Of a DNA stretch of 64,000 bases, positions 1-64,000 are shown in pieces. The notes beneath the pieces were generated by a model. The model searched no databases and was not told where the DNA came from. It saw nothing but the letters and a program-made list of their open reading frames with translations. The position numbers and the translations under genes were made by a program. Position 1 is the stretch's first letter. Each line of letters opens with the position of its first letter. Where the stretch lies: assembly GCA_965218095.1 (NCBI GenBank), contig OZ244587.1, positions 1,888,001 to 1,952,000 of the forward strand. The letters run 5' to 3'. This stretch comes from Candidatus Poribacteria bacterium. Lineage in GTDB: Bacteria > Poribacteria > WGA-4E > PCPOR2b.

Positions 1-141
1 GCGGTTTTGGTGCGCAATCAGAGCGACTTCGTTGTTGATATCCCTCCGGTCTTCCGGTTGGCTGTGTGTGTAGTAGACGCGACACAGTTCATCAACGAAT
101 TGTGCAATCTGGGCGTGATATTTTCCGATATCCCTTGCCAC
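1..141 (-). CDS. Hypothetical protein, N-terminal part (runs off the window edge)
   Basis: GTG at 141 preceded by GGGGAG; open frame MARDIGKYHAQIAQFVDELCRVYYTHSQ... continues to position 1. Confidence 0.5.
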   Translation of the reverse strand, partial: MARDIGKYHAQIAQFVDELCRVYYTHSQPEDRRDINNEVALIAHQNR

Positions 142-330
142 AATCTCCCCCTATCCCTTTAAGTGTCGCAGGGGATGAAAAGGTTTACTAGATTTTTCAA
201 CAATGCTATCGTTTGAGAGTGTAGGAGTTAACGGTCCGCGCAACTCATTATTCCGCAAGACATCTGTCTTCTCGTCCCCATTGAGAGCGTTAAGATTTAC
301 CAGCCCAACCTAGACTGACACAAGTCCCTA

Positions 331-432
331 GGTTCTGTTGACATTTCATTGGGTAAGGTTATTGGCATCATTCTTCTATTATGCCACAACCTTATATATG
401 CCACAACCTTATACTCAAATGTCAACAGAACC
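331..432. mobile_element. 102-bp MITE, internal-deletion derivative of the IS5-family element at 25235-26045
   Basis: TIRs GGTTCTGTTGACATTT / AAATGTCAACAGAACC with TA on both sides; interior nearly identical to 25984-26045, plus a short tandem duplication (ATGCCACAACCTTATA x2). Confidence 0.9.
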
Positions 433-1012
433 TAGATAATCAGGGGCATGTGAGCGTGTATTCTAGAAGACAAGGAAGTGTTCGTTGGGGTGCACAAATC
501 GGCGAACCCTCCGTAAGTGTGCTGACGCTGTAGAACTATACGACATCGAAAATCGAGAATAAACGTGAGTTGCCTGGAGAAGTTTACAAGCTACTCCCCT
601 CTGCTGACTTGAAAGTGTTTGAACTCCTATTTCTCGATGGACGTCGGATGCTCTTCGAGGTCGTTCCTTAGACATTAACTAGATTGTTCTTTACTGTTTC
701 ATCAGCTTTCATTTCAAGCATCGTGTCGAATCGCAATAGGTTCAATGACCGGCAAAATTCGTTCGTAATGACAGTAAGTCCTGTGACATTGAAATCAGAA
801 TCGGATAAACCTTTTAATTCGCCGATGGAAAACGCTAACTACGCGGTTATCATCGATGAAGCAAGCGATTGAGGAAGAACTTATCCTTGATGTCCTGCAA
901 AATTGCACCACGTACAGGTCGTACTACAAGCTCGCCAAAACTGTTGAGGGCAACCCTGATATAATATCAAGTGGCTGTATTGGAGCAGACACCATCTTCT
1001 AGGCGGATCGAC

Positions 1013-1325
1013 ATGAACAAAACGTGCATTGTCCGATGGACTGATGAGGAACATCAACAATTGAAATAATTCCTCTCCACAGGGCAGGGCTGCTGCCTAT
1101 AAGATTAAACATGCAAACATGTAAAAATCGATGCCAGTGCGACTGGAGCAATCAACAGATACGCAAGCCTTCTCAGACCAACCCAACACTGTAGCGGGCG
1201 TGCGACAGTGATTCGTGCTCGAAGGTCTACAGGATGCTATTAACCGCAAGAAGTGCCAAACACCACACTATCCCCCCAGGCACGGGAGTTGTTTGAACAT
1301 CATGGAAATCGGACTCAGTGTGTTT
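1013..1325 (+). pseudogene. Degraded IS630-family transposase remnant with an internal deletion
   Basis: Fragments MNKTCIVRWTDEEHQQL*, AAYKIKHAN, EGLQDAINRKK and HYPPRHGSCLNIMEIGLSV resemble the IS630 HTH and 'TPKHGSWLN.AE' motifs; stops and frameshifts present. Confidence 0.7.
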
Positions 1326-1404
1326 AACGCAACAAAGCCTTTCTTAACTGAACACCGTATATTTAGTTACAAAAAATTTGCTGCATCTCAGGAGAAACTG
1401 GAAC

Positions 1405-2327
1405 ATGAACCTGCAAGAGCGAATGGAATTGGCTGGGCAGTGCCTTCTTGCCTGGCTCGATCCAGAAAAGGAATTCTTACCCGTCGGCGGCTACGAAGTC
1501 GCCCATAACGTGGGACGCTGGTGGGACGCAGTCCTGCGGCTCGAAGATTTTATTGGGTTTGTGATTCCCGCCGAACTAGAGGGGGCGATGCTCAGGAATC
1601 TTCAGCGGCTGACCGACAATCCAGATGGATTGCTCATGAACCGAACCAACACCCCTAGGATTACAGACAAGGCAAAGATTAATTCGCATAACTTCCGGGA
1701 AGCATTTATGGCCTTCAATGTCCTCGTCCGTTACCGCCAGAGTGCGTGGGCTAGGCGCGGGGGCCATCACCTCCTCGAAACTATGACCGGTGTTTGTGTG
1801 ACAACGGTCATTTTGACTTTGCAAAATTGCGTTGTTGGGGCCGAGTCCCCTTCACCGATGACCCATCGCATACGGAAACGGAACGCAATGGCTAGTTCGA
1901 CGGCACAGCCACTACTGGTCGCAGCTTGGAGGCGCCTGTTTGGTTTTTCGAGACCACGGGCGATGCCCTGGCTCTTGATGTGGCCCAGCGCATCGTACGG
2001 CATCACCTGATTCATTTGACAAATACGGACGGCTCCATGCGACAAGAGATCATCCATCCCGAAAATATTGGGCACAGCCATTCTTTTCAAGGAACGCTCC
2101 GCGGACTCTTGCTGTTTGGCCTGCTAAGCGGACAGAGGAAATACGTGCAGGAAGAGATGCCCTTCTCGGGCCAGCAGTACAGCTTCAAATGGCGTGGCGA
2201 CGAGATTGTGGAAGTATATTCCCACGAAGGACCGCTGCCATTTTATCCAGCGCTGTCAGATATCCTGACCAATGCGAACAAAACGCTCCAGCGGACGAAA
2301 CCCCTCCTTCGCGCAAAGCGTCGGTGA
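1405..2327 (+). pseudogene. Frameshifted hypothetical protein
   Basis: ATG after GGAGA; coding-like sequence shifts frame near 1787 and continues as the 1926-2327 ORF. Confidence 0.55.
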
Positions 2328-2363
2328 GGCAGGGAAGGCCACGACGCTGAGCTTTGTCGTTAC

Positions 2364-2597
2364 GTATCACCATTTTCCGCCGTTTTCCCCGTGGAGACTC
2401 CTCACTGCCTAATCAAGCTCTTCTCTTTCTACGATGAAACCGCCTTCGACCCCTTTGGTGGTATAGGTACGGCAGCAATCGCCGCGATAGAATTGGGACG
2501 GCGGAGAATTTGCTTTGAGCAGAATCCCGACTCCGTGACAATCATTCAGGACGGCTACGCTGTACCTCGTAACTACCAATGTGGACTAGCACACTGA
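2364..2597 (+). pseudogene. C-terminal fragment of an N6/N4 DNA methyltransferase
   Basis: LIKLFSFYDETAFDPFGGIGTAAIAAIELGRRRICFEQNP matches the SAM-binding DPFxGxGT motif; no N-terminus. Confidence 0.7.
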
Positions 2598-2783
2598 GCA
2601 CGAATTGCTAACTTTCCACTGGCTGCGGATTTCTCAACCTTCTGCAAGATATTGGCTTTGTACTTGATTGAATGTTAGGAATGTAACTGTGACGGAGAAA
2701 ACCTCCAGTGTTCGAGGTGAGTGCATTGTAGACAAACTCAAAATCCGTCTAAAGTATCGTTGGGGCGGTATAGGGAAGCCAAC

Positions 2784-4880
2784 TCAATTTGTCATCGCTC
2801 GTGTTGCATTCATGACCGCAATCAGCGCCACGCCCATATCCGCAAACACAGCTCCCCACATCGTTGCAATCCCCACAAGACCCAGTATGATGAACACGGC
2901 TTTGATCGCAAAAGCTAGACCGATATTCTCCCAGACAATTCTGCGAGTTTTCCTGCCGACTTCTATCGCTTCGGCGACTTTTGAAGGCGCATCAGTCATG
3001 ATGACGACATCGGCAGTGTCTATTGCTGCATCGGAACCAACACCACCCATTGCGATGCCGACATCGGCTCTGGAAATGACAGGGGCATCGTTAATCCCAT
3101 CGCCGACGAAGGCAATCTTATCGCCCTTTTGTGCGTTGCCAATCAGTTCCTCGATAGCACTCACCTTATCTTCGGGGAGTAACTCGGCAAGGGTATCGTC
3201 CAAACCCAGTTTTTGGGCGATACGCTCGGCGGCGGGTTGGTTATCTCCAGTCAACATAATGGTATGTTCAACGCCAAGCCGCTTCAGGGCTTCAATCGCC
3301 TCTACCGTATCTTCCTTGATTTCGTCTGCGATGACAATATACCCCGCGTAGCGGTTATCGACAGCGAAATGAACGACGGTCCCATTGACCTTGCAAATGT
3401 CGTGGTCAATGGCGTTTTCATGCAGCAGGGCGTCATTTCCTGCTAGAATCACTCGATTTTCTACTGTTGCACAGATTCCACGTCCTGAGATTTCTTTGTA
3501 GTCTTCAACGGCAGCAGCGTTTACGTCATCATCGTATGCTTCCTGAATGGATTGGGCAATAGGGTGATTAGAATGCGATTCGACAGTTGCCGCAAGACGA
3601 AGGAGTTCTTCTTCGGTGAAACTGTTCTTCGGAACGATTTCCGTCACCCGAAACACGCCTTTTGTCAGTGTGCCGGTCTTGTCGAAAACGACAGTCTTGA
3701 CTTTGGTGAGAACGTCCAAAAAGTTGGAACCTTTGATCAAAATCCCCCGCCGGGACGCCCCACCGATGCCGCCGAAGTAACCGAGCGGAATGCTCACGAC
3801 CAGGGCACAGGGGCAGGAGATGACCAGAAGTACAAGCGCGCGATAAATCCACGTGGAGAAACTCACGCCTGCAATCAGCGGCGGAAGCAGCGCGACAGCG
3901 AGTGCGCTGAAAACGACAACGGGTGTGTAGTATCGCGCAAACGTCGTAATAAATTTCTCTGTCTCCGCCTTTTTGCTAACCGCATTGTCCACAAGATCCA
4001 AAATCTTGGCAATCGAAGATTCCGCAAACGCCTTAGTGACTTTGACCGTGAGCGTTCCCGTTTTGTTAATCGTGGCAGCTAAAACGGGTTCGCCCGCTTC
4101 TACAGTTCGCGGCACTGGTTCTCCGGTCAGTGCAGAAGTATCCACCTGCGAACTTCCTGCGATAATTTCACCGTCTAGCGGAATTCTTTCACCCGCCTTG
4201 ACCAGAATCGTATCTCCAATCCCTACTTCTTGCGGGGAGACGTTTCGCAGTTCTCCGTCAACCATTAAGTTAGCAGAGTCGGGGCGGATTTCCATTAGAG
4301 ACTTAATAGCTCTTCGTGAGCGGCTAACGGAAAGGTCTTGGAAGAACTCACCAACCTGATAAAACAGCATTACCGTGACAGCTTCAGGGAGTTCATGGAT
4401 CGCAATTGCACCGAGGGTTGCAACGGTCATCAGGAAGTTTTCATCGAACACCTTCCCACGAAAGACATTCCGTCTTGCGCTCGACAGTACGGTCCACCCG
4501 CTTAGCAGATAGGCAGGGATAAAGACGAAGTATTCGCCGAGACCGTGGAGAGTTGTGTGAAGCCTGCTGTTAAAAATCAAACCCAATAACAACAGCGTAG
4601 CAGTAACCCCAATCGGCGCGAGTTTGCGCTTTATGCTGAATGCTTTGCTTTCGTGTGTGTGGTGATGGTCGTCGCCACCTACCTGAACTATTTCAACATT
4701 AGGTTCCACCTGTTTAATGACACGACGGGCGGCTTCAATTTCATCGGTGTCAAGATATAATGTGGAGACAGCAAAGTTCAGCGAAACGTATCGGGTGCCT
4801 TCTAGTCCTTTGAGGTTTTCCTCAATCTCCGCCGCGCAGTTCGGACAGTCCAATCCTTTTAATTGGTATTTCAACATCAC
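2784..4880 (-). CDS. cadA: Heavy-metal (Zn/Cd) translocating P1B-type ATPase
   Basis: N-terminal CPNC HMA domain; TGE, CPC, DKTGTLT, HP and GDGINDAP motifs. Confidence 0.95.
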   Translation of the reverse strand: MMLKYQLKGLDCPNCAAEIEENLKGLEGTRYVSLNFAVSTLYLDTDEIEAARRVIKQVEPNVEIVQVGGDDHHHTHESKAFSIKRKLAPIGVTATLLLLGLIFNSRLHTTLHGLGEYFVFIPAYLLSGWTVLSSARRNVFRGKVFDENFLMTVATLGAIAIHELPEAVTVMLFYQVGEFFQDLSVSRSRRAIKSLMEIRPDSANLMVDGELRNVSPQEVGIGDTILVKAGERIPLDGEIIAGSSQVDTSALTGEPVPRTVEAGEPVLAATINKTGTLTVKVTKAFAESSIAKILDLVDNAVSKKAETEKFITTFARYYTPVVVFSALAVALLPPLIAGVSFSTWIYRALVLLVISCPCALVVSIPLGYFGGIGGASRRGILIKGSNFLDVLTKVKTVVFDKTGTLTKGVFRVTEIVPKNSFTEEELLRLAATVESHSNHPIAQSIQEAYDDDVNAAAVEDYKEISGRGICATVENRVILAGNDALLHENAIDHDICKVNGTVVHFAVDNRYAGYIVIADEIKEDTVEAIEALKRLGVEHTIMLTGDNQPAAERIAQKLGLDDTLAELLPEDKVSAIEELIGNAQKGDKIAFVGDGINDAPVISRADVGIAMGGVGSDAAIDTADVVIMTDAPSKVAEAIEVGRKTRRIVWENIGLAFAIKAVFIILGLVGIATMWGAVFADMGVALIAVMNATRAMTN

Positions 4881-4907
4881 GTTTCCTCTCTGTCCAGTGA
4901 AGAAGGG

Positions 4908-5549
4908 TCAACAGATGAAATAAGCGAATATACCCAAAACAACCAGCACAGCACCGGTGATTCCCCGCTCATGGTGTTCCAGAAAATGGGAGCGGATCTT
5001 CTCGATTCCCCTTCGTCCCAAATCAACCAGCAGCAGCATGCCGAGCACTGTCACGACGAGGTAAATAATCGAAACAGCGCCGATGCCGAACCATCCCAAA
5101 GCGCTTGCCGAAAAATAGTAGGCCTCAATCTCAAGGCACGGCGAAAAGAACATCGCGGCGGTCAACGAGGTAATGATAGCGACCTTCGATTTCCGCGAGA
5201 TTTTGCCGCTGTCCACATGATGGTGATGATAATGGTGTCCGTGGTTATCTTTGAAATCTAGGCTGAGATAAATCACACCCAAACCCAATAAAATTGAAGA
5301 CGCCACGATGTGCGTAAAAACCTCGTAAGATTCAGAAAGTTTGTGGCCGATGAACCCGACAACAATCCCAATGAGAATTGTGCTCAGCGAATGAGCAATC
5401 CCGGTGATGGCTGTCACACCCAGTGTTTCTCGACGTGACCACTGTTCTGTCTTGCTGGTAGCAACCAACGGAATCCAATGGTTGGGTATCGCAGCGTGAA
5501 TAACGCTTAACAAAAAGCTGCTCGTGAGAACCTGTATAATGCCTCCCAT
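4908..5549 (-). CDS. Ni/Co transporter-like membrane protein (RcnA/NicO-like)
   Basis: HAAIPNHW motif, His-rich loop, about 6 TM helices; directly upstream of cadA. Confidence 0.7.
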   Translation of the reverse strand: MGGIIQVLTSSFLLSVIHAAIPNHWIPLVATSKTEQWSRRETLGVTAITGIAHSLSTILIGIVVGFIGHKLSESYEVFTHIVASSILLGLGVIYLSLDFKDNHGHHYHHHHVDSGKISRKSKVAIITSLTAAMFFSPCLEIEAYYFSASALGWFGIGAVSIIYLVVTVLGMLLLVDLGRRGIEKIRSHFLEHHERGITGAVLVVLGIFAYFIC

Positions 5550-6084
5550 CTCTGTTCTCCGTATTCATCCATAGTTGTTAAGGAAACGAAGGGTCCTACG
5601 ACCTCCCTGAACCCTTGGGAATGGCAACCACTGACCCGCATATCGTTCGCGGTGCTTTTACCGATGAACTATCTGAGAAATGCGGAATCTTCAACACCGC
5701 GATCATGTTTATATGTGCCACCCATCGATTTCCTATTTTTGCAAACACTGATTGGAGGGTTGACCTAACCCCACTTGTAGGAATAGTATATACAATCTAA
5801 AGAAATCCGGCAACCCTTTTTGTGACGAACGAGAAATCCCTCGCAGACTCACATACTCCCCATCTTCCTGCTCAATCCGATCATCATCGGTGCGGAAGAA
5901 ATAATCTCTTGACAAGATTTCTTGTTTTTGCTACAGTAGAAATATATATGCAATGTGCCATAACATCGCCATAATAGACACTTGGGGGTGCTATTGCTGC
6001 GCTCCAGTGGATTGCTTCAAATGGCACACATTTTGCCCATGCAACCGGTGATGGATTCATATCACATTCGAGGAGGAAAATCAG

Positions 6085-6951
6085 ATGCGAGAAAGAGATT
6101 ATTATGAAGTGCTTGGTGTGAGCCGAAACGCATCTCCGGAGGAAATTAAACGCGCGTACCGCAAGATTGCAATGAAGTATCATCCTGACAAAAATCCGGA
6201 GGATAAGGCGGCGGAGGAAAAATTTAAGGAAGCCTCTAATGCATATCAGGTGTTGTCGGACCCGGAGAAGCGGAAAATTTATGACCTGCGGGGACATGCG
6301 GGAGTCCACGATGCTGGATTTCAAGGGTTCACAAATTTTGAGGATATTTTTGCCAATTTCGGAGATGTTTTCGGTCGAGAAATTTTTGGAGATTTTGGCG
6401 ATGTATTTGGAGATGTATTCACCCGGCAGGGCCCCGGCGGTTTCGGGACACAGCGTGGAGGTGATCTGCAAACAAAACTGACCATTCCTTTCGAGGAATC
6501 TGTATTCGGCGCTGAAAAACGTATCCAGGTAAACAATAGAGCCCTCACCATTAAAATTCCACCGGGTATTAAAGATGGACAAACGCTGCGCCTTAGCGGT
6601 CAAGGTGAGCCCACCGTGGGTGGAAGGCGTGGATCATTGCTTGTGACAATCTCCGTTCAGCCGCACCCAAATTTTCAGCGGGAAGGTTTGGATCTCGTGA
6701 CCCAGGCGTCGGTTCCTTTCACGCTTACCGCTTTGGGTGGAAAAATCCGTGTCTCAACGCTGAAGGGACATGTGCAGCTAAACATCCCAGCAGGAACGCA
6801 GCCGGGGCAGCAATTAAGATTGCGTGGACAAGGCATGACCGATGCGTCCAGGCGCAGAGGCGATCTTCGTGTACAGATTAAGGTCGAAATCCCACATTCC
6901 TTGACAAGAAAACAGAAGGAATTGTTGGAAGAATTTGAAAAGACCTTGTAA
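6085..6951 (+). CDS. DnaJ-class chaperone lacking the zinc finger (CbpA-like)
   Basis: J domain with HPD, G/F-rich region and DnaJ C domain; RBS GAGGAGG. Confidence 0.92.
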
Positions 6952-7022
6952 GTGGGAAGAATGAGTTAAGGGCTAGAATTACCAAACGCATTGCGCACTA
7001 TTTTCGTTAAGTAGGAGGCCAA

Positions 7023-7487
7023 ATGGAACAAGAAAGAACGTTAGTTCTGATTAAACCGGATGGTGTTCAGCGTAGGTTAATCGGCGAAATCATCGCCCGT
7101 TTTGAACGCAAAGGACTTAAACTGATTGGGCTAAAATTACTCAAACTTCCCCGTGAGCGAGCGGAGGCACTCTATGCACCACATCACGGGAAGTTTTTTT
7201 ATGACTACCTGATTCAATTCATGACATCGACGCCGATTGTGGCAATTGCCCTTCACGGGAGGAATGCGATTTCGCTCGTCCGGATGTTAATCGGTGCGAC
7301 GAAACCGACTGAGTCTGAACCCGGCAGCATTCGGGGCGATTTCTCGATTGACATCACCCATAACGTCGTCCATGCATCTGATTCCCCTGAGAACGCCCAA
7401 CGGGAGCTAGACATTTTGTTCAATCCGAGTGAGCTCTTTGAATATCAGCGGATCGATGAAGCGATTCTGTATAGTCCGGAGATGTAA
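7023..7487 (+). CDS. ndk: Nucleoside diphosphate kinase
   Basis: ERTLVLIKPDGVQR; NVVHASDS with the catalytic His. Confidence 0.97.
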   Translation: MEQERTLVLIKPDGVQRRLIGEIIARFERKGLKLIGLKLLKLPRERAEALYAPHHGKFFYDYLIQFMTSTPIVAIALHGRNAISLVRMLIGATKPTESEPGSIRGDFSIDITHNVVHASDSPENAQRELDILFNPSELFEYQRIDEAILYSPEM

Positions 7488-7751
7488 CAGCATCTCGCGG
7501 ACATAACGATTGAGGATTCTTGCGGTGGTTTCATTGAAACCACCTTCTCGTCTATGCGTTTTTTCTAAAGAACTCATGGCGGGTAGTTTCTTGGAAGTCT
7601 AATAGAGCGCAGCGAGGAATCCCCCCGTTAAGGTGCAAGAGATGCTTCCCTTCGTTGAGGCTGACGGGAAAAGCGCGCGTTTTACTCGCTATAAGTTCAA
7701 ATACATCTTCGGCTCAATGTATCCGAAATTCTACACAAAAGGGCAAAAACA

Positions 7752-8240
7752 ATGATCAAATTTGCACGCATGATAGTCATTTCCTCATACATGATTTTAC
7801 TGAGTTTTCTTATCTGGTTGCTCAGTTGTGGTGGTAGCAGCATTGAAAATCCGGTCCGCGGATCCGAGGAAATCGACGAAACGCTATCACAGGTGGATCA
7901 GCAGATACAATCCCTCAATGTCAATGTTGAGGTGAGCAAAACTACCGTCCAAGCGAGTGAAACAGTGGAAATGATGGCAACAGTTGACGAAATTCGAGGG
8001 ACAAACATCATCTTTAATTGGGTCAACACAACAGGTTATGGTATACTGAACCCCACAAACCAAAACACGGCGACCTGGACCGCCCCGAAAACGTTAGACA
8101 CGGTTGAAGTCAGAGTTGAAATTCTCCAGCTCATTGTCACAGCAATTAGCCAGGTAGTTTCAGTCAAAGAATCGGGGGTGGATACAGATACGGAAGTTCT
8201 GACAGCAACCAAAACCATACTACTCACAGTCACAAATTGA
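7752..8240 (+). CDS. Hypothetical lipoprotein
   Basis: Hydrophobic N-terminus with an LLSC lipobox; beta-rich body. Confidence 0.7.
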   Translation: MIKFARMIVISSYMILLSFLIWLLSCGGSSIENPVRGSEEIDETLSQVDQQIQSLNVNVEVSKTTVQASETVEMMATVDEIRGTNIIFNWVNTTGYGILNPTNQNTATWTAPKTLDTVEVRVEILQLIVTAISQVVSVKESGVDTDTEVLTATKTILLTVTN

Positions 8241-8256
8241 TTCGGGAGAGTGATAG

Positions 8257-9111
8257 ATGACCGCATGTCCACCGGATGGTAGTCTCTACCCACGATGGCG
8301 TTTTTTTATCGCAAAAGCACAATATGTCGTAACCCTGCTCATCTTTATCTGCCTTTTGACGACAGATGCAGCCGTTGCCTCAACGAAAGCGTGGGGCTTA
8401 TGGCATCGTGTCCGTAAAGGGGATACTGTGTGGGAAATTGCGAATAAGTATCAGGTTTCCATTCGGTCAATCCTTCGGGCGAACCAGATTGCGTCTGCAC
8501 GCCGCCTTTCCATTGGGAAAAAGTTATTCATTCCTGGTGTTGTTTCCTCGCAACAGATCGATGGGACCTGGCATAGAATCAAAAGTGGGGATACTCTGTG
8601 GGCGTTTGCCCGAAAACACCACGTCTCAGTGAAAAGTCTGATGCATGTCAATAACTTGAAGTCTTCCACCACGCTTCAAGTGAACAAGACAATCTTCATT
8701 CCCAATCCCGGTGCAACAGGTTTCACTGCGCCATTGCGTGTTCCATTGATAGTGACCTCCGATTACGGCTATCGTTGGCACCCAATCAGCGGAAAGCGGC
8801 GGTTTCATCACGGCGTCGATTTCCGAGTAAAACGGCGATACCGTGTCTATGCATCAAAAGTGGGAACAGTTGTTCGTGCAGGGTGGTATGGTGGATACGG
8901 AAACGTCGTTGTTATTAAGCATACTGGTGGGTACACAACATGGTATGGACACCTGTCTACCATTCGGATCAAAGTTGGTCAAAAAGTAAGGCGCGGACAA
9001 GTTGTCGGTTTATCTGGGAGGAGTGGCCATGCAACAGGACCCCATCTGCACTTTGAAATTCGATGGAAAGGTAAAAGCGTCCATCCCGCTAACTACCTCC
9101 GGATGCCGTAG
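8257..9111 (+). CDS. LysM x2 + M23 peptidase
   Basis: Two LysM repeats (HRVRKGDTVWEIA, HRIKSGDTLWAFA); HHGVD and HLHFE M23 motifs. Confidence 0.93.
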   Translation: MTACPPDGSLYPRWRFFIAKAQYVVTLLIFICLLTTDAAVASTKAWGLWHRVRKGDTVWEIANKYQVSIRSILRANQIASARRLSIGKKLFIPGVVSSQQIDGTWHRIKSGDTLWAFARKHHVSVKSLMHVNNLKSSTTLQVNKTIFIPNPGATGFTAPLRVPLIVTSDYGYRWHPISGKRRFHHGVDFRVKRRYRVYASKVGTVVRAGWYGGYGNVVVIKHTGGYTTWYGHLSTIRIKVGQKVRRGQVVGLSGRSGHATGPHLHFEIRWKGKSVHPANYLRMP

Positions 9112-10546
9112 CCGTTGGCATCAGATCTGGGTTGGGAGCGTGGTACTCTGGCTGATGTGCGTTTTCATTGCTTCGGCTTCCTTTCGCCCTGAGATTGGTA
9201 CCAGAGCACTCGGTATGAGCGGGGCGTTTATCGGCAATGCGGATGATCCGACGGGGACGCTCTGGAATCCGGCGGGACTTGCAAGCCTTCAAACGGGTAG
9301 TTTGGTTTATGACCTTTCTCAAGGCGCATTTTCGTTCGGGTATCCCATCCACCGCGTCGGAACACTCGGCTTTAGCGCCTTAGATCTGAATGGTGAAGAT
9401 CGGTTTTTCTACGACCATCCGAACAATCCGGTCGGAACATTCGAGCGAGGATCTAATCAAGTCATCCTGTCTTATGCGCGGCCGATTGGCAGGGGGTTAC
9501 AGGTTGGCGGGAATCTTGGATATAGTCGCGCCCCGAACACCGGCAGCCGATGGAAACCAAGTTACGATCTGGGCGTCATTGTGAAGATGCCCCCGCGCTT
9601 AACCCTGGGGGCAAGGCTGAGAGACATTTCCGGGGTTGCCATCCCAGATGGAAACGGCAAAATTCTGAGGCAGTTCGATCAACAATTCGCCCTGGGAGCA
9701 ACGTGGAAGCCGGTTCGACCCCTTCAGTTGAGCGGCACATTGGACACAGCGTTGTGGCAATTCAAGGCAGGCGTGGAAGTTGGAGCCTACGGGCTTTCGC
9801 TTCGGTCGGGTGCGGCAATCGACCTCAGAGCGCCTGATCAAGCACCAAATTGGAGTTTGGGATTTTCGGTCAATTTACGCGGCAAACACCTCCACTACGC
9901 CTATTTGAACAACCCTGATTTGGAATATAGACATTTCCTTGCTCTCGGTTTTACATTTGGCTCACTCACACCCTCTCTAACTCCTCCTTCTGAAGTCGGA
10001 GAACCACTCCGCAACCTGCAATTGGAACAATCGCCAACCGATGATGGGAAGGACGCTGCTTCCCCAACCGAGCAGATTGCCAATCGGTATAGCCTTGAGG
10101 TTGAATTGATCCTCGCCATGATCAAAACGGAATCAAGTTTCAATCCCAAGGCGATCTCGAGCAGCGGCGCGGTTGGGCTGACGCAACTGATGCCACCAAC
10201 CGCACAAGACCTTGGGCTAAAGGTTCCAACCTATCGAAACATACGCAAGCCACAGCCAAATTCAGCGGTAGATGAACGCTTCGATCCCCGCAAAAACCTG
10301 GAAGCGGGGGTCAGGTATCTGAGTCTCATGTTGAAAAAGTACGATGGAAATTATGTTCTGGCGCTCGCAGCTTATAATGCCGGTCCGGCAAATGTGCGAA
10401 AAAATGTCCCGTTAATCCGCGAAACCGAACGACACGTTGGCAAAGTCCTCAACTACTATTACCAGTACAAAGCAGGTCTACAACTGAAAGATGCCGCCCT
10501 CCAGAAACTGGATGCGGTTCTCGCAGGGGCCCACCCCGATTTTTGA
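9002..10546 (+). CDS. PorV/UPF0164-like beta-barrel fused to a C-terminal lytic transglycosylase (SLT); true start probably ~9140-9155
   Basis: RALGMSGAFIGNADDPTGTLWNPAGLA plus amphipathic strands; C-terminal TESSFNPKA, GLTQLMP and LAAYNAG. Confidence 0.8.
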   Translation: MSVYLGGVAMQQDPICTLKFDGKVKASIPLTTSGCRSRWHQIWVGSVVLWLMCVFIASASFRPEIGTRALGMSGAFIGNADDPTGTLWNPAGLASLQTGSLVYDLSQGAFSFGYPIHRVGTLGFSALDLNGEDRFFYDHPNNPVGTFERGSNQVILSYARPIGRGLQVGGNLGYSRAPNTGSRWKPSYDLGVIVKMPPRLTLGARLRDISGVAIPDGNGKILRQFDQQFALGATWKPVRPLQLSGTLDTALWQFKAGVEVGAYGLSLRSGAAIDLRAPDQAPNWSLGFSVNLRGKHLHYAYLNNPDLEYRHFLALGFTFGSLTPSLTPPSEVGEPLRNLQLEQSPTDDGKDAASPTEQIANRYSLEVELILAMIKTESSFNPKAISSSGAVGLTQLMPPTAQDLGLKVPTYRNIRKPQPNSAVDERFDPRKNLEAGVRYLSLMLKKYDGNYVLALAAYNAGPANVRKNVPLIRETERHVGKVLNYYYQYKAGLQLKDAALQKLDAVLAGAHPDF

Positions 10547-10704
10547 TCGGTGTCCCTCCGGGTTCCGAATCCACGCTTTACGCTTTCCCTCCTCCCCAAT
10601 CTATCAATCCTGCCCAAAAAAGACCCAAATCTCAGTAGTAGCCTTACAAAAGTCCTCATCTTTGCTAAACTCGCAGCAGATAAGTACGTCTAATGAGCGT
10701 TCTA

Positions 10705-10863
10705 GGTTCTGTTGACATTTGACGGATTGAATCAATCTCCGTTCCGAGAGTCTTCGACCTGATGTACCTTGAGGCAATTTCGGACAACTGTTTTGGTTTT
10801 TGGCGGGTCGCACGATGATTACAGCGTTTGCCGAATTCGCGACAGCGAAATGTCAACAGAACC
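10705..10863. mobile_element. 159-bp MITE with IS5-family TIRs and an unrelated interior
   Basis: Same 16-bp TIRs as 331-432; TA flanks at 10703-4 and 10864-5. Confidence 0.85.
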
Positions 10864-10931
10864 TAATGAAAGCGCTTCATTGGTGAGGGCCCCAACGCCT
10901 ATCCGCCCGCATTAGAAAGGAGTGATTTCAG

Positions 10932-12674
10932 ATCCGCAGTTTATTAAGCCTTAGGAAGTACGTTGTCCGCTACCGATTCGCGGTTATTGCGAGTTTTTTC
11001 TTTGTGCTTGCGACAAATGGTGTCATTGTGATCAGTCCTAAGCTCCTGAAGTGGGTCATCGATGATTTGACGCGAACGATAACCCCGCGAAAGGTTTTCT
11101 TTTACGCCCTTCTTATTTTCGGCGTTGCCATTGTTGGCGGTGTGCTTCGATTTGGTCAGCGACAGGTTATCCAGAGCGCGGCGAGGCGGATTGAGTACCA
11201 CCTGCGGAACGACTTTTTCACGCACCTGCAAAAACTGTCCGCCGCCTACTATAACGATGTCCGTACCGGCGACCTCATGGCGCGAGCGACAAGCGACATG
11301 AACGCTGTCCGTATGGTTCTCAGCAGCGCAATCTCGTACACCGCAGATGCCATCGTCTTTTTTGCGCTGGCGCTGATCATCATGCTGCACATCGACGTGA
11401 CGTTGACGCTTTTCGCGCTGTTACCGTATCCAATCCTCGCGATCTTGATTCGAGAGCTTGGCAAGCGTGTCCACAAACATTACGAACGCATCCAGGAAGC
11501 CTTTTCCACAATGAATACTAAAGTGCAAGAGAACCTGTCTGGCGTGCGTGTTGTCAAAGCCTACACGCTTGAGGAGAGCGAGGTGGACGATTTTGAGAGA
11601 CTCAACCAGAACTTTGTAGAACGCAACCGCGCCCAGGTCCGGCTCATGACCTTCTTCTTTCCGCTGTTTCGATTTTTGCCGGGGCTCGGCGTCGTTGTTC
11701 TCCTGTGGCTCGGCGGCGCCCGCGTGATTGAGGGAAAGATCACGTTGGGTGACTTTGTGTCTTTCAACGCCTATTTGATGATGCTCATCCGTCCGATGAT
11801 TACGTTTGGATTCGTTGTCAATTCCTTTGAACGCGGCGCGGCTTCGATGGAACGAATTAACAAGATTCTCGACGTACAGCCGGAGATCTCCGATGGCGAA
11901 ACCGCACGCCATGACATCGAAACGATTCATGGCGAAATCGAATTCAGAAACCTCAACTTTGCTTATCCGGAAGGTACACCGGTGCTCAGGAATATTGACC
12001 TCAAGATCGAACGTGGGGCGACAGTTGCAATTGTCGGCGGGACGGGCTCTGGTAAAACGACCCTGGTCAACCACCTCCCTCGCATTCGCCAAACCGAGCG
12101 TGGGATGGTTTTCATTGATGGCGTCGATATCCAGGACATCCTCCTGCAAATCCTCAGATCCAATATCGGTTTTGTTGAGCAGGAGCCGTTTCTCTTTTCC
12201 GATTTCCTGCGAAGCAACATCACTTACGGCGTCGAAGAGGCAGGTGAAGTCGAGATCAAGGAGATGGCGCACACTTCCGATCTGCTAGCGCAGATCGAGG
12301 AGTTTCCTGATGGATTAGACACCTTCTTAGGTGAGCGAGGGGTCACAATCTCCGGTGGACAGAAGCAGCGGACGGCGTTGGCGCGCGCCATTATGGTCCG
12401 TCCGAAGATCCTCATCTTGGACGACGCTTTTGCTAGTGTGGACACCCATACGGAGGACACCATCCTCACACGCCTGAAGGAGATTATGGAAGACCGTACG
12501 ACTATCTTGATTTCCCATCGAATCTCGACCGTCAAATCAGCGGATCTGATCGTCGTTCTGGAAGATGGGGGGATCGTCGAGCGCGGCACGCATGAAGAGC
12601 TACTTGCGCACGACGGCATTTACGCACACATCTACAAGAAACAGTTGTTGCAAGAAGAGCTTGAGAAACTCTAA
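10932..12674 (+). CDS. ABC transporter ATP-binding/permease (exporter subunit 1)
   Basis: TM domain, GGTGSGKT, ISGGQKQR, ILDD; frame is open back to ATC at 10932, downstream of AAAGGAG. Confidence 0.92.
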   Translation: MRSLLSLRKYVVRYRFAVIASFFFVLATNGVIVISPKLLKWVIDDLTRTITPRKVFFYALLIFGVAIVGGVLRFGQRQVIQSAARRIEYHLRNDFFTHLQKLSAAYYNDVRTGDLMARATSDMNAVRMVLSSAISYTADAIVFFALALIIMLHIDVTLTLFALLPYPILAILIRELGKRVHKHYERIQEAFSTMNTKVQENLSGVRVVKAYTLEESEVDDFERLNQNFVERNRAQVRLMTFFFPLFRFLPGLGVVVLLWLGGARVIEGKITLGDFVSFNAYLMMLIRPMITFGFVVNSFERGAASMERINKILDVQPEISDGETARHDIETIHGEIEFRNLNFAYPEGTPVLRNIDLKIERGATVAIVGGTGSGKTTLVNHLPRIRQTERGMVFIDGVDIQDILLQILRSNIGFVEQEPFLFSDFLRSNITYGVEEAGEVEIKEMAHTSDLLAQIEEFPDGLDTFLGERGVTISGGQKQRTALARAIMVRPKILILDDAFASVDTHTEDTILTRLKEIMEDRTTILISHRISTVKSADLIVVLEDGGIVERGTHEELLAHDGIYAHIYKKQLLQEELEKL

Positions 12675-12692
12675 CACCAGGAGGTTTCATGA

Positions 12693-14495
12693 ATGTTTGG
12701 TAGTGGTGGCGGTGGCGGTAGTCGTCTCTACGACTATAGCGAAGAGGAACAAGACCTTGGTAAAGTTTACGACCGCGTGTTGATGAAGCGCCTGATTGCT
12801 TATCTGAAACCATATCGCCTTGAAGTTGTACTCATCGTGTTTCTGATGATCGGCAACACGCTGTCTGAGGTGATACTGCCACTTTTGATTCAGCGCGGCA
12901 TTGACCACTATATTCGACCAGGGATGCTGGTGGGACTGGAAACGATTGCGACTTATTATGTCCTTGCCCTGATGGCGAAATTCATATTCAGCTATTTTGA
13001 AGAGTACCGAATGCAGATGGTGGGGCAGAAGGTCATGTATGATCTGCGCATGAAACTCTTTTCGCATCTGCAACGGCTGGATGTCGGTTTCTTTGATCGC
13101 AATCCGGTTGGACGGCTGATGACCCGCGTGATGGGCGACGTCCAGATACTCAATGAGTTATTCACGTCAGGAATTGTCACGGTCTTTGCAAACCTGTTGA
13201 GCATCCTCGGCATCGTCGCAATGCTGCTATATTTGAATTGGAAGTTGGCGCTCGTGACCTTTACAGTGGTACCAATCATCTTCGCGGCGACGACCGTTTA
13301 TCAAGTCTACTCCCGCCGCGCCTTCCGCGATCAACGAAAATATCTCGCGCAGATCAACGCCTTTCTGAACGAAAGTATCGTCGGCATGACCACGATGCAG
13401 TTATTCACGCAGGAACCGCGTAGCTTCTTGAAGTTCGACGAGAAGAACCAACAATACCTCGGCGCGAATCTGCGCAGCATCTTCTACTTCTCGCTCTTCT
13501 CCCCGATGATTGAGGTCTGCGGTTCGCTCGCCCTGGCGGTTATCATCTGGTATGGCGGCGGGCAGATTCTACAAGACACCATAACCTTAGGTACGCTGGT
13601 CGCTTTTATTCAATACAGTCAACGCTTCTTCTGGCCCATTCGGGAGCTCAGCGAGAAGTACACAATCTTCCAGAACGCGATGGCGTCGTCTGAACGGATT
13701 TTTGACCTGATGGATACACAGCCGACAATTGTGACCCCGCCTCCGTCCAAGTTGAACGGCGAAATTGAGTTCCGCAATGTCTGGTTCGCTTACAACGCCG
13801 AGTATTATGTCCTGCGCGATGTCTCCTTCAAGGTGAAGGCGGGCGAAAAGGTCGCGATTGTGGGTCACACAGGGGCGGGCAAAACATCGATCATCAACCT
13901 GCTGTGTCGATTCTACGAAGTAAACGAGGGACAAATTCTGATTGATGGCACGGATCTTCGAAGAATGGAGTTGCAAGACCTCCGGCGTGCTATCAACATT
14001 GTGCAGCAGAATATCTTCCTGTTTTCCGGGACAATCGAGAAGAATATTAATCTGGACAATCCGGAGATTTCAAAGGAGGATACGATTGCCGCCGCAAAAG
14101 AGGTGCATCTGGATGGATTCGTTCAGAAGATGCCGGACGGCTACGCGACTGAAGTCAAAGAGGGCGGGGCGGGATTGTCCGTTGGTCAGAAGCAGCTTGT
14201 CGCTTTTGCGCGTGCGCTGGCTTCAGACCCTGAGATTCTCATCCTCGACGAAGCGACTTCCAGTGTGGACACCGAAACCGAACTCCTCATCCAGGACGCG
14301 CTCAGTCGCCTGATGGCAAATCGCACGTCGATTGTGATTGCGCACCGGCTGTCAACCATTCAGAACGCCGACAAAATCATCGTCATGCACCGGGGCGAGA
14401 TTCGAGAGATGGGGACGCATAACGAACTGCTTCAGGAGCGGGGCATCTATTATCGGCTGTATCAGCTTCAGTACAAGGGGCAGGAGGTTGGTTGA
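12693..14495 (+). CDS. ABC transporter ATP-binding/permease (exporter subunit 2)
   Basis: GHTGAGKT, LSVGQKQ, ILDEATS; forms a heterodimeric exporter pair with the upstream gene. Confidence 0.95.
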   Translation: MFGSGGGGGSRLYDYSEEEQDLGKVYDRVLMKRLIAYLKPYRLEVVLIVFLMIGNTLSEVILPLLIQRGIDHYIRPGMLVGLETIATYYVLALMAKFIFSYFEEYRMQMVGQKVMYDLRMKLFSHLQRLDVGFFDRNPVGRLMTRVMGDVQILNELFTSGIVTVFANLLSILGIVAMLLYLNWKLALVTFTVVPIIFAATTVYQVYSRRAFRDQRKYLAQINAFLNESIVGMTTMQLFTQEPRSFLKFDEKNQQYLGANLRSIFYFSLFSPMIEVCGSLALAVIIWYGGGQILQDTITLGTLVAFIQYSQRFFWPIRELSEKYTIFQNAMASSERIFDLMDTQPTIVTPPPSKLNGEIEFRNVWFAYNAEYYVLRDVSFKVKAGEKVAIVGHTGAGKTSIINLLCRFYEVNEGQILIDGTDLRRMELQDLRRAINIVQQNIFLFSGTIEKNINLDNPEISKEDTIAAAKEVHLDGFVQKMPDGYATEVKEGGAGLSVGQKQLVAFARALASDPEILILDEATSSVDTETELLIQDALSRLMANRTSIVIAHRLSTIQNADKIIVMHRGEIREMGTHNELLQERGIYYRLYQLQYKGQEVG

Positions 14496-14499
14496 CAAG

Positions 14500-14590
14500 G
14501 CGGCTCCGGCACGATATAGGTATTCCGAGCGCCCATATTAAACAATGTCCGGCAGTCTCGTCCATTGATCTTTTGACGTATTCTTCCCAT
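14500..14590 (-). pseudogene. Fragment of a retropepsin-like aspartyl protease
   Basis: GGAGG RBS followed by MGRIRQKINGRDCRTLFNMGARNTYIV (degenerate 'LFDTGA'); truncated. Confidence 0.45.
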
Positions 14591-14951
14591 TTTTACCTCC
14601 CTGATATGATGGTACTGCTGCGTGAAATAAATTCCTGACAACAAGAAACCATCGAGCATAAAACGCCGATTCTACAAGGGTTTGAAGCCCATTCACCAAA
14701 ACTTAATTCACACAACAGTATGCATCGTACACACTAAAATACTGCGCTGCAACCGTATCGGTCCCGGATTTGATGGCACAGAGAACGAACGAGGCGCACA
14801 TCAGTCACCGGCATGTCGCCGATCGACTGGATGCACCGGTTGGGCGGGATCGCTGCCTGAACCGACCTGCTGAACGAAGCGAACCGCAGGCACTGCTCGA
14901 CCCTCCTGGCAGCCTCTACCACAACTGTACCTAGCGCAATTTCCGCAATAA

Positions 14952-15992
14952 TTATTCACCCGTCATCCGCTGTAAGTCTACCTCAAGACTCTTAATTATG
15001 GCAAGGGTGCCCGGGTCTGGCTCAAGCTGGTATGCTTTTTTATACGCTTCGAGGGCAGCTTCCGGGTCTTGCAGGAAGGCGTGATGAATCTGTCCGATCC
15101 ACTGGTAGGCATCAATTTCAGTTGGATCTAGCGCCACGATTTTCTCATAAACCGCAAGCGCCTCGTCGTAAGCACGTTCCTCCCCGCCACGCCGGAGTAC
15201 AGCCGCTCTTCCGTAGAGCAGTCCAATAAGTTCCCCTTTGGCTTCTGTGAAGTCCGGATCGCGCCTGACCACCTCCTCAAGAACTGCGATCCCTTTATCT
15301 TCCAGCCCGGCAAGCTGTGCTTGCTCCTCGTCTGTGAGTTCCCGATCAATGAACTGGTAACCCTGAAGGAGACTGCGGTAAGTTCGTGATAATTGCAGTC
15401 GAGCTTGCAGACCGGTGGGCGCGGATTCAAACGGCAAGTTAATCAAGTCCGGATCATTTTCGACCGCCTTCTCGTAGTAAACAATCGCTTGCTCATATTG
15501 CTTGGTTCCTTGGTATAATACGCCTAATGAGTAATGCGCCTCTGCATGCATTGGGTCTTCCTCTACTACCTTCAAGAACTCTTTCACAGCCAACACTTGT
15601 TCACCCTTGTCACGCAGCAGTTTTCCGCGAAGTAAGTGGACATCAGCGTGATCAGGATTAATTTTTGCAGCACGTTCGAGGTGCGTTTCTGCGTCCTCTG
15701 CCCAGTTGCTGTGGAAGTAGATTTCCGAAACTCGCAGGCGTGCGTGCAGCAGCGACTCAGGCTTGATGCTGTGGGCGTCAGCTTCAAAAGCCTGGATTGC
15801 TCGCCAGTATTCAATCAGGGCTTTTGGTAGGTCCTGTTTTGCAAAGTCTTTATCCCCCTGTTCGATAAAGGCTTGCGCCTGTGACGAAGGCGGTAAAGTT
15901 GCCTCTACTCCGCCCCTTCTCGTGTTCAGAAATATCAGAGCGATGAGTAAAACCAGAATGACCGCTTCAAAATAAGGTAGCCATTTACGCAT
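14952..15992 (-). CDS. Membrane-anchored tetratricopeptide repeat protein
   Basis: N-terminal TM helix and several TPRs (AEAHYSLGVLY..., YEKAVENDP). Confidence 0.88.
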   Translation of the reverse strand: MRKWLPYFEAVILVLLIALIFLNTRRGGVEATLPPSSQAQAFIEQGDKDFAKQDLPKALIEYWRAIQAFEADAHSIKPESLLHARLRVSEIYFHSNWAEDAETHLERAAKINPDHADVHLLRGKLLRDKGEQVLAVKEFLKVVEEDPMHAEAHYSLGVLYQGTKQYEQAIVYYEKAVENDPDLINLPFESAPTGLQARLQLSRTYRSLLQGYQFIDRELTDEEQAQLAGLEDKGIAVLEEVVRRDPDFTEAKGELIGLLYGRAAVLRRGGEERAYDEALAVYEKIVALDPTEIDAYQWIGQIHHAFLQDPEAALEAYKKAYQLEPDPGTLAIIKSLEVDLQRMTGE

Positions 15993-16028
15993 GTTTGATC
16001 ACTCCTCATTCATGGAGATTTCTCTGTT

Positions 16029-17882
16029 TCAATTAATCTTCTCCACGCGCGCCAAAAACTCCTTCGGCTCAACGAGCTTTTCGAGTCTTTTCTCCTTCAA
16101 CTGGTTCCCTTTAGAATCAAAGAAAAGAACGACGGGTAAGCCGACAATATTGTACTTTTGCTTCAGCCGTTCAACCTCATCTGAATTCCTGGTGAAGTCC
16201 AGCTTGACGTTTACAAATTTCGACAACTTTGATTTCACGGCTGGATGGGAATAGGTGTGTTCTAGTTCGTTGCAAGCCGCGCACCATGTCGCGTAGAAAT
16301 CGAGCATGACAGGTTTGCCTTCCCTTCGCCCAATCTCAAGGCCCTGTGCCTCGTCAGCGATCCAGACCAGGTCGCTCTCCACCATCGTGAATCCCCCAAC
16401 GAACATATAAATCCCAACGACCACCAATAAAACGCCAAACGCTTTGCGGAGTTGCACCGGAAGGGACAGGTCTTTGAATCGCCGGGAAAATTTGCCCAGT
16501 AAAACGCCAGCCAGCACGAACACACCTGCGATAGCGAAAAAACCGACGGAATTCTTGAGGAACGCACCTAATGGTGGGATAACCTCTTTGAGGAAATACA
16601 GCGCCACCGCGATGATTGCGACGCCAAATATGTTTTCTAAGATATACATCCAGCCCCCAGATCCCGGCAACGATGAAATGACGCCTGAAAAAGTGCCGAT
16701 CAGGATGAAGAGCAATCCCATGCCAAGTGCGTAAGTCAAAAGCAGCCAGAATCCAAGAAAGATGCTGCTTGTTGTGGCGACATAAGAAAGGACTGCGCCC
16801 AGCGCCGGTCCCGTGCAAGGTGCTGCGATGATGCCGGCAACAGTACCCATCGCAAACGCGCCAGCGAACCCGGCACCGCCGACGGTATTAAGCCTGTTCT
16901 GCACCGCGTAAGGTACACGGAGCTCAAACACGCCAAGCATAGAAACCCCAAGTGCAATCAAAATACCGCAAACAGGAATCATCACCCTTGGGTCTGCCAT
17001 TATTTGTCCAAAGACTGCACCCGTAGATGCGACAGCAATACCCAAGATTGAGTATGTCAGCGCAATACCCAATACATAAGTGACAGATAAAGAAAAAGAC
17101 TTCAAGCGGCTTGTTGACTCACCCGCACCGAAGACTGAAACCGTGATAGGAATCAACGGGTAAACACACGGCGTGAAACTCGTTAAAATTCCGCCCACAA
17201 AAACAAAGAGGAATGCCCAGAAGTAACCTTTCGATAACGCTTGGGAGAACTTCCCGGTTTCGCTTGTGGCAGGAGTGGAATCCGCTGGGAGGCTGAATCG
17301 AATGCTCGCAAAGATCGCGTCGTTCGTTGGTTGAATCGGTTGGTCCAACCCAACAATTTCAATCGGAACATCTACATCGATTGTCTTCGGCAATAAACAC
17401 ACTTCGTCGCTACACGCCTGATACGTCAACTGGAGGGGCAGCGTTATCTGCCCCAACGGGGTTGAGTTGCGTAGCGTTGCTTGAACGCCGATAACAGCTT
17501 GATCGTGATACACAGGGACTTTCCCACCAAGCGAGGCAATTTCAAGGACCTCCGCCTCTGGATACACAACTTCACTGAATGTCAGATCAGGAGTATCAGG
17601 CAGGATCACTTCCGTGGGGATTAAGTTTTCCCCGGCGGGATTCGCATTGGCGTGCCAGTCGGGTGCAAACTTCATCAAGATAGCAATCTGAAATGTGCTG
17701 CCGGGCTGCACTTTATTTACCGACAATACCCCGTGCGCTGTGACAATCTCGGCTGGCTCGGCACCTTTCTTAATCAGTCCGAAACTTGATAACTGTCCCA
17801 ATGCGGTCAGGGGTATGCCGATGTTTAGCGCACAAATAAGGCATAACAAAAAGTAGGCGCGGAAAACTGATTTTCTAATCAT
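16029..17882 (-). CDS. dsbD: Protein-disulfide reductase DsbD
   Basis: N-terminal QACSDEVC, TPCVYP and APCTGP in the TM domain, WCAAC thioredoxin domain. Confidence 0.93.
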   Translation of the reverse strand: MIRKSVFRAYFLLCLICALNIGIPLTALGQLSSFGLIKKGAEPAEIVTAHGVLSVNKVQPGSTFQIAILMKFAPDWHANANPAGENLIPTEVILPDTPDLTFSEVVYPEAEVLEIASLGGKVPVYHDQAVIGVQATLRNSTPLGQITLPLQLTYQACSDEVCLLPKTIDVDVPIEIVGLDQPIQPTNDAIFASIRFSLPADSTPATSETGKFSQALSKGYFWAFLFVFVGGILTSFTPCVYPLIPITVSVFGAGESTSRLKSFSLSVTYVLGIALTYSILGIAVASTGAVFGQIMADPRVMIPVCGILIALGVSMLGVFELRVPYAVQNRLNTVGGAGFAGAFAMGTVAGIIAAPCTGPALGAVLSYVATTSSIFLGFWLLLTYALGMGLLFILIGTFSGVISSLPGSGGWMYILENIFGVAIIAVALYFLKEVIPPLGAFLKNSVGFFAIAGVFVLAGVLLGKFSRRFKDLSLPVQLRKAFGVLLVVVGIYMFVGGFTMVESDLVWIADEAQGLEIGRREGKPVMLDFYATWCAACNELEHTYSHPAVKSKLSKFVNVKLDFTRNSDEVERLKQKYNIVGLPVVLFFDSKGNQLKEKRLEKLVEPKEFLARVEKIN

Positions 17883-17955
17883 GTGTAAAACTTCTCCGGA
17901 TGTCAAAAACCTTTGAAAGGTTCACGCCCACTCAAAGGCCTCTGACAGGTGAGAC

Positions 17956-18396
17956 TTATTTTTTCAACGACTTATTAATCTCTGCACTCATTTCCTTTAA
18001 CGTCTGCTTGCTCGTCAGGCGAGCTGATATATTCCGCTTCTCACTACCCAGCAGTAAAATGAAGCCTGTTCCCTGATTTGCTTTGTAGGCTTCACCCATT
18101 CCGAGTGCTGAGGCAAGCAATTCCGACTGATAGTGAGTGGTTCGATTCGTGAAATCTAGGGTGACAAAGAGTACAGGCTTTCCATCGAACTTGTTTTGCA
18201 AATCGGTGAAGATGGCACCCATCTTTTTGCAAAAGCCTCACCAATCTGCGTGAAACTTTACGGCGATTATCTTTGGGGCAGCAGGTTCCTTGGCTGACTC
18301 CTCGCCAGACAAACCGATGGTCGTTACAATCAAGATGGTCGTTGCCATGATGGACAGGGCAACCAAAATCCATCGAAACTGAATGAGATGTTTCAT
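17956..18396 (-). CDS. Exported thioredoxin-like selenoprotein (UGFC), 146 aa with Sec at codon 53
   Basis: In-frame TGA at 18238-18240 in KFHADW-U-GFCKKM; hairpin AAGAUGG-GUG-CCAUCUU starts 13 nt downstream; AAGGAGA RBS. Confidence 0.85.
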
Positions 18397-18660
18397 GGTG
18401 TTTCTCCTTTCGGTGTTTACGGTTTTGAGTTGTTTGTCTAGGACGCGCGAACTTCTTCTGTCCGTCAACGACAGTATTCGCGATTACAATGCCCGGAATT
18501 ATTTCAGGGACAGTCATCATTTAGAAGGCTGTAACTTTGTTACAAGAAGAGAGCAACGGGACAGGAGAAAAGAAAGAAAATCAATTGCGGATTGCGGGCA
18601 CCCTATTTGCTAGAGGCATCCACAATCCGCGCATGTATTACGTAACATCACGTTTCACAC

Positions 18661-20223
18661 TTACTTCGGTTCAAGGATAGCGCAGGGTAAAATCATCTCT
18701 TCCATCGAGATGCCACCATGCTGAAATCCCCCATGAAACTGACGTTTATAGTCGTTAAACTGATTTGGGTAAACAAAGTAATAGTCCTCTTTGGCAAGGA
18801 CGTAATTTTTTTCAAAGGGTTCATCAGGTAGCATGTAGCGTTCCGGCTGGGTAACTCTCAACCCAGCTTCCTCATCACATAAAAGCTCACCGCCTAACTT
18901 GAATCGAAGTCCATTGGTTGCAGGTCGGTCACCTGAGATTTTCGCTGCATGCTGACACAAGATCGAACCGTGGTCTGAAGTCAAAATCACCGTAACGCCT
19001 CGATCCGCAAGCAACTTCAGAATTTTATATAATCCTGAATGCTGAAACCAACCCTCCACAAATGCGCGAAACGCAGTTTCATCGGGAATGAGTTGTTTGA
19101 GTAAGCCAATCTCAGATCGTTTATGCGTCAGGAGGTCGAGAAAGTCAACAACCACCGCTGCTAAACTGATGCGATTGACATTGCTAATCCATTGCAGGTA
19201 CTCTATCTCCCCACGCATATCGAAGATCTTAAAATACTGTGGAGGGGGTTTGAGGTGAATACCATGTCGTCCCAGTTGCAATCGCATCAGGTCTTTCTCA
19301 TGGCGATTGACACTAGTGTTGTCATCATCAATTTCTACCCATAAATCCGGATAGCGCTGTGCAAACTGTAGGGGAAACAAGCCACTGAAAATCGCATTCC
19401 GCGAGTAGTTAGTCGCTGTCGGCAAAATCGAGTAATGATAGTGTGTGGAGATCTGAAAGTAAGGATGCAGGAGAGGCTTAATCTTTAGCCAGTGATCTAG
19501 CCGCATACAGTCGAGCACCACGAAGAACACCTGTTTGCCAACTTGCACCTCTGGAATGACGTATTTGTAGAGAACATCAACCGATAAAGCGGGGGAATCC
19601 TCGCCAACCAGCCAATCACAATAGTGTTCTTCGACATAGCGGGCAAACAGGGCGTTGCACTCCTGTTTCTCCAGCCAGTGCGTCTCACGCAAATCATCGG
19701 CTGTGTCTAGTTCATCTAAGCGCAAATCCCATTCGGCAAGCTGAGTATAAATATCAATCCATGTTTTCCAATCGACCTCCTGCTGTTTTAATGCGTTTCG
19801 TTTATTAAAGTCAATCACATATTCTTGAGCAGTGTAATCTTCTTTAACGGCATCATATTCTAGGAGAAACGTCAGTTCTGAGGCAATCTGTTTCGGACTC
19901 AACGGTTTCATTAAAAAATCATCAACGTGATGCATAATTGCCTCATTCATTATCTCCCTTTGCTCGTTTTGGGTTACCATAACTACCGGTAAATGTGGGT
20001 ATCTCTTTTTGATTTCCGAAAGGAGACGAATGCCATCCATATCGGGCATCCTGTGGCTAAGTAGGACCGCGTCATAACTCCCCTCCTCTAACAAAGATAA
20101 CCCATCTGAGCCCATCATTGCAGACGTAATCTGATACCCCTTTTGTTCCAAAAATAGAATGTGTGTGTCTAAACTGTTAATCTCATCATCAATCCACAAA
20201 ATCCTCCTTGTTTGTGCTTGCAT
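18661..20223 (-). CDS. porX: PorX-like response regulator with a PglZ/alkaline-phosphatase domain
   Basis: ILWIDDE receiver, LDCMRLDHW, LPTATNYSRNAIF, TSDHG, FQHGGISMEEM. Confidence 0.85.
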   Translation of the reverse strand: MQAQTRRILWIDDEINSLDTHILFLEQKGYQITSAMMGSDGLSLLEEGSYDAVLLSHRMPDMDGIRLLSEIKKRYPHLPVVMVTQNEQREIMNEAIMHHVDDFLMKPLSPKQIASELTFLLEYDAVKEDYTAQEYVIDFNKRNALKQQEVDWKTWIDIYTQLAEWDLRLDELDTADDLRETHWLEKQECNALFARYVEEHYCDWLVGEDSPALSVDVLYKYVIPEVQVGKQVFFVVLDCMRLDHWLKIKPLLHPYFQISTHYHYSILPTATNYSRNAIFSGLFPLQFAQRYPDLWVEIDDDNTSVNRHEKDLMRLQLGRHGIHLKPPPQYFKIFDMRGEIEYLQWISNVNRISLAAVVVDFLDLLTHKRSEIGLLKQLIPDETAFRAFVEGWFQHSGLYKILKLLADRGVTVILTSDHGSILCQHAAKISGDRPATNGLRFKLGGELLCDEEAGLRVTQPERYMLPDEPFEKNYVLAKEDYYFVYPNQFNDYKRQFHGGFQHGGISMEEMILPCAILEPK

Positions 20224-20224
20224 C

Positions 20225-20794
20225 TCATATCACCTCCTCCCTATATTGTTGCAAGGTTACAGCTTGCAGTTCCGCACGGTATCTCAGACCGGCGGCTTCT
20301 GAACCCTGCATAGCCTTCAAAAGATTAGTTTTTAACTCATCGAAAGTCGCCCAACGCGCATCGGCAATCTCTTTTGTATCGACGGGCTGCAAATGCCCAC
20401 CTATCGCCTGAGCAGTGAATACATGAGATGTCCAGAACACCGTTTCATCCTCAAAAGAAAAATTGACATACACTTTGAGGAGATATTTCTGGAGTTGAAT
20501 CTCTAAACCCGTTTCCTCAAAAGCCTCACGCCGTGCACCGGTTTCAAACTTTTCCCCCCGTTCAATACCACCGCTGGGTGGACGGTAGACATTGGGAGGA
20601 TGGCTTGGTTTTCGGATAACAGCGATCTTATCGCCTTTGAAAATAAATAAAGTTACGTCGTGTGCTCTTCCGTTTCGCATGCTCCACTTGAGCAAGTCAA
20701 ATTCTCTTTGACTCATCGTGTATGCTGTGCGAAGAATACGTGGCACACCGTACTTCTCTTCAAGTTGATTCAAGACTTCTTGAGTGATGTACAT
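20225..20794 (-). CDS. NUDIX hydrolase
   Basis: GGIERGEKFETGARREAFEETGL Nudix box. Confidence 0.9.
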   Translation of the reverse strand: MYITQEVLNQLEEKYGVPRILRTAYTMSQREFDLLKWSMRNGRAHDVTLFIFKGDKIAVIRKPSHPPNVYRPPSGGIERGEKFETGARREAFEETGLEIQLQKYLLKVYVNFSFEDETVFWTSHVFTAQAIGGHLQPVDTKEIADARWATFDELKTNLLKAMQGSEAAGLRYRAELQAVTLQQYREEVI

Positions 20795-20902
20795 GGTGTG
20801 AAACGTAATGCGTATTGCGTAATCAGGTATTATCTATTGCTAGGGAGAGAATCGCAAAAACTCCCCCAGAATTGGGGGCCGGGGGGCGCACACAAAGTCA
20901 AG

Positions 20903-22234
20903 CTAAATTCCTCCGACGAAACGCCCCGGATTCAGCAAACCCACCGGATCAAGACTGGCTTTGATTTTTTTCATTAGCTCCAAGCTGTGACCGACGGAAC
21001 CCCAAACATCAACCTGATGCTTGAGTGCGGTTGGGGCTGACTCGACAATAAGATTTCCACCGACATTTGCGGCAGCATCGCGTAAATTCGCAAGCGCACC
21101 TGCGACGGCTTGGACCGGAACATCACCGTCTGGAAACTCTGAGAAGGCAACGTAAACAATTCCATTCCCCATCAATCCCATCACTTGCACCAAGCTGTGC
21201 AAGTCATTGCCAGTGGTTAAGGCAATGTTGATAAAATCCTCAATGTCTGTTACTCGCAGGTTCGCTTTGCTCACGACAATTTGAGATGCCCAGCCACCTT
21301 CTGGAAAGGCACACATTGATGCCCGGAGAACCAGTTGAGACTCTCCTTCATACACTCCCACACCGATAGCTCCGTTTTGTTTCGCGTTTGATGTGATCTG
21401 ATCAATTTGCCATTCGACGGTTTCAGGATGTTCGTCCAGTCCAATTAGAACGCAAGGTTCCGCGACCTCCGTAAACGGGACGCCATTGATGAACAGATTG
21501 AGGAAGATCGGCAAAAGTTGAGAACTTGAGACATCCAATGCGGTATTGACCGCCTGTCCGATTTCCTTGAAGGTCAATAACACAGTGCGCTCAATCTCCG
21601 GCAGCGGTTGTAGTTTAAATGAGACTTCCGTAATGACGCCCAGCGTACCGAACGAGCCAGTATACAGCTTGTTGAGATCATATCCCGCCACATTTTTGAC
21701 GACCTTGCCGCCGCTCTTTACAACCGTTCCGCTCGATTGGACAACCCGCATGCCAAGCACGCGATCGCGAGTGGCACCAAAGCGCAGACGCGAGGGACCG
21801 CTGGAATTTGTTGAGGTTATGCCACCGATCGTTGCGTCGTCGGTGTAAGGCGGATCGAGGGGCAAATATTGTCTATGTTCAGCCAACTTTGCCTGGAGCT
21901 CGGCAAGCCGAATTCCTGCTTCCACAGTCACAGTTAAGTCAGCAGGCTCATATTCTAGCACTTGATTTAGCTTTGATGTCGAAAGGACAAGATCGACCTG
22001 TTCCGGCAGATTGCCGATGCCTAACTTTGTCCCATTCCCTGCGGGGATAACCGACAACTCGCCATCTGCAGCATAGCTCAACACCTCTTGAATTTCGTGG
22101 GTTGACGCAGGCAAAACGACAGCTTGGGGATCGACGCCATCAATTGCATAACGATTCAGTCGGTCATCAGAAAGCAGGCCGGCTTCGCTAACAATTTGAA
22201 CCAGATCCGCGTGCAACTGATTTGAATTAGACAT
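20903..22234 (-). CDS. FAD-binding oxidoreductase (GlcE-like)
   Basis: GNGTK, ATIGG, GGKVVKNVAGYDL, DPVGLLNPGRF. Confidence 0.88.
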   Translation of the reverse strand: MSNSNQLHADLVQIVSEAGLLSDDRLNRYAIDGVDPQAVVLPASTHEIQEVLSYAADGELSVIPAGNGTKLGIGNLPEQVDLVLSTSKLNQVLEYEPADLTVTVEAGIRLAELQAKLAEHRQYLPLDPPYTDDATIGGITSTNSSGPSRLRFGATRDRVLGMRVVQSSGTVVKSGGKVVKNVAGYDLNKLYTGSFGTLGVITEVSFKLQPLPEIERTVLLTFKEIGQAVNTALDVSSSQLLPIFLNLFINGVPFTEVAEPCVLIGLDEHPETVEWQIDQITSNAKQNGAIGVGVYEGESQLVLRASMCAFPEGGWASQIVVSKANLRVTDIEDFINIALTTGNDLHSLVQVMGLMGNGIVYVAFSEFPDGDVPVQAVAGALANLRDAAANVGGNLIVESAPTALKHQVDVWGSVGHSLELMKKIKASLDPVGLLNPGRFVGGI

Positions 22235-22241
22235 ATCGATA

Positions 22242-23182
22242 ACCCAAGTTGCGACCTATTCATCGAATATGTGAGTGAACTGAATATGTGAGTGAACTCA
22301 GAGCTGATTGATACTGCTAGCCAATACAAACAAGACCACTTTCAATTCAAATCCGTGTCGCGTTACTGCATGGATTGAACGTGGAAGCAGTTTGTTAATC
22401 AAACTGCCAGCCGTCTCAACAGACTTACGATGGTAATTAGCCAAGTAGGTCTCCCATGGTGGATACAGCCGCTTGGAATTCTTCTTGCGTACTGGCTTTA
22501 ATTCGACTCCGACTGATGTAACAATATCTTCTATCTCATAATTATTGTATGCTTTGTCACCATAGCCCGGTGGCAAGTCGAAGTCAAACCACTGTAACCC
22601 TTCAACGTCCCCTGTACTGGCTGGGGTCACAAAAAATTCAACAGGGTGTCGACTCGCAGTCACTAGCAGATGAACTTTCAAGCCATAGAAATACCGACGT
22701 TTGGACGCTTGATAGCCTCGATATGCCTTATCGGTGTAGATTTTTGACCGACGAATGCGGAACAAACAGCAATTGGTATGGTATCCAGTGCATAGATTTT
22801 CTGTTGATTAAGTTGCACATAGCTTCGTCCCAAGATTTTGAACAATGTGGTGAACATCGGTTTAATTCGATGAAGTCGTCGGTTGAATCGACTTTTTGAA
22901 AGCATCTTGGGTATATAGCCATGAGTCTTTAGAAAGTCACAAGTGGTTTGCAAGTTTGCCCCGAAGAACAACGCAGCGACGATGCCGGTGGTCATCACTT
23001 CGGCATCAGACATCTGCGTTTGTGGGTGTGGTTTTGAGTTGAGTGCTTCTAAGAGCTTGTCACAGAGATAGAAAATGGTTGCAATTTGGATGTCCATGGG
23101 TTTCTCCTTTGAGGTATTATGGTTTGGATTACCTCTACTTTAACGGAAAACCCATGGATTTTCAATTACTAGCAACTTGGGT
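22242..23182 (-). mobile_element. IS982-family element with a frameshifted transposase (22298-23097)
   Basis: ACCCAAGTTGC TIRs; MSDAEVMT, SRFNRR, YFYGLKVH and GDKAY motifs; split ORFs. Confidence 0.9.
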
Positions 23183-23344
23183 TAGTATTATGGCAATTTC
23201 TATATTTTTTTTCTGTTTTAGGGTAGAAATGCGTTATAATATACCAAAGTCGCTCAACCAATGGGGGCGCTCATAATAATTCTTGGTTGTTCGGCTTGAG
23301 GCTATCCCCAGTGGGTAGCTGGGGGTAGCCACATCCACTCTATA

Positions 23345-23408
23345 TTGTAGCAAATAATTATTGTAGCATTGTAGCAAATAATTATTGTAGCAAATAATTG
23401 TAGCAAAT
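23345..23408. repeat. Short tandem repeats of TTGTAGCAAATAA(TTA)
   Basis: Unit repeated several times, read directly from the sequence. Confidence 0.75.
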
Positions 23409-23478
23409 ACGCAAAGTCTTGTCAAACAAAAAAAACATCTGAGATCAGTCCGGATCAGATCCAGGTACTGATGGAGGT

Positions 23479-23802
23479 TTGGTTGTGGGGAGATGTGAGT
23501 GTTCGACTTTTATAGCTATAGCTTTTTTTGCAGGGTGTGCTGTTGGTGTTATCGATCACAAAGGTGGTTGGGAACAGTTCTGGGAGCAGTTTTGGTTTGA
23601 AACTTGGCACATCACACCGGAGCAAAAGGAAGCAAAACGGAGAAGGGAGAGCAGGGAGACCCTAGATGAACAGTGGAGGAAGAACGGATATTATGCGGGT
23701 CTTGAAAGTGGGATTGGATTTGCTATTGGTGCTCTTATGCTATGTCTAGTGCTCAACAAAATATATAAAATAAAAGAGATAAAAGGGGGTAGCGAGAAAT
23801 GA
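23479..23802 (+). CDS. Small hypothetical membrane protein
   Basis: GGAGG upstream and two hydrophobic segments; start uncertain. Confidence 0.5.
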   Translation: MVVGRCECSTFIAIAFFAGCAVGVIDHKGGWEQFWEQFWFETWHITPEQKEAKRRRESRETLDEQWRKNGYYAGLESGIGFAIGALMLCLVLNKIYKIKEIKGGSEK

Positions 23803-24043
23803 AGAAGTAAAGCTGATCGCGCCAGTCGGCACGGTGGCGATCTTCAACTCGGCCCTCTGGCACGGGGCAACGATGAATCCGAACCGTATCCCGCGCGCCA
23901 ACCTCACCAGCTTCTGGTCCCGGCGCGTGTTTCCCGACGGTTCGCGCCGGGAGAACCGCTTGAGCCAAGACGCGTTCGACCGTCTCAGCGAACCGGCGCG
24001 ATGCTTGTTTGACCCGCCGGGTGACAACAACAGCGCCAAGTAA
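23798..24043 (+). pseudogene. C-terminal fragment of a PhyH-family dioxygenase
   Basis: EEVKLIAPVGTVAIFNSALWHGATMN...RANL; N-terminus missing. Confidence 0.65.
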
Positions 24044-24177
24044 CCTCGCTACGCAGGATTCAAAAAACCTGTGGCTGCTTGATGACTAGAGCGGCGAATT
24101 GACGAGGACTGTCACATTTCTTTACTCGCCATGAGTTCAAAACAAAACGTATGTCAGAAAGATTGAGGTAATCCACG

Positions 24178-25089
24178 ATGAAATACGATAAAGTCAATCG
24201 AATATTTGACTGCGATCCCACCCTAACCGACACACAGGTTCTGGAATTTTGCCGAAATGGTTTCCTACATCTTCCAGGCGTTGTGCCCGATGAAATTAAT
24301 CAACGATCCTGTGATTATTTGAATGGAAAGATACCCGCTAGCCCCAGTTTCATTCCTGAAGGACTCACAGCGGATGATTTAGAGAGAATTCGCAACTCTC
24401 ATGAACCAAGCACGATCCTTCTTGAGGATTGGTTTGTTGAGCATGTCCTTCTCAATCCACAATTAGCCGGTGCATTGCGGTCACTCTTGGGGAAGAACGC
24501 AGGCTTGCCAGTTCTGGTGAGTAAGCACAGTGTTGAATATCCAGCTCCGCCCCAGAGGTGGCATCATGATGCGGACCATATATTTGGGCCTGAAGTCAAT
24601 TTTCTCGAAGTCTTTTACTTCCCTCAGGATACCCCGCTGGAGATGGGACCAACTGAGCTGGTGCTGGGGTCGCATGTTCGCCCAACCACCTGTGATGCGG
24701 ACGATCCAGGGGTCCCAGCCATCGGCCCCGCCGGATCAATCGGTATCCACTCTCAGAGTATTCTCCATCGCCAGGGCGAATCCACGGAAACAGGGATGCG
24801 TCATATGCTGAAATACAGTTACTGGCGAACAGTACCTCCGGAACGAGATTGGATTGTTGAACCGGACTTTGACTTGCGGACGGCCGATTATGGCGGTCAT
24901 AGAGCGGCCAGGTATATTGCCCATATGTTCTATTGGTTATGCGGCAAGGGAGATGAATTTCGGATAATCGGTGGACAAGCGTGGCCTTGGAAAACTGAGA
25001 ACCAGATCGGTCCGTCGTATGGATTCGGGGTGAAGGAAGGGTACCTCCCAAACTGGCGGAGGAATAACCCTGATGATTACGCCGCTTGA
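24178..25089 (+). CDS. Phytanoyl-CoA dioxygenase (PhyH) family protein
   Basis: F..NGFL.LPGVV, WHHD, GPTELVLGSH, ILHR. Confidence 0.88.
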   Translation: MKYDKVNRIFDCDPTLTDTQVLEFCRNGFLHLPGVVPDEINQRSCDYLNGKIPASPSFIPEGLTADDLERIRNSHEPSTILLEDWFVEHVLLNPQLAGALRSLLGKNAGLPVLVSKHSVEYPAPPQRWHHDADHIFGPEVNFLEVFYFPQDTPLEMGPTELVLGSHVRPTTCDADDPGVPAIGPAGSIGIHSQSILHRQGESTETGMRHMLKYSYWRTVPPERDWIVEPDFDLRTADYGGHRAARYIAHMFYWLCGKGDEFRIIGGQAWPWKTENQIGPSYGFGVKEGYLPNWRRNNPDDYAA

Positions 25090-25234
25090 AATTCTTGCTC
25101 TACTGGTGCATAACAAAAAGAAGATATAAAACTGATTGACTTCTAACTAGGATGTGTGGTAGAGTGTGGTGTACTATCTTGCAAAAAGAAATCGTGGTGA
25201 GCTATAGTGAGTCGTTGCTTCACGCATGAGACTA

Positions 25235-26045
25235 GGTTCTGTTGACATTTCAAGGGAGCCATATAAGAGTGGAGACAAAGCTGAGAAATCCAAAATAACG
25301 GACAACTAGCTTCTCAAACCGAGAGAAGATACGACGATACCATTTTATCTTGTTGATGAAACATTCAACCCGATGTCTCTCTTTGTATAAGTGTTTGTCA
25401 TACGTTCTTTGGTCAACACGATGACTTTTTGGCGGTATCACCGCAATCACTCCATTCGCCTTGATAACCGCGATAAAAGCGTCCGAATCGTACCCCTTGT
25501 CTCCATCACTGTTATATCCGATTATCAACCCTTCTGCCTCAGTTATGTCATGTCTCTGACCGGGGGTCAGATGAATTCTTAGGGGATTGCCTAGTCCGTC
25601 AACTGTGATGTGATTTTTTGTACTGAAACCGCCCCGAGACCGACCTAATGCTTGGTTTTCAGTGCCACCCTTTTTTTTAAGGCGCCCGCCGCACACGGGT
25701 GAGCGCGGCAGATTGTACTGTCCACAATAAGCGACTCGATATCGGGGTCAGAGGCGAAGTGGGGGTGCATCTGTGTGAAGATACCTTTGTCGCACCATCG
25801 AGCAAAACGCTTGTAGCGGGTGTTCCATTTGCCATAGGTGTCTGGTAGAAGTCTCCATTGAGCCCCGCTACGAGTCACCCACAGGACGGCTTCGACGAAG
25901 CGGCGTGTAGCAGCTTCGTCGCCAACATAGATGGTGGGACAGCTTAGAAGAAACCGGTATATCTTATTCCATTGTTCATCAGATAAGGTTATTGGCGTCA
26001 TTCTTCTATTATGCCACAACCTTATACTCAAATGTCAACAGAATC
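25235..26045 (-). mobile_element. IS5-family (IS427-like) element; transposase in two ORFs joined at an A-run
   Basis: TIRs GGTTCTGTTGACATTT / AAATGTCAACAGAATC, TA flanks; [34 protein letters not shown]. Confidence 0.95.
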
Positions 26046-26512
26046 TAGTAAAAAAACGCTGTTTTATCGTTTCTCCACGGGGTCAAGACCCTTTTCGTAT
26101 TCCTACTGATTTAGGGGTGACCCCTGCGACCTATATCCCGAAAGGCAGGATAATAACCTTGTAGCCGCATTAGGTCCTACCTGTCACCAAATAAGGAAAG
26201 CCATAAGTAGACGATTACAGAATATGGCAGAAAGTGAGTAGTCATGAGCGATTGAACCGGGTGACTAAAGTGCAAAAGTAGAATTGACAAGGCTTCAAGC
26301 ACTTGTGGGACGAGAAAAAGCGAGCAGAAAATTGACGAAAGAATCTCTCCCCATTGCCGCTTGAGAGCACCAATCGCTTTGTCTCGCTTCGGCCATCTTA
26401 TCCGATGTTTGACTTTGGCTAACAGAAAATACAACACGGCCCGGCATATGATGTGACCTCCCCAGAAGCGACCAAACCCAAAACTCAAGCTTACATTGAA
26501 AGGAGTTTTTCC

Positions 26513-28094
26513 ATGAAAACCTTACAGATCTTCTTTGTGTGTCTGATTTTAGGAATCGGACAGGTGACCGTAACCCACGCCGCCGAAGTTAAGTTCCTCC
26601 CGGAGGACATAGGCCAAGGTGACTGGTTTGGATTCTCCGTCTCCATCAGCGGGGACACCGTCATCGCCGGGACTCCGTTCAACGCGGGAACAGGCTCCGC
26701 CTATATCTCCGTATTCGACAATGGGAATTGGATACAGGAGGCGAAACTGGTCGCCGCCGACCTAGCTGCAAAAAACTGGTTTGGATTTTCTGTCTCCATC
26801 AGCGAGGCTAACGCCATTGTCGGCGCTCCACTTCACAATGTTGCCGATGTAAAATGGACAGGCGCGGCGTATATTTTCGTGCGTAAAGTAAAGGGTCAGC
26901 GAGCAGAATGGGAAGAGCAGGCGAAACTCATTGCCAAGGACGCAGGGAAAGAGGACGAGTTCGGATATGCCGTTGCCATCAGCGGGGACACTGCCATCAT
27001 TGGAGCGCATCTAGACAGCCATGAGGGGGCAGAAAAGGCTGGCTCTGCCTACATCTTCGTTCGCGAGAGGGACGGTTGGAAACAGCAGGCAAAGCTTATT
27101 GCCAGCGACGCCGCGGAAAAGGACGAGTTCGGGAGATCCGTCGCCATTCACAAGAACACTGTCATCATCGGAGCGCATCTAGACGATGATAGCGGCAGCA
27201 AGTCCGGCGCGGCGTATATCTTCGCGTGGGAGGGGGAGGCGTGGAGTGAGCAGGCAAAGCTTACCACCAGCGACGCCGCCGCACGTGACGAGTTCGGAAC
27301 TTCCGTCGCCATCAGCGGACGCTCCGTCATCGTCGGATCACCATTGGACGATGATGCCGGCAGCAAGTCCGGTTCGGCGTATATCTTCGCGCGCAACGGG
27401 GGCGTGGAGTGAGCAGGTGAAACTTACCGCCAGCGACGCGGCGGCAGGCGCCCAGTTCGGCGCCGCTGTCGCCTTCGACGTGAATCGGATCATCGTCGGG
27501 GCGCCATTGCACGATGCTTCCAAAGCGGATATGGGCACCGCCTATGCCTTTTTACGGGTTGATGGGGCGTGGGTTGAGCAGTCAAAGACCACCCACAAGA
27601 AAGCAGAGGAAGCGGATGAGTTCGGACATGCCGTTGCCGTCGTCACAGCCCATAGGAAAAATCTTCGTGCTGCAGGAGGACCATGTTGTGATTTCGGAGT
27701 CGATGGCGGGGCAGCGTATATGTATGATGCCACAAAAGATCTTAGTATACCTCTCTCCGTCGAGCCGGCTTTCTTGACGACGACTACGTTGGGGCAGGTC
27801 AAGCAGTCGGCATTGCTTCAAAACTTCCCCAATCCGTTTAATCCAGAAACATGGATGCCGTATGTGTTAGCCGCCGATGCCAAAGTGACCATTCGTATCT
27901 ACGATGTGCAAGGACAACTTGTCCGTCAGTTAGCGCCCGGTTTGCGACAAGCGGGCAGTTATCTCAGCCGAGAAACCGCGGCGTATTGGGATGGCAAAGA
28001 CCGATTCGGAGAGGCGGTTTCGAGTGGCATCTATTTCTACACGCTTAAGGCTAGCGCTTTCCAAGCCACCCGACGAATGGTCATCTTGAAATAG
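26513..28094 (+). pseudogene. Secreted FG-GAP repeat protein with a Poribacteria-type C-terminal domain, frameshifted near 27400
   Basis: Signal peptide; repeated FG.SVAISG..IIGA..D..GSAYIF; C-terminal LLQNFPNPFNPETWMPY lies in a different frame. Confidence 0.85.
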
Positions 28095-28219
28095 TATCAA
28101 ATGACCAGATGATGGTTGGAATGCTGATGTCTATTGCCTTCCAGCCATCACCCATGAGCGGGTTGGATTGGGTGAACTCGCATCTCCTTCGAGAAATGGA
28201 TACGCTTGGATATAAGCGT
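28095..28219 (-). ncRNA. Predicted ~125-nt structured RNA from the element's non-coding end
   Basis: Lies downstream of a near-consensus promoter; four consecutive hairpins; no ORF. Confidence 0.55.
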
Positions 28220-28224
28220 AACGA

Positions 28225-28253
28225 AGTATAGCAAAAAAGATAGCGGGTGTCAA
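28225..28253 (-). promoter_or_regulatory. Sigma70 promoter TTGACA-N17-TATACT with extended -10 TG
   Basis: -35 at 28253-28248, -10 at 28230-28225. Confidence 0.8.
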
Positions 28254-28320
28254 ACCAATCTTCAAGTAAAATTACGATGTTTTGTTGGGCAAAACGCTAA
28301 GCAACGTTTGTCCGATTTTA

Positions 28321-29213
28321 TCATTGGGGGTCTCCTGTAGGTTCGGAACGGAACAGGGTGTTGGCATCTTTACAGCTTTCTGATTCGGTTGCTAAGTTAG
28401 CGTCCATGTCATCAAGCGAATGTTGAGGAATCAGGTCAAGATATTGAGAGATGACGCGTTTGGAGAGCCGGGTAATCTGAGAGATTTTGTCAATATCCTC
28501 CGTAGCGGCACGAACCGTCTTAACGGACTCATAATCGCGAATGTATCGGTCAACCGCTTCTTTAGAGTGGCTGGTTTTGGCAGCAGATGCCCTTGGAGAT
28601 AGAGGGTAACAATCTCTTTCTTGTGGGTAATCGCTCCCGATAAATCATGGATATTGCCCCGGGTGGGCAAGAGTTTTCCACTATTTTTTTGCCACTCATT
28701 GACATAGTCGCTGACGATGGCATCACAGATATTGAGCAACACAGCTAGGTCGAGTTGGGTCAATAATGCGCCTTGGTCATAGGCTTGATAACACCATCGG
28801 ACTAATCAATTGATTCTGAGTTGCCGGGAAGTAAAACCGTTGCGAAAGGATTCAATATCCTCAGAAGCGAGGTAGGTCAGAACAACCAGCTTCATAGCGG
28901 TTTTGACGATTGACTTCCCTTTTTGTGGGTATTCATCAATCGGCACAGCCATCCGGACCAATTGCCCATAACTGAGCATTCGCTGATTAGGGATTTGGTC
29001 TCCTGTGGCGAGTTTCTCAAGGGGGAGGGCAATCAAGAAATAGCCTTCAATGGTTTTGACAATGTCATCAACAATGACAGCCGCCGTGACTTCTCCTTTG
29101 TCATAACCGTAAGAATTGATAAAGCGATGAATTAGTAGCTATTGCAGGGATTTATCATTGAGGCGTCTGAATTTCTTCTCGTTGACTTCGGTTCGAGTCA
29201 AGGGTTTACTCAT
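28321..29213 (-). pseudogene. Second DUF1670-like gene (two nonsense codons and one frameshift)
   Basis: ATGA overlap with ORF1; TAG at 29139-41, TGA at 28806-08, frameshift near 28580; QAYDQGALLTQLDLA, PTRGNIHD, THKK, HSKEAVDRY. Confidence 0.8.
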
Positions 29214-30010
29214 GAGGGGTTCCCCTTTTCCGCATCAACCGGTTCCGGGTGAAGGAGTTGAGTCATTCGTTGTGTTTGTTGGTACTCATCATATAGCAAG
29301 AGATACTCCCGAATTAGTCGGTCCGATAGATGCGTAATGAGCCGTATCTGTCCCTTTGGAAAGCCTTGATGATGGAGGCTTGCTACCTGTGTGAAATCGC
29401 GCAAGTATCGCCAGACCGCTCGTTGGGTATGATTAGTCTTTTGCTCAATTTCAGTGAACTGATACCCTTTGAAGTACAATTCCAGAATCTGAGTCTTATG
29501 AGAGATGCCAGGCCCCATGTCATGTTTGGCACCGCGAGTCATAACAAAGTAACCGTCCTGTTTCAACTGTCGAATGTCGCGCTTGACGGTCGCTGGACTG
29601 GTGGTTAATAGCACCGCTAAATCTTCATAGCTGAGCAGGGCATCTTGGTCATAGGCTTGTTTGGTTAATCGGAGAATTCGATGGCGTCTGAGTCCAGAAA
29701 GCCCATAATCGGCTAACATCTCAAGGTCAGTTTGGACATCATTGAGAGTGAGTTGACATGAGACTTTTTTCGCTAACGCGATATGTTTGCCTGCCGGTTC
29801 ATCGGCTGCGACTGCCTCATAGCAGATTTGGCCTGACGTGAGTTCAATTTCGGCATGTTGAGCAAAGTAGGAAGCAATCTGTTTATAGTAGGCTTCGGCA
29901 ATCAGTGGCATTAGATTAAAGTCTGATGAAATCTTCTGAATGATGGCTGCCCTTGCGGTCTTTGATTGTAGACGGTTGATACCGTAGGCTGTATTGCTTT
30001 GTGGTTTCAT
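29210..30010 (-). CDS. DUF1670-like protein
   Basis: RILRLTKQAYDQDALLSYEDLAVLL..S..TVKRDI, TRGAKHDMGPGISHK; GGAGG RBS; upstream TTGTAT-N17-TAAACT. Confidence 0.8.
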   Translation of the reverse strand: MKPQSNTAYGINRLQSKTARAAIIQKISSDFNLMPLIAEAYYKQIASYFAQHAEIELTSGQICYEAVAADEPAGKHIALAKKVSCQLTLNDVQTDLEMLADYGLSGLRRHRILRLTKQAYDQDALLSYEDLAVLLTTSPATVKRDIRQLKQDGYFVMTRGAKHDMGPGISHKTQILELYFKGYQFTEIEQKTNHTQRAVWRYLRDFTQVASLHHQGFPKGQIRLITHLSDRLIREYLLLYDEYQQTQRMTQLLHPEPVDAEKGNPS

Positions 30011-30138
30011 ATTGACCTCCATGAGTGGATTGTAGTTGATGGCAATACCATCTCCTTTTAGTTTAGCTCATGGGGTCATTTGATACAAACTATAAATAGA
30101 AGGAGCGTATTGTAACGCGCACCGATTGTTTTGATTTG

Positions 30139-30167
30139 GCCCGCATCTCAGTAATGCAGGCTTTTTT
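30139..30167 (+). terminator. Probable intrinsic terminator of the FG-GAP gene, displaced by the element
   Basis: GCCCGCAT-loop-ATGCAGGC followed by a T-run. Confidence 0.5.
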
Positions 30168-30815
30168 CATAGAAAATTCGTGCCTCCCTATCAAGGGGAA
30201 TTATTTGCTATTGTGGAGAGCACGAAGCCAGATATCGTTATCTACACGAACGTAAGCGCAAGAAGTCGTATGGGCAACAGGTAGCGCGGGCTTCAAATCC
30301 GGTCAATGGAGTCGGCGCAGACCGGGTGGTGAGCGTCTAAATCATACCATTTGCAGCGAATCCAGACTTCGGAAGTTTTCCGCAGGATCGTTTCGATTCA
30401 AACCACGCGCAAAACTTCTGAAGGCTTAAACAGTGAAGGAACTCGCCCTTCTAGTGGCACCTGAGCTGCTCACGGATTTGACGTGTCGCTTTATCGATTC
30501 CCTGTTTTTGATGCAGCGTCAAAAACCTCCAGTCAATAGATTGGTGGCATGCATGAATTTTAGGAAGCAAAGTTGTTCTTACCTTTCGCGTAATCCCGAG
30601 GAAGTTTTTTTAATTTCGGAGTCCGAATCCGCACGTAGCACGGATCTAATAATCGGCCGTTTCACTTGAGAAACACGACCTTTGCGGTGATGTGGCAATC
30701 CATCGAATCGGGAGGGAACTCCTGCTACGACTGGATCTAAAAATTAGAAAAATTGTTCCGAAATAATGCGAAAGGTCAGCTAAAGGCTACACATTACGCA
30801 TTTCGGAGATGTTTG

Positions 30816-31880
30816 TTGGACTTGACAGATTACCGAAACCAACTGGATCAGATCGATGATCAGATTTTAGCCCTTTTGCATCGGCGGGCAGAGATCGTTG
30901 AGAAGGTTGGCGAACACAAATCGAGCATAGGTGTCGAGAGTATCTACGTTCCGCACCGTGAAAAAGAGATTATTACTCGGTTGAAGGCGCAGAACAACGA
31001 TCGATTTCCCGTCGGGGCTTTAGAAATGATCTACGCCGAGATTATATCTGCATGCCGTGCGCTCGAAAAACAGTTACGCATTGCATGCCTCGGCCCCGTT
31101 GGCAGCTTTGGGCATGCCGCAAGTTTGCACCACTTTGGGTCATCGGCGGAGTTCATCACGGTGACGCCACAGCCCGACATCTTTAGAGCTGTCGAATCTA
31201 GTAGAGCTGACTACGGCGTCGTCGCCATCGAAAACTCCAGGCATGGAACGGTCCGTGATGTTCTAGCAATGTTCCAGCACACAACCCTGCAAATCTGTGC
31301 TGAATGTTTCTTGCGGATTGATCAAAACCTGCTTTCAAAATCCCCTATCGGTCAAATCTCGAAGATCTACTCTCATCCACAGCCTTTTGCCCAATGCCGT
31401 GAATGGCTCCGCCAAAATTTGAAAGGCGTCCAACAGATCGAGGTTGCCAGCACTTCAGAAGCAGCGGAGTTAGCCGCCAATGAGACAGGCGCAGCGGCAA
31501 TAGCGAGTAAACTCGCCGGCGAGATTTATGGGCTGTCTGTGGTCAGTGGGTCCATCATGGATGACCCGAGCAATACGACGCGCTTTCTTATTATCGGGCG
31601 ACATTCAGCAGAGATAAGCGGAGAGGACCGAACTTCTATTCTTTTCGCCATCAAGGATAAGGTTGGCGCGTTGTGGGAAGTATTGAGCGTTTTGAAGAAC
31701 TATGAAATCAATATGAGTAAGATCGAATCCTTGCCCTCCCGTACCAAAGCGTGGGAGTATGTGTTTTTTGTGGACCTCGATGGGCATGCCGAAGATGAAA
31801 ACGTCCGACAGGCGCTTGCAGAAATTGGAGAGTTGTGCGTGTTGGTGAAAATCCTGGGGGCTTATCCACGGGGTTCTTAA
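30816..31880 (+). CDS. pheA: Chorismate mutase / prephenate dehydratase
   Basis: R.QLDQIDDQI CM domain, IENS, YSHPQ, NTTRF, ACT domain. Confidence 0.95.
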   Translation: MDLTDYRNQLDQIDDQILALLHRRAEIVEKVGEHKSSIGVESIYVPHREKEIITRLKAQNNDRFPVGALEMIYAEIISACRALEKQLRIACLGPVGSFGHAASLHHFGSSAEFITVTPQPDIFRAVESSRADYGVVAIENSRHGTVRDVLAMFQHTTLQICAECFLRIDQNLLSKSPIGQISKIYSHPQPFAQCREWLRQNLKGVQQIEVASTSEAAELAANETGAAAIASKLAGEIYGLSVVSGSIMDDPSNTTRFLIIGRHSAEISGEDRTSILFAIKDKVGALWEVLSVLKNYEINMSKIESLPSRTKAWEYVFFVDLDGHAEDENVRQALAEIGELCVLVKILGAYPRGS

Positions 31881-31919
31881 CAAAACAGCAAAATTCTCTG
31901 CCTTCTATTTCCCCTCTAA

Positions 31920-32957
31920 TTACCCTTTTCCGAACCATATAACAAGCGAAATCAGGTTTACCAAGCTATGCGTGAGCATGCACAGGATGAGTGATTTCGT
32001 CCGAATAAACAGCAATGCGAGGACTAGCCCCATGAGAAATATCGGAATTCCCCCAAGGACTACCGGTGTGAAATGACGGAGGCTTCCATGAAGTGCGGCG
32101 AAAAGAAGCGCACTGAGCAGGATGCCTTTCGCGCGACCAAATCGACCGGCGAAAGCGATATATGCAATGCCCCGGAATAGCATTTCTTCCCCCACTGGCA
32201 TCAAAATTAACATAACAAAAACGAGGAGAACTACTGAACTATCTCCTAAGCTTTGCGGCATGCTGTTCAACCATTGCTGCTGTTCCTGCTGAATCAACGC
32301 CTCCAGTGCGTTTGCAGATATGTGTCGGCTGAACCAGCCTATCCCCTGCGGGAGACCTTCCGAAATGAGAGCTAAAACAGGTGCGAGCAATAACGGCAGC
32401 CCAAAACTGTTAAGGTCGCCATTATATCTCAGCCCTATAGTCGCAACAGTCCTCCGGTAGCGCACGGTTATGCAGAAAAAACACACACAAATGAGTATAT
32501 TTCCGATAATCAGCTTAACAATCCAAAAGTGAGGCACTGAGAGGATGTACATATCCGGCGGTGTCTTCAGCGCCTCGAATCCTTCCGCAATCCACAGTGC
32601 GATAGAACGTACAATTTCCTGAAACAAGAAGGTCACGATGAAAATGACAACCGGGTCTGACGGCTCAAAATAGCCGTGCAGCCTCGCAACGGTTTCTTCT
32701 GCTGTATAAATCTGATTACAGCGTCCACATTTGCGTGACCACGCGTGGTTATCCCGTTGACATTTGGGGCAGATCCAGGTAAGTATGGGTATCTGATTCC
32801 AAAAGTAGATTGGGAAGAATGCCTTTGGAATGAGAAAGGTGCCCAAAGCCCAAAGCACAGATCGCTCTTGCAACTTACTATCATGGTATACCCAAAGGGC
32901 GAGTCCACCGTTTATAAGCCCAATTACAAACAGCCCGTATACCTCTTGCATTGGCAA
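31920..32957 (-). CDS. CPBP/CAAX intramembrane protease with a zinc ribbon
   Basis: EEMLFRG, FAALH, H...N; CPKC..CGRC. Confidence 0.85.
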   Translation of the reverse strand: MPMQEVYGLFVIGLINGGLALWVYHDSKLQERSVLWALGTFLIPKAFFPIYFWNQIPILTWICPKCQRDNHAWSRKCGRCNQIYTAEETVARLHGYFEPSDPVVIFIVTFLFQEIVRSIALWIAEGFEALKTPPDMYILSVPHFWIVKLIIGNILICVCFFCITVRYRRTVATIGLRYNGDLNSFGLPLLLAPVLALISEGLPQGIGWFSRHISANALEALIQQEQQQWLNSMPQSLGDSSVVLLVFVMLILMPVGEEMLFRGIAYIAFAGRFGRAKGILLSALLFAALHGSLRHFTPVVLGGIPIFLMGLVLALLFIRTKSLILCMLTHSLVNLISLVIWFGKG

Positions 32958-33080
32958 AATTGCGTGCTCCTATTGACGATGATTTGACGGCATGGTAACA
33001 TATTCAAATTCCCTTGTCAATAATCATACGGCGAATCTAGAAATTTACAAAAGTTCAGGCTCAGATTTTAGGGTCATCAA

Positions 33081-33974
33081 ATGAAAACCTACAAAGACCT
33101 TCCCACCGACGGCGGATCTGACATCGTCGGGCAGGTGACTGAACAGGCTAACCGTTTACAGAAGCGGATGGCATCTATCCGTCATACGGTTGCGGTTATG
33201 AGCGGCAAAGGCGGGGTGGGCAAGAGCGCAATCACGGCAAACCTCGCTTCAGCCCTTGCGGTGCGTGGATGCGCCGTTGGCGTTGTTGATGCTGACATCA
33301 ATGGGCCATCGATCGCCAAAATGATGGGTGTGAGACGGGCGCAGATCGACTATGGCGCTGACGGTGTGAAACCCGCCATGAATCCACTGGGTATCAAGGT
33401 GATGTCGATGGATTTGTTTCTCACAGACGATGAAACGCCCACCCTCTGGAACACCCATACACAGAAGGACGCTTTTACCTGGCGTGGGACGATGGAAGTG
33501 ACAGCCCTCCGCGAATTCCTCTCCGACACCGAATGGAGAGTTCTTGATTATCTGCTGATTGATCTCCCGCCTGGCACAGATCGGCTGCCAAATCTCGTGG
33601 ATCTCCTGCCGGATCTTGGCGGCGCCATTGTTGTCACGATTCCCTCTGGGGTCTCGCAACTTGTCGTCAAAAAATCGCTGACGATGGCGAAGGAACTACT
33701 CAACATACCGGTGATCGGCGTCGTCGAAAATATGGCAGCCTACGTCTGTGCAGATTGTGGGAAAATAGAAGATCTGTTCCCATCTGGGCACACAGAGGAA
33801 ATGGCGCGTCAATTTGATGTCCCGCTGCTCGGCAAGATACCGTTCCATCCCCAAATCTCCATTTGCGCCGATGAGGGAACAACATTTGTTGCAGACTATG
33901 AAGATACACCCGCTGGCAGGGCGTTAATAGCAGTCACAGAGAAAATCCAAACATTCTTTAAGCATGAAATGTGA
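33081..33974 (+). CDS. Mrp/NBP35 (ApbC) Fe-S carrier ATPase
   Basis: SGKGGVGKS, DLPPGT, ENM..YVCADCG. Confidence 0.92.
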   Translation: MKTYKDLPTDGGSDIVGQVTEQANRLQKRMASIRHTVAVMSGKGGVGKSAITANLASALAVRGCAVGVVDADINGPSIAKMMGVRRAQIDYGADGVKPAMNPLGIKVMSMDLFLTDDETPTLWNTHTQKDAFTWRGTMEVTALREFLSDTEWRVLDYLLIDLPPGTDRLPNLVDLLPDLGGAIVVTIPSGVSQLVVKKSLTMAKELLNIPVIGVVENMAAYVCADCGKIEDLFPSGHTEEMARQFDVPLLGKIPFHPQISICADEGTTFVADYEDTPAGRALIAVTEKIQTFFKHEM

Positions 33975-34115
33975 GGCGCCATTCAAGCGACTATACGGAG
34001 GTGCTGATGGGAGCGATTCAATGTGCGATTTGGCGGAAAAACTTGCTATACTACCCACCGCCAGAAACTGCGCTTTTCGGCTAAAAGCGCAATTTGACGC
34101 GGTGTTGAGTATAGA

Positions 34116-34430
34116 TTGAAAAATCTATGTCAAAATGGAGAGATCTCAGAGCATAAATTCCATCAGATGGCCCATCCGTTGGCTAAAAAACGCTATGAGC
34201 CGCTTCGGAAGTTCTTGATAGAACTCTTGGACTTTCCAAACGAAATACTTCGTTTGAATGCCGTACATCTGTTGGGTAGCCATTGGCCCGAAAAGCAAGA
34301 TATTGGAAGAAAACGGGTCGAATTACTGATAAACGATCCAAACGACGACGTCCGCATGCTCTTGGCCAGTGCATTATCTCATATCAAATATGTTGAAGCA
34401 CGAGGAAGTTCTGATGCAATGTGTCGATAA
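34116..34430 (+). pseudogene. HEAT-repeat protein fragment
   Basis: LRLNAVHLLG, DPNDDVRMLLASAL; short and apparently truncated. Confidence 0.45.
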
Positions 34431-34632
34431 CCCAAAAGAAGACCTTTTTGTAAAAGACAGTTGTATTGACGCAATACGTATCCTTGATGGAAAACCACAG
34501 CTCCAGATTCTTGGAGAATAGCTTAATTAGATCGCCACTGGAAGTCGTAAGAAGTGAATTTCTCCACCAACGAGACGAGGTTCCTTCACCATATACAACA
34601 AAAGTCAATCAATTTTCAAACGGAGTCAATCA

Positions 34633-35133
34633 ATGAAATTCCTATGTCTTGAATGTAACACAGCCATGCAATTTAAAGAGGCGGCAACACCCAATCAAGG
34701 CTCGTTGACCGCGATTTTCGAGTGCCCAGAATGCTTTGCTGAGTTTGCGATGCACATGAACCCGTGGGAAACCCAAATGCTGAAATCCCTCGATGTTCAG
34801 CTCGGTGGCAAAAGCGAAGCAGCCCAGCCGATGCAGATGGTACGTTCCTTCCTGAATCAAAAGAACCCGGACAATCTGACATCCGAAGCTCCAACGGTAT
34901 CCACTGAAGGCGGCGGAAAATGCCCGTTCACATCAGTTGTGGCACAGGCATTTCAAGAGCCGAAGCCGACCGGACCGGTATGGACACCGGAAGCGTTAGC
35001 GCGTTTGGAGTGCGTGCCGAGTTTCGTCCGCTTGATGGCGAAGACTGGCATCGAAGAGTTCGCCCGTGAAAATGGACATACCGAAATCACTGCCGAAGTG
35101 ATGGATACTGCACGCGGAAACTTTGGGATGTAG
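34633..35133 (+). CDS. Zn-ribbon + PCP-reductase-like C-terminal domain protein
   Basis: CLEC, CPEC, CPF; WTPEALARLECVPSFVR...IE.FA..G..EIT. Confidence 0.8.
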   Translation: MKFLCLECNTAMQFKEAATPNQGSLTAIFECPECFAEFAMHMNPWETQMLKSLDVQLGGKSEAAQPMQMVRSFLNQKNPDNLTSEAPTVSTEGGGKCPFTSVVAQAFQEPKPTGPVWTPEALARLECVPSFVRLMAKTGIEEFARENGHTEITAEVMDTARGNFGM

Positions 35134-35145
35134 GAGTTTATCACA

Positions 35146-37228
35146 GTGAAAACAGAAAAAATCCATATAACACAAACCGCAATAGACTCATCATCGTACC
35201 CAATTTCACTGTCAGCCATATCAGCGAAGGTTGCCCAAAAAAATGGCAGGCGGAAGCGACCCGAACGGGATGCACATCAACCCGCTCTGCTTGAACATCG
35301 GCCGATGGACAATGTTCGGAAGATTGTGAATCCATTTGGGGAGGAGGTTGTGCGGGTCGATGGCGAAATTCCTGTGGAGTTGGCCGTTAATGATGGCAAT
35401 AGATTTCTGTTTATTAGTTATGATCAGAGTCACCTCACTCACGGATTGCATAAGTATCCCGCCAAATTTTTTCCCGAATTACCGCGTTGGTTAATCAAAC
35501 GGTATTCTCAAGAAAACAATATGATACTCGATCCGTTTTCGGGGAGCGGGACGACAAATGTTGAAGCACTCTTGCTGAGACGAAACTCTGTTGGTATTGA
35601 TGTCGATCCATTTTCTCGATTCATTTCAAAAGTCAAGGTAACGCCCTTAGATGAAAAGGAACTCATCGCATCTCAAGAATCTCTGTTATGTGCCGTACTA
35701 AACTGAGGGGTGTGCATAAATATAGTTGACATAATCAAGCCAAAAGGGTTTCCTATTGTTATCATAGCAAAAGGAGCCCCAATATGGTACAAAGACCAAT
35801 GTTGGCTGATTATGTCACTCTTATTATGCAACTCTTTGAGCAGTTTATGCAACACCGTATTGACAAACCAGGTGTCACACACGCAAAACCATTGACATAT
35901 TCAACCACCTCGTTTATCATTTTCTTCATGTTGATGCAGTTTCACGGCATCTATGGCTTCAAAACGCAATGGCGGTGGCTAATCAATCACCCAGAAGTGT
36001 TACAAATGCTGGGGTGGCAACAGCCCCCTCATCGAACCACGATTGCACGTCGCTATAAGGCATTATATGAAGTGATAGAGGCATTTGTATTGTTTATCGG
36101 TCAGTATGCCACTGACTTGTCCCAACAATTCAACTTGGCTCATCTGGTAGCCGACAAAAGTTTATTTAAGGCACGAGGACCCGTCTGGCATCAAACTGAC
36201 CGCAAAGCAGGAAAAGCACCTAAACATCTACGCAACCTCGACACCGATGCCACGTGGAGCAAGAGTGGTTATCATGGCTGGGTCTATGGCTACGGACTTC
36301 ACATTATCTGCACACAAGGTGCGCTCCCAACACTGATAACTGTGCACCGTGCGTCGGTCTCCGAAAGTTGGGCGATAGATGCTAAAGCGTCTGAGATTCT
36401 GACACAACTTTCACCGCAGACACTCACTGCCGATGATGCCTATACCCAAGCAGACCGTATCCGTCGTTGGGCGAAAGCACAAGTCGCTTTGATTACCCCG
36501 GCACTTAGATGGACAAAGGGACGGTTTGCCAAGGCGTATCATCGATTTATCAACCAACCCAAGCAGCGTCTCTGTTTAAGCAAACGTCGCAGTTCGGTTG
36601 AACCGTTGTTTGACTTGATTGCTAAAGTGATAGGCACCACTCCTCAACAGAAGCAGTTACCGGTCAAGGGGTTTTTCAATGTACGCTGTTGTTTAGCTAT
36701 CGGGGTGTTATCAGTGCAAGTGGCTATGATTGCCAATGCCATATGGAAGTTACCTGCTCGCAATATCTCTCATATGGCGGCTGTTTTCCAATGAACTACT
36801 ATGCACACCCCTCAATTAACTACCAGCCCGCTCAGGTATCAGAATCGGATATACCGTCCTTCCCTTACAGGGATAATTGGTTCAACAGAAAAATTATCTT
36901 AGAACTGGCCTACCTCAAAAAGGCTATCGAATCTCTTGATAAAAGTGAGCGCGTTAAAGATTTCTTCAAAGTCTGTTTCTCCTCGATCATCCGTTCTGTG
37001 TCCAACGCCGATGACAATTGCACGAGGACTGTAATTCGGAAGCGACTGAACAAACAGGTTAATCCTTCCGATGCCCTGAAGAAATTTGCAGAAGTGGTGC
37101 TGGTCAATGTTCCCAAGATGGTAGAATTTTCTCAAAACGCTCCACAGGGCGTAGCTGTAAGTTTGCCAGAAAACATGGACGCACAGAATATCAAGCGAAG
37201 GGAAATGATTAAAAATGAAATGGAATGA
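35146..37228 (+). pseudogene. DNA methyltransferase interrupted by an IS and C-terminally deleted
   Basis: THGLHKYPAKF and DPFSGSGTT; frame resumes after the IS (AVLN|YQPAQ) but ends before any SPPY/DPPY motif. Confidence 0.85.
35705..36817 (+). mobile_element. IS4/IS5-like DDE element with an intact 336-aa transposase (35784-36794)
   Basis: GAGGGGTGTGCAT / ATGCACACCCCTC TIRs, AACT duplicated on both flanks; DTDATW, GWVYGYGLH, ADDAY, RSSVEPLF. Confidence 0.88.
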
Positions 37229-37964
37229 CTTGATTGAGTTAATAATGACGGAAAACAACGGAACCGCCTCTCTTAGTTTCTTATATGATTAGGCAGCTAA
37301 CTATAGGAATTTACCCTCTGGAGACTGGAGAAAAACACTGAGAGGAGTTTTGTATAGAAAGGTAAATAGAGGACGATTCAAGAAAATTGGGTTGGGAGTT
37401 TACACCTTATCTTCGTATCATGACCTTGCAAATTCTGCATACTCTTCTGCTCTGAACAACAGATTCGTCCACGAGTACCTGGCGAAGGTAAAAGATTACC
37501 ATAGTACAATTGAAGGAATGCTGATTGAAATTGGGAATCTCATGGAATATAAAACTTACACGAGCGATTTGAATAAAAGCTTCGATAGCAAGATATTAAA
37601 AGAATTGTGCGGGCTTACAGAAATTCCAGATTTCACATACACAGAATTGAAAGATGTCATTTCCAAATCAGATATAATATGGTTTAGTAAATCAAAATTG
37701 CCATTTCCGAAATTGATTTTTGAAGTTGAATCAACCACTAATTTTACCAACTCAATGTTTAAAATGTATCAAATGATAGATTTTGATACTAGATTTTTTC
37801 TTGTAGCATCAGAATCAAAGAAAAGAATATATTCAGATCGACTGGGCAAAGAGCCGTTTGTTACAGTCAAAAGTAAATTTGGATTCCGTTCTTTTGAAGA
37901 AGTAACACAGCTTTATTTCAGCTCTGTTGAACATTACGAACTAAAGTCGAAATTTCTATCCTAA
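37215..37964 (+). pseudogene. Putative restriction endonuclease with an in-frame TAG
   Basis: MKWNDLIEL...YD*AANY (TAG 37290-92) in frame with the 37350 ORF; SDIIW..FEVES PD-(D/E)xK-like motif; AT-rich; follows the MTase. Confidence 0.7.
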
Positions 37965-38023
37965 GATTGGAGGAAAAAATGGGTAGCTTAAAAGAAACGC
38001 AATTGAAACCGGTAGAGCAATTA

Positions 38024-38067
38024 GGTTCTGTTGACATTTCAACGGAGCCATATAAGAGTGGAGACAA
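38024..38067. mobile_element. 44-bp stub of the IS5 element, truncated by IS3
   Basis: Nearly identical to 25235-25278. Confidence 0.88.
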
Positions 38068-39320
38068 TATAATGGTCCCCAATATTCGGGCCAGGAGTTA
38101 AGTAAGAAATAACGTCTAACTCCCGTCCACCAATGGAGGTCTGAATATGTCAACCAAACGGATTCGGCATACTGCCAAATTCAAGTTTCAAATAGCCGTT
38201 GAAGCCATCAAGCCCGATAAAACTATCAACCAATTGGCAAGCGAGCATCAGTTGCACCCAAGCCAAATCAGCCAATGGAAGAAACAGTTGCTTGAACAAG
38301 GTAGCGATATTTTCGCTACCAACCCGACCCAGCGACAGCGTGAGCAAAATGACAGGGAGTCGAGCCTGTATGAGCAAATGGGGCGGTTGAATATGGAACT
38401 CGACTGGTTGAAAAAAAAAGCTGCCTCAAGCCGCTGAACAGAGACGGGCACTCGTTGAACCCGACCACCTGAAACTGAGTATCCGTCGTCAGTGTGAATT
38501 GCTCGGTTTTTCCCGGTCAACCCTCTACTGTCAACCGGCTACAGAGTCAGCAGACAATCTGCATCTGATGAGACAAATAGATGAGCACTATCTGCAAACC
38601 CCTTTCTATGGGAGTCGTCGAATGACACAACATCTTAAGCGGCTTGGCTACCGTGTGAACCGCAAACGCATCCAGCGACTGATGCGTTTGATGGGTATAG
38701 AAGCGATTTATCCCAAACCCTCAGCCATCAACAGCGAGCATCGGATTTACCCATACCTATTACGGGACTATGAGGTGACCGCTGCCAATGAGGTCTGGTC
38801 GGCTGACATTACCTATATCCCGATGGATAAAGGGTTTATGTATCTGGTGGCGATACTCGACTGGTATAGTCGTTACGTCATCACTTGGGAGTTATCCAAT
38901 AGTCTATCAGGGCAGTTCTGTCTCGACGCTTTGCATCACGCATTATCTGGGGCAACCCCCATCATCTTCAATACTGACCAAGGTGTCCAGTTTACAGCCA
39001 ATGCTTTCACCGATACGGTCGAAGCCGATGGTATTGCTATGAGTATGGACAGCGTGGGGAGAGCCATTGACAACATTTACATTGAGCGGTTTTGGCGAAG
39101 CGTCAAGTATGAAGATGTTTATCACAAACTTTACCAAACAGGGCAAGCCCTGTTTGATGGATTAACTCAATATATCCGTTTCTATAATCAACAGCGACCT
39201 CACCAGAGTCTAAATTATGCTACCCCGGCTGAGGTCTATCTGAGCTAAAGCAGTGTCAGTTTATCTCAAATATCTTACTTATTTTTCCTGTATTTTGGCC
39301 TCGACAATGGGTCCACTTTA
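38068..39320 (+). mobile_element. IS3-family element (orfA 38147-38437, orfB to 39248; slippery A-run at 38411-38420)
   Basis: HTH orfA, YGSRR, WSADITY, TDQG.QF, IERFWRSVKYE; imperfect TIRs. Confidence 0.93.
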
Positions 39321-39835
39321 TTCCCTTAATCTGTTTATGATACATTTCAGTACGTTGACACTAGGCAGGCTTTGCATAAAATGCTTTTTCTGCCTTCCTC
39401 TCCCATATCATCTTTAAGATGACTTAGGGACTCTTTTAATCTCACTAAATGTAATTTATAGATGACTTAGGTTCTGACTTTGCCCCGAAGCAATGGCTTA
39501 CCAGTGATATGAATTTCAAGCATATCACCTTTGGTTATGCGAATGTTAAGCGCATAACCCTATGCTTGTACTTTATTAGTTACAGGCTTTAGCTTGTAGA
39601 TTAACCTGCTCTAAGGTTACGAGGCTTCAAACATCAGTTCAATTTTCATTTTAACCTTATCATCCTCAGCCTGACGTTCCAGTCTCAAGGGTCTACTTTC
39701 CCTCTCAGGAATTCGCCATGTCCCTTTGCTTCCCACCCTGCCATTTCTGGCAACGCAGTTAAGGTGAGGCTTATGATTGTAAGCTATCATAGATGGAATC
39801 GCACCACCATTGCATTTAGTTACTTAAAAGCGCAC
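39321..39835 (-). ncRNA. Group II intron 5' half (domain I and beyond), truncated by IS3; no RT ORF
   Basis: Starts GUGCG at 39835; AACUG..GAAA..GAAGC Ic-like stem; 9-bp hairpin (39533-39559) with UAACAU in its loop, complementary to exon end AUGUUA. Confidence 0.85.
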
Positions 39836-40296
39836 TAACATCTCCTTAACGTAATCTAATTTGCTCTTGCCATCCCCCTGTGGATCGTACAGAAACGGTC
39901 TAAGGCGGGATTGACATAGACACAAGTCACCACACCGATACCGTTGCTTTCGCGTTTCCACTATACTGACGACGCACCAACGCGATGTTCCGGGCGTAGC
40001 GTTTGTCCAAAACGGTGTCATCAAAGATGACATTTTCCTGTTGGGTTTGCACAATGTGCGGTTTGACATTTTCCCATACCAAGCGAGGCGGGATACGCTC
40101 ACCGGCGAGATAACGGTTTATCATATCATGACTGAAACTTCTGCTATGGTCAGCGAAATGGGTTAAGGTATAGTTGATTGGGCTGCTGAGCAAATACTGA
40201 CAGTAGTCGAGTCGAGTGGGTTTGGCCATATTCACCTCCATGCTGCTCATTCTACTGCTTTTCACCGCTTGTGTCTATTTATTTTGCGTAAGTCCT
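39836..40296 (-). mobile_element. IS701-family element, 5' part, degraded
   Basis: AGGACTTACGCA end; LDYCQYLLSS, FSHDMINRYL, FDDTVLDK, RRQYSGN, DGKSKLD. Confidence 0.85.
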
Positions 40297-40402
40297 AATT
40301 ATAAAATTTTTGGGATTCAGTTGGGACGGATGATACCATTGTTTCTCGGACACTCAATTTCGTCGAAAGTCACCTCCCCTGCGGGTTTGTGTCACGCAGC
40401 GT

Positions 40403-40744
40403 TCACGTCGTTGGAATCGCGTCGTACAACTTCGCATTGAACCCGACGAAAAACGTATCTCCGAGCTGTAGCGTGGACGCGCGTAGGTTGCCACTTCGTC
40501 CGATGATCGCTTTGAGGATGGCGTCTCGTGAATTGACATTTGGGTCGAAAACATCGACTTTTTTGCCTTTGGCGACGCGAATGGATTGAGCGGTTTTGAT
40601 ACGCCCCCACACCTCGGTTGAATTCAACTTTTCCTTACGAGCCTCCGTTAGACTGTCTACCTGAATGTTGTTTGCGTCAAGAAACTCTCGCGCTTTTCGA
40701 CAGGAGGTTCAGCCGTTCCTGAAAAACATCCAATTCACTGTCAT
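40403..40744 (-). CDS. ArsC-family selenoprotein (UTSC), 113 aa with Sec at codon 12
   Basis: GGAGG RBS; MTVNWMFFRNG-U-TSCRKAREFL...GRSGNLRA.TL..G...VGFN; TGA at 40709-11 followed by a hairpin with a GU loop. Confidence 0.88.
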
Positions 40745-41074
40745 CAATTTCCTCCATTTTTCGTAATTTCTGTATAAGTCAACAGGAGGGTTTACACACG
40801 TTGCTGCTCCCGATGGATTGCCAAAACCATCGCCGAAGCCGTCAGTGTATACCATCTCCCTGACCATTACCGTTTTTCAAAATTTGAGTCAATTATAGCA
40901 TATTTTTGTTGGACCCTATTAGAAAATCGCGCAAAGAAAAAGCGACAAAACGCTATGATAGTGATAGATGCGCTTCAAAGGAGCTATACGAAAAATCGAA
41001 AATGTAGTATACTTGATTCTGGAGCGTTTTTATGGAAAATTTTCATCCCAATTGATAAAGAATGGAGAGTTTTT

Positions 41075-41866
41075 ATGAGCAGGGCTACAAAGTATGACAT
41101 GAATCAACTTATGGAGGAATGGCGGATCAATGGGTTCGTTGTTTTCGCAGATCTCATCCCAACAGAGAAGATTGACCGTATCCGCGAGGCCTGGGCACCG
41201 ATTCGAGACCGCGAAGACCGCGACATCGAGCGGCAGGGAAAGTATCCGTCACGCGGCTATCATCGCTATAACGTTCGAGTCCCATTCGAGCAACCTTTTG
41301 TCGACGAGGACCTCTTCGAGCATCCCGCTCTGGTTGAATTTCTGGAGCGCGTGATGGGCCCGGATTACGTGTGGACACACTTCGACTCGAACATACCTCT
41401 GCCAGGAACAGACTATCAAAAATGGCATCGGGACGGCATGGCTTCCCCCTTTCCAGGCATCATGACGCTGGCTTTCTGTGTCGGTGTTAAGTTTCCACTG
41501 GTTGATACCAGCGAAGAGAATGGCAGTTTTGAAGTTATCCTGGGCACGCAGTACGTCACCAATGACGAATTACCCCCGAATTTGGACGATGTCTTTGGTA
41601 CTAACACCGCCCAGCAGATACCACCCAATTCGTCTCAATCTCAAGAAGGGGTCGCTCTGGGTTCAGGATGGACGCGCTTTTCATCGCGGCATTCCCAATC
41701 AGACCATGCACGCGACGAACTATGTATGGCATTCAGCGTTCCCTGGCTATTCAGCCGGTGGCTGCATGAGTATACCGAGAAACATTTTCCACGAGACCTC
41801 TGGGAAAGCCTATCGCCTCACACGAAGCATATGCTGCGGTGGCAGCGAGTGAAAGATGCGTGCTGA
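41075..41866 (+). pseudogene. PhyH-family dioxygenase with two compensating frameshifts
   Basis: WHRD and ENGSFEV are in frame, but LKKGSLWVQDGRAFHRG lies in another frame (~41605-41700). Confidence 0.75.
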
Positions 41867-41952
41867 AACGGTTCGTAAAATGTAAAACGTTGAATTATCC
41901 GCTTTCTTCAATCTCTCGTCTCCGAAACGCAACCCGTGAAGGAGGTTTGCTG

Positions 41953-42849
41953 ATGAACATTCTTGTGACTGGAGGCACCGGGCTCATTGGTTCCGCATTG
42001 GCGTCTGCTCTCGGCACCGGCGAACACCGCGTAACCCGTCTTGTCCGATCTGATCCGATTCCTAGCGAAGCCGAAGTCCGCTGGAATCCTGACGCCGGGG
42101 AAATTGATACCGGAAGCCTTGAAGGAGTAGACGCGGTAGTGCATCTCGCCGGGGAAAGCATTGCTGCTGGCAGATGGACGCCTGAGAGAAAAGCACGTAT
42201 CCGCGATAGTCGGGTAAAAGGCACCCAACTGCTTTGTGACGCCCTCGCAGCGCTCTCGCAGCCTCCCAAAATCTTGGCATGTGCGTCCGCTATCGGCTAC
42301 TATGGGAATCGCGGGTCGGAAACTCTTAACGAAGAGAGTGGGTCAGGAGATGGCTTTCTTGCTGAAGTCTGCCGCGAGTGGGAAGCCGCAATAGCACCGG
42401 CGGTTCAAAGTGGAATTCGCGTGGTAAATCTCCGGATCGGCGTTGTCCTCAGTGCAGCCGGTGGCGCACTCGCAAAAATGCTTCTGCCCTTCCGCATGGG
42501 TGTCGGCGGGCGGATCGGAAGTGGACGGCAATACATGAGTTGGGTCGCTTTAGATGACGTCGTGGGTGTCATTGAGTACGCGCTAATCACCAGCACGCTT
42601 CAAGGCCCAGTCAATGTGACCGCTCCCCGTCCCGTTACCAACAGCGAATTCACAAAGACCCTGGGGCGAGTTCTCCGACGCCCAACTCTGTTTCCTATGC
42701 CCGGCTTCGCTGCACGCCTTGCCTTCGGAGAGATGAGCGATGAATTGCTACTTGCCAGTACCCGTGTGGAGCCCGCCCGCCTCTTAGCGACAGGGTACGA
42801 ATTCCGCTACCCAACGCTCGAAGGGGCACTTCGGCATTTATTAACGTAA
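41953..42849 (+). CDS. TIGR01777-family oxidoreductase (YfcH-like)
   Basis: ILVTGGTGLIG, HLAGESI..RWT, SAIGYYG, FLAEVCREWE; GGAGG RBS. Confidence 0.92.
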   Translation: MNILVTGGTGLIGSALASALGTGEHRVTRLVRSDPIPSEAEVRWNPDAGEIDTGSLEGVDAVVHLAGESIAAGRWTPERKARIRDSRVKGTQLLCDALAALSQPPKILACASAIGYYGNRGSETLNEESGSGDGFLAEVCREWEAAIAPAVQSGIRVVNLRIGVVLSAAGGALAKMLLPFRMGVGGRIGSGRQYMSWVALDDVVGVIEYALITSTLQGPVNVTAPRPVTNSEFTKTLGRVLRRPTLFPMPGFAARLAFGEMSDELLLASTRVEPARLLATGYEFRYPTLEGALRHLLT

Positions 42850-42855
42850 AACGTA

Positions 42856-44463
42856 ATGCGTAAGGAGACCGCCATGACCTCCAAATTTACAGGCTATGCA
42901 ACCGCACAAGCCACACAAGCCTTCGCGGATCGGATGCGAGCGCATCACCCTTCCTTCGAGGCGAGTGCGTATCGCCGGCTCACCGGCACAGACCTGATAA
43001 CATCCAAGATTGGCTACGGCACCTACCGCGTGCATGCCCAAAACGAGGTGCACGTTGAAACGCTCGAAGCCGCAATCGAGGCTGGTTGTAATCTGATTGA
43101 TACCTCCAGCAATTACACCGATGGCGGTAGCGAAACCTTGATCGGAAATGTCCTTAGGGATGTGATTTCTGCCGGCGAGGTTAAACGGGAAGAAATTATC
43201 GTTGTCTCCAAAGTCGGCTACATGCAGGGACAAAACCTCGACCAAGCACAACAACGAGAGGCAGCAGGTCATCCGTGGGGAGAGGTCGTCAAATATCAGG
43301 ATGGCTGCTGGCACTGCATCCACCCTGATTTTCTGGCAGACCAGTGGACTCGTAGCGCGGATCGACTGGGGCTGGAAACCATTGACGTTTACCTACTACA
43401 CAACCCGGAATACTTCCTTTCCGACGCCAAAAACCGAGCCCCTCAATCTAGTCGAGACGCAATTGGTGATACCTTCTATGACCGCGTCTACCGCGCCTTT
43501 GTGCAGATGGAACGGTTCGTGGTTGATGGAAAGATCCGCTACTACGGTATTTCGTCGAATACCTTCCCTTCCCCACAAACCGACTTCGAGCATGTCTCCC
43601 TCAATCGCGTTTATGAGGCGGCTGTCAAAGCGGCAGAGACTGTGTATAGTGCGCATGCAGCAAGTCACTTCAAGGTCATTCAGCTCCCATACAACCTGCT
43701 TGAACCCGAGGCATTGACTGAAGCGAATAACGAAATCGACGGAAAAAGCATCGCTGTCCTTGAGGCGGCGAAGTCGCTTGGACTTGGCGTTCTCGTGAAC
43801 CGCCCGCTCAACGCTTTCAAGAACAATCGGATGACCCGACTCGCACAATATCAGTATGACCCGGGCGCCGATTACCCAACGGTTGTTGCAATTGCAGAAG
43901 GGACGCTGACCCAGATCGAATCAACGCTCGAAAACACGCTGAAAAGTTGGGGGATTTTCGATTCGGTGCAAAATCAGGTGAATGTGAATCTCTTTTACAA
44001 CGTCGCTCAGCAACTCGGTGGATTTATGTCGCGTGTCCAAGACCGTGATCATTGGGAACAGATCTTACAGCAGCACCTGATTCCACAGATCAATGGCTAT
44101 CTGCGGCAGACCGGAATCGCCTGTCTGAATCAACACCAAGGGGAATGGGAAGGCTTGCTCGCTCAATATGTAGATGCACTGAACGCTTTGTTCGCAACCA
44201 TAACAGAAATCTTTAACCGTGTGGGTGCGGAAAAGGTTGAACCGATCTATCAGGCTTTGAACCCACACCTCTCCGACGACCAGGGTGCGTTAACGCTCTC
44301 TCAGGATGCGTTGAACTTCGTGACTTCATCGCCGGGGGTGTCCGCTGTCCTGAACGGGATGAAACGCGAAGAATATGTTGAGGACGCGATGAAGATTATG
44401 AAAGCGCCTGATTTCGCGCAGCCGCTTGCGCTGATCGAAAGCGTAGAGCGTTTTTTCGCTTGA
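42856..44463 (+). CDS. Aldo/keto reductase with a helical insertion
   Basis: IGYGTYR, IDTSSNY, VSKVG, LLHNPE, GISSN. Confidence 0.88.
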   Translation: MRKETAMTSKFTGYATAQATQAFADRMRAHHPSFEASAYRRLTGTDLITSKIGYGTYRVHAQNEVHVETLEAAIEAGCNLIDTSSNYTDGGSETLIGNVLRDVISAGEVKREEIIVVSKVGYMQGQNLDQAQQREAAGHPWGEVVKYQDGCWHCIHPDFLADQWTRSADRLGLETIDVYLLHNPEYFLSDAKNRAPQSSRDAIGDTFYDRVYRAFVQMERFVVDGKIRYYGISSNTFPSPQTDFEHVSLNRVYEAAVKAAETVYSAHAASHFKVIQLPYNLLEPEALTEANNEIDGKSIAVLEAAKSLGLGVLVNRPLNAFKNNRMTRLAQYQYDPGADYPTVVAIAEGTLTQIESTLENTLKSWGIFDSVQNQVNVNLFYNVAQQLGGFMSRVQDRDHWEQILQQHLIPQINGYLRQTGIACLNQHQGEWEGLLAQYVDALNALFATITEIFNRVGAEKVEPIYQALNPHLSDDQGALTLSQDALNFVTSSPGVSAVLNGMKREEYVEDAMKIMKAPDFAQPLALIESVERFFA

Positions 44464-44628
44464 CTTCAAAACCGATCTCAGCGAAAGTGGAAGCGTCAAT
44501 TCTACCTGCGGGGATGTACAAATGAAGAAGCATAGTCCTGATGGTAAGGGCGCAAAAATAGAAGGTTGCGAAGCCATTGAATTACTTCGGCGAAAGTAAC
44601 TTTTTGTCATATTTCAAGGAGTTATCGT

Positions 44629-45582
44629 ATGGAGACAAACACAACATTATCCGTACCCCGCCGCCGCTTAGGGCGGACAGAGTTGAGCATCCCCGTCGTT
44701 CCCTTCGGGACGCAGGGGTTCGGTAACCACTTCGGTTTTGTTTCCAACGAGGATGCTGTCGCCCTCATGAAATACGCTGTCAGCATTGGCGTCAACCACT
44801 TCGACTGCGCACGTTGCTATGGGGATTCGATGCGTAAACTCGGCTTGGCGTTGAGGGAGATTCCACGCGAGGACGTGATTATCACCGGACGACTTTGCTG
44901 CCATTCCGGAGCGGAATGGGGTGGGTATGGCGAGGGAAGACCAGATTACTCTGCCGACCGCGTGATTGCGGATGTCGAAAATCAGTTAGAATTGCTCGGC
45001 ACAGACTATTTCGACGGCATGCTGATTCATGATCCGTCCGATATTGAGGCGACGCTTGGGAAGGGCGGGACGTTAGATGGCATCCTACAGTGTAAAGCCC
45101 GGGTTCTGGTTCACTTTGCCGGATACGGGATGCACCCGCACGAATTCCACGTCAAGACAATTGCCACCGGCGATGTCGATCTCCTCTTGTGTTTCAACAA
45201 TTATAACTTAGTTCGTCAGACCGCCGCGGATACTGTTCTACCCGCCGCCGCCGAAGCCGATGTCGGAATAATGAACGGTTGGTCAATTCTGCGTGGGTTG
45301 CTGACAGGGGTTAACATTGATGCGGAAGTGGAAAAAGGGCGATGGAAAAATCACGCCGACCCCGAACCTGTGAGAGCGAGATGGAAGTGGTGTCAGGAAG
45401 AGGGAGTCGATCTGCTCCAATTAGCCCTTCAGTTTTGCCTGCGGGACGAGCGGATCCATGGGAACAACATCGGTTCGTTGAACATCGAGCAGTTGGAAGC
45501 AAACGTGCGAGCGGCTAGCACGCCTCTCCCCGATGAGGTATGGGAGAAATACAAGGCGCGGTTCGGTGGTGGGATTGCCTGA
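44629..45582 (+). CDS. Aldo/keto reductase
   Basis: RRLGRTELSI, GVNHFDCARCYG, LIHDP, QLALQF. Confidence 0.88.
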   Translation: METNTTLSVPRRRLGRTELSIPVVPFGTQGFGNHFGFVSNEDAVALMKYAVSIGVNHFDCARCYGDSMRKLGLALREIPREDVIITGRLCCHSGAEWGGYGEGRPDYSADRVIADVENQLELLGTDYFDGMLIHDPSDIEATLGKGGTLDGILQCKARVLVHFAGYGMHPHEFHVKTIATGDVDLLLCFNNYNLVRQTAADTVLPAAAEADVGIMNGWSILRGLLTGVNIDAEVEKGRWKNHADPEPVRARWKWCQEEGVDLLQLALQFCLRDERIHGNNIGSLNIEQLEANVRAASTPLPDEVWEKYKARFGGGIA

Positions 45583-45657
45583 TTCCCGTTTTTCATTACA
45601 CTTCAATCGAGTCATTGTCAAGCCAAACACAGTTGTTGGCATATATCAAAAACGCAC

Positions 45658-47925
45658 CTATTTGACGATTACCATCCGCTTTGTCCCAGTGAAATCATCC
45701 GTTTCCAACCGATAGAAATAGACGCCCGTCGCAACATGCTGTCCCAACGCATTGCGCCCATCCCAATACGCCGCACGATTTCGGGAAAGATAAATCCCTG
45801 CCGGCTGTCGCCCGAGCTTCAAAGTGCGTACCCGACGCCCCATGAGATCGTAGATGTGAATCCGTACCGACGAAGCGGCTGCAAGTTGATAGGGAATCCA
45901 TGTCTCTGGGTTGAATGGATTGGGATAATTTTGAAGCAGTGCATCTCTTTTGATGACTCCGAGTGGATTTAACTGCAACCCGCTCGGTTCGACAGCAACA
46001 GTAATGTCCTGGGGCAAATGCGGCAAAACGGTTTCGATTGGTAACAGATGGATGCGTCCATCATCGTGACCCACGGCAACGGTCTTTCCATCCGGACTAA
46101 AGATTACCTGCCAATACGGCTGAGGTAAATTCGTAACAAGTTTTCCTGTTTGTGTATCCCAGATCTGCACCCCAGGCGCTAAAGTATCCCTATCAGGGCC
46201 GCTAATACTTGTTGTGAACCATCTGCCATCCGGACTAAACTCAGCCGTTCGCACAACGCCCGTTGGAAGCTCGAGATCTATTTCTTCCGTCTCAATATTC
46301 CAAAATTTAATCTTGTATTCCGGCCGATCTGCATACCCCGCAATCCATCGGCTGTCGGGGCTGAATTCAATACCATTCCCGTAGTTGTGGCCAATTTTTC
46401 CAAGTCCGTTGACAATACGCTGTAGCGTGAAGCCCTGAGTTTCCCAGACCACAATTGCGCGAGCCCCCTCTGCCGCAAACCAATTGCCATCGGGACTGAA
46501 ACGGATTGAACCGCTTGAAAAGCCTGAACCGATATCTCTTTCGTGTAATCCTGCGATCTGCTCGCCGGTTTCGACATCCCACACCCGTATCAAGAATGAA
46601 AACGTCACAGCGGCAACCAGACGACTGTCGGGACTAAACGTGATGCCTCCTCGGTTCCATACCGCGCCGCGCAAAGCATGTTTGACAGTAGCGGTATCCA
46701 CATCCCAAACCGTGATACGCCGATCTCGATGCGTAATAGCGACATATTTACCATTGGGGCTCAGTGCTGCTGTATAACTTCCATTATCATACTGCATCTC
46801 AGCAATGATTTCCGTTGTGACGGTGTCCCAAACGCGGGCAACGCCCCCGAACGTGGCGAAGTGCTCACTGTCTGCGCTAAACCCAAGCATTTGTTGATAG
46901 CCGTAGCCCTCAAACCTGCCAATCAACTTTCCGGTGTCTATCTCCCAACGCCCAATGTTTGCGTAATGGTTCGCAAGGGCAACAACGGTTCGGCTGTCAC
47001 GGCTGAGGGTAAATAAGTCGGGCCAATATCGGTTTGTTTCCTCCCAACCTTTGAACTCCTCATCAGGTCTCGTCTTCGTGAGCCAAGATCGCATCCACTC
47101 TTGATTCGCCGTGTCCCAAACGGCGATGACGGCGTCGCCAAATCCAACAACCAGAGTTCTCCCATTGGGACCAAACGCAAGCGAATTAACCTCTACCTGT
47201 CCGCGGAGCCCCTCTACTTCTACATCATTTCCATCAATCATCTCAGTTCGATCGCATGTCTGTAGGGACCAGAATTCGATCTGTCCCTCCTCTGTCCCGA
47301 CCGCGAGTTGTATCCCATCAGAACGGAGTGCCAGCGTTGTCACGCGGGAATTCGTAAGAAATTTGCCCACGAGCTGTACTGTAGCAATATCCCAGATCTC
47401 CACATCAAACGCGCCAACGATTAATTGCCGCCCATCGTGAGAAAAGAGGAGAGAATACTTTCCTCGCCGAGCGGCTGCGTGGCGGAAGGTGAAAGCTTCC
47501 TGATGCTTCTCCCATAAGCGAACCACTCCCTGATTATTGATTGAAGCAATCTGTTTTCCGTCAGGGCTGTACGCCAAATCGCTGACACGATGCTCACCCC
47601 CAGTCAGCGTCCCGACTACCTGACCCGTGGTGCTGTCGAATCGATGCAATAGACGCCCATCCGCAACCATCACCTCCGCCCCGTTTGGGCTGAATTCAAG
47701 CGCGTCCACGTTCATCTCAATGGTGTGGACAAGCTGGGAGGTTTTCGCCTCGTACAGTTCAAGGATTGCCGATGTGCCAATCGCCAGCCGCCTGCCATCG
47801 GGCGAGAATTGGATTGCTCGGACTTTCCCTTTACCAATGAATCTCTCAGTTTGTCCATAGGCAACGATTGCTACTGAGAAGAGGGCTATCAACATAGACA
47901 GATAGCGTTGAAGCGTGTTTTTCAT
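45658..47925 (-). CDS. Secreted WD40-repeat protein with a Poribacteria-type C-terminal domain
   Basis: Signal peptide; many FSPDG..W(D/E) repeats; LLQNYPNPFNPETWIPYQLA...RMVIVK. Confidence 0.9.
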   Translation of the reverse strand: MKNTLQRYLSMLIALFSVAIVAYGQTERFIGKGKVRAIQFSPDGRRLAIGTSAILELYEAKTSQLVHTIEMNVDALEFSPNGAEVMVADGRLLHRFDSTTGQVVGTLTGGEHRVSDLAYSPDGKQIASINNQGVVRLWEKHQEAFTFRHAAARRGKYSLLFSHDGRQLIVGAFDVEIWDIATVQLVGKFLTNSRVTTLALRSDGIQLAVGTEEGQIEFWSLQTCDRTEMIDGNDVEVEGLRGQVEVNSLAFGPNGRTLVVGFGDAVIAVWDTANQEWMRSWLTKTRPDEEFKGWEETNRYWPDLFTLSRDSRTVVALANHYANIGRWEIDTGKLIGRFEGYGYQQMLGFSADSEHFATFGGVARVWDTVTTEIIAEMQYDNGSYTAALSPNGKYVAITHRDRRITVWDVDTATVKHALRGAVWNRGGITFSPDSRLVAAVTFSFLIRVWDVETGEQIAGLHERDIGSGFSSGSIRFSPDGNWFAAEGARAIVVWETQGFTLQRIVNGLGKIGHNYGNGIEFSPDSRWIAGYADRPEYKIKFWNIETEEIDLELPTGVVRTAEFSPDGRWFTTSISGPDRDTLAPGVQIWDTQTGKLVTNLPQPYWQVIFSPDGKTVAVGHDDGRIHLLPIETVLPHLPQDITVAVEPSGLQLNPLGVIKRDALLQNYPNPFNPETWIPYQLAAASSVRIHIYDLMGRRVRTLKLGRQPAGIYLSRNRAAYWDGRNALGQHVATGVYFYRLETDDFTGTKRMVIVK

Positions 47926-48152
47926 CCTTATGTTCCTTCCCAATTTGTGATGAATATCTTACGCTTAATACGTAGATCTGCTGCATTCGATCAAAATTTT
48001 TTCGGCCAGTCACGGGTGAATAGAGCACAGTCGTGAAAATCTGTGAATCAATGAACGTGTAAGTGCACTGAGTCAATCGACACAAAATAAAAAAGCCGTC
48101 TCAGAAAAACCACTCCAAGACGGCTTTTCTATTTCTGGAAAGGAATAACGCA

Positions 48153-48704
48153 CTATCTGATCGCGGATTTATCCGCGAGTACGTCCTTCACCTGACCTTG
48201 TCCTTGCAGTGCAATCAAGGCCTGCAACGTTTTCTTCAACTCTTTACGATAACTGTAGCTGAAAAGCACAAATTGGGCCTGTTGCTCGGCAGTCAAGATC
48301 TGATTAATCTCCCCCATGATCTTTTTTCTTTCGGCAATGAACCCATCCTCGACCTCGCGGTAGTGTGTTAAGGCAGCCTGTAACTCAGCCTGTTCTGCCT
48401 CAGAATCAATCGGGGTGGCTTGCAATTGCCTTAGCCGATTCATTCCCCGCCGGTGCTCTTGCCGATACTGCGTTTTTAACTTTTCCAGCTTGTTGAATTT
48501 AGTCAACAAAGGCACCTCCTGCTCCGACGTTGGCGAGACCGCATCAACCAACTTCCAAATTTTGAGGGCTTCAACCAATTCAGCCATCGCGCTTGGCGTT
48601 GCCCGTAGGGGAGGAGACGTGTCTGCTTTGATGAACGGAATCAAGAACACAAACGCGAGCACCACAGGAATTACCGTGAGCAACGGTAGATAACGACGTT
48701 TCAT
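48153..48704 (-). CDS. Exported Spy/CpxP-like protein
   Basis: Signal anchor, helical body, ILTAEQQAQF motif; third gene of the ECF operon. Confidence 0.65.
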   Translation of the reverse strand: MKRRYLPLLTVIPVVLAFVFLIPFIKADTSPPLRATPSAMAELVEALKIWKLVDAVSPTSEQEVPLLTKFNKLEKLKTQYRQEHRRGMNRLRQLQATPIDSEAEQAELQAALTHYREVEDGFIAERKKIMGEINQILTAEQQAQFVLFSYSYRKELKKTLQALIALQGQGQVKDVLADKSAIR

Positions 48705-49397
48705 AGATGGTATCCTCCTTTGGGAATTTCTTTAATCCAAAACGGTGAAAACAAATTGATCTTTTGTCGAAGGCACGAAATCGGTGAGGACTTCATCTCC
48801 AAAAGACTCGATGTTGATTTCGGAGTTAATGACGCGGAACAATTGGTTGACGAGGTCGGTGGACTCCACCGAATTTGGCAGGTCGATTTCATCGACAAGC
48901 GAACCCTCACCATCCCAAACCGAAGGAACATCTAGGCTTTGGAGTTCATGATTTAACTGTTCCTGCAACTGTTCTACAGGGATTTCAGCAATGAAACTTC
49001 GGGAGATTAGCACACCAAAAGTGGGAGTATCGATTGGGGCTTTGAGTTGGCGACTGTTGGAAAGTCCCCAAAGGCTTAAAAGGAGAGTCAGCACGCAAGC
49101 CACCCCTGCCATTTTCCATCCATGCGTCCTTACCCAAAGGGGAAGGCGATCTTTTTCAAATGCTTGACGCTGCGAAATTCTCATGCGGAGGTTGGGCCAA
49201 AACGCCTCCCATACTTCTGGAGAAGGATACTCAATCGGCAGATTGCTGGCAAGACGGATAGTTTTCTCAAAAGTTTCCAATCCCTTTTGGCAACGCAAAC
49301 AGTTGTCAATATGAAGCTCTAGTTGACGAACCCGCCCGAGAGACAGCGTTCCTTCAATATACTCCGGTAGCAATCGTTCGGCTGACTTACATTTCAT
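48701..49397 (-). CDS. Zinc-finger anti-sigma factor (zf-HC2); main ORF stops at 48732
   Basis: C...HIDNCLRC motif plus TM helix. Confidence 0.85.
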
Positions 49398-49403
49398 GAT
49401 AAA

Positions 49404-49976
49404 TCAATCTTCCAGGTAAGGTGTAAGCAGGTCACGTAGTTTTCGCGTTGCGTTAAACAAATGGGCTTTGACGCTTCCAACGCGCAAATGGAGAACATCG
49501 GTAATTTCGCGAAGGGCTAATCCTTCATAGTGTCTCAAAATAAACACCTGCTTCTGACGAGGAGACAACTGTTGAATCGCTTTCTCGATTTCCCTTCCAA
49601 GTTCGATTTGTTCCAGGCAGTGCATTGTAACATCCTTGGAATCTCCTGGATGGAACAGGAAATCGTCAAACGGGAGTTCTTCGGTAAAAGCAATATCGGT
49701 ACGACCTGCCCGACGCCGCGTATAATCAATGCAGGCATTTTTAGCAATCCGATAAAGCCATGTGTAAAATGTGGATTTGTTTTCAAACTGCTTCAGTGCT
49801 TTGAAAGCTCTGAGGAAAATCTCCTGAGACAGATCATACGCATCTTCCGGGTTGTGAGTAAAGTTATAGGCAAGCTCATAAATTCGCTTTTGGTACTTCT
49901 GAACTAACTCACCAAAAGCCTGAGTATCCCCACTTTGTGCGCTCTCAACACAGTATCGATCTGGATCGGCTTTCAT
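49404..49976 (-). CDS. ECF RNA polymerase sigma factor
   Basis: DAYDLSQEIF, FYTWLYRIAKN, LSPRQKQVFILR region 4. Confidence 0.95.
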   Translation of the reverse strand: MKADPDRYCVESAQSGDTQAFGELVQKYQKRIYELAYNFTHNPEDAYDLSQEIFLRAFKALKQFENKSTFYTWLYRIAKNACIDYTRRRAGRTDIAFTEELPFDDFLFHPGDSKDVTMHCLEQIELGREIEKAIQQLSPRQKQVFILRHYEGLALREITDVLHLRVGSVKAHLFNATRKLRDLLTPYLED

Positions 49977-50105
49977 GGGTTTTTCCCGTTGTAGACGCGG
50001 TAAGGAGTGAAAAGTTTAGGTAGGCAAAGAGAAGAAATGAAAAAATTAATACGCCCTTGGTACCCGGGTTATAAGTTGAAGCAAGACATGGCAGAAATAA
50101 GTGGA

Positions 50106-50182
50106 TGGAGCCGGTGAGAGGATTTGAACCTCCGACCTGTTGATTACGAATCAACCGCTCTGACCAACTGAGCTACACCGGC
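50106..50182 (-). tRNA. tRNA-Thr(CGT)
   Basis: Cloverleaf, anticodon CGT, GTTCAAA T-loop, encoded CCA. Confidence 0.95.
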
Positions 50183-50234
50183 TTATAAGGAAAAACAGCC
50201 CCACCATGAGATGATGGGGCCATAAGCATAAGAA

Positions 50235-50307
50235 TGCCGAGGGGCAGAATTGAACTGCCGACACATGGATTTTCAGTCCACTGCTCTACCGACTGAGCTA
50301 CCTCGGC
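50235..50307 (-). tRNA. tRNA-Phe(GAA)
   Basis: Cloverleaf, anticodon loop CTGAAAA, no encoded CCA. Confidence 0.95.
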
Positions 50308-50418
50308 ATGATTGAAAGCGGGTAGAATAATACCAAATCAATGAAACAAATGTCAAATGTTTTTTATACGGGATTAGGGCTATTTAACTCTCCAATCGGC
50401 CTACAGATAATCATGATT

Positions 50419-50480
50419 GAGATCCTTCGCAAAGCCTCAGGATGACTGAATCTGTCTAATAGAACGAAGTGAAGAATCTC
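50419..50480. repeat. REP-like palindromic repeat
   Basis: GAGATCCTTCGC..CTCAGGATGAC and GAAGAATCT also found at 63101-63186. Confidence 0.65.
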
Positions 50481-50577
50481 AATAATTAAATGACCCTAAT
50501 ACGAGGCGCGATATTGATTGGCCTTGCAGAAACACAGTCCAAACCACATCCATCTCGGAAGGCGATAACGTGCTTTA

Positions 50578-50865
50578 TCAGTAAGGAACGTTGGGAAATG
50601 GAACAACCTTGTACACTGTCTCACCAGGCTTAATGTAGCCAAGTCGCCGTGCAAGTTGCTCCTTTGTAAATTCGTTTGTTTTCAGTTTTTCCACCCGAAT
50701 TTTCAGTAGATCTCGCTCACGTTCAAGTTTTGCTAATTCTTCCAAAGAATGTTGTTTGATTCGGCGGGCTTCCTGCCAATTCTGAAGCCCTTCGACAAAT
50801 CGATACAAACCGATCAGTAACATGAAAAGGGCAAGAATAGATAGCCAGGATTGGATAACTCGCAT
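50578..50865 (-). CDS. Septum formation initiator (FtsB/DivIC family)
   Basis: TM helix, coiled coil, EQLARRLGYIKPGE. Confidence 0.85.
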   Translation of the reverse strand: MRVIQSWLSILALFMLLIGLYRFVEGLQNWQEARRIKQHSLEELAKLERERDLLKIRVEKLKTNEFTKEQLARRLGYIKPGETVYKVVPFPNVPY

Positions 50866-51009
50866 GGTATGATCTCCTTATAAAACAGATAGGCGTAAAC
50901 ATCAAATACCTGAACTTGTCCGGTTATTATTATCACGCTTCAATCACTTCAAACGTTTCAGGGATTGACGAGAGATTGCGGAATGCAAATTCATGCTGCG
51001 ATGCCCTTC

Positions 51010-51528
51010 TTAATTCCCCGGCGATCCATACTTCTTCCTTAACATCTTCACAACGACCGGCGGAACCATCTTCAACAACTTTTCATCACTGACTTTTGCC
51101 CCTCCCATCTGCACGATTTCCACGACAAGTGTGGAGCTCAAATGTGCATACCTAGCATTTGCCATCATAAACAGCGTATCCACCTGTGGGGCAACTTGGC
51201 GATTCATGCGTGCCATCTGAAATTCGTACTCAAAATCGGAAAATTCTCGCAGCCCACGAATGATCGCGGTGGCGCCACACTCTTGTGCATACTGCGCAGT
51301 GAGTCCAGAATACTGATCAATCGTGACATGCGGATAAGACTGGATGACGGTTTTCAGCATTTCAATCCGTTCCTCCAATGTGAAACGGGGCGGCTTGGCA
51401 GGGTTGATACCGATGGCAATGACCAACTCATCGAAAATGCAGAGCTCAGAAACCCGATCTATGACATCCACATGACCGTTTGTAATGGGATCAAAACTAG
51501 CAGGAAAAATGGCAATTTTCTTCGGCAA
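51010..51528 (-). CDS. coaD: Phosphopantetheine adenylyltransferase
   Basis: FPASFDPITNGH, IIRGLR..SDFEYE, LSSTLV. Confidence 0.96.
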   Translation of the reverse strand: MPKKIAIFPASFDPITNGHVDVIDRVSELCIFDELVIAIGINPAKPPRFTLEERIEMLKTVIQSYPHVTIDQYSGLTAQYAQECGATAIIRGLREFSDFEYEFQMARMNRQVAPQVDTLFMMANARYAHLSSTLVVEIVQMGGAKVSDEKLLKMVPPVVVKMLRKKYGSPGN

Positions 51529-51830
51529 AGATCTGATTCCTTTCTAAAACTGGAGTATGCAATCGGCGCCCTACGTCAACCCCTCAAAACATCGAAATCT
51601 TAACACACCTGTATTGTGTCCGTCAACCTCAAAATTTCTCGAGTTTTCAGTTCATTTACCAGGGGAAGTACGCTAAAATGGGAAACTCCATCACTGTTCA
51701 GATTATGGCATACGGAAGGAAATCATGTATACCATCACGCTAACCAACACACTAAACTTTGGTGCGACGTCAAATAGTATCATTCCTTATCAGCAAGTTG
51801 CGCCTGGTGTTGTGGCGATGAGAATTTTCC

Positions 51831-54485
51831 TCACAGTGGTAGAGCAAAGTGAAACACCGAACCACTTCCAGGAACGCTCTCCGTCCATATCCCCCCGCCA
51901 TGTTGCAGCAAAATGTGCTTGGCAATCGACAGTCCGAGCCCCGTGCCTCCGCTTGCATCCCGATCAGAGATCGGGGCCATCTCACGCGAGCGCGCCTTAT
52001 CCACCCGGTAGAACCGTTCAAAAATTCGCGGCAGCGCGTCGGAGGGGATGCCGATTCCGGTATCTCTCACATGTACAATGACCTCAGATTCGCTGGCTTC
52101 TGCAAACACCGCGATGCAACCTCCCGCCGGCGTGTACTTAATCGCGTTGTCAATCAAGTTGACCAGAACTTGTCCAATAAGCCGTTTATCCGCAAGCAAG
52201 ACGGGCAGGTCGTCAGACGCCTCCCATTCAAACGTCAGATTGGATTCATCGAATGCGGCGCCAAAGAGGGTCAATATGGTATCTTGAAACTCTTTTATCT
52301 CGCAGAGTTCCAATTTAAGCACCACCTCTCCGGATTCAAGTCGAGACAAATCAAGGAGATCCGAGACCAATTGCGAAAGTTGTGACGACTGCTGGAGAAT
52401 CTTCTCCAAAAAGCGTTGGCTTGCGTCGGTGTCGTCCAAAGCGCCATTTAGCAGTGTTTCCGCATATCCCTGAATCGAGGTCAGCGGCGTGCGCATTTCG
52501 TGAGAAACGTTGGCGACGAAATCTACGCGAATCTGTTCTAATTTCCGCAACTGGCTTACATCGTGGAGACTTACCAGATACTCCCTACCAACAGGCACAA
52601 TAGTAATCTCTGTCTCGCCTTCCGTTATTCCCGCGAGGTTGATTTCCGCAAAGGCGGCTTCTTTTGTATCCGTTGCCTGCTCCAGGAGATGTCGCAAGGC
52701 TGGGGTATGGATGATTTCAATCAATGAACGCCCCTGGTAGTGAACAGGCAGATCCAGCATTGTGACCGCCGCCGAATTCGCATCAGTGATAGCAAACTGC
52801 TCATCAATCAGAAGGACACCCTCGATCATCTTCGATAGGATACTGTCCATCCGGTCGCGTTCCTGAGAGATTTCATGAATCTGCCCCTCAATGCGATCTG
52901 CCATCTGATTGAAATGGCGGGACAATTGCTCCAGTTCACCCGATGGTGTAACGGGAACTCGTGAGGTGAATTCACCCTCTGCAATTAATCTTGTGGCCTG
53001 GGTCAAGTCCCGAATCGGCTTCGTGGTAACTTCTGTGGTAATGATGCTGAACAAGATCGCGAAAACAAAGCCTGCACCGATTGCCAACAGTAGAAGCCAC
53101 CTGAGTTAATCGGTAGCCGTCTCAATTTCCTTCATTGGCAGCGCAACCCGACAGACGCCTATCAACTTCACTTGACGGCGGACCGGCAATGTAAGGTAAC
53201 GTAAGTTTGTTTTTACAGTAGTGCTATATCGATTGGCGATACCAGTCTCCCCCGACAGGGCGGTTTGTACCTCTGGACGATTTCGGTGGTTGTCCATTGC
53301 TCGTAAACTCTCCCCATCGCGCTCCGTATCTCCCCATACAATTCCGTCGCGCCCAATAAAGGTTAGACGCACATTACCCGTCATTCCCAGCCTATCCACA
53401 AAATTGTCTATGATGTCGTAACTATGGTAGATCTTAGAATTAATGGTACATTTGAATAATATCGTGAAGTGTGGTTTCGGGGTGATATTCTCGGTATCGC
53501 TTGATATTGGCAAAATCGTGTTCAATCGGATTGTAATCTGGAGAATAAGGCGGTAGGAACATCAGACTCGCTCCTGAAGCCTCTATCAACTCTCGGGTCC
53601 GAGGTGTTTTGTGAAGCCGCGCATTATCAAGGATTACAACCTGTTTTGAAGTCAAACGTGGACATAACTGTTCAGCTAACCAGTCATTGAAATCTACCGC
53701 TTTGCAGCTCCCTTTGAACACCCGTGCCGCAATAAGTGTCGCTGTCCGGGTGCGTTGGCTTGAGATAAGTCCAAAGACTTTTTCCCCTTTGGGTGCATAC
53801 CCATAACGTCTATAACTTTCGTCTCGAAACCCACTCTCATCGACATAAACAAAAGACTTACCAGAGGCTTTCACTTGTGCGAGTTGCTGAAGATACGCTT
53901 GTCGTTTTTCAGCGCATTGCTCCTTATATCCGAGACTTTTTTTTCGGGTGCAACCGATATTTTTCAGCCCATACCCGATACAAGACTTTGACACACCAAA
54001 ATGAGCTGCGCGCTCGGCGTAGGTCTGGTCTGGAAAATCAGCGACATGTTTTCTCAGCGCATCGGGGTCAAGGGTTCGCGGGCGACGGGGCCCTGGTTTC
54101 TGACGTTTGAGCGGGTCAGGCGCATTCAACCACTTATACAGCGTTGAGCGGGCGACGGAAAAACGGCGGCTCGCTTCGGTCTTGCCACCGCCAGCTACGA
54201 TAAAATCTAAGACGCGTTTGCGTAAATCTAAAGAATAGGCCATAATAACTATAGGATACCAGCAATATAAGAAAATGTCTACTTATTTATAGGGTTCGCC
54301 AGAAATGTGTCAGGCAGCATCTCCAGCAGAAATTCTCGTGTCAGATTTGCCTGTACCTTTAATTCCGTCGTGATTTGCTCACTCAGGTTCTGCTTCAATG
54401 AATGATCCAGATAACCATATATCGCCAGCAAAATGACCAGCACAATCCCCATATAATACAAAATCAATTTAGTTCGGATACTCAT
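51831..54485 (-). pseudogene. phoR: PhoR-like sensor kinase disrupted by IS630 and an in-frame TAA
   Basis: N-terminus MSIRTKL..DTF|SYD split by the IS; DS/T..MDNH.NRPEV sensor; TAA at 53106-08; HAMP, PAS, FVANVSHEMRTPL, ERFYRVDK. Confidence 0.85.
53425..54301 (-). mobile_element. IS630-family element, transposase 53440-54243
   Basis: MAYSLDLRKRV, YVDESG, ILDNA, LPPYSPDYNPIE; imperfect TIRs; inserted at a TA. Confidence 0.92.
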
Positions 54486-54679
54486 AATCAACTCATCCTT
54501 CTTTGGTCGCGTCTGATTCGTTAGGCAATCATTGATAAAAATGTGCGCATCGGTAACGAGGTGGTGCTTGTCAACAAGGATGTCATTCAACACGCTGATA
54601 CCAAAAATTATTCCATTCGCGACTATATCATCACGCTGTGATTCCATCGGGAACGGTGATATGATAGTTCAACAAAGTT

Positions 54680-55428
54680 GGCGTTGGGTGTGAACAACAA
54701 CAGCGGCTCGATCATCTGAAAGTTGGTCGGAAGAAATTGCCTTCGGACAGGGCTTACGCTTGAAGCGGTTGAACATCTAAAGCAGGCCGAAGCGGAGGAG
54801 ATAGATAAAATGGAGCCGCGAGCATTGTTAATCCTGGCTTACTCACATGCGCTTCCAACAAATAAATGATGCCCAATCGCACGGATTAAAACCAGAGTTC
54901 AAACGTGAACGAAGGCTGGCGGCGTTAGGGGAGAAGGAAGTGGAAAACATCCTTGAAATTCTGTCTGAACGTTCTCGCCTCCAAAAAGACGCAATGCAGA
55001 TACGAATCGACAAGAGAACTATCGCTGTTCCTGTACTCCTTGACGCGCTAGGCAAAGCCCAGTATCAAAACGTCCAAGGTGACATCATTGATATGTTGTA
55101 TGAAATCGGTCTTGAGGCGATTGACGCAATCGTCGCTGCGGTTCAGGACCTCAACACGTCAACTGCCGTGAAGATCGTGCTTGTTCGGCTAATCGGAAGG
55201 ATTGACGGGGGACGGGTTACTGGCGATTCAGAGACAATTCGCAATAGCACCGACGATGCCGGATTGGAGATGGAAATCAGCACAGCTCTCTACAAACTTG
55301 GGCAGACGGAATATCGGTCGGTGGTGGACTTACAACTGACCTACAACCTGGACCAATATTTTCAACACACAGAACAGAATGAACTGGTTAAAAGTGAGTT
55401 GAGACGTCTTCTTTTTGGGCTAGAATAA
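54680..55428 (+). pseudogene. Frameshifted HEAT-repeat-like (lipo)protein
   Basis: Coding-like pieces upstream (GVGCEQQ.., EAVEHLKQAE..) lie in other frames than the 54847 ORF; AVPVLLDALG. Confidence 0.5.
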
Positions 55429-55429
55429 G

Positions 55430-57058
55430 TCAAACTAATCGTTTATCCCTCAGATCCACTGTCAGATCCTTCACTTCCCGAATTATCTCTTTTTCTTTTT
55501 GGGCGAGTCCGTCAAAAAGTGCGGGAACAGTGACATCTTTCGTCTTTTCCGCGTAACGATCCGGAGTGATTCCCAGATATTTAACGGAAAGGTAATATTC
55601 TGGGTCTTGCCTCGTCACGGCGCCATCAAGAATATTTCCAGTTTCCCGCTTTCCATAGCTAACAGTGTAGCACCTGCCTGTTTTCTGGTTGACAACCGTA
55701 TACCCGCCCTCATCAATAGTCTCGTTCCAGCATTTCTCAAAACCACTTGCCGGCATCCTATCTCTCAGGTCTTGAGCGGAACGGATAACGACCTTTTCAT
55801 GAATTGGCTCTCTTATGACAATCAAGCCATCGTCTTTCACCCGCTGCGGGGATGGACCTTGCATCAGATACACGTTATCTACAGTATACACTACACCATT
55901 TTTTATGCCCTTTGCCAGGTTGAGATGTCTCTCGACAATATCCTCATTGAAGGGATGGAGCTGGTATTGGCCATTCGCGCTTAAAACCCACCGTAATTTT
56001 CTTCGGTATTCGATATCAGCAAACCTGTCATTTGGGAGGGGTACCGCTACCTTTAGATCGTAACCCACAAACAGGTCATTTGTCAGATTTAATCGAGATT
56101 CTCGTGTATCTGCCAAAAGCGTTAATCCGGTCTGACTTTTGGAGAGGACTCGACCAATGAGGCTACCCCGTCGTAATGCGCGGATTTCTTGAGAGATTAA
56201 TGCCAGCGTTTGCGGGGCCATATCCTCAACCATAATCTTATGTTCCCACCTTGTGCCTCTCTCGTGGGCAAGGAGTTGAAATTGTTGGGTGTCACCATCT
56301 GACCGAATATACCCGAGTACGGTCCACGGGTCAAAGGTGGTGCGGTATCCATCCGCTGCTCGCGAAACTGCACCCGCGAGGACGCAATCCCGTCTTTCAT
56401 ATCGTGAATATACCTCAAATTGAAATTCCAAATGGTTAAACGATTCTAATGTTTCTGAGAGATCTCTGGCAAACTCATCTCCACTGGGAAAGGGTTTAAA
56501 AATCGCTGCTGTTTGGGAAGGGTGGTTCAGGGCATCAAGAAATTTTCCGATTGGAATCCCCTCTATACCAAATCCCTGACCGAAGATCTTGGTTTTGGTT
56601 TTAAAAGGCGGTTGCCGCAAAAATAAATCGCGTTGCGAGACAAGCTGTAATGCCGGGTCTTCAGACAAATCTTCTATGGTAGAGGCATCTCCGAAAACCC
56701 TTTCTTGCAGCGTATTATCTACGCTTTTAGTCAGCTCGGTGCCTTGTTTGAGCTCCGCAAAATGGACGATGTCATTTACGGTATAACGAAGTGGCGCGCT
56801 GGAAGAGAGGTTGTCATAGTTAGAACGGTGGAACCGTATTCTTGGCTTAATCCGAAGGACAGGGATGAGACCGTAATCTCTCAATAAAGCATACAAAGTG
56901 ACTGTATAAGATTCGGCATGTATTTTTCGTTCTAAAATTCCATTTTGTGCAGGAATTTCCCTGGCTAAACCGTCTCCTCGAATTAAGTGTTCCTGGACGG
57001 AATCGCTGTCATTTCCAAAGATGATCATTCGGTGTTCTTCTCTGCTATCGTCTATCAT
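55430..57058 (-). CDS. VTC/CYTH-fold-like protein with a second, degenerate CYTH-like domain
   Basis: Ordered motifs ERK, AELK, YERR, RTTFD, EHK, SKS; GGAGGTG RBS. Confidence 0.6.
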   Translation of the reverse strand: MIDDSREEHRMIIFGNDSDSVQEHLIRGDGLAREIPAQNGILERKIHAESYTVTLYALLRDYGLIPVLRIKPRIRFHRSNYDNLSSSAPLRYTVNDIVHFAELKQGTELTKSVDNTLQERVFGDASTIEDLSEDPALQLVSQRDLFLRQPPFKTKTKIFGQGFGIEGIPIGKFLDALNHPSQTAAIFKPFPSGDEFARDLSETLESFNHLEFQFEVYSRYERRDCVLAGAVSRAADGYRTTFDPWTVLGYIRSDGDTQQFQLLAHERGTRWEHKIMVEDMAPQTLALISQEIRALRRGSLIGRVLSKSQTGLTLLADTRESRLNLTNDLFVGYDLKVAVPLPNDRFADIEYRRKLRWVLSANGQYQLHPFNEDIVERHLNLAKGIKNGVVYTVDNVYLMQGPSPQRVKDDGLIVIREPIHEKVVIRSAQDLRDRMPASGFEKCWNETIDEGGYTVVNQKTGRCYTVSYGKRETGNILDGAVTRQDPEYYLSVKYLGITPDRYAEKTKDVTVPALFDGLAQKEKEIIREVKDLTVDLRDKRLV

Positions 57059-57125
57059 CAATGGACACCTCCACTATTGAAAATCAGTAATATATTGAAA
57101 TCGAGAGAAATTATACCATGAAAAT

Positions 57126-57872
57126 CTAAAATGATAAAGTCAAGTTAACTTCTTTCCATAAATTCTGATATGACTTTGAGTCCATGGATTCGGGTGCAAA
57201 AACTATAACCGGCTCTCGCTCAATTCCCATTTTTTCGACGTGTGATAGATAAGGAATAGAACTCTGTAAAACACCATCGAATTCCTTCAACACTGTAGCC
57301 ATGAATTCATTGTGCATCTTTTTGCGCCTGTCAGCCATCGAAAAGAAAGTGTAAAACTTACCTGTGTCGTATTTATTCTTTTTGAGGAAAGAGAGTAATT
57401 GCTTATGACTTCGCACGGACAATGTCGTCGGAATCAGGGGAACAAGGATGTAATCGGCGGCGTTGAATATATTCTCTGCCAGGAGGCTGATGGTGGACGG
57501 ACAGTCCAGAATAATCAAATCATATTCGTCTCGGAGCGGATTCAAGATTTTATCCAGTCGCTGTTTTGAGCGCTTCACTTTATCAAAAGTGACAGCTAGA
57601 TTACGATGCGTGAAATCCGCTGGCAGTAAATCTAACTTTTCATAATCCGTGCCTTTGATACTTCTTTCAATGTGCTTCCCGCCCTTAATGAACCCCTTTG
57701 CTCGGGACTTGAGCTTGGGTTTGACTCGAAAATAATATGTTGTCGAACTTTGCGGATCCAGATCGCAGATGAGGGTTTTAATACCTGCCTGCGCTGCCAG
57801 AAAAGATAAATTGACGGCTGCCGCGGTTTTTCCGACTCCACCCTTATTACTATAGACTGCAAGCGTTTTCAT
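57126..57872 (-). CDS. ParA/MinD-family ATPase
   Basis: KGGVGKT, DLDPQ, ILDCP; ATG overlaps the CHAD gene stop region. Confidence 0.92.
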   Translation of the reverse strand: MKTLAVYSNKGGVGKTAAAVNLSFLAAQAGIKTLICDLDPQSSTTYYFRVKPKLKSRAKGFIKGGKHIERSIKGTDYEKLDLLPADFTHRNLAVTFDKVKRSKQRLDKILNPLRDEYDLIILDCPSTISLLAENIFNAADYILVPLIPTTLSVRSHKQLLSFLKKNKYDTGKFYTFFSMADRRKKMHNEFMATVLKEFDGVLQSSIPYLSHVEKMGIEREPVIVFAPESMDSKSYQNLWKEVNLTLSF

Positions 57873-59440
57873 CAAACCACCTTTCCCTTTTTGGCGGTGA
57901 ACAGTTCCCGACATAACTTTTTATTTGAAGGCGATGTGAAATCAGTGAAAATATTCGAAAATGAGTCCTTCAAGATCTGGCTTTCTTCGTCCAGCTTTCC
58001 AATCAGGCTGCCGATTGCCAAAATGGTGCTTCTGGACTGGGGGTCGATTATCGTCAGTTCTTCAGCGATGTGCGTGAGATATTCCTTCTGAACACGCAGA
58101 TTATTATAGTCGCCCAGGTTATCCTGCAATCTCTTTAATTGCTTAATCAAGATCGAGATTTTATCGTCGGGGAAAAGACTGGAAAAGAACTCCATCAGAT
58201 ACCGTAGTTTTTTACATTCGATTCTCAATTCGTGTAGTCGTCCATCCGTCGCGTTTTCAAGAATTTGGGCGCCAGTTTTTACAACCATCCGGTATACTTT
58301 ATAAATTCTTCTGCGTGCCAGGTCAATTGCTGGCACGTCAGCATTAGGTGCCCTTGGGGAATTCTCCGGCGGTTGGTTTAAGAATGTTTCCCAATCTTCC
58401 AAGATTTCTGAATATTGTTCGGAATTCAAGCCATTAGTGACGTCTTCTAACGCCTTAGACCGTTTTCCTCGTAAAAAGTCGAACAAGGGATCGATTTCGT
58501 CGCGCAAGGTCGCGGGGAGCATCGCTTTGTAGGCTTTCTCTGTAAGGAGGTAGACATCTAAATCCCGCAACAGATTTGAAAGTTTACCCAGTAAAGAAAA
58601 ATCTCTCCGAAATCGGTCGGTTGTTTCTGTTGGAAAGACATCTTTAATCTGACTTAAAGCGGAACGGGTACGGCGAATAGCGACGCGAAAATCATGCAAA
58701 AACTCTGTGTCGAGGTCTGCCTTGATGTAATTTTCATTGATTTTGATGGCTTTCAATAGAAAGCGCAGAATCACTTTAGCCGCTTCATCCGCACGCATAT
58801 CAGGGTCAAGTTGTAGCCTTAATTTTAAAGAATAATCGCCAGGCGTTTTATTGACGGTCTCAAGGGCCTTGAAATATATCTCATCTGTTTTGATTGTCGT
58901 AAATCCCAGTTCCTCAAGTTGGTTGACCAACTTTCGATAATATTTCGGATACCCCCTGACAGGTTTCAAGCATAGATGGGCAGCCAACATCGGCGTATGT
59001 GCTTGATGGGGCGGTCGAATTTCTTCATAGACGAATCGCACCACGGTTTTTTCATCTTGATTCAAAATGCGATAAGAAGTTGATTGAGAATGTATTTCAG
59101 CGAGTTTCAGAAGCGCCCGCATTTCTATGATTGGTGCCAACAACTCTTTGAATTCGCCATCAGGAAAATCCCATAGGAAAACAGGTTGAGAAGTGATTTT
59201 GCCATTCTGGATAATCGTGAGTCCGGACAATCGGCGCAGAATGAGATCGCTTTCGGAGGCATACAACACAAGCAATTTATTGAATAGCCGCCAGTCAAAT
59301 GTATCGTAGATGGCGAAACTCGCCGCAGTGAATGCCTCTCTTCTGACTAAATAATGGTTCGCCAATTCGCTAATGATTCGCCCCTCATCATACCCATCTG
59401 GTAACCTGAGTGGGACTTCATGAGGCTCTGTTTTCACCAT
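57872..59440 (-). CDS. CHAD-domain protein with a CYTH-like N-terminus
   Basis: YDTFDWRL; LHDFRVAIRRTRS, RDLDV, LHELRIECKKLRY, LQDNLG. Confidence 0.92.
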   Translation of the reverse strand: MVKTEPHEVPLRLPDGYDEGRIISELANHYLVRREAFTAASFAIYDTFDWRLFNKLLVLYASESDLILRRLSGLTIIQNGKITSQPVFLWDFPDGEFKELLAPIIEMRALLKLAEIHSQSTSYRILNQDEKTVVRFVYEEIRPPHQAHTPMLAAHLCLKPVRGYPKYYRKLVNQLEELGFTTIKTDEIYFKALETVNKTPGDYSLKLRLQLDPDMRADEAAKVILRFLLKAIKINENYIKADLDTEFLHDFRVAIRRTRSALSQIKDVFPTETTDRFRRDFSLLGKLSNLLRDLDVYLLTEKAYKAMLPATLRDEIDPLFDFLRGKRSKALEDVTNGLNSEQYSEILEDWETFLNQPPENSPRAPNADVPAIDLARRRIYKVYRMVVKTGAQILENATDGRLHELRIECKKLRYLMEFFSSLFPDDKISILIKQLKRLQDNLGDYNNLRVQKEYLTHIAEELTIIDPQSRSTILAIGSLIGKLDEESQILKDSFSNIFTDFTSPSNKKLCRELFTAKKGKVV

Positions 59441-59775
59441 GAAAGCTCCTTGAAATTCGGTTGATTGTCTGTCTTTCTACTCAGCCCTCAACTTACGACG
59501 ATTTTTGCATGTCTGCACACCCTCATTTTCGATATGGGCTTCCCTCTTATGATTGATTTGATAAGGGGTAAGATTCTACTATTGTGATTTCTCTTTGTCA
59601 GCAGATTTTGTGACACGTAAAGTGTCCTATGGTGCGTACGCAATGCGACTGGGATTCTTCAAATTTATACCAATGCCCCTACTGGGGGATGATTGGCTCC
59701 GAGGCATGGAGAAAAGTGCACCCAAATCGGCTCTGACATTGAGGGATTTCGATTTGCCACAAAAAAGCTGAGAGA

Positions 59776-59809
59776 ATGTCAAAATTTTGTAACATCCTCA
59801 AATTATACT
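59776..59809 (+). promoter_or_regulatory. Pho-box-like promoter, copy 1
   Basis: TGTCA-N6-TGTAA direct repeat 10 bp upstream of TATACT; in-phase TGCCA 22 bp upstream. Confidence 0.65.
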
Positions 59810-60003
59810 TTTGTGATTTCTCTTTGTCAACAGATTTTGTGACAAGAAAGTGTCCTATGGTGCGTACGCAATGCGACTAGGATTCTTCAAATTTATACCA
59901 ATGCCCCTACTGGGGGATGATTGGCTCCGAGGCATGGAGAAAAGTGCACCCAAATCGGCTCTGACATTGAGGGATTTCGATTTGCCACAAAAAAGCTGAG
60001 AGA

Positions 60004-60037
60004 ATGTCAAAATTTTGTAACATCCTCAAATTATACT
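60004..60037 (+). promoter_or_regulatory. Pho-box-like promoter, copy 2
   Basis: Same as copy 1; upstream of the TonB-dependent receptor. Confidence 0.65.
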
Positions 60038-60155
60038 TTTGTTTGTCATGATCAAGATGCAAGATTCAGACTCAGTTAGCGTTGTAGGTCGAGATTCCGA
60101 TCTCAACAGAATTAAAGAAACAGTTTCATACTTACTTGAAAGAAGAAAGACATCA

Positions 60156-62966
60156 ATGAAGTGGTTGCTTTTGTGTGCCTTTGTTGCGCGGCTTTGCGTG
60201 CCATTAACACTCACTGCGCAACAAGCCGGAAGAATTGAAGGGATGATTATCGATCAAGCGACGGAAGCGCCGATAGCAGGTGCAATTGTCATATTGAGCG
60301 CCACCAAACAGCGCGTATCAACGGATGGGGACGGGATGTTTATTCTCGAAGTACCCTTAGGCATGTACAACATCAGCGTCAGATTTCCTTTCTATCTCAC
60401 GCAGACAGTATCTGGAATTGAGGTCACCGAAGCACAGCCGACGCAGACCCTCCGTGTCGTCCTCATACCTCAAGTAATTAAGCTAGATCCTGTACACCTC
60501 CCCCTCCTTTTGAGTCAATCGAGTGAAGTCGGTCTTTTGGAGAAACGGCGACAGAGCTTTGTGGTTGAATATAGTATCAGCACGGAATTGATGGGCAAGC
60601 TCCCCGTTTCGGATGCCGGGGACGCGCTGAAACGGGTCACTGGCATCAGCATCGGCGGCGGGCAATATGTTTATGTACGCGGACTTGGAGAACGCTACAG
60701 TAACACTTTATTGAACAGTATCCAGATTCCAAGCCCTGAGCCAAATCGTCGGGTTGTGCCGATGGATATCTTTCCCGTCAATCTCCTAGAAAGTCTCCAG
60801 ACCGTCAAGACTTTTTCTCCCGATCAGCCGGGCAACTTCGCAGGCGGTTCAGTACAAGTTTTCACCAAAGACTTCCCGGAAGCCTTCACCACGTCGCTAT
60901 CAATGTCCATCAGCTTCAACACAGAAACGACGGGAAAGGATGTGCTGGCATATCCAGGTGGGGATTTAGACGCGCTTGGGTTTGATGACGGTACACGAGC
61001 GCTCCCCGATATTATTGCAGATAACGTGGAAGACACCCCCATCCGCGAACGAGGGCGTTTTACAACGAGCGGATTTACACCGAAAGAAATTCAGACATTT
61101 GGCAGAGCCTTTGACAACACCTGGTCGCCACAAAGGGATGAGGCGCAAGCCAATCAGGGTTACAAGTTCAACATTGGGAACACCACCCGACTCGCCGGAA
61201 AAGAATTCGGATATCTCGGCGTGATCTCGTACGGCAATGGTCATAGTTATCGCGCAGAAGAAGAACGCAATGCGTTTAGACTCGGTTTGAATGATGAACT
61301 CACGCCGGTGACTGCATATCTGGTGGAACGAAGCGCAAACGATGTCAGTTGGGGCGGGGTGCTGAACACAAGCATGCGCTTTTTGCCCGGACACAAGATG
61401 AGTGTGAGGACGCTCTATAGCCATACCGCCGAGGATGAAACGCGAACTTGGGAGGGATTCAATGCAGACCGTAATACCGACATGCGAAGTTCGCGTCTGC
61501 TCTATGTTGAGCGCGGACTCTTCTCGGGGCAACTCGCCGGCGACCACGGATTCAGATCGGAACTGGAAGCCGCGGAAGAAAGCGATGCAGAATCTGGTTT
61601 CAAACCTGCGCCAACACTGTCCTGGCGTTTGACGTTCTCTCGCGCAACGCGGAACGAGCCTGACACCCGTGAGATGGTCTATGAAAAACGCGGCGATGAC
61701 TGGTTCTTCCGTGACATTACCTAGAGCGGCAGTCGGTTCTTCTTTGATCTGAAGGACGACGACATCAGCAGCAGACTAGATTGGTCAATGCCGTTGGGTT
61801 CAAAAGGATTATTCAAAACAGGTGGAATGTGGCGCGATCGGGACAGAACCTTTGATGCCCATCGATTTCGGTTTCTGCCATTTGACAACGTTGACCGACT
61901 TGTAGATCTTTCCGTGCCGCCGGAAGCACTTTTTCAGATCGAGAATATCGCCCCTCGTGTTTTTGAACTTCGCGAGTCTACGCGGGCAACAGACAATTAC
62001 CTCGCTGCCCACGATGTGTGGGCTGGCTATGCCATGATCGATTTGCCTTTGTCAAAGAAGTTTCGTTTGACAGCCGGCGCTCGGCTGGAAGTCTCCGATC
62101 AGAACGTCACAACCTTTGACCCTTTCTCCCCTCAGGCAACGCCGATTGTTGCGGATTTGGACACAACCGATATTCTGCCAAGTCTGAATTTGACATACCG
62201 ACTGACAGACCAGATGAATCTTCGCCTGGCGAGGTCACGCACGGTGACACGACCAGACCTTCGGGAGCTTGCGCCCTTCGAATTTACGGACTTCGTCGGC
62301 GGCCGGACGATTTTCGGCAATCCAAACCTTGAGCGAACCTTGATTGACAACTACGATCTCCGCTGGGAGGTCTTCCCGGAATTGGGCGGGGTCGTGGCAA
62401 TCAGTGGGTTCTATAAAAAATTCCACAAACCGATTGAGCAGATTATCCAACCGGCGGCGGAAGTTCGGATTACCTACGAAAACGCAGAAGCTGCACGCAA
62501 TTATGGGGTTGAATTAGAATTACGCCAAAACTTGAGCGTCCTCTATTCGAGACTTCAGCACTTCTCTGTCAACACCAATGTCGCTTTCATCTCTTCGAGA
62601 GTTGAGTTGCCTGACGTTGGTATTCAGACCTCTTCCGAGCGTGCGCTTCAAGGTCAGTCGCCCTATGTTGTGAACGCAACCCTCGGTTATGACAACCCTG
62701 ATTGGGGAATAACCGCCGCACTTGCTTATCACGTCTTCGGGCATTGGATTGCAGAGGTAGGAAACCATGGCAATCCGGATGTGTTCGAGACGCCGCGTTC
62801 CCAATTGGACACGACATTTGGGAGACAACTGCTCCCATTTCTTCTTTTCAGTTTTTCAGCAAAGAATTTGCTGAATCCTGACGTCACCTTAGAACAAGGT
62901 GGCGAAACTTACGTGCACTATCGCACAGGTCGGACATTTTCGTTCGGCCTGAGTTACAGTCTCTGA
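60156..62966 (+). pseudogene. TonB-dependent receptor with one in-frame TAG (61722-24)
   Basis: Signal peptide, carboxypeptidase-like domain, plug ALKRVTG..YVRGLGERY; frame continues after the stop; ends FGLSYSL. Confidence 0.88.
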
Positions 62967-63100
62967 TTAAATCAGGGAACAGAGAGGCAGGAAACTGAAT
63001 GTCTCCTTGAGTCCGTGCATCTTTGCATTGATTGTTTTTGTTCCGTCGGTGAGGCAGTGTCCCACCGTCTTATACCAATTTGCACTAAAGCGGGTAATTT

Positions 63101-63186
63101 CTGTCATTCTGAGGCTTTGCGAAGAATCTGACTCAGAGATCCTTCGCGCAGTTTATCCCGATCGCAGATTGGGACTCAGGATGACA
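63101..63186. repeat. REP-like palindromic element
   Basis: TGTCATTCTGAG...GAAGAATCT...AGATCCTTCG...CTCAGGATGACA nested inverted repeats. Confidence 0.7.
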
Positions 63187-63262
63187 AGCGAAAGTTACTT
63201 CCTAAAACGCAAAATGGTATTACTACACCAAAAATCTAAACAAAAATAAGGAGTTCAATTCA

Positions 63263-64000
63263 ATGAATCACCGTTTGTTTTTCCGCTTTTTGTCCATCTT
63301 CTGCATCGTACTCGCCTTCGCATTCTTGGGGTGTGGCGACGATGATGATGACGATGACAATAATGATACAGATGGAATTACTCGAGTTGACCCAGATGGT
63401 GGCCCAGACATAGTGAGCGGCCCAAACATTCTTGAGGGAGAAATTATGGAAGACCTCACCCTCACAGCAGACCGTGAACACGTACTGCGGGGCGCCGTAT
63501 TTGTGAAAAATGGCGCCACACTCACGATTGAGCCGGGAACCACCATCTTTGGCGAAGGCGTCTCCAACGGCACGCCTATCGTTGCTCAGGGCGCCAAGAT
63601 TATCGCTGATGGAACCTCAGATCAGCCAATCGTTTTCACCAGCGATGCGCTCGACGGTTCATGAGGGCGTGGCCAATGGGGTGGGCTGATTATTAACGGT
63701 CGCGCTCCGACCAACCAGGGCGTCGCATTCGGCGAAGGGGATACGGGCACCTACGGTGGTAACGATCCCAACGACAACAGTGGAGTGCTTCGGTATGTCC
63801 GTGTCGAGTTCGCAGGCATTGAGTTTAGCCCTGACAACGAGTTAAACGGTATCGCTTTTCAAGGCGTCGGCGCCGGAACAACTGTCGATCACGTTCAGGT
63901 TCACTTCAACCAGGATGACGGAATCGAGATGTTTGGCGGGACGGTCAACATCAAGCACGCCCTCGTCACAGGCGCGCGGGACGATTCATTTGACTGGACG
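63263..64000 (+). pseudogene. TBDR-associated beta-helix lipoprotein with an in-frame TGA (63662-64); runs off the window
   Basis: FLGC lipobox; TLTIEPGT, PIVFTS; after TGA: GRGQWGGLIING, SGVLRYVRVEFAG, DDGIEMFGG. Confidence 0.85.

Follow-up and report, generated by a model that had tools for sequence, protein, structure and literature searches.

Known site-specific insertion elements

IS110 and IS1111 elements combine a DEDD transposase with a bridge or seek RNA and insert at specific sites, sometimes into repeated palindromes. IS110-family elements typically have no terminal inverted repeats, and IS1111 elements have sub-terminal ones. Serine-recombinase elements such as IS607, together with the Hin and Gin invertases, use a 2-bp crossover dinucleotide within a short dyad and bind DNA through helix-turn-helix (HTH) motifs. 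IS630 and Tc1-mariner elements possess terminal inverted repeats flanked by a fixed 2-bp duplicate, TA, and several HTHs bind their ends. HUH elements (IS200/IS605 and IS91) carry the HUH motif and a catalytic tyrosine, with sub-terminal hairpins and without terminal repeats. Xer-type tyrosine recombinases need an overlap of 6-8 bp. In Tn7, TnsD selects attTn7 at the 3' end of a gene, the catalytic and ATPase proteins are separate, and the duplication is 5 bp long. The IS1202 subclass targets XerCD sites (bioRxiv 10.1101/2022.12.17.520857).

The element described here comes from a Poribacteria genome, within a window (the whole stretch of DNA that was analysed) of 64,000 nucleotides. The IS1202 subclass resembles it in strongly preferring conserved, repeated sites of a single kind, and differs in having a recognised transposase and in targeting Xer sites rather than gene ends. 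The reading slightly favoured here is that positions 28091-30093 of the window are an autonomous, site-specific insertion element of an unclassified family, in which a pair of DUF1670 proteins is responsible for recognising ends and target and, probably, for catalysing insertion as well. 'Unclassified' means unmatched in the libraries searched; within that scope, the original prediction of an unrecognised family holds.

An insertion at the last codon of a T9SS cargo gene

The original prediction placed a mobile insert of about 2.0 kb at the stop of an FG-GAP gene, and this was borne out. The element proper is 2003 bp long (28091-30093), with its genes on the minus strand, and its ends were defined by comparing copies in the source genome and in relatives. 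The 3' part of the target gene (27186-28094, plus strand) codes for an FG-GAP repeat protein that bears a T9SS C-terminal sorting domain and ends in RRMVILK before the stop; amino acids 214-300 match TIGR04183 (Por_Secre_tail) with 30.3 bits against a cut-off of 23. The whole gene, from 26453 on, changes frame near 27400: ORF 26453-27412 and ORF 27186-28094 overlap there without sharing a frame.

Both ends of the element carry terminal inverted repeats. The repeat by the target gene (IRL) is ATAGTATCAAATGACC at 28091-28106, and the repeat at the ORF1 end (IRR) is GGTCATTTGATACAAACTAT at 30074-30093, with a 4-nt insertion relative to IRL. The perfect 13-bp inverted repeats that were noticed at the outset form the core of 19-nt arms (28094-28112 and 30068-30086) with 89% complementarity. 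They had been thought to lie sub-terminally, 7 nt inside the upstream end but at or within about 3 nt of the downstream one. Copy comparison corrects this: the repeats, ATAGTATCAAATGACC and GGTCATTTGATAC-AAAC-TAT, are terminal, and the apparent offset is the 4-nt indel in the right one.

What is duplicated at the flanks? AAATAG is present at 28089-28094 and again at 30094-30099, as originally read from the sequence, but not as a 6-bp duplication: comparison of the 69 loci in which both ends were found leaves AA alone as the duplicate. Termini are identical, with AA at either side, in all 69. The left AA (28089-28090) is the first two bases of the target gene's last lysine codon, and the right AA (30094-30095) is its counterpart, the dinucleotide being either duplicated or the site of crossover. 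On the left, ATAG already belongs to the element, as its opening four bases, and the left junction reads AA+ATAG in every copy. By contrast, the four bases after the right-hand AA vary from target to target, being ATAG, GTAG, ATAA, GTAA, GTGA, AAAA, ACGC or ATCA. In the window they are the target gene's original ATAG (30096-30099, plus strand), that is, the third base of the lysine codon and the original stop, now 2 kb downstream. After insertion the third base of this codon and the TAG stop are supplied by the element; because it brings this new A and TAG, the host gene remains intact.

Beyond the insert, a terminator had been proposed. A hairpin with a T-run belonging to the target gene can indeed be read by eye at 30139-30167 (plus strand), and the element separates it from that gene; the terminator scan does not list it, and it is best called terminator-like. 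The same hairpin follows an empty segmental paralogue in the source genome (C1, about 1564865-1565400, minus strand), which retains both flanks and a single AAATAG without the element. This empty paralogous site confirms the element ends. A search for an orthologous empty site in relatives found the right flank unconserved outside the source genome.

Copies, hosts and target classes

The source genome contains four copies of the element, 99.7-100% identical, and one solo end. Neither the upstream genes nor the right flanks of these near-identical copies are related to one another, and three of the four copies are interrupted by IS4-, IS5- and IS630-like insertions. Of 41 related genomes, 10 have ORF1, in as many as five copies each. 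Sponge-symbiont Poribacteria have the element in abundance: 100 of 176 Poribacteria genomes carry the signature AA+IRL, with a maximum of 20 in a single genome, whereas the reversed pattern, used as a control, occurs in none of the 176. Poribacteria copies sit behind genes for 'eukaryote-like' WD40, LRR and FG-GAP proteins. A search of the plasmid collection gave no match.

Sixty-eight distinct insertions fall into two main target classes. Fifty are at the last lysine codon of genes with a T9SS C-terminal domain (class A), 16 are in the loop of a repeated non-genic palindrome (class B) and two are elsewhere. The gene-end target recurs in an Ignavibacteria metagenome-assembled genome (MAG) and in a MAG titled 'uncultured Bacteroides sp.'. 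Empty palindrome sites number 70 in one genome (G010) and 34 in another (G004), and filled class B sites are longer than empty ones by two A. The check proposed at the outset, for conserved repeats and for filled versus empty sites, came out positive on both counts. Terminal repeats, a short flanking duplicate, multiple copies, and filled and empty sites are generic features of an insertion sequence, and all of these are present here. This is a multi-copy mobile element of sponge-symbiont bacteria, with fixed ends, AA flanks and a specific target.

Could the locus instead be an immobile two-gene regulatory cassette, located behind T9SS cargo genes and propagated along with them by gene duplication? 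The proteins do resemble transcription factors, and class A always adjoins the same type of gene. Such a cassette would not be expected among unrelated neighbours in near-identical copies, nor with exact boundaries made of terminal repeats, a patchy multi-copy distribution, a paralogue that is empty between intact flanks, and 16 insertions in a non-genic palindrome that is elsewhere found empty. The idea is scarcely credible, and the filled and empty sites refute it in practice.

In assembled reads, a joint 28095->30101 (depth 27.8 in X1 and 10.3 in X3, with a short side of 34 nt) was considered as an empty allele. It was not counted, because the empty paralogue explains it equally well. No go-back joint was seen in Logan contigs. 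Logan contigs from RNA libraries overlap parts of the element, which is no proof of transcription.

Two paralogous DUF1670 proteins

Two translationally coupled paralogues had been named as the only cargo, and the comparison agrees: 11 diverse elements have two conserved ORFs and no third. ORF1 (29210-30022, minus strand) is intact and encodes a DUF1670 protein of 270 amino acids, matching PF07900 with 212.2 bits (cut-off 25, E 7.9e-63). ORF2 (28321-29213, minus strand) has its start codon at 29213, overlapping the stop of ORF1 in an ATGA, and ends at 28323-28321. It encodes a DUF1670 paralogue and is a pseudogene in the window copy, in keeping with the decay suspected from the start; it is interrupted by a TAG at 29141-29139, by a TGA at 28808-28806 and, near 28587-28575, by a frameshift. 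Its fragments match PF07900 with 67.5 bits (E 1.4e-18) and with 21.9 bits (E 1.2e-4), the latter under the family cut-off. In relatives ORF2 is intact, at about 285-301 amino acids. The ORF1 and ORF2 families are full-length paralogues (hhalign probability 100%, E 1.6e-39), and purifying selection acts on both, with dN/dS of 0.07-0.14 for ORF1 and ORF2 alike in six of six pairs.

Natural fusions combine two or three DUF1670 modules in one protein without any other domain, and one locus (L099) has a fused frame of 579 amino acids. The DUF1670 family comprises 1227 clusters at 50% identity and is found in many bacterial phyla and in Methanosarcina. Its members were met at NCBI under the name 'DUF1670 domain-containing protein', and no paper naming DUF1670 or PF07900 was found in the searched literature. 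Papers that link Poribacteria with insertion sequences and transposases offered nothing relevant in their titles or the beginnings of their abstracts, and no paper was found on T9SS, target site and stop codon.

All four copies in the source genome carry the same ORF2 defects, yet each sits at a canonical target, which indicates that a defective element multiplied. The common defects weigh against ORF2 being essential: either ORF2 is dispensable, or a helper that has since been lost acted in trans.

The predicted AlphaFold structure of ORF1 (pLDDT 89) is helical with one beta-hairpin. Its modelled layout runs from N-terminal helices and the beta-hairpin to a winged HTH (wHTH) and then to two HTHs. 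In the favoured reading ORF1 and ORF2 alike would be built as strings of HTH modules. The invariant residues are R163, S174-H175-K176, H198 and Y206; near-invariant acidic residues are just D99 and D134.

Target choice and the non-coding 3' end

Which part of the element tracks the choice of target? Eleven protein columns discriminate class A from class B, all of them in ORF2 and none in ORF1, and three of the 11 fall on the predicted recognition helix of the wHTH. The patches of ORF2 that tell the classes apart are alignment columns 122-135 and 163-169. No discriminating non-coding column was found either in the tails (31 unique class A and five class B tails) or in an alignment of whole-element DNA (38 class A, nine class B). 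Target class thus covaries with ORF2 in the sequences compared. In the ORF2 tree, class B and the two 'other' insertions form one clade, and the link between ORF2 and target therefore rests on a single evolutionary switch.

The 3' end of the element has a conserved feature of its own. An outward sigma-70-like promoter, TTGACA-17-TATACT with an upstream TG (28225-28253, minus strand; 11 of 12 consensus matches), is predicted to read through IRL and leave the element, with transcription expected to begin near 28218. It is kept in all 38 unique 3' tails and is followed by about 130 nt of non-coding sequence up to the element end.

This arrangement could suit an element of the IS110/IS1111 type, as originally suggested, in which a guide RNA of the bridge or seek kind, encoded in the 3' non-coding end, would base-pair with target and donor. 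The conserved promoter ahead of a non-coding stretch fits such a scheme, as do a hairpin predicted in the tails of three close copies and site-specific insertion with a 2-nt core common to junction and target; the regulatory logic, too, would suit a circular intermediate. The differences are more telling. Neither ORF matches a DEDD (RuvC-like) or other transposase model in Pfam or NCBIfam, and the repeats are terminal. RNAalifold found at most three shared pairs across the 38 tails, an Rfam search gave no match, and 8-mers shared between each element and its own target are scattered. Since ORF2 columns separate the target classes and the non-coding ends do not, an IS1111-like RNA guide is argued against, and the analogy was abandoned as very improbable.

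Under the favoured reading of a protein-guided element, Tn7 offers a parallel in target choice, since there a dedicated DNA-binding protein likewise picks a conserved coding 3' end and leaves the gene intact in a 'safe harbour'. The DUF1670 element differs from Tn7 in having two HTH proteins alone and a 2-bp flank.

Do the DUF1670 proteins catalyse?

Structural comparison had been proposed as a way to find a catalytic fold, and it returned HTH and wHTH matches only. With the ORF1 model, Foldseek found nothing at E <= 0.001, and the best VIA-align match reached Z 6.8, all matches being to wHTH or HTH domains, with residues 1-100 barely covered. NCBIfam yielded a single sub-threshold match, to the BirA HTH, and both PHROGs and a profile search against PDB sequences yielded weak matches to HTH proteins only (HTH regulators in PHROGs). 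When the N-terminal 108 residues of 16 homologues were searched against Pfam at E <= 10, only DUF1670 and chance matches appeared.

The known catalytic types were considered in turn. DEDD proteins are not listed in the ORF1 fold search, a tool whose silence alone does not decide. For the DDE/RNase H fold, with its three acidic residues, there is no model match, and the ORF1 model has a single beta-hairpin, residues 1-100 being barely covered by fold matches. Like IS630 and Tc1-mariner elements, the DUF1670 element has terminal repeats, a constant 2-bp flank of defined sequence and more than one HTH motif; unlike them, it uses AA rather than TA, shows no recognised DDE/RNase H domain after the HTHs and encodes two paralogous proteins instead of one. 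The resemblance to serine-recombinase systems lies in the HTH proteins and in the expected end-to-end junction, ACTAT-AA-ATAGT. No resolvase model with its nucleophilic serine matches in Pfam, the ORF1 model shows no alpha/beta domain (with the same sparse coverage of residues 1-100), and an N-terminal serine is absent from the invariant and near-invariant DUF1670 columns. Tyrosine recombinases, whose integrase catalytic domain has the residues R-K-H-R-H/W-Y, were found neither in Pfam nor among the fold matches, and junction and target overlap by 2 bp. HUH proteins gave no Pfam match, and the element has terminal repeats.

These results invite the proposal that the element is mobile without being catalytically autonomous. 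The DUF1670 pair would then only recognise ends and target, or regulate, and a host recombinase or another element's transposase would exchange the strands, as with XerCD-exploiting elements. HTH-type modules are all that the ORF1 model contains, with no nuclease or recombinase fold matched; fused proteins with two or three modules gain no further domain; copies with defective ORF2 multiplied in the source genome; and other insertion sequences are abundant in the genomes, even inside the element. Several observations make this somewhat unlikely. The terminal repeats occur on no other element of the source genome. No transposase recurs around the 68 insertions, in line with the expectation that none would accompany the pair, and seven representatives of flank-protein clusters proved to be WD40, LRR, CTD cargo or metabolic proteins. 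The same ends and target in the Ignavibacteria and 'uncultured Bacteroides sp.' MAGs would require a compatible helper in all hosts. Against Xer in particular, junction and targets have just 2 bp in common.

In the favoured reading, the DUF1670 proteins themselves are probably the catalysts. More tentatively, and as a possibility short of probable, the pair may be a new class of transposase or recombinase built of HTH modules alone, without any of the five known catalytic folds. Working as a hetero-oligomer with a 2-bp AA core, it would perform a protein-programmable, gene-sparing integration, and a handful of residues in the ORF2 recognition helix would decide the target.

A proposed insertion pathway

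How might such an element move? ORF1 would bind the 16- and 20-bp terminal repeats, and ORF2 would read the target through the recognition helix of its winged helix. Together they would connect the element ends to an AA dinucleotide, usually the AA of the last lysine codon in a gene for a T9SS-sorted protein. A circular intermediate is suggested by the strong outward promoter, which could drive ORF1-ORF2 only across an end-to-end junction, whether in a circle or in a tandem. The original prediction had looked to reads across such a junction. The 29-nt and 22-nt L032 stretches spanning IRR-AA-IRL have no match in JGI metagenome contigs, and among the 176 Poribacteria genomes the 22-nt stretch occurs in one, L032 itself, where an insertion lies beside an old remnant. 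Circles are rarely kept in assemblies, so the missing junction is no argument against them.

With the favoured reading, a family without an assigned function gains a testable role, that of moving an element precisely and site-specifically. Should DUF1670 proteins catalyse, a sixth kind of transposase would join the known ones; should they only direct the insertion, the element would borrow catalysis while bringing its own targeting. Either way its strategy is a 'safe harbour': it settles on the last codons of T9SS cargo genes, which are conserved, and swaps the stop codon for its own. The sole observed retargeting maps to the recognition helix, hinting at a way to engineer the choice of target.

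A minor feature lies in the ORF1 leader, where the scan lists a small palindrome, GATGG-N5-CCATC (30038-30052). In an alignment of eight elements inspected by eye, its arms co-vary in some of them.

An insertion at the end of a T9SS gene

The 2003-bp element at 28091-30093 carries two translationally coupled genes on the minus strand, and both match DUF1670 (PF07900), as the original prediction had proposed for its twin genes. ORF1 (29210-30022) encodes a complete DUF1670 protein of 270 aa (E 7.9e-63), in which residues 123-162 match the HTH_11 profile. ORF2, also as proposed, is decayed: it starts at 29213, overlapping the ORF1 stop in an ATGA, and ends at 28323-28321 on the minus strand, but still matches DUF1670 in fragments (E 1.4e-18 and 1.2e-4), its frame being interrupted by two stop codons, TAG at 29141-29139 and TGA at 28808-28806, and shifted near 28587-28575. 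The upstream target gene ends ...RRMVILK* and has a T9SS C-terminal sorting domain (CTD; TIGR04183, 30.3 bits, cut-off 23). This FG-GAP gene (26453-28094) lies in two frames (26453-27412 and 27186-28094), the break near 27400 being either a frameshift or an assembly error. A repeat of ~200 bp at about 30578-30785, just upstream of a pheA-like gene, has at least six further copies across the genome (71-95% identity) and may be a miniature element.

Has the element moved? A search of the window's genome, C1, the single 6.35-Mb contig containing the window, found four copies, 99.7-100% identical, and one isolated left end of 28 nt. No DUF1670 gene outside the four copies was detected in the genome by tblastn or by the PF07900 model. 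IS4-, IS5- or IS630-like insertions lie inside three copies, and the window copy alone is uninterrupted. The 851-bp insertion in copy c4 is a close relative of an IS5-family element at 25250-26031 (minus strand), whose transposase spans two overlapping frames (NF033580, 105 and 135 bits). Genes adjoining all five left ends finish ...M(V/L)(I/L)LK*, and 5 of the 22 genomic matches to a loose gene-end pattern bear an element end. A comparison of filled and empty sites, suggested earlier, found empty palindromes in two relatives' genomes (G010 and G004) and, in the window's own genome, a natural empty site: a segmental paralogue of this locus, at C1 about 1564865-1565400, keeps the two flanks, a single AAATAG and the same hairpin and T-run, and lacks the element. 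The element is mobile. The joint 28095->30101 in public runs, considered as an empty allele, is explicable by this paralogue.

The solo left junction (L008, C1:665855-665882) keeps 26 nt of the element after the AA, with a T9SS-type gene end on one side and unique DNA on the other; it is the scar of a lost copy. Within the genome, matches to the 16-nt terminal repeat (up to 2 mismatches) are confined to these copies, two coincidental sites and a single odd short site, C1:5338058. There (C1:5338040-5338100), a gene end ...ATKKL* is followed by AA, a 16-mer resembling the left repeat with one mismatch, 9 nt and ~10 nt resembling the start of the right repeat, an arrangement that could be a footprint or a miniature derivative.

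The ends of the element

The sequence reads AAATAG at both ends of 28089-30099, originally taken as a direct repeat, and the inverted repeats had been described as sub-terminal and asymmetric. The 13-bp perfect repeats bounding the insert stand, as a 13-nt perfect core within 19-nt arms (28094-28112 and 30068-30086, 89% complementarity); the other two readings change once relatives are compared. Copies in records titled Candidatus Poribacteria align with the element end to end at 75-86% DNA identity. Both ends could be located in 69 of 80 loci fetched, and all 69 have the layout target-AA-ATAGTATCAAATGACC ... GGTCATTTGATACAAACTAT-AA-target. The left junction is always AA+ATAG, whereas the four bases 3' of the right AA depend on the target (ATAG, GTAG, ATAA, GTAA, GTGA, AAAA, ACGC, ATCA); copies c3 and c4 of the window's genome have AAATAG on the left versus AAGTAG on the right. 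The 6-bp repeat is therefore a 2-bp AA, alone duplicated, plus a likeness due to chance or selection. All four allele combinations of positions 28888 and 30096 occur across the four copies, which fits a target-derived 30096.

By these alignments, the element begins with ATAG, replacing the target gene's own RTAR. The inverted repeats are terminal (28091-28106 and 30074-30093), with four extra bases (AAAC) in the right one accounting for the apparent offset of 7 versus 3 nt. Both repeats changed in parallel in the lineages of loci L074 and L093/L094, and the arms of L095-L097 are unlike at one position. Joined end to end, the termini would give the dyad ACTAT-AA-ATAGT. The AA flanks would fit a 2-bp target duplication or a conservative crossover on a 2-bp core alike.

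Targets and distribution

The element behaves like a site-specific IS. Among 68 distinct insertions, 50 (class A) have the AA opening the final Lys codon in a T9SS-CTD gene (consensus ..ACgCGgAAaATG.T.ATtctg-AA-gTAa), 16 (class B) have it within the loop of one palindrome, GAAACCGAGTTTTGaaG-AA-AAAACTCGGTTTC, and two belong to neither class. G010 has 70 uninterrupted copies of the palindrome AAACCGAGTTTTGAAGAAAAAACTCGGTTT and G004 has 34, and class-B sites have six A when empty versus eight when filled. In both genomes the palindromes often stand in arrays with a regular spacing of ~160, 193 or 352 bp (for example, G010:C1:1894819-1897594 and 3456489-3457155). The targeted CTD genes flanking L079, L097, L096 and other loci encode large WD40, LRR and FG-GAP repeat proteins; such 'eukaryote-like' proteins are typical of sponge symbionts.

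How old is this preference? Gene-end targeting is old: an Ignavibacteria copy (ORF1 61% identical) lies at a gene end ...KMLLVK, and a MAG titled 'uncultured Bacteroides sp.' has a truncated copy at ...TVVLLK, both with near-identical termini. The AA plus left-repeat signature is present in 100 of 176 Poribacteria genomes, with up to 20 per genome (reversed control pattern, 0 of 176), and ten sites inspected in genomes lacking ORF1 were all truncated left-end remnants at similar gene ends, about 18-99 nt long and some with internal deletions. The family is thus old, widespread and often decayed. Four remnants (L133, L134, L136 and L138, in G023 and G003) have a common internal deletion joining the left ~60-99 nt to element positions ~766-900, which suggests that a deletion derivative itself spread. 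At G018:C1:247728-247749 (L032 / L011) a copy sits at the AA preceding an older, degenerate left-repeat remnant, a natural right repeat-AA-left repeat junction; repeat insertion at an occupied site is therefore possible.

The DUF1670 proteins

Two DUF1670 frames are the only conserved frames in 11 diverse elements, where the remaining open frames do not exceed 156 aa and vary in position. By hhalign the two families are paralogues over their full length (probability 100%, E 1.6e-39, 241 columns), and dN/dS of 0.07-0.14 in all six pairs indicates strong purifying selection on both. Single chains with two or three DUF1670 modules and no additional Pfam domain were found, and in L099 (class B) the two genes form one 579-aa open frame. 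Many homologues lie on contigs of ~2.0 kb, one MAG having three contigs of 2.1-2.3 kb with one pair each, as expected of a collapsed repeat in assembly.

An AlphaFold2 model of ORF1 (73 sequences, pLDDT 89, pTM 0.61) predicts three N-terminal helices, a sole beta-hairpin (65-72 / 86-92) with a conserved EPAGK loop, a long helix (96-125), a winged HTH (about 128-168) and two further HTHs (175-218 and 223-247). Foldseek against the PDB returned nothing at E <= 0.001. VIA-align, run on 48,161 chains, scored no higher than Z 6.8 and gave only winged-HTH matches (NiaR, BirA, Z-alpha, LexA; residues 105-168) or HTH matches (TrpR, Mu Mor/C, sigma region 4; residues 172-259), with which a sequence profile against the PDB concurs. 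Invariant or near-invariant polar residues are R118, R163, D168, S174, H175, K176, H198 and Y206. The structural search proposed earlier for a catalytic fold thus recognised no recombinase or nuclease fold in the model; since residues 1-100 are barely covered, ORF1 is provisionally a protein of no known catalytic fold.

Which proteins carry out transposition? Serine, tyrosine, DDE and HUH class models do not match the element's proteins. Homologues are labelled 'DUF1670 domain-containing' at NCBI, PF07900 has no assigned function, and neither name occurs in any paper of the library searched. A known transposase as constant companion, which would have told against the proposal, did not appear: ORFs flanking the 68 loci form clusters of WD40, LRR and CTD cargo families, none of seven representatives scanned is a transposase, and there is no third conserved ORF. 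We rate the element as a real family, unclassified in the libraries searched, and lean modestly towards the DUF1670 pair as its complete transposition machinery. That the pair only aims, with catalysis borrowed, is rather unlikely, and little is left for other explanations.

Two observations weigh against a complete machinery. No circle or tandem junction, as had been proposed for search, was found in public-run contigs, metagenome contigs or Poribacteria genomes. The ORF2 defects are common to all four local copies, which differ elsewhere by single-base changes only; a defective element thus multiplied while still reaching canonical targets. Possible reasons are that ORF2 can be dispensed with, that a helper since lost acted in trans, or that the four copies were homogenised.

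Target choice

Which component selects the target? Protein alignment columns with a complete split between classes A and B number 0 in ORF1 and 11 in ORF2. Seven of these fall within ESFRNGFTSRQLRINR (against EHYYSGFSSRELRIHR), three within NVCDAVVSDY (against NVRDPVVSEY), and the last is a single G/A column; the second patch corresponds to the winged-HTH recognition helix, according to the paralogue alignment and the ORF1 model. A whole-element DNA alignment of 49 unique elements has 11 separating columns, of which ORF1 holds one and ORF2 ten; all are coding, with none in 5' or 3' non-coding DNA. This distribution points to ORF2 as the target-selecting protein, although the pattern reflects one evolutionary event and not repeated evidence: in the ORF2 tree, a single clade (support 100/96) unites class B with the two insertions of neither class, and its sister is the class-A element L045; the ORF1 tree places L045 within the class-B elements.

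An RNA guide was considered and rejected. Besides the lack of separating non-coding columns, no consistent site emerged when each element was compared by 8-mers with its own target, a run of RNAalifold over 38 tails yielded 3 pairs, and Rfam gave no match. Conservation is lowest in the 3' non-coding part, and a 12-bp hairpin occurs in the tails of three close copies. The likeness to IS1111-group RNA-guided elements first suggested is not upheld, as the element fails the defining tests of IS110/IS1111. All 38 unique 3' tails keep an outward promoter, TTGACA-17-TATACT with a TG (28253-28225, minus strand, 11 of 12 consensus matches). Junction promoters occur in other IS elements, and by analogy this one would drive ORF1-ORF2 across an end-to-end junction; in the integrated copy, it is directed antisense into the T9SS gene.

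Follow-up and report, generated by a model that had tools for sequence, protein, structure and literature searches.

The segment at positions 28095–28320 of the window, by which we mean the whole stretch of 64,000 nucleotides of Candidatus Poribacteria DNA that was analysed, is non-coding and carries a strong promoter and several hairpins next to a terminal inverted repeat. The question raised by this locus is whether the segment encodes a dedicated small RNA which, in the manner of bridge or seek RNAs, guides or regulates the DUF1670 proteins encoded beside it, as a sequence-only reading of the locus had proposed.

The small mobile element at this locus represents a previously undescribed family. 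Positions 28094–28320 formed the non-coding right end of an insertion element of ~2.0 kb, which extended over about 28089–30093 on the minus strand and contained two paralogous DUF1670 genes and no others. No paper naming DUF1670 or PF07900 was found in the main texts searched, and no paper on an insertion sequence aimed at the ends of T9SS sorting-domain genes surfaced in the literature search, for which the sources were available in part. The features of the locus are as follows.

27186–28094, plus strand: terminal part of the host gene, encoding a T9SS type A sorting domain and converging on the element
28089–28093, minus strand: TA+TTT junction, read on the plus strand as AAA TA(G), an element-supplied Lys codon and stop
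28094–28106, minus strand: right terminal inverted repeat GGTCATTTGATAC, 13 nt, pairing with 30086–30074; identity 0.97
28107–28153, minus strand: terminal 47-nt stem-loop (hairpin 4 and its lower stem), inside the inverted repeat
28152–28159, minus strand: GCTCATGG, inner half of the split right inverted repeat, from comparison with the left end
28180–28203, minus strand: hairpin 2, GTATC..GATGC around ATTTCTCGAAGGA, from folding; identity 0.84 where present
28202–28219, minus strand: hairpin 1, ACGCTT (28219–28214) pairing with AAGCGT (28207–28202), loop ATATCC, opening at the predicted +1
28225–28233, minus strand: extended −10, TGcTATACT (TG at 28233–28232, TATACT at 28230–28225), 17 nt from the −35
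28253–28248, minus strand: −35 hexamer TTGACA, from the minus-strand reading and a promoter scan
28321–29212, minus strand: ORF2, DUF1670 paralogue, broken in this copy
29210–30022, minus strand: ORF1, 270 aa, DUF1670 (PF07900, E 7.9e-63)
30074–30093, minus strand: left end, 7-mer ATAGTTT and inverted repeat GTATCAAATGACC, from a repeat search and junction comparison
30094–30099, minus strand: original terminus of the host gene, displaced by the insertion, TTT and CTA, AAA TAG on the plus strand

The last frame of ORF2 ended at a TGA at 28323–28321, read on the minus strand, which agreed with the stop at 28321 that had been assigned earlier. ORF2 of this copy contained two in-frame stops (TAG and TGA) and one frameshift; the four copies present in this genome, 99.7–100% identical to one another, all shared these lesions. 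Three of the four copies were interrupted, at least two of the interruptions being ordinary DDE insertion sequences. Related elements were found in 46 of 176 Poribacteria genomes and also in many metagenomes. In these relatives ORF2 was mostly intact, with 285–302 aa, and overlapped the ORF1 stop; fused two- and three-domain proteins were found too.

The two proteins were 35% identical. ORF1 matched PF07900 with 212 bits (cut-off 25), and the intact ORF2 of the relative L030 matched it with 208 bits (E 1.2e-61). Besides PF07900, the Pfam searches of the two ORFs gave only helix-turn-helix (HTH) families, at E up to 0.1 and 0.01, and no match to IS110-family (DEDD), TnpB/IscB or Y1_Tnp families. 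The predicted model of ORF1, built from a 70-sequence alignment, had a pLDDT of 90.1. When it was searched against 48,161 solved chains, the best match had a Z score of 6.7 and residues 1–100 were barely covered. Residues 105–168 of the model matched winged helices of the NiaR, BirA, Z-alpha and LexA types, and residues ~172–260 matched TrpR/Mor-like helix-turn-helix structures. No transposase or recombinase fold was among the best 50 matches listed for ORF1, which is not evidence of absence. Furthermore, a sequence search of the PDB returned weak HTH matches only, PADLOC, PHROGs and NCBIfam gave HTH regulators and nothing further, and HTH-like leads from the ESM Atlas stayed under 0.9.

The host gene matched TIGR04183 with 34.5 bits (cut-off 23; E 1.5e-8) and also Por_Secre_tail and FlgD_ig, and matches to PF18962 adjoined two other element copies and a remnant. 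The host gene was always convergent on the promoter-bearing end of the element. Among 53 distinct Poribacteria sites, 37 of the 38 that were not in REP-like repeats coincided with the exact C-terminus of genes ending in ..FYxLxxxxxxATRKM[LV]ILK; a further 14 lay in the loop of a terminator-like (REP-like) repeat, and one was unclear. The two genomes concerned also contained the repeat without an insertion, with the sequence GAAACCGAGTTTTTTCTTCAAAACTCGGTTTC. Comparison of empty and filled sites gave the inserted DNA as ATAGTTT, the left repeat through the right repeat, and TA; the empty REP-like sites were without the TA. The right junction read TATTT at all 53 sites. The triplet flanking the element at the Poribacteria sites was always TTT on the right and either TTT or CTT on the left, and the left flanks read as the reverse complement of a stop codon (CTA, TTA or TCA) followed by YTT. 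In the metagenome elements the left and right triplets were equal in 19 of 36, the right triplet followed the element subfamily, and unequal triplets mostly corresponded to last codons that are synonymous or alike (AAG versus AAA, CGG/CGC versus CGA/AGA). The printed flanks of the metagenome relatives also looked alike in their insertion pattern, by eye and not as a computed count.

The junction sequences thus showed insertion that proceeds, as read from them, without target duplication and places the element just ahead of the final codon of a T9SS sorting-domain gene, after the penultimate one. The plus strand at 28089–28094 reads AAA TAG. Since the element brings its own last codon (Lys or Arg) and TAG, the host protein would be left unchanged, and the targeting is both precise and gentle. 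Insertion occurred 3′ of a short motif, TAYTT or, in other subfamilies, TASCG, which resembles the last 5 nt of the element itself. A sister lineage moved instead to the terminator-like repeats. Elements that restore the gene they enter are known from islands in tRNA genes, and insertion sequences that target REP or terminator hairpins are also known. The present element resembles the former in substituting its own Lys or Arg codon and TAG for the terminus of the host gene, and its other lineages resemble the latter in sitting in hairpin loops at gene ends. Unlike the tRNA-gene islands, it restores only a codon and a stop, has no integrase, and targets the ends of coding regions in a large family of paralogues, the T9SS sorting domains.

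The strong promoter that had been proposed, TTGACA-N17-TATACT with an extended −10, was present on the minus strand at the positions listed and was conserved in relatives. It scored 11/12 with the TG extension in the promoter scan. The predicted +1 was the A at 28219, 6 nt past the −10, and the minus-strand sequence bore out the earlier observation that it is the first base of hairpin 1. Throughout the 6.35-Mb genome, a perfect −35 with at least 5/6 of the −10 and TG occurred at 113 sites, and at 1 site in a reversed-genome control; this enrichment indicates that the organism uses this type of promoter. At least three element copies (349792, 723675 and 1916253) were among the 113 sites.

Conservation was assessed in 36 distinct right ends of related elements, taken from Poribacteria genomes and metagenomes, and the outward promoter was kept in all 36. 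The −35 was TTGACA in 22, had one mismatch in 12 and was worse in 2; the −10 was TATACT in 32, the TG was present in 35, and the spacer was 17 nt in 30. The mean pairwise identity was 0.86 for the −35 and 0.92 for the extended −10, against 0.60 for the promoter spacer and 0.49 for ORF1 sites with 4-fold degeneracy. A functional promoter is recognised by hexamers that are conserved on either side of a neutral spacer, and these values support purifying selection on the outward promoter at the element end. Scan, enrichment and conservation all pointed to a sigma-70 type promoter within the element end and directed outward, and we infer that it fires. In the metagenome relatives, an outward promoter-like site was present in 15 of 56 distinct ends, compared with 2 of 56 on the opposite strand and 4 of 56 in shuffles. 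The distance from the −10 to the element end was 133, 99, 50 or 37–39 nt in different subfamilies, so that the promoter and the repeat, rather than the body of the RNA, are what the subfamilies have in common. In the sister subfamily L087–L104, the promoter TTGACA-17-TATCAT lay only 37–50 nt from the end.

Outward promoters in the ends of insertion sequences are known as POUT in ISEcp1 and ISCR1 and as pOUT in IS10, where pOUT is antisense to the start of the element's own transposase. The parts of the cited reports that were available describe outward-facing promoters in insertion-sequence ends (PMC6218425, PMC9330008). Like those of ISEcp1, ISCR1 and IS10, the present promoter is a complete sigma-70 promoter in a non-coding end and is directed into neighbouring DNA. 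Unlike them, it is conserved across the whole family and is followed by ~125 nt of foldable, partly conserved sequence; it always faces a convergent host gene and would therefore be unable to switch on a downstream gene. It also differs from IS10 pOUT in not being antisense to the start of its own transposase.

The right end of the element showed a second conserved feature. Both ends were present at 49 of 56 genome loci, and at these the right terminal inverted repeat was conserved. Joined together, GCTCATGG and GGTCATTTGATAC gave GCTCATGGGGTCATTTGATAC, the sequence obtained when the outermost 21 nt of the left end are reverse-complemented, and the CTCAT within the inner half was invariant in 23 of 23 sequences. 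The 20-nt repeat of the L087-type subfamily was unsplit. In addition, the inverted repeats co-varied at both ends, reading GTCTCATATGACC/GGTCATATGAGAC in L047, L048 and L053. The right recombination site consists of an inverted repeat of 21 nt that a 47-nt stem-loop divides in two, together with other conserved segments that can fold. The stem-loop joins the two repeat halves, so the arrangement is easiest understood if the end is read folded and single-stranded at some stage; a looped double-stranded site is a possible alternative. At the left end, the ribosome-binding site of ORF1 can pair with the left repeat (single-stranded DNA fold, z −3.33).

Of the hairpins described earlier, the stem-loop at 28147–28113 and the inverted repeat after it were both present on the minus strand. 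The others stood in part. The stem at 28198–28181 was present and weak. The hairpin at 28175–28148 had the expected 7-bp stem (TCACCCA/TGGGTGA) and 14-nt loop, but it competed with the longer hairpin 4, and the minimum-energy fold favoured the latter (28153–28107) over the former. The hairpin at ~28287–28313 could be formed, but with only 5 bp and in a stretch that was variable or deleted in relatives. A recurring UCCAA occurred three times here, but those places were not kept as UCCAA in the alignment. In 14 of 30 variants a hairpin at the place of hairpin 1 was better than shuffles (p≤0.05), although its stem and register differed between variants, and the sequence identity of hairpin 1 was only 0.55; a function of hairpin 1 as a 5′ stabiliser is consistent with these data and not compelling.

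The RNA of 28222–28090 folded with −36.1 kcal/mol (z −2.05), and 5 of 200 shuffles folded as well. Both strands folded alike, with mean z values of −2.18 (top) and −1.96 (bottom) over 21 variants, and the right end folded as DNA gave −3.19 (top) and −3.21 (bottom). The consensus energy by RNAalifold was only −0.43 kcal/mol for the 21 variants; the largest clade (17 variants) gave −7.98, with −0.42 as its covariation term. In the terminal hairpin, 86% of the cells were paired compared with 30–52% when the partner was slid, one pair alone was changed on both sides, and G-T cells outnumbered A-C cells by 44 to 16, the sole strand-specific hint in the folding. When the clade-II transcript was modelled over its full length as nested stems, 85% of the cells were paired against 34–46% when slid; the covariation score of this model was 0.080, as in shuffles (0.080), and 2 pairs were changed on both sides where 1.9 were expected. 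Covariation in the stems was thus no higher than in controls, and alignment of the non-coding ends of related elements gave almost no consensus structure. The stretch is predicted to fold, but nothing shows that selection acts on pairing rather than on sequence.

Several parts of the end were dispensable in relatives. A 34-nt stretch with hairpin 2 and half of hairpin 3 was missing in L037, L043, L047 and L053, and L083, L173, L174 and L175 were equally short (~94 nt) and were without the same 34-nt stretch. The short type of right end was present in three copies at different sites of one genome. Variants without hairpin 2 were still multi-copy and inserted at the same kind of target. The identity of the terminal loop was 0.75. 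This value and that of hairpin 2 (0.84) exceed what a promoter needs, which counts against reading the end as a plain promoter. The conservation, the high pairing and the excess of G-T are also compatible with a structured RNA or with a single-stranded form of the DNA that is specific to one strand.

The putative transcript was considered with respect to its termination. No terminator-like site was found on the minus strand between 27500 and 30800, all 6 matches of the scan being on the plus strand. With no such site on the minus strand and with flanks that vary between copies, a transcript from 28219 must cross the element end, and read-out across the right end is likely from a promoter that lies 126 nt inside it. 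The sequence-only reading had named transcription that simply reads outward into flanking DNA as the outcome that speaks against a dedicated RNA, and such read-out is what the sequence predicts. A dedicated, discrete small RNA was thus not established: the terminator was lacking, covariation did not exceed the controls, and parts of the proposed RNA were deleted in relatives. Four sponge metatranscriptome runs contained the stretch, as contigs only, which carry no information on start, end, strand or level; their cover was flat (~6–9 over 28136–28387), and the pieces broke where the flanks of the copies diverge. A search of Rfam with 26000–32000 at E up to 1 gave no match except one 23-nt chance hit.

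We consider it reasonably probable that, taken jointly, the segment is an outward promoter combined with the right-end recombination site, that the promoter has an insulating role, and that no bridge or seek guide RNA is made. The sigma-70 extended −10 promoter would fire out of the element from ~28219, giving a transcript with a small 5′ hairpin which, having no terminator, would cross the element end and continue antisense into the host T9SS sorting-domain gene. Insertion always removes or splits the terminator region of the convergent host gene, and with the terminator lost, host transcription would run antisense through ORF2 and ORF1. Transcription in cis over the right end may oppose or neutralise this incoming transcription, and pairing of the ORF1 ribosome-binding site with the left repeat may silence transcripts that enter from outside. 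The hairpins would mainly be end architecture, with hairpin 1 serving RNA stability. We infer this shielding role of the promoter, and likewise the position of the 3′ end of the RNA. With no known transposase or recombinase fold recognised in the proteins, the strictly conserved outward promoter and the hairpin within one terminal repeat provide handles on how the element moves, and they allow the involvement of single-stranded DNA or RNA to be tested.

It is rather unlikely, in our estimate, that processing or termination close to the element end yields a discrete, structured non-coding RNA which associates with the DUF1670 proteins as a non-guide cofactor or regulator of transposition. A dedicated and conserved promoter, the conservation of hairpin 2 and the terminal loop, the high pairing of the modelled stems, the 5′ hairpin at +1 in 14 of 30 variants from two subfamilies, and winged-helix/HTH proteins without a recognised catalytic fold would all suit such an RNA. 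The weak RNAalifold consensus, covariation equal to that of shuffles, and the equal folding of both strands argue against it, together with the lack of a terminator and the loss of hairpin 2 and part of hairpin 3 from multi-copy variants. Furthermore, the transcribed part would be only ~30–45 nt in the sister subfamily, and the RNA was not complementary to the leader of ORF1 (mean z −0.2).

The hairpins may also be signals in single-stranded DNA, as in the 'peel and paste' of IS200/IS605, with the promoter incidental or an aid to opening the DNA; we regard this as unlikely. In detail, the left repeat would pair with both halves of the split right repeat to form a three-way junction on the top strand. 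IS200/IS605 elements insert without duplication and 3′ of a short motif like their own terminus, and they carry subterminal hairpins. The present element shares the lack of duplication, the insertion 3′ of a motif resembling its own terminal bases (its last 5 nt) and the subterminal hairpins. A 47-nt hairpin inside one repeat would be easiest tolerated if the strand folds, both ends folded well as single-stranded DNA (z about −3.2 and −3.3), and G-T exceeded A-C, all in line with single-stranded signals. However, neither ORF matched a Y1/HUH transposase family in Pfam, and the element showed no TnpA(Y1) or TnpB, its proteins giving only HTH-type matches by sequence and fold search. It has hairpins at both ends but perfect terminal inverted repeats of 13–21 nt, which are not known as a feature of IS200/IS605, and the bottom strand folded as well as the top, with no strand bias. 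In addition, single-stranded signals would leave the strict conservation of the promoter without explanation.

A bolder proposal, to which we give little credence, is that the DUF1670 proteins, in which only DNA- or RNA-binding modules were recognised, move the element with the aid of the right-end transcript as a foldable scaffold, with read-through of the flank or the folded split repeat directing the targeting. If true, such transcript-aided movement would be RNA-assisted homing unrelated to Cas, TnpB or IS110 enzymes, and its target would be the final codon of genes for secretion signals.

Guide functions were examined through the targets. The right-end (omega) RNA of TnpB spans the right end into the flank, as the transcript of the present element would. 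A guide of this kind, with a scaffold and a read-through guide by which copies home to similar sites, appears very unlikely. Its order of parts was found here, namely promoter, ~125-nt foldable stretch, end and target with no terminator. The targets were families of similar sequences, one clade had changed its target to a repeat hairpin, and in this genome ATGGTCATCTTGAAA was common to 3 of 5 occupied sites and to 0 of 17 unoccupied sorting-domain ends. These points are countered by the lack of a TnpB/IscB-type protein and by the resemblance of the preferred target word to the element's own repeat (GGTCATCTTGA and GGTCATTTGA, respectively), which recognition by a protein explains. L023, at a sorting-domain end, and L018/L179, in the repeat hairpin, had nearly the same right end and different targets, and the target-switched clade differed in ORF2, with a cluster of changes at residues 113–135 between L018 and L023. 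Protein recognition of repeat-like DNA accounts for the targeting without any RNA.

Complementarity to the target was also sought. The longest exact matches of the putative RNA to the left or right flanks, in either sense, were mostly 5–7 nt and mostly had p>0.05. Over 50 pairs, matches of 7 nt to reconstructed empty sites numbered 1.06 per pair, compared with 0.60 in shuffles, and they fell in the hairpin 2 arms and elsewhere, with no constant place. The hallmarks of seekRNA systems, as given in the available part of the report, are a DEDD transposase and segments that match both target strands (10.1101/2024.04.26.591405), and some IS1111/IS110 elements also target repeat sequences, according to the parts available (10.1101/2024.04.26.591405; PMC12288879). 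As far as those parts describe them, the present element resembles IS1111/IS110 in its non-coding region downstream of a gene and in its site-specific insertion without target duplication. Unlike them, it shows neither a DEDD transposase nor segments complementary to both target strands, and its RNA region is not linked to target choice. The right-end transcript is probably not a bridge- or seek-type guide RNA. A bridge- or seek-type RNA whose internal loops pair with target and donor, the original proposal for this locus, is extremely unlikely: the location in a non-coding end that follows the genes, which IS1111 shares (10.1101/2024.04.26.591405, in the part available), site-specific insertion without duplication and the weak 7-mer excess in the hairpin 2 arms accord with it, but IS110-family domains were absent from the Pfam matches, no consistent complementary segments were found, the same RNA sequence occurred with different targets (L023 against L018/L179), hairpin 2 was dispensable for the same targeting, and the terminator was lacking.

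Some further candidates were tried and set aside. Kissing loops between the left and right ends fitted, by eye, in this copy and L010 only. The likeness of the two ends as direct repeats had a z of 4.1 in this copy and of −0.9 to 2.2 in 15 other variants. An ATG after AAGGAG in the transcript would encode a small peptide of 11 aa here and 6–17 aa elsewhere, and by eye it was absent in one clade. An antisense action of the right-end RNA on the ORF1 leader was likewise discarded, 3 of 23 values being below −2 around the mean z given above. Driving of ORF1 by the promoter across a circle or tandem junction is a minor possibility only, since transcripts that enter by way of the left repeat could sequester the ORF1 ribosome-binding site. 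No circle junction of the element was seen, and a tandem junction of elements was present in L148.

Throughout the family, the elements were inserted at the final codon of genes with a T9SS sorting domain, the insertions were not accompanied by a target duplication, and the last codon and TAG stop at the insertion site were brought by the element itself (window 28089-30099; loci L008-L179). One element clade was the exception: instead of the end of a sorting-domain gene, it occupied the loop formed by a terminator-like repeat. The host gene in the window (26453-28094, plus strand) looks frameshifted; two ORFs overlap there in different frames.

26453-27412, plus strand, FG-GAP repeat ORF
27186-28094, plus strand, ORF terminating in the sorting domain

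The ORF2 gene of the element (window 28321-29212) contained two in-frame stops and a frameshift, which were identical in all four near-identical copies of the window's own genome; no intact ORF2 was seen in that genome. The other three copies with the broken ORF2 were located on its contig (G000:C1).

G000:C1 at 346824, element copy with broken ORF2
G000:C1 at 719845, element copy with broken ORF2
G000:C1 at 5724822, element copy with broken ORF2

The shared lesions indicate either that the copies were homogenised or that they spread after the breakage of ORF2. Three of the four copies were also interrupted (loci L180-L182).

G000:C1:719873-721867, interruption of an element copy
G000:C1:347633-348748, interruption of an element copy
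G000:C1:5725475-5726325, interruption of an element copy

Two of these insertions carried the same 336-aa DDE_Tnp_1 transposase, one of them with an additional IS630-type gene, and in the third copy ~300 nt of the element was exchanged for 851 nt. A fifth sorting-domain gene carried, at its stop codon, a solo right-end remnant of ~27 nt composed of the repeat and CCATCATCT (G000:C1:665855).

At the left end (window 30010-30093, minus strand), a fold (z -3.33 as ssDNA) is possible in which GACCCCATGAG of the left repeat pairs with CTCATGGAGGTC, the segment containing the ribosome-binding site of ORF1. In all variants, a box resembling a -10 element, TAAACT or TATACT, kept a constant spacing from the left repeat; therefore, transcripts from the element's own promoter would lack the 5' arm of this fold.

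Two diverged elements were arranged head-to-tail in L148 (250-400), with a junction composed of the right repeat, TATTT, ATAGTTT, and the left repeat. A 13-mer resembling the right repeat was present in the left flanks of L010 (3912) and L092 (44). Proteins of 500-950 aa, including P0132, P0135, P0138, and P0148, contained two or three DUF1670 stretches, and their existence suggests that the two DUF1670 paralogues act jointly.

In G176 and G177, the genomes of L013 and L018, a hairpin repeat of 32 nt (GAAACCGAG-loop-CTCGGTTTC) was present in 44 and 43 copies, respectively, several of which were grouped within a few hundred bases of one another.
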